Shown: positions 1-6,050 of the stretch, in pieces
Layout of the letters: every line of letters starts with the position of its first letter
Numbering within the stretch: the first letter of the stretch is position 1
Source of the DNA: a virus
Reading direction: 5' to 3' (one strand)
Length of the DNA: 6,050 nucleotides
Virus record (IMG/VR): IMGVR_UViG_3300029133_000082
Location: 1 to 6,050 of that record
Notes under the pieces: generated by a model
What the model saw: the letters and a program-made list of their open reading frames with translations, nothing else
Told to the model about the DNA's origin: nothing
The model's database searches: none
Program-made: the position numbers and the translations under genes

Positions 1-329
1 ATAGTCCTTCGTCTACCACCGGTAATATCGGATATAATTTGCGTTATTGGCAATGGAAATCTGCTGTTGATACTGTTCATGGTGCATTTCGTCCTGCTGC
101 TGCTTATCAGTCTTGGGTTGCTCCGCTCCAAGGTTCTCAGGTACAGGTTTCTGGTCAGTCTTCTCTGAGTTATCAGTCATTTAAGGTTCGTCCTCAGCAA
201 TTGAATTCTATCTTTGAGCCGCAGATTACTACTAGTAATTATAATGTGGCTTATGACCAGTTGTTGTGTAATGTTAATTTCCAAGTGTATGCTGTGCAGA
301 ATTTGGATAGGAATGGTTTACCTTATTAA
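1..329 (+). CDS. VP1: C-terminal part of major capsid protein VP1, a continuation of 4544..6050 across the circular junction; stop TAA at 327..329.
   Basis: Bases 1..99 are identical to 5952..6050. The frame starting at pos 3 (SPSSTTGNIGYNLRYWQWK...) equals the VP1 frame at the window end. The track ORF 39..329 is this frame truncated at the first in-frame TTG. Codon usage is T-rich at third positions like the other genes. Confidence 0.85.
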   Translation, partial: SPSSTTGNIGYNLRYWQWKSAVDTVHGAFRPAAAYQSWVAPLQGSQVQVSGQSSLSYQSFKVRPQQLNSIFEPQITTSNYNVAYDQLLCNVNFQVYAVQNLDRNGLPY

Positions 330-341
330 TTATGTGTTGTT

Positions 342-785
342 ATGAGAAAATTTGCTTATGTTAATCCTGATTTTGAACAGGATAGTGTGGTTCCTGAATT
401 GGTTGAAGGGAATCCCTGTTATGAGGCTAGTGCATATGATTCGGTTATGTTGGAAGAATTGTCTGACGGTTCTTATATGTATATGGATATGACTTCTATT
501 CTCCTTAATCAGGAGAAATACCGTCGTCTTCTCGGTGACATGAATGTTCAGGACATACTTGCTCAAATGCATCCTACTCAGTCTACTCCTATGGACAATA
601 TGACTGATGAGGAACGTTTTAATTGTGTCATTTCTCGTCATTGTCAGACTATGTCAGAACGTCAGGCTGTTCTTCAGCAGTTGGCTAACGAGAAGTCTGA
701 ACTTACTAAGTACGCTGAAATTATGTTGGCAGAGCAACAATCAGAGCCCGCTTCTGCGTCCGCCCCTGATGTCGCTGTTCAATGA
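342..785 (+). CDS. Hypothetical acidic 147-aa protein, possibly the internal scaffolding protein (VP3-like), encoded between VP1 and VP2.
   Basis: ATG at 342 lies 12 nt after the VP1 stop. Third-position T preference is consistent with the confirmed genes. The product is acidic and Met/Glu/Gln-rich (MRKFAYVNPDFEQDSVVPELVEGNPCYEAS...), which fits a scaffold-type protein, but no diagnostic motif was recognised. Its stop overlaps the VP2 start (ATGA at 782..785). Confidence 0.6.
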   Translation: MRKFAYVNPDFEQDSVVPELVEGNPCYEASAYDSVMLEELSDGSYMYMDMTSILLNQEKYRRLLGDMNVQDILAQMHPTQSTPMDNMTDEERFNCVISRHCQTMSERQAVLQQLANEKSELTKYAEIMLAEQQSEPASASAPDVAVQ

Positions 786-1963
786 GGTTTTATGATGTTG
801 GAGAAAGCCCCTTAATGGGGCACTCCGAAAAAAATATTGCTCCGCTTATTGTTGGAGGTCTTATTGCAGCTGGTGCTTCTCTTGCTGGCAATGCCATTGG
901 CGCTTCTTCTCAGTCTTCTGCTAATGATGCTAATGTTGAGATTAACCGTCAGAATAATCAGTTTAATGCTGACCAAGCCGCTATGCAGCGTCAGTGGTCA
1001 ACTGATATGTGGAATCGTAATAATCGTTATAATTCACCTAATGAGATGATATCTCGCGGTCTTAACCCGTTTATTGGTTCTAATGTCGGTGCTGGAGTTT
1101 CTAAGGCTCCTGCTTCTGGCGGTGCTGTTGCTTCTGCTGCTCCTTCCCCTAGTGTTCAGGCATTTCGTCCTGATTTCTCTGATGTTGGTTCTGCTCTGGC
1201 TTCCATGGCTCAGGCTCGCGCCTCTATGCTTAATGCTGAACAGAATGCTGCTCTTACTCCGTATCTTATTAATAAGACGCTTGGTGATACGAATTATCGC
1301 AATATTGGTGTTGGTCAGTCCGGTTACTGGAATGCTTCTACTGGCAAGGAATCTGCTCTTTTAGACCAGTCTAAGGAATATCAGGAACTCAAAAATATGG
1401 AGTTTGCTGGTCGCCTTACTAATGCACAAGAGGCACAGATTTTGCTTGATTCTAAGGCTCAGCAGACACTTAATAAGTATCTCGATGAACAGCAACAAGC
1501 TGATTTGTTTATTAAAGGTCAAACTTTGGCTAATTTGTTTGCGCAAGGTGCGCTTACTGAGGCTCAATACAAGCATGAGATGGCTCAGGCTATTAAGACC
1601 GCTGTTGAGACGAATGGTCTTCGTATTCAAAATAAGATTGCTGAGGAAACTTCTGATTCTCTTATATATGCGAATATTCATGCTAATCGTGCTCTTGGCC
1701 TATCTTCTTTATGGGATTTTAAGAATATGAACGCTGTTAAGAACATGGAATTTTCTGAGAAGAAAGCTGTTCGTGACTATTATAAGTGGAGTGCTAAAGA
1801 GAAACAGAAGGATGTTAATTCTTATGGCTTACGTAACGCTATTGAGTATGGTGCCCGTATTTTCCAAGGTGCCGGTAATATAGTTGGAGCTATGCGCCCT
1901 AGTGCTCAGATTTATCGTAATGATTATGGGCCACGTAATACTACTATTTATAATGGTCGGTAA
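782..1963 (+). CDS. VP2: Minor capsid / DNA pilot protein VP2 (H-like), 393 aa. An alternative in-frame start is at 815 (MGHSEK...).
   Basis: The N-terminal Gly/Ala-rich hydrophobic stretch (IAPLIVGGLIAAGASLAGNAIGASS) is followed by the conserved microvirus VP2 segment NRQNNQFNADQAAMQRQWSTDMWNRNNRYNSPNEMISRGLNPF (Q-x-x-N...A..MQ...W....Y.....M...GLNP pattern). The Ala/Gln-rich coiled-coil-like remainder is typical of pilot proteins. The ATGA overlap with the preceding ORF suggests translational coupling. Stop TAA is at 1961..1963. Confidence 0.8.
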   Translation: MRFYDVGESPLMGHSEKNIAPLIVGGLIAAGASLAGNAIGASSQSSANDANVEINRQNNQFNADQAAMQRQWSTDMWNRNNRYNSPNEMISRGLNPFIGSNVGAGVSKAPASGGAVASAAPSPSVQAFRPDFSDVGSALASMAQARASMLNAEQNAALTPYLINKTLGDTNYRNIGVGQSGYWNASTGKESALLDQSKEYQELKNMEFAGRLTNAQEAQILLDSKAQQTLNKYLDEQQQADLFIKGQTLANLFAQGALTEAQYKHEMAQAIKTAVETNGLRIQNKIAEETSDSLIYANIHANRALGLSSLWDFKNMNAVKNMEFSEKKAVRDYYKWSAKEKQKDVNSYGLRNAIEYGARIFQGAGNIVGAMRPSAQIYRNDYGPRNTTIYNGR

Positions 1964-1990
1964 TAATTAAAATAGTGCGTTTAGTTTTGG

Positions 1991-2041
1991 AATAGGGCAG
2001 AATACTTCTTAAGAGGTGTTTGCCCTATTATTCTTTTTTTC
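1991..2041 (+). terminator. Rho-independent-terminator-like hairpin directly after VP2. It has a 9-bp perfect stem (aatagggca / tgccctatt) around a 21-nt loop, followed by an 11-nt T-rich tract ending in a run of 7 T (2034..2040).
   Basis: The stem at 1991..1999 pairs exactly with 2021..2029. The T-run begins 4 nt after the stem. It sits 28 nt after the VP2 stop, at the end of the apparent genome-wide transcription unit. The loop is longer than in a canonical terminator, so it could alternatively be a structural element of the ssDNA. Confidence 0.45.
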
Positions 2042-2101
2042 CGAAAGTATCGTTTACCGTTGTGTGTTAATTAAGCGAAGCCCCTAGTTGCGTACGAAGT
2101 A

Positions 2102-2124
2102 AATTCGAGTTATCCTCTCGAATT
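2102..2124. other. Intergenic hairpin: an 8-bp stem (aattcgag / ctcgaatt) around a 7-nt loop. It is a candidate ssDNA structural/ori-associated element.
   Basis: 2102..2109 is the exact reverse complement of 2117..2124 and contains an EcoRI palindrome core. It lies in the only sizeable non-coding region of the genome. Confidence 0.4.
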
Positions 2125-2189
2125 CTTCATTTCTTGTCTATAAACGCGCAACTCACACTCTACGGTAGAACCTAAAAAAACAGTTTTCT

Positions 2190-2220
2190 TTTGTAATTAT
2201 GAAAATAGTTTGTATATTTG
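2190..2220 (+). promoter_or_regulatory. Putative Bacteroidetes-type sigma-A promoter: -33 TTTG (2190..2193), a 19-nt spacer, then -7 TATATTTG (2213..2220, matching TAnnTTTG).
   Basis: The motif match and spacing (19-21 nt expected) are read directly from the sequence. It lies in an AT-rich stretch about 50 nt upstream of the first gene (2271) after the intergenic region. There are no Shine-Dalgarno sequences before the genes, which is consistent with a Bacteroidetes host. Confidence 0.3.
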
Positions 2221-2270
2221 CCCCATGTAGAAGTTACAACTATTATTAACACTTTAAAATTATTACAATT

Positions 2271-2450
2271 ATGCAGAAATTTATTATCTCAGTTAAAGAA
2301 AAATCTACTGGTCGCGATGTTATTCCGCCTTATATCGTTAATTCTCTCGATGGTCTTGGAGACTATTCTGAACGAGTTTCTCCGTTGGGTCTTATTGTTA
2401 TTGTGGATTCAATTAAAGAAGAGGATAATTTTGTTGAACTTAAAGCTTAA
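2271..2450 (+). CDS. Hypothetical acidic 59-aa protein (MQKFIISVKEKSTGRDVIPPYIVNSLDGLGDYSERVSPLGLIVIVDSIKEEDNFVELKA), the first gene downstream of the putative promoter.
   Basis: ATG at 2271, stop TAA at 2448..2450. Third codon positions are T-rich like the bona fide genes. The overlapping track ORF 2218..2538 has a TTG start and a Leu-rich composition in this region, typical of an off-frame artefact. The ORF is not in the track because it is under 60 aa. Confidence 0.5.
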   Translation: MQKFIISVKEKSTGRDVIPPYIVNSLDGLGDYSERVSPLGLIVIVDSIKEEDNFVELKA

Positions 2451-2454
2451 ACTG

Positions 2455-2538
2455 ATGAAAAGTAGTAATATTTGGAAAATTGTGATTGGAGCTGTTTCCG
2501 CTGCTTTAGGTTATATTCTTAATGCTATTGGACTATGA
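2455..2538 (+). CDS. Candidate 27-aa micro-ORF encoding a single transmembrane helix (MKSSNIWKIVIGAVSAALGYILNAIGL). Its stop overlaps the peptidase start (ATGA).
   Basis: In-frame ATG at 2455 within the track ORF 2218..2538. It has a short polar N-terminus followed by a ~20-residue hydrophobic Gly/Ala/Ile/Leu stretch, T-rich third positions, and exactly fills the gap between ORF59 and the peptidase. Its small size keeps it speculative. Confidence 0.3.
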   Translation: MKSSNIWKIVIGAVSAALGYILNAIGL

Positions 2539-2843
2539 ATTATACTCTTATGCATTTTTTTGAATACCTGTTGTATTCTAATGTTCATTTTTCGGTAACT
2601 AGTGCTAGGCGTACTCCTGAACAGAATAAAGCTTGCGGTGGTGTTCCGAATTCTCAGCATCTTGTAGGTGAGGCTGTTGATATTAAGCCTTATGGTTCTA
2701 CTTCATTTAGTAAGTTGCTCGGAATGGTTCATTTTTTCTCTGATAATGTTTCGCCATTTGACCAGCTTATTATATATCCGAATTTCATTCATGTTTCATT
2801 CTGCTCTCGTAATCGTCGGCAGGTAATAGATAAACGTAAATAA
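2535..2843 (+). CDS. Peptidase M15-family (VanY / Peptidase_M15_3-like, zinc D-Ala-D-Ala carboxypeptidase fold) mini-enzyme of 102 aa. It is a probable peptidoglycan hydrolase for lysis.
   Basis: The diagnostic M15 signature is read directly: SARRTPEQNKACGG...SQHLVGEAVDI (S-x-x-R-x-P-x-x-N-x-x-x-GG ... S-x-H-x-x-G-x-A-x-D), with the downstream second His in FIHVS, giving the expected His / Asp / His zinc ligands. The N-terminal part of the usual domain is absent (only ~20 aa precede the SARR motif). Confidence 0.78.
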   Translation: MNYTLMHFFEYLLYSNVHFSVTSARRTPEQNKACGGVPNSQHLVGEAVDIKPYGSTSFSKLLGMVHFFSDNVSPFDQLIIYPNFIHVSFCSRNRRQVIDKRK

Positions 2844-2845
2844 TT

Positions 2846-4525
2846 ATGAATTTTTCTCCCGATTTACTTAAAACTGTTGACTATTGTCAGCATCGTTCAT
2901 TTATTACAAATAAGTATAATGGTGCACGCATTGCTGTAGATTGCGGTCAATGTGATTATTGTATCCATAAGAAAGCCCAGAAAGCGTCCATGCGCGTGAA
3001 GACCGCTGGAAGTGCTTTCAAGTATTCTTATTTTGTTACACTTACTTATGATAATGAACATGTTCCTCTTATGGCTTGTAAGGTTTTGCATAGTGATTAT
3101 GAGGACGTTGTAGGTATTTCGGGAGATATACATTTTGGCCATGAATATCATAGATATATCCCTGTTTCCGAGTATCAATGTGATGATAACTCCATGTTGC
3201 GTCATATATTCTTCGAGCAGGTACAAGGCACAGTGCCGTTTGACCGTGAGATTAAGGAATATGTTCCTGTTAAGGATAATTGGTTTCTTAGCATGGATGC
3301 TATTCGTAGTTTTATCTATAAGACGCAATCGGTTGACAAAACGGATTATCCCGCTTCTGAACAATACGGTCGTGATAACCTTATTCCCTTTTTAAACTAT
3401 GTTGATGTTCAGAATTATATTAAAAGATTACGTAAATATTTATATAAACAATTAGGTTCTTATGAAACGTTACATTTCTACGCTGTCGGCGAGTACGGCC
3501 CTGTTCATTTCCGCCCGCATTATCATATCTTATTATTCACAAACTCGGAAGAAGTCTCAAAGGTTTTACGATGCTGTCACGATAAGAGTTGGAAATTCGG
3601 TCGTTCAGATTTCCAGATTGCCCGAGGTGGAGCTTCTTCATACGTTGCGAGTTACGTTAATAGCCTTAGTTCTGCTCCCTTATTATATCGCTCATGCCGC
3701 GCGTTTAGACCCTACTCGAGAGCGTCTCTCGGATTCTTTGAGAAAGGTTGCGATTTCGTGGAAGGTGAAGACCCTTACGCGCAGATTGAGCAAAAGCTCG
3801 ATTCTGTCGTTAATGGAAGAATCTATAACTTCAACGGTATCAGTGTTCGGTCAACTCCACCCATGTCGTATATCCGTACCTTATTGCCCCGATTCTCGTC
3901 TGCTCGCCATGACGATAGTATTGCGATTGCTCGAATTCTTCGAGCTGTGCACTCAACGCCAAAAAGAATTGCAAAATATGGATTTATTGCCTATGAACAG
4001 GATTCAGTCTTGAGTCTTGTTCGTACTTATTATCAATATCTTAAGGTTAACCCTATTCTTACTGACGATGATAAAATTATATTACATTCTTCTCGGTGCC
4101 TTACTAGGTTCTGTAACAGTTCTAGTGATGTCGATATTGAGTCTTATATTAATAAGTTATATCGGCTGTTCTTATATGTCTCTAAATTCTTCCGTAATTG
4201 GCATTTGCCTGACTTCGGTTCTGACCTTACTTCTTACACCAATCGTATTTTGTTTATCCTTAGGACGGGAATAGAGTATGAAAAGAAAGCGGATTATGAA
4301 AGTTTACGAGATGCATATAAACTTCGTGCCCAATACCCTGACATCTCGGATTGTATGTTTGCGTTGCCTCAGAGCGGGCAAGAGACTGATGTCTTGTCGA
4401 GCGTTTCAAGTGAAACGGTTCAATTACTTGAGCAACTCCGGTACCGTAGTGCAACATTCTGTCGTGATATGATTAAGCATAAGAAATTGAATGATGCTAA
4501 TAATATATTCAACCGTATGGTCTAA
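2846..4525 (+). CDS. VP4: Replication initiation protein VP4 (rolling-circle Rep, phiX gpA-like), 559 aa.
   Basis: An N-terminal Cys cluster CGQCDYC (2942..2962) is followed by motif I FVTLTYDNEHVP (approx. 3032..3052). The KRLRK segment and FYAVGEYGPVHFRPHYHILLF (motif II HxH, 3518..3538) come next. Motif III is the two-Tyr segment SSYVASYVNS (3641..3658, Y-x-x-x-Y catalytic pair as in phiX gpA). The ATG is 2 nt after the peptidase stop, and the gene stops with TAA at 4523..4525. Confidence 0.9.
   Translation: MNFSPDLLKTVDYCQHRSFITNKYNGARIAVDCGQCDYCIHKKAQKASMRVKTAGSAFKYSYFVTLTYDNEHVPLMACKVLHSDYEDVVGISGDIHFGHEYHRYIPVSEYQCDDNSMLRHIFFEQVQGTVPFDREIKEYVPVKDNWFLSMDAIRSFIYKTQSVDKTDYPASEQYGRDNLIPFLNYVDVQNYIKRLRKYLYKQLGSYETLHFYAVGEYGPVHFRPHYHILLFTNSEEVSKVLRCCHDKSWKFGRSDFQIARGGASSYVASYVNSLSSAPLLYRSCRAFRPYSRASLGFFEKGCDFVEGEDPYAQIEQKLDSVVNGRIYNFNGISVRSTPPMSYIRTLLPRFSSARHDDSIAIARILRAVHSTPKRIAKYGFIAYEQDSVLSLVRTYYQYLKVNPILTDDDKIILHSSRCLTRFCNSSSDVDIESYINKLYRLFLYVSKFFRNWHLPDFGSDLTSYTNRILFILRTGIEYEKKADYESLRDAYKLRAQYPDISDCMFALPQSGQETDVLSSVSSETVQLLEQLRYRSATFCRDMIKHKKLNDANNIFNRMV
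3929..3945. other. Perfect small hairpin inside VP4 (gctcgaa-ttc-ttcgagc: 7-bp stem, 3-nt loop). It shares the 12-mer ctcgaattcttc with the intergenic hairpin at 2117..2128.
   Basis: 3929..3935 is the exact reverse complement of 3939..3945. The 12-nt identity to the intergenic hairpin is read directly from the sequence. One such 12-mer coincidence is roughly expected by chance in 6 kb, so its significance is uncertain. Confidence 0.3.
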
Positions 4526-4543
4526 TTTAAATATTAATTAATT

Positions 4544-6050
4544 ATGAGTGACTTTAATCCTTTAGACCGAGCTAAAATCTCCACTCATCGGTCTTCTTTC
4601 GACTTAAGTTCGAAAAAATTGTTTACAGCCAAAGTAGGCGAGATTCTCCCTTGCTATTGGCAGATTGCTATTCCAGGTACAAAATATCGTATTTCTTCTG
4701 ATTGGTTTACGCGAACTGTTCCGGTAAATACCGCCGCTTATACCCGTATCAAGGAGTATTATGATTTCTATGCTGTGCCGTTACGCCTGATTTCTCGCGC
4801 GCTCCCACAGGCATTTACTCAAATGACGGATTATATGACTTCTGCCGCTTCTAATTCTGCTAATACGTCCCAATTGACTAGTGTTCCTTATGCTCCTGTT
4901 GGTAATATCTCTGCCGAGATTCAGGCTCGTGTGGCTGCTAATACTGTTGACGATGCTGGCTTTGGTTTCGCCTATGGTTCTTGTAAATTATTGGACATGC
5001 TTGGTTATGGTTCATTTATTGGTGCCGCTAATACCAAGAAAAAAGAGATTACTAATCAGTATCTTGGTCTTGATACAGCTTCGCTGTCTGATGCTCAGAA
5101 TCCGCTTGTTTATGGTACTAGCATTAATTTGAATCTTCTTCCTATTTTCACTTATCAGAAGATTTATTTTGATTTCTATTCCAATTCTCAATGGGAAAAG
5201 CATTTGGCTTATGCTTACAATGTCGATTATTGGACTGGTAAGAGCTCTGTTGAGATTTCCGCTGATATGATTAAGCTTCGTTATGCGAATTATCCTAAGG
5301 ACTATTTTCTCGGTGTTCTTCCTAATTCTCAGTATGGTTCGGTAGCTGTTCTACCTTCTTCTCCTGTAGGTGGAGCTTCGCCTACGTCTGTTGTTGCATA
5401 TCGTTCCGGTGTTTCTCCTAATGGTTATGCTGTTGTAGAACCTTCTACAAATACTGTCACTGTTAATAATCAAGCTCCTTCTACTCGTGACCTTCGTGTT
5501 AATTCTGACCTTTCCGCCCTATCAATTCGCGCAACCGAATATCTCCAGCGCTGGAAAGAAGTAGTACAGTTCTCTAGTAAGGACTATTCAGACCAGATGG
5601 CCGCTCAATTCGGTATTAAAGCTCCCGAGTATATGGGTAATCATGCGCATTATATTGGTGGTTGGTCTAATGTGATTAATATTAATGAGGTCCTGAATAC
5701 TAATTTAACTGCTGATAACTCTCAGGCTGTTATTGCTGGTAAAGGTGTTGGTTCTAATTCTGGTCATACTATTACTTATGATTGTGGTGCTGAACATCAG
5801 GTGATTATGTGTGTTTACCATGCTGTTCCTTTGCTTGACTGGTCTCTTAAAGGTCATAATCCTCAGTTACTATGCACATCTGTTTCTGACTTCCCCCAGC
5901 CTGCTTTTGACCAGTTAGGCATGCAGCCTGTTCCGGCTCTGGCTCTTAATAATAGTCCTTCGTCTACCACCGGTAATATCGGATATAATTTGCGTTATTG
6001 GCAATGGAAATCTGCTGTTGATACTGTTCATGGTGCATTTCGTCCTGCTG
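4544..6050 (+). CDS. VP1: Major capsid protein VP1 (F-like), N-terminal ~502 codons. The ORF runs off the window end and continues in frame at 1..329 because the contig is a circularly permuted circular genome. The full product is about 578 aa.
   Basis: ATG at 4544 follows an 18-nt AT-rich spacer after the VP4 stop (4525). Hand translation from 4544 gives an uninterrupted frame to 6050 (MSDFNPLDRAKISTHRSSFDLSSKKLFTAKVGEILPCYWQIAIPG...EYYDFYAVPLRL...). The frame (pos mod 3 = 2) matches the frame of the track ORF 39..329 after mapping 5952->1. Size and composition are typical of Microviridae jelly-roll VP1. The ORF is missing from the ORF track only because it has no stop inside the window. Confidence 0.88.
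   Translation, partial: MSDFNPLDRAKISTHRSSFDLSSKKLFTAKVGEILPCYWQIAIPGTKYRISSDWFTRTVPVNTAAYTRIKEYYDFYAVPLRLISRALPQAFTQMTDYMTSAASNSANTSQLTSVPYAPVGNISAEIQARVAANTVDDAGFGFAYGSCKLLDMLGYGSFIGAANTKKKEITNQYLGLDTASLSDAQNPLVYGTSINLNLLPIFTYQKIYFDFYSNSQWEKHLAYAYNVDYWTGKSSVEISADMIKLRYANYPKDYFLGVLPNSQYGSVAVLPSSPVGGASPTSVVAYRSGVSPNGYAVVEPSTNTVTVNNQAPSTRDLRVNSDLSALSIRATEYLQRWKEVVQFSSKDYSDQMAAQFGIKAPEYMGNHAHYIGGWSNVININEVLNTNLTADNSQAVIAGKGVGSNSGHTITYDCGAEHQVIMCVYHAVPLLDWSLKGHNPQLLCTSVSDFPQPAFDQLGMQPVPALALNNSPSSTTGNIGYNLRYWQWKSAVDTVHGAFRPA
5952..6050. repeat. 99-nt terminal redundancy, identical to 1..99. It is the signature of a circular genome assembled past its own start (genome length 5951 nt).
   Basis: Base-for-base identity of 5952..6050 with 1..99, and the VP1 frame is continuous across the junction. 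The repeat is bounded only by the window edges. Confidence 0.9.

Follow-up and report, generated by a model that had tools for sequence, protein, structure and literature searches.

Peptidase_M15_3 genes were reported from 11 gut Microviridae by Roux et al. (2012), who proposed an endolysin role for them (PMC3394797), and Kirchberger et al. (2022), in a study from which overprinted genes are stated to have been omitted, treated peptidases as lysis-associated accessory genes (PMC9239249). Lysis in microviruses outside the phiX174 group is uncharacterised (PMC7062461, PMC9239249). The gene analysed here encodes a peptidase of the same Pfam family, in the same kind of virus and with the same proposed endolysin role. 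The first-pass annotation, made from the sequence alone, was right that M15_3-like genes had been noted in metagenomic Microviridae. It differs from those reported in PMC3394797 and PMC9239249 in being a truncated form of 102 aa, with ~35 fewer N-terminal residues, and in lying next to a small membrane ORF, which neither paper reports. In phiHBP1 (PMC13064476), the only Bacteroides microvirus in culture, the M15 peptidase is full-length and lies elsewhere in the genome, and this small peptide is lacking; the pairing described below is therefore not universal among microviral peptidases, but specific to the mini-peptidase lineages.

The stretch of DNA under study (the window; 6,050 nt) covers one whole circular microvirus genome (5951 nt) plus a terminal redundancy of 99 nt, with all of its genes on the + strand (Table 1). 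In GenBank it is most closely related to microviruses found in the faeces of dog, human and lemurs. Searches of 185,579 species genomes for prophage relatives, with either the peptidase or VP1 as query, gave none. The ORF positions and the ATGA overlap lie where the first-pass annotation had placed them, and Rep starts 2 nt past the peptidase stop.

Table 1 Features of the window genome (positions in nt of the 6,050-nt stretch).
Feature	Position	Strand	Remarks
VP1	4544, across end, to ~329	+	major capsid protein
147-aa ORF	342-785	+	scaffold-like
VP2	782-1963	+	pilot protein
Non-coding stretch	1964-2270		
Candidate promoter TTTG-N19-TAtaTTTG	2190-2220	+	Bacteroidota-type; ~50 nt 5' of p59
p59	2271-2450	+	59-aa ORF, function unassigned, same tight gene string
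Micro-ORF	2455-2538	+	27 aa; MKSSNIWKIVIGAVSAALGYILNAIGL, then stop
ATGA overlap	2535-2538	+	micro-ORF stop TGA shares bases with peptidase start ATG
Mini Peptidase_M15_3	2535-2843	+	102 aa, LAS-type zinc peptidoglycan peptidase (predicted)
Rep/VP4 replication initiator	2846-4525	+	Pfam REP_ORF2-G2P at 1.4e-16

A promoter-like motif of the form TTTG-N19-TAnnTTTG is found at a conserved position upstream of this gene string in 46 of 73 relatives. It resembles the Bacteroides promoter consensus, and it may drive the string formed by p59, the micro-ORF, the peptidase and Rep. This resemblance and the lack of Shine-Dalgarno sequences together suggest a host among the Bacteroidota. The first gene of the string, p59, is coding by its dN/dS of 0.245. 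Most relatives have a 64-aa version, whose 3' end overlaps the start of the micro-ORF, and the p59 family comprises 3062 clusters, about twice the number for the peptidase family. Profile searches of Pfam and PHROG with p59 gave no match; its predicted model is a three-stranded sheet (pLDDT 77.6), and the structures that resemble this model are uncharacterised microvirus proteins only. BLASTP detected no relationship between p59 and the small ORFs that precede the peptidase in phiHBP1 or in the second lineage described below.

The 102-aa protein matches Pfam Peptidase_M15_3 (PF08291) at 39.6 bits (E = 6.1e-10), against a gathering cut-off of 23.2 bits, and PHROG 894, annotated 'endolysin', with E = 2.9e-14. 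The Pfam match is confined to profile positions 43-107 of 108 and does not span a complete domain. The ORF includes SARRTPEQNKACGG, SQHLVGEAVDI and FIHVS, and its zinc-site residues read H42-x6-D49 ... H86. Across 55 close homologues R26, N31, H42, D49, D76-Q77 and H86, which include the Arg/Asn substrate motif of the family, show no variation, and they align with full-length family members. By alignment, the predicted metal site is complete, the residues that correspond to conserved family motifs being retained, which together with the profile score upholds the M15 assignment of the first-pass annotation. The 'HxS' after the second His, odd at first sight, is normal in this M15_3 subfamily. 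The protein is predicted to adopt the LAS alpha/beta fold, a superfamily that it shares with the endolysins of T5, RB49, A500 (Ply500) and B4; a sequence search of the PDB gave no match.

Relatives of the 102-aa protein were sought exhaustively in 1.84 billion cluster representatives. Those of ~100 aa align from residue 1, whereas in ordinary M15_3 proteins (130-150 aa) it is residues ~50-56 that match query residue ~20. About 35 N-terminal residues of the ordinary proteins (FTLxEFxxSxTAxxxGIxNxP...) are thus missing from the mini form, in line with the earlier remark that the N-terminal third of the domain is absent. We considered whether the micro-ORF might be a split-off remnant of this missing third, and rejected the idea: a conceptual fusion of the two scores 39.0 bits versus 39.6 for the peptidase by itself, and the Pfam alignment is not extended. 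A hydrophobic N-terminus is absent both from the mini form and from its ordinary M15_3 relatives, and the 102-aa peptidase (11.8 kDa) has neither a signal peptide nor a transmembrane segment; lacking a hydrophobic N-terminus, the enzyme would be cytoplasmic unless something releases it. Close relatives of the deeper mini-peptidase lineages (P0137, P0143 and P0148) are absent from IMG/VR, and a metagenome scan for these lineages gave only the microviruses of types A and B defined below, together with ordinary M15_3 genes of other phages. In GenBank, closely related genes are labelled 'peptidase', among others in OP549867, the Dulem viruses and the bajarodmic viruses, while in three Dulem species the annotated 124-aa 'peptidase' starts 63 nt early and crosses the micro-ORF out of frame. 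The micro-ORF itself is annotated in none of the GenBank relatives inspected.

To follow the micro-ORF through its relatives, 80 IMG/VR loci were picked solely by peptidase similarity (65-93% identity) and supplemented with GenBank relatives; we refer to these loci as type A. The micro-ORF was found in about 78 of 79 peptidase-selected relatives, almost always with the ATGA overlap, and across these loci its conservation exceeds that of the peptidase. Over 78 loci the pooled Nei-Gojobori estimates are dS 0.58 and dN 0.052, a dN/dS of ~0.09 that, like the other dN/dS values in this analysis, is a pooled pairwise estimate on related sequences and is uncorrected for phylogeny. Column entropy is 0.22, 0.09 and 0.68 at the first, second and third codon positions, Ser15 is encoded by TCN or AGT depending on the relative, and the remaining two frames across the micro-ORF contain 1-4 stops. 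Furthermore, Met1 is kept while the flanking residues vary, and in one locus (L200) a stop lies 2 codons 5' of the micro-ORF ATG. Dulem viruses 226, 238, 241 and 243 and Microvirus mar56 have a peptidase of only 50-58% identity, yet they keep the core IGAVSAALGY(I/V)LN without a change. Judged by these substitution patterns, the 27-aa ORF is a genuine gene under strong purifying selection, which supports the single-helix peptide described in the first-pass annotation. The ATGA overlap, whose conservation was likewise checked in relatives, is kept in 88 of the 92 peptidase-bearing type-A loci among the matches listed, with GTGA replacing it in two loci, and the arrangement fits translational coupling.

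Coupling of this kind is also what one would see if the micro-ORF were a mere leader or uORF, or an RNA or DNA element, that regulates peptidase translation; selection is, however, exerted at the level of amino acids while synonymous change is free, the peptide is kept in genomes that have no peptidase to regulate (see below), and an Rfam search was without match. A related suggestion, by analogy with phiX174 E, is that the real gene is a 73-aa ORF (ATG at 2317) overprinted on p59. Almost all type-A loci do lack stops in the micro-ORF frame over the ~218 nt upstream of it, and the density of +1-frame stops is 0.0024 in p59 versus 0.02-0.05 in other genes, but dN/dS in that frame is 0.93, and the frame is broken in L200 and by upstream stops at variable positions in type-B loci. 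Within Rep, conserved open +1 stretches of the same length were found in 31% of the segments taken there; as codon-shuffle and empirical controls indicate, conserved open +1 frames are common in these T3-rich genomes, so that the openness over p59 is not special. We regard the leader and the 73-aa ORF alike as highly improbable.

The 27-mer is predicted to consist of a short basic N-terminus (net +2) and one weakly hydrophobic helix that reaches the C-terminus (Kyte-Doolittle 19-residue mean 2.0; Hessa sum +1.6 kcal/mol; 42% G/A/S/T), with G12, S15, A16, G19, N23 and G26 sharing one helical face. It has no match in Pfam or PHROG, including their holin families, E (Microvir_lysis) and other single-gene lysis proteins. 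A likeness between the 27-mer and the N-terminal helix of the VP2 pilot protein (..GNAIG..) was dropped because the two do not covary: VP2 N-termini differ widely among genomes with an identical peptide.

A second lineage, type B, includes bajarodmic viruses 410 and 1134 and Dulem viruses 236 and 257, whose peptidases are 47-50% identical to that of the window. Here a 29-aa ORF, MKSETKSKIWSAIIAAAVSLLTSIAQIFS, divergent in sequence from the type-A peptide, lies 5' of the same mini-peptidase. It is intact in 36 of 37 loci and its dN/dS is 0.08 (35 loci). The distance from its end to the peptidase ATG is usually 3 nt and ranges from 3 to ~290 nt, the loosest spacing (50 to ~290 nt) being that of loci L195 and L198. 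In both types a Trp stands between the basic N-terminus (net +2) and a predicted helix of ~20 residues that runs to the C-terminus. The type-B helix has a Kyte-Doolittle 19-residue mean of 1.9 and a Hessa sum of +1.8 kcal/mol, and the G/A/S/T content of the two helices is 42-48%. In both, small and polar residues, including a near-end Asn (A) or Gln (B), lie on one face (shuffle tests: p = 0.054 for type A and 0.010 for type B). The two types thus appear to have a design in common rather than a sequence, and at such a length homology cannot be established.

The first-pass annotation had raised, as an alternative to two separate products, a programmed -1 frameshift at the ATGA that would fuse the peptide to the peptidase and so generate a membrane-anchored, SAR-like endolysin. 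The two frames are related by -1, and the helix is weakly hydrophobic and rich in Gly, Ala and Ser, as is the helix beside the muralytic domain in the SAR endolysins P1 Lyz and phage 21 R. In those proteins, however, the helix is part of the enzyme, whereas the helix of the window is a separate polypeptide. The alignments speak strongly against fusion: a stop in the peptidase frame lies 4 codons 5' of the ATG in 69 of 78 loci; an X_XXY_YYZ slippery heptamer is missing in 72 of 78, and in the other 6 a slip meets that stop; synonymous sites of the junction codons vary freely; and type-B ORFs are kept apart by a stop plus 3 to ~290 nt. In addition, the conceptual fusion brings no better Pfam match, and the peptide persists where there is no peptidase to fuse with. 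We therefore give the frameshift practically no credence.

The micro-ORF lies directly 5' of the mini-peptidase in all ~115 peptidase-selected loci of the two lineages. To approach the association from the other side, IMG/VR was scanned with motifs of the peptides themselves. The type-A motif found at least 101 microvirus contigs, and the mini-peptidase is directly 3' of the micro-ORF in 92 of the 101 listed; the type-B motif found at least 61 contigs, with the peptidase downstream in 61 of the 61 listed. The same adjacency thus holds in all 153 motif-selected peptidase-bearing loci among the matches listed, again in both lineages. The nine remaining type-A contigs of the 101 listed are organised differently, with p59 followed by the micro-ORF (ending ...GYILSAIGV before its stop), a conserved spacer of ~52 nt and then Rep, without a peptidase. 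A six-frame hmmsearch of these nine genomes with the M15 profile found nothing (best E = 0.15 versus 4.8e-40 in the window), and no other consistent extra ORF was seen in them; the idea that a substitute lysis enzyme might occupy their larger VP2-p59 gap was dropped, as that gap contains no consistent ORF.

The micro-ORF of the nine peptidase-less genomes has a dN/dS of 0.12 (dS 0.69). By Rep protein identity these genomes interleave with peptidase-bearing ones, their nearest peptidase-bearing relative (85-94% Rep identity) being at least as close as the nearest peptidase-less one, and the flanks can be aligned across the boundary between presence and absence of the peptidase. The peptide was seen in every examined genome of both lineages. 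The dependence therefore appears to be one-way: among the examined genomes the mini-peptidase never occurs without the peptide, while the peptide does exist without the peptidase. Because the peptide is kept under unchanged selection where the peptidase is missing, it belongs to the genome backbone and serves some purpose by itself, and the peptidase, lacking in nine close relatives, is a dispensable accessory gene that is exchanged or lost. The pattern of presence and absence fits the recombination reported in PMC9239249.

That same pattern could also arise if the peptide were a backbone membrane protein used for something other than lysis, for example to attach replication or assembly to the membrane or to exclude superinfecting phages, and the peptidase had merely entered a permissive insertion site between the micro-ORF and Rep. 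The existence of the peptide without the peptidase, the clean insertion/deletion polymorphism between alignable flanks, the loose spacing of some type-B loci, the different placing of the phiHBP1 peptidase and the greater size of the p59 family can all be read in this way. Against it stand the invariable adjacency in two lineages, whether loci were selected by peptidase or by motif, and the frequency of the ATGA overlap among the listed type-A loci. Moreover, a signal-less enzyme requires a route across the membrane, and the examined genomes showed no further gene for a small membrane protein or a muralytic enzyme. On balance we find a non-lysis role somewhat unlikely.

We favour instead, at a rough probability of 45%, the reading that the region is a compact module of a membrane peptide and a muralytic enzyme, in which a membrane-active lysis peptide would be accompanied by an optional endolysin. 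The 27-mer would insert N-in in the inner membrane and self-associate through its small/polar face (G12, S15/A16, G19, N23 and G26). As it accumulates, it would damage or depolarise the membrane, as holins, pinholins and small membrane toxins do, and this damage would give the cytoplasmic peptidase access to the murein cross-links that it is predicted to cut. The ATGA overlap would link synthesis of the peptidase to that of the peptide and so set the ratio of the two products. Since peptidase-less relatives retain the peptide, the latter would be the backbone effector, presumably enough for release either alone or with host autolysins, and the peptidase would be a horizontally acquired, optional enhancer that depends on it. 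The autonomous role of the peptide could consist in nonspecific damage to the membrane, by which host autolysins would be unleashed, or in a specific block of a membrane step of wall synthesis, two possibilities that computation cannot separate.

Several described systems resemble parts of this module. The holin-endolysin cassettes of tailed phages, including that of the pinholin S21 68, likewise combine a small membrane protein with an adjoining or overlapping gene for a cytoplasmic muralytic enzyme, and the helix of the window peptide, rich in small residues and with a polar stripe that would suit self-association, has a pinholin-type character. Known holins are, however, at least ~60 aa long (usually ~60-150), and none as small as 27-29 aa is known. 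Unlike holins, the window peptide has a single helix, lacks both the charged C-terminal tail typical of holins and a conserved dual start, and matches no holin family; unlike the genes of holin-endolysin cassettes, it persists in genomes without any endolysin. A canonical holin that lacks its endolysin does not lyse cells, and a pure holin role therefore fits poorly with the existence of peptidase-less genomes. The proposal of the first-pass annotation, a holin-like peptide paired with an endolysin, is thus sustained as far as it concerns a coupled membrane peptide and peptidase, but its picture of a holin serving an endolysin is too narrow, because nine close relatives among those listed keep the peptide, under the same selection, without the peptidase. 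The membrane toxins of type I toxin-antitoxin systems (TisB, Hok) are single helices of ~20-50 aa that are presumed to act on membrane integrity or potential; these offer an analogy to the window peptide alone, with no homology and in another genetic context.

Single-TM peptides of 35-37 residues suffice for the inhibition of wall synthesis, as phiX174 E and the 37-aa Lys of phage M illustrate, and the window peptide might similarly be a 'protein antibiotic' whose helix binds and blocks a conserved membrane enzyme for the synthesis or export of peptidoglycan precursors (MraY, MurJ or the like), with the peptidase as an auxiliary that would serve, for example, growth-independent lysis. Such single-gene lysis proteins are likewise very small single-pass peptides of tiny genomes that also lack a muralytic enzyme, and the peptide is equally selected in genomes that have none; the near-invariance of its helix, while the peptidase falls to 50% identity, would fit a specific contact with a conserved host target. 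The peptide differs from phiX174 E and phage M Lys, however, in sequence, in not being overprinted and in being usually coupled to a peptidase, and it shows no likeness to E or other single-gene lysis proteins in Pfam or PHROG. The divergence of types A and B around a common design suits generic self-association at least equally well, and specific inhibition leaves unexplained why the peptidase never occurs without the peptide. We consider this an unlikely explanation.

If the lysis module is taken to its conclusion, a large clade of mammalian-gut microviruses would have the 27-aa peptide as its backbone lysis protein, and no smaller autonomous effector of lysis or of holin type would be known from phages; the 102-aa mini-M15 would be a mobile add-on, inactive without the peptide, that is gained and lost by recombination; the locus would then be a natural intermediate between single-gene and holin-endolysin lysis. 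We put this fuller version forward tentatively, the odds being against it. As far as the searched literature shows, the mini form, its unannotated micro-ORF partner and the persistence of the peptide without the peptidase have not been described. The peptidase is the part already known; a two-component cassette with an exceptionally small, apparently autonomous membrane component is the new part.

Microviruses outside the phiX174 group are among the most abundant phages of mammalian guts. The peptidase alone cannot explain lysis, because it has no route through the membrane and is missing from some close relatives. In practical terms, gene callers overlook the micro-ORF, and the peptidase CDS is mis-started across it in three GenBank species. 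The 27-29-aa peptide is a concrete candidate for lysis, and a cheap one to test, since it can be synthesised or expressed. Should it prove active, the size range of phage lysis or holin-like proteins would reach lower than before, and a modular step from one- to two-component lysis would come to light.

The micro-ORF, a 27-aa reading frame whose stop overlaps the start of the 102-aa peptidase by ATGA, is also found where the peptidase is missing. Among the matches listed, at least nine close relatives from IMG/VR (L277, L309, L313, L322, L329, L332, L344, L353 and L358) lack any peptidase gene, and in such genomes the interval between the micro-ORF and the gene for the replication initiator, Rep, is occupied not by the peptidase but by an AT-rich spacer, conserved and ~52 nt long (TTGATTTTATTATTTATATTTATATTTATTGCC.TTTCAGGCTCTTGGTTAT). 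The micro-peptide ends in ..LSAIGV in these nine genomes, versus ..LNAIGL.

The junction also varies within the second lineage, which carries a divergent 29-aa micro-ORF (type B), and additional sequence lies between the micro-ORF and the peptidase in some of these genomes (see table). The sole disrupted type-B micro-ORF among the loci seen, that of IMGVR_UViG_3300045988_021117 (recovered as L107, L151 and L183), has an in-frame stop and a short duplication; this genome may be defective or the product of an assembly error. In GenBank, the peptidases of three Dulem viruses (238, 226 and 243) are annotated as 124-aa coding sequences, labelled ‘peptidase’ or ‘hypothetical protein’, that begin at an upstream in-frame ATG and cross the micro-ORF out of frame (MENHHWCCLCC...). 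The true start is likely the internal MNV..., overlapping the micro-ORF stop.

Separately, we noted a similarity between the micro-peptide (..NAIG..) and the N-terminal helix of the pilot protein VP2 (IAPLIVGGLIAAGASLAGNAIGASS). Since VP2 N-termini vary widely across genomes that share an identical peptide, kinship between the two was rejected, and the likeness is probably compositional.

Coordinates of features in the window and in compared loci
Feature	Genome	Position	Remark
VP2 N-terminal helix	window	782-900
Inverted repeat AATAGGGCA-N21-TGCCCTATT, then T-run	window	~1993-2040	just 3' of VP2 stop
Conserved non-coding stretch	window	2065-2270
Hairpin	window	2102-2124	within conserved non-coding stretch
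Bacteroides-type promoter-like motif TTTG-N19-TATATTTG	window	2190-2220	~50 nt 5' of p59
p59	window	2271-2450
183-aa ORF	window	3462-4013	+ strand, +1 frame within Rep (2846-4525)
124-aa CDS	Dulem virus 238 (L084, PP511332)	3985-4359
124-aa CDS	Dulem virus 226 (L085, PP511396)	3935-4309
124-aa CDS	Dulem virus 243 (L087, PP511322)	3998-4372
Micro-ORF to peptidase interval	L198 (type B)	1210-1500	~290 nt with ~90-aa ORF
Micro-ORF to peptidase interval	L195 (type B)		~50 nt

Upstream of the micro-ORF, the 59-aa ORF p59 is, as judged by its dN/dS of 0.245, a genuine coding gene, with an unusually low dS (0.31). Its family comprises 3062 clusters, roughly double the count of the peptidase family, and its members are typically 64 aa long, the window copy being shorter through a stop five codons early. 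The predicted structure is a three-stranded sheet whose sole resemblances are to uncharacterised microvirus proteins. The non-coding stretch ahead of p59 is conserved at the DNA level throughout, as far as the distant Dulem virus 226. The promoter-like motif within it keeps its position in 46 of 73 relatives, and the inverted repeat and T-run that follow VP2 look like a terminator.

A 183-aa ORF within Rep (MKRYISTLSAST...) was also observed. It is uninterrupted in all ~80 relatives; across the +1 frame of Rep, 31% of 46-codon windows are free of stops in 98% or more of the loci. Rep codons show less synonymous diversity within this ORF (0.343 versus 0.418; Mann-Whitney p = 0.003), with the minimum at ~3506-3680. 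The ORF could be an overprinted gene, or the region could hold an origin or some other cis element within rep.

The only cultured Bacteroidota microvirus, Bacteroides phage phiHBP1 (L440, PV598014), is arranged differently. Its M15 peptidase is full-length (134 aa), lies 3' of Rep and is preceded by a 54-aa ORF; unlike the window, its genome has neither a type A nor a type B micro-ORF, and a moderately hydrophobic 38-aa ORF occupies the interval between the peptidase and the major capsid protein gene VP1. phiHBP1 is a possible experimental system for comparison.
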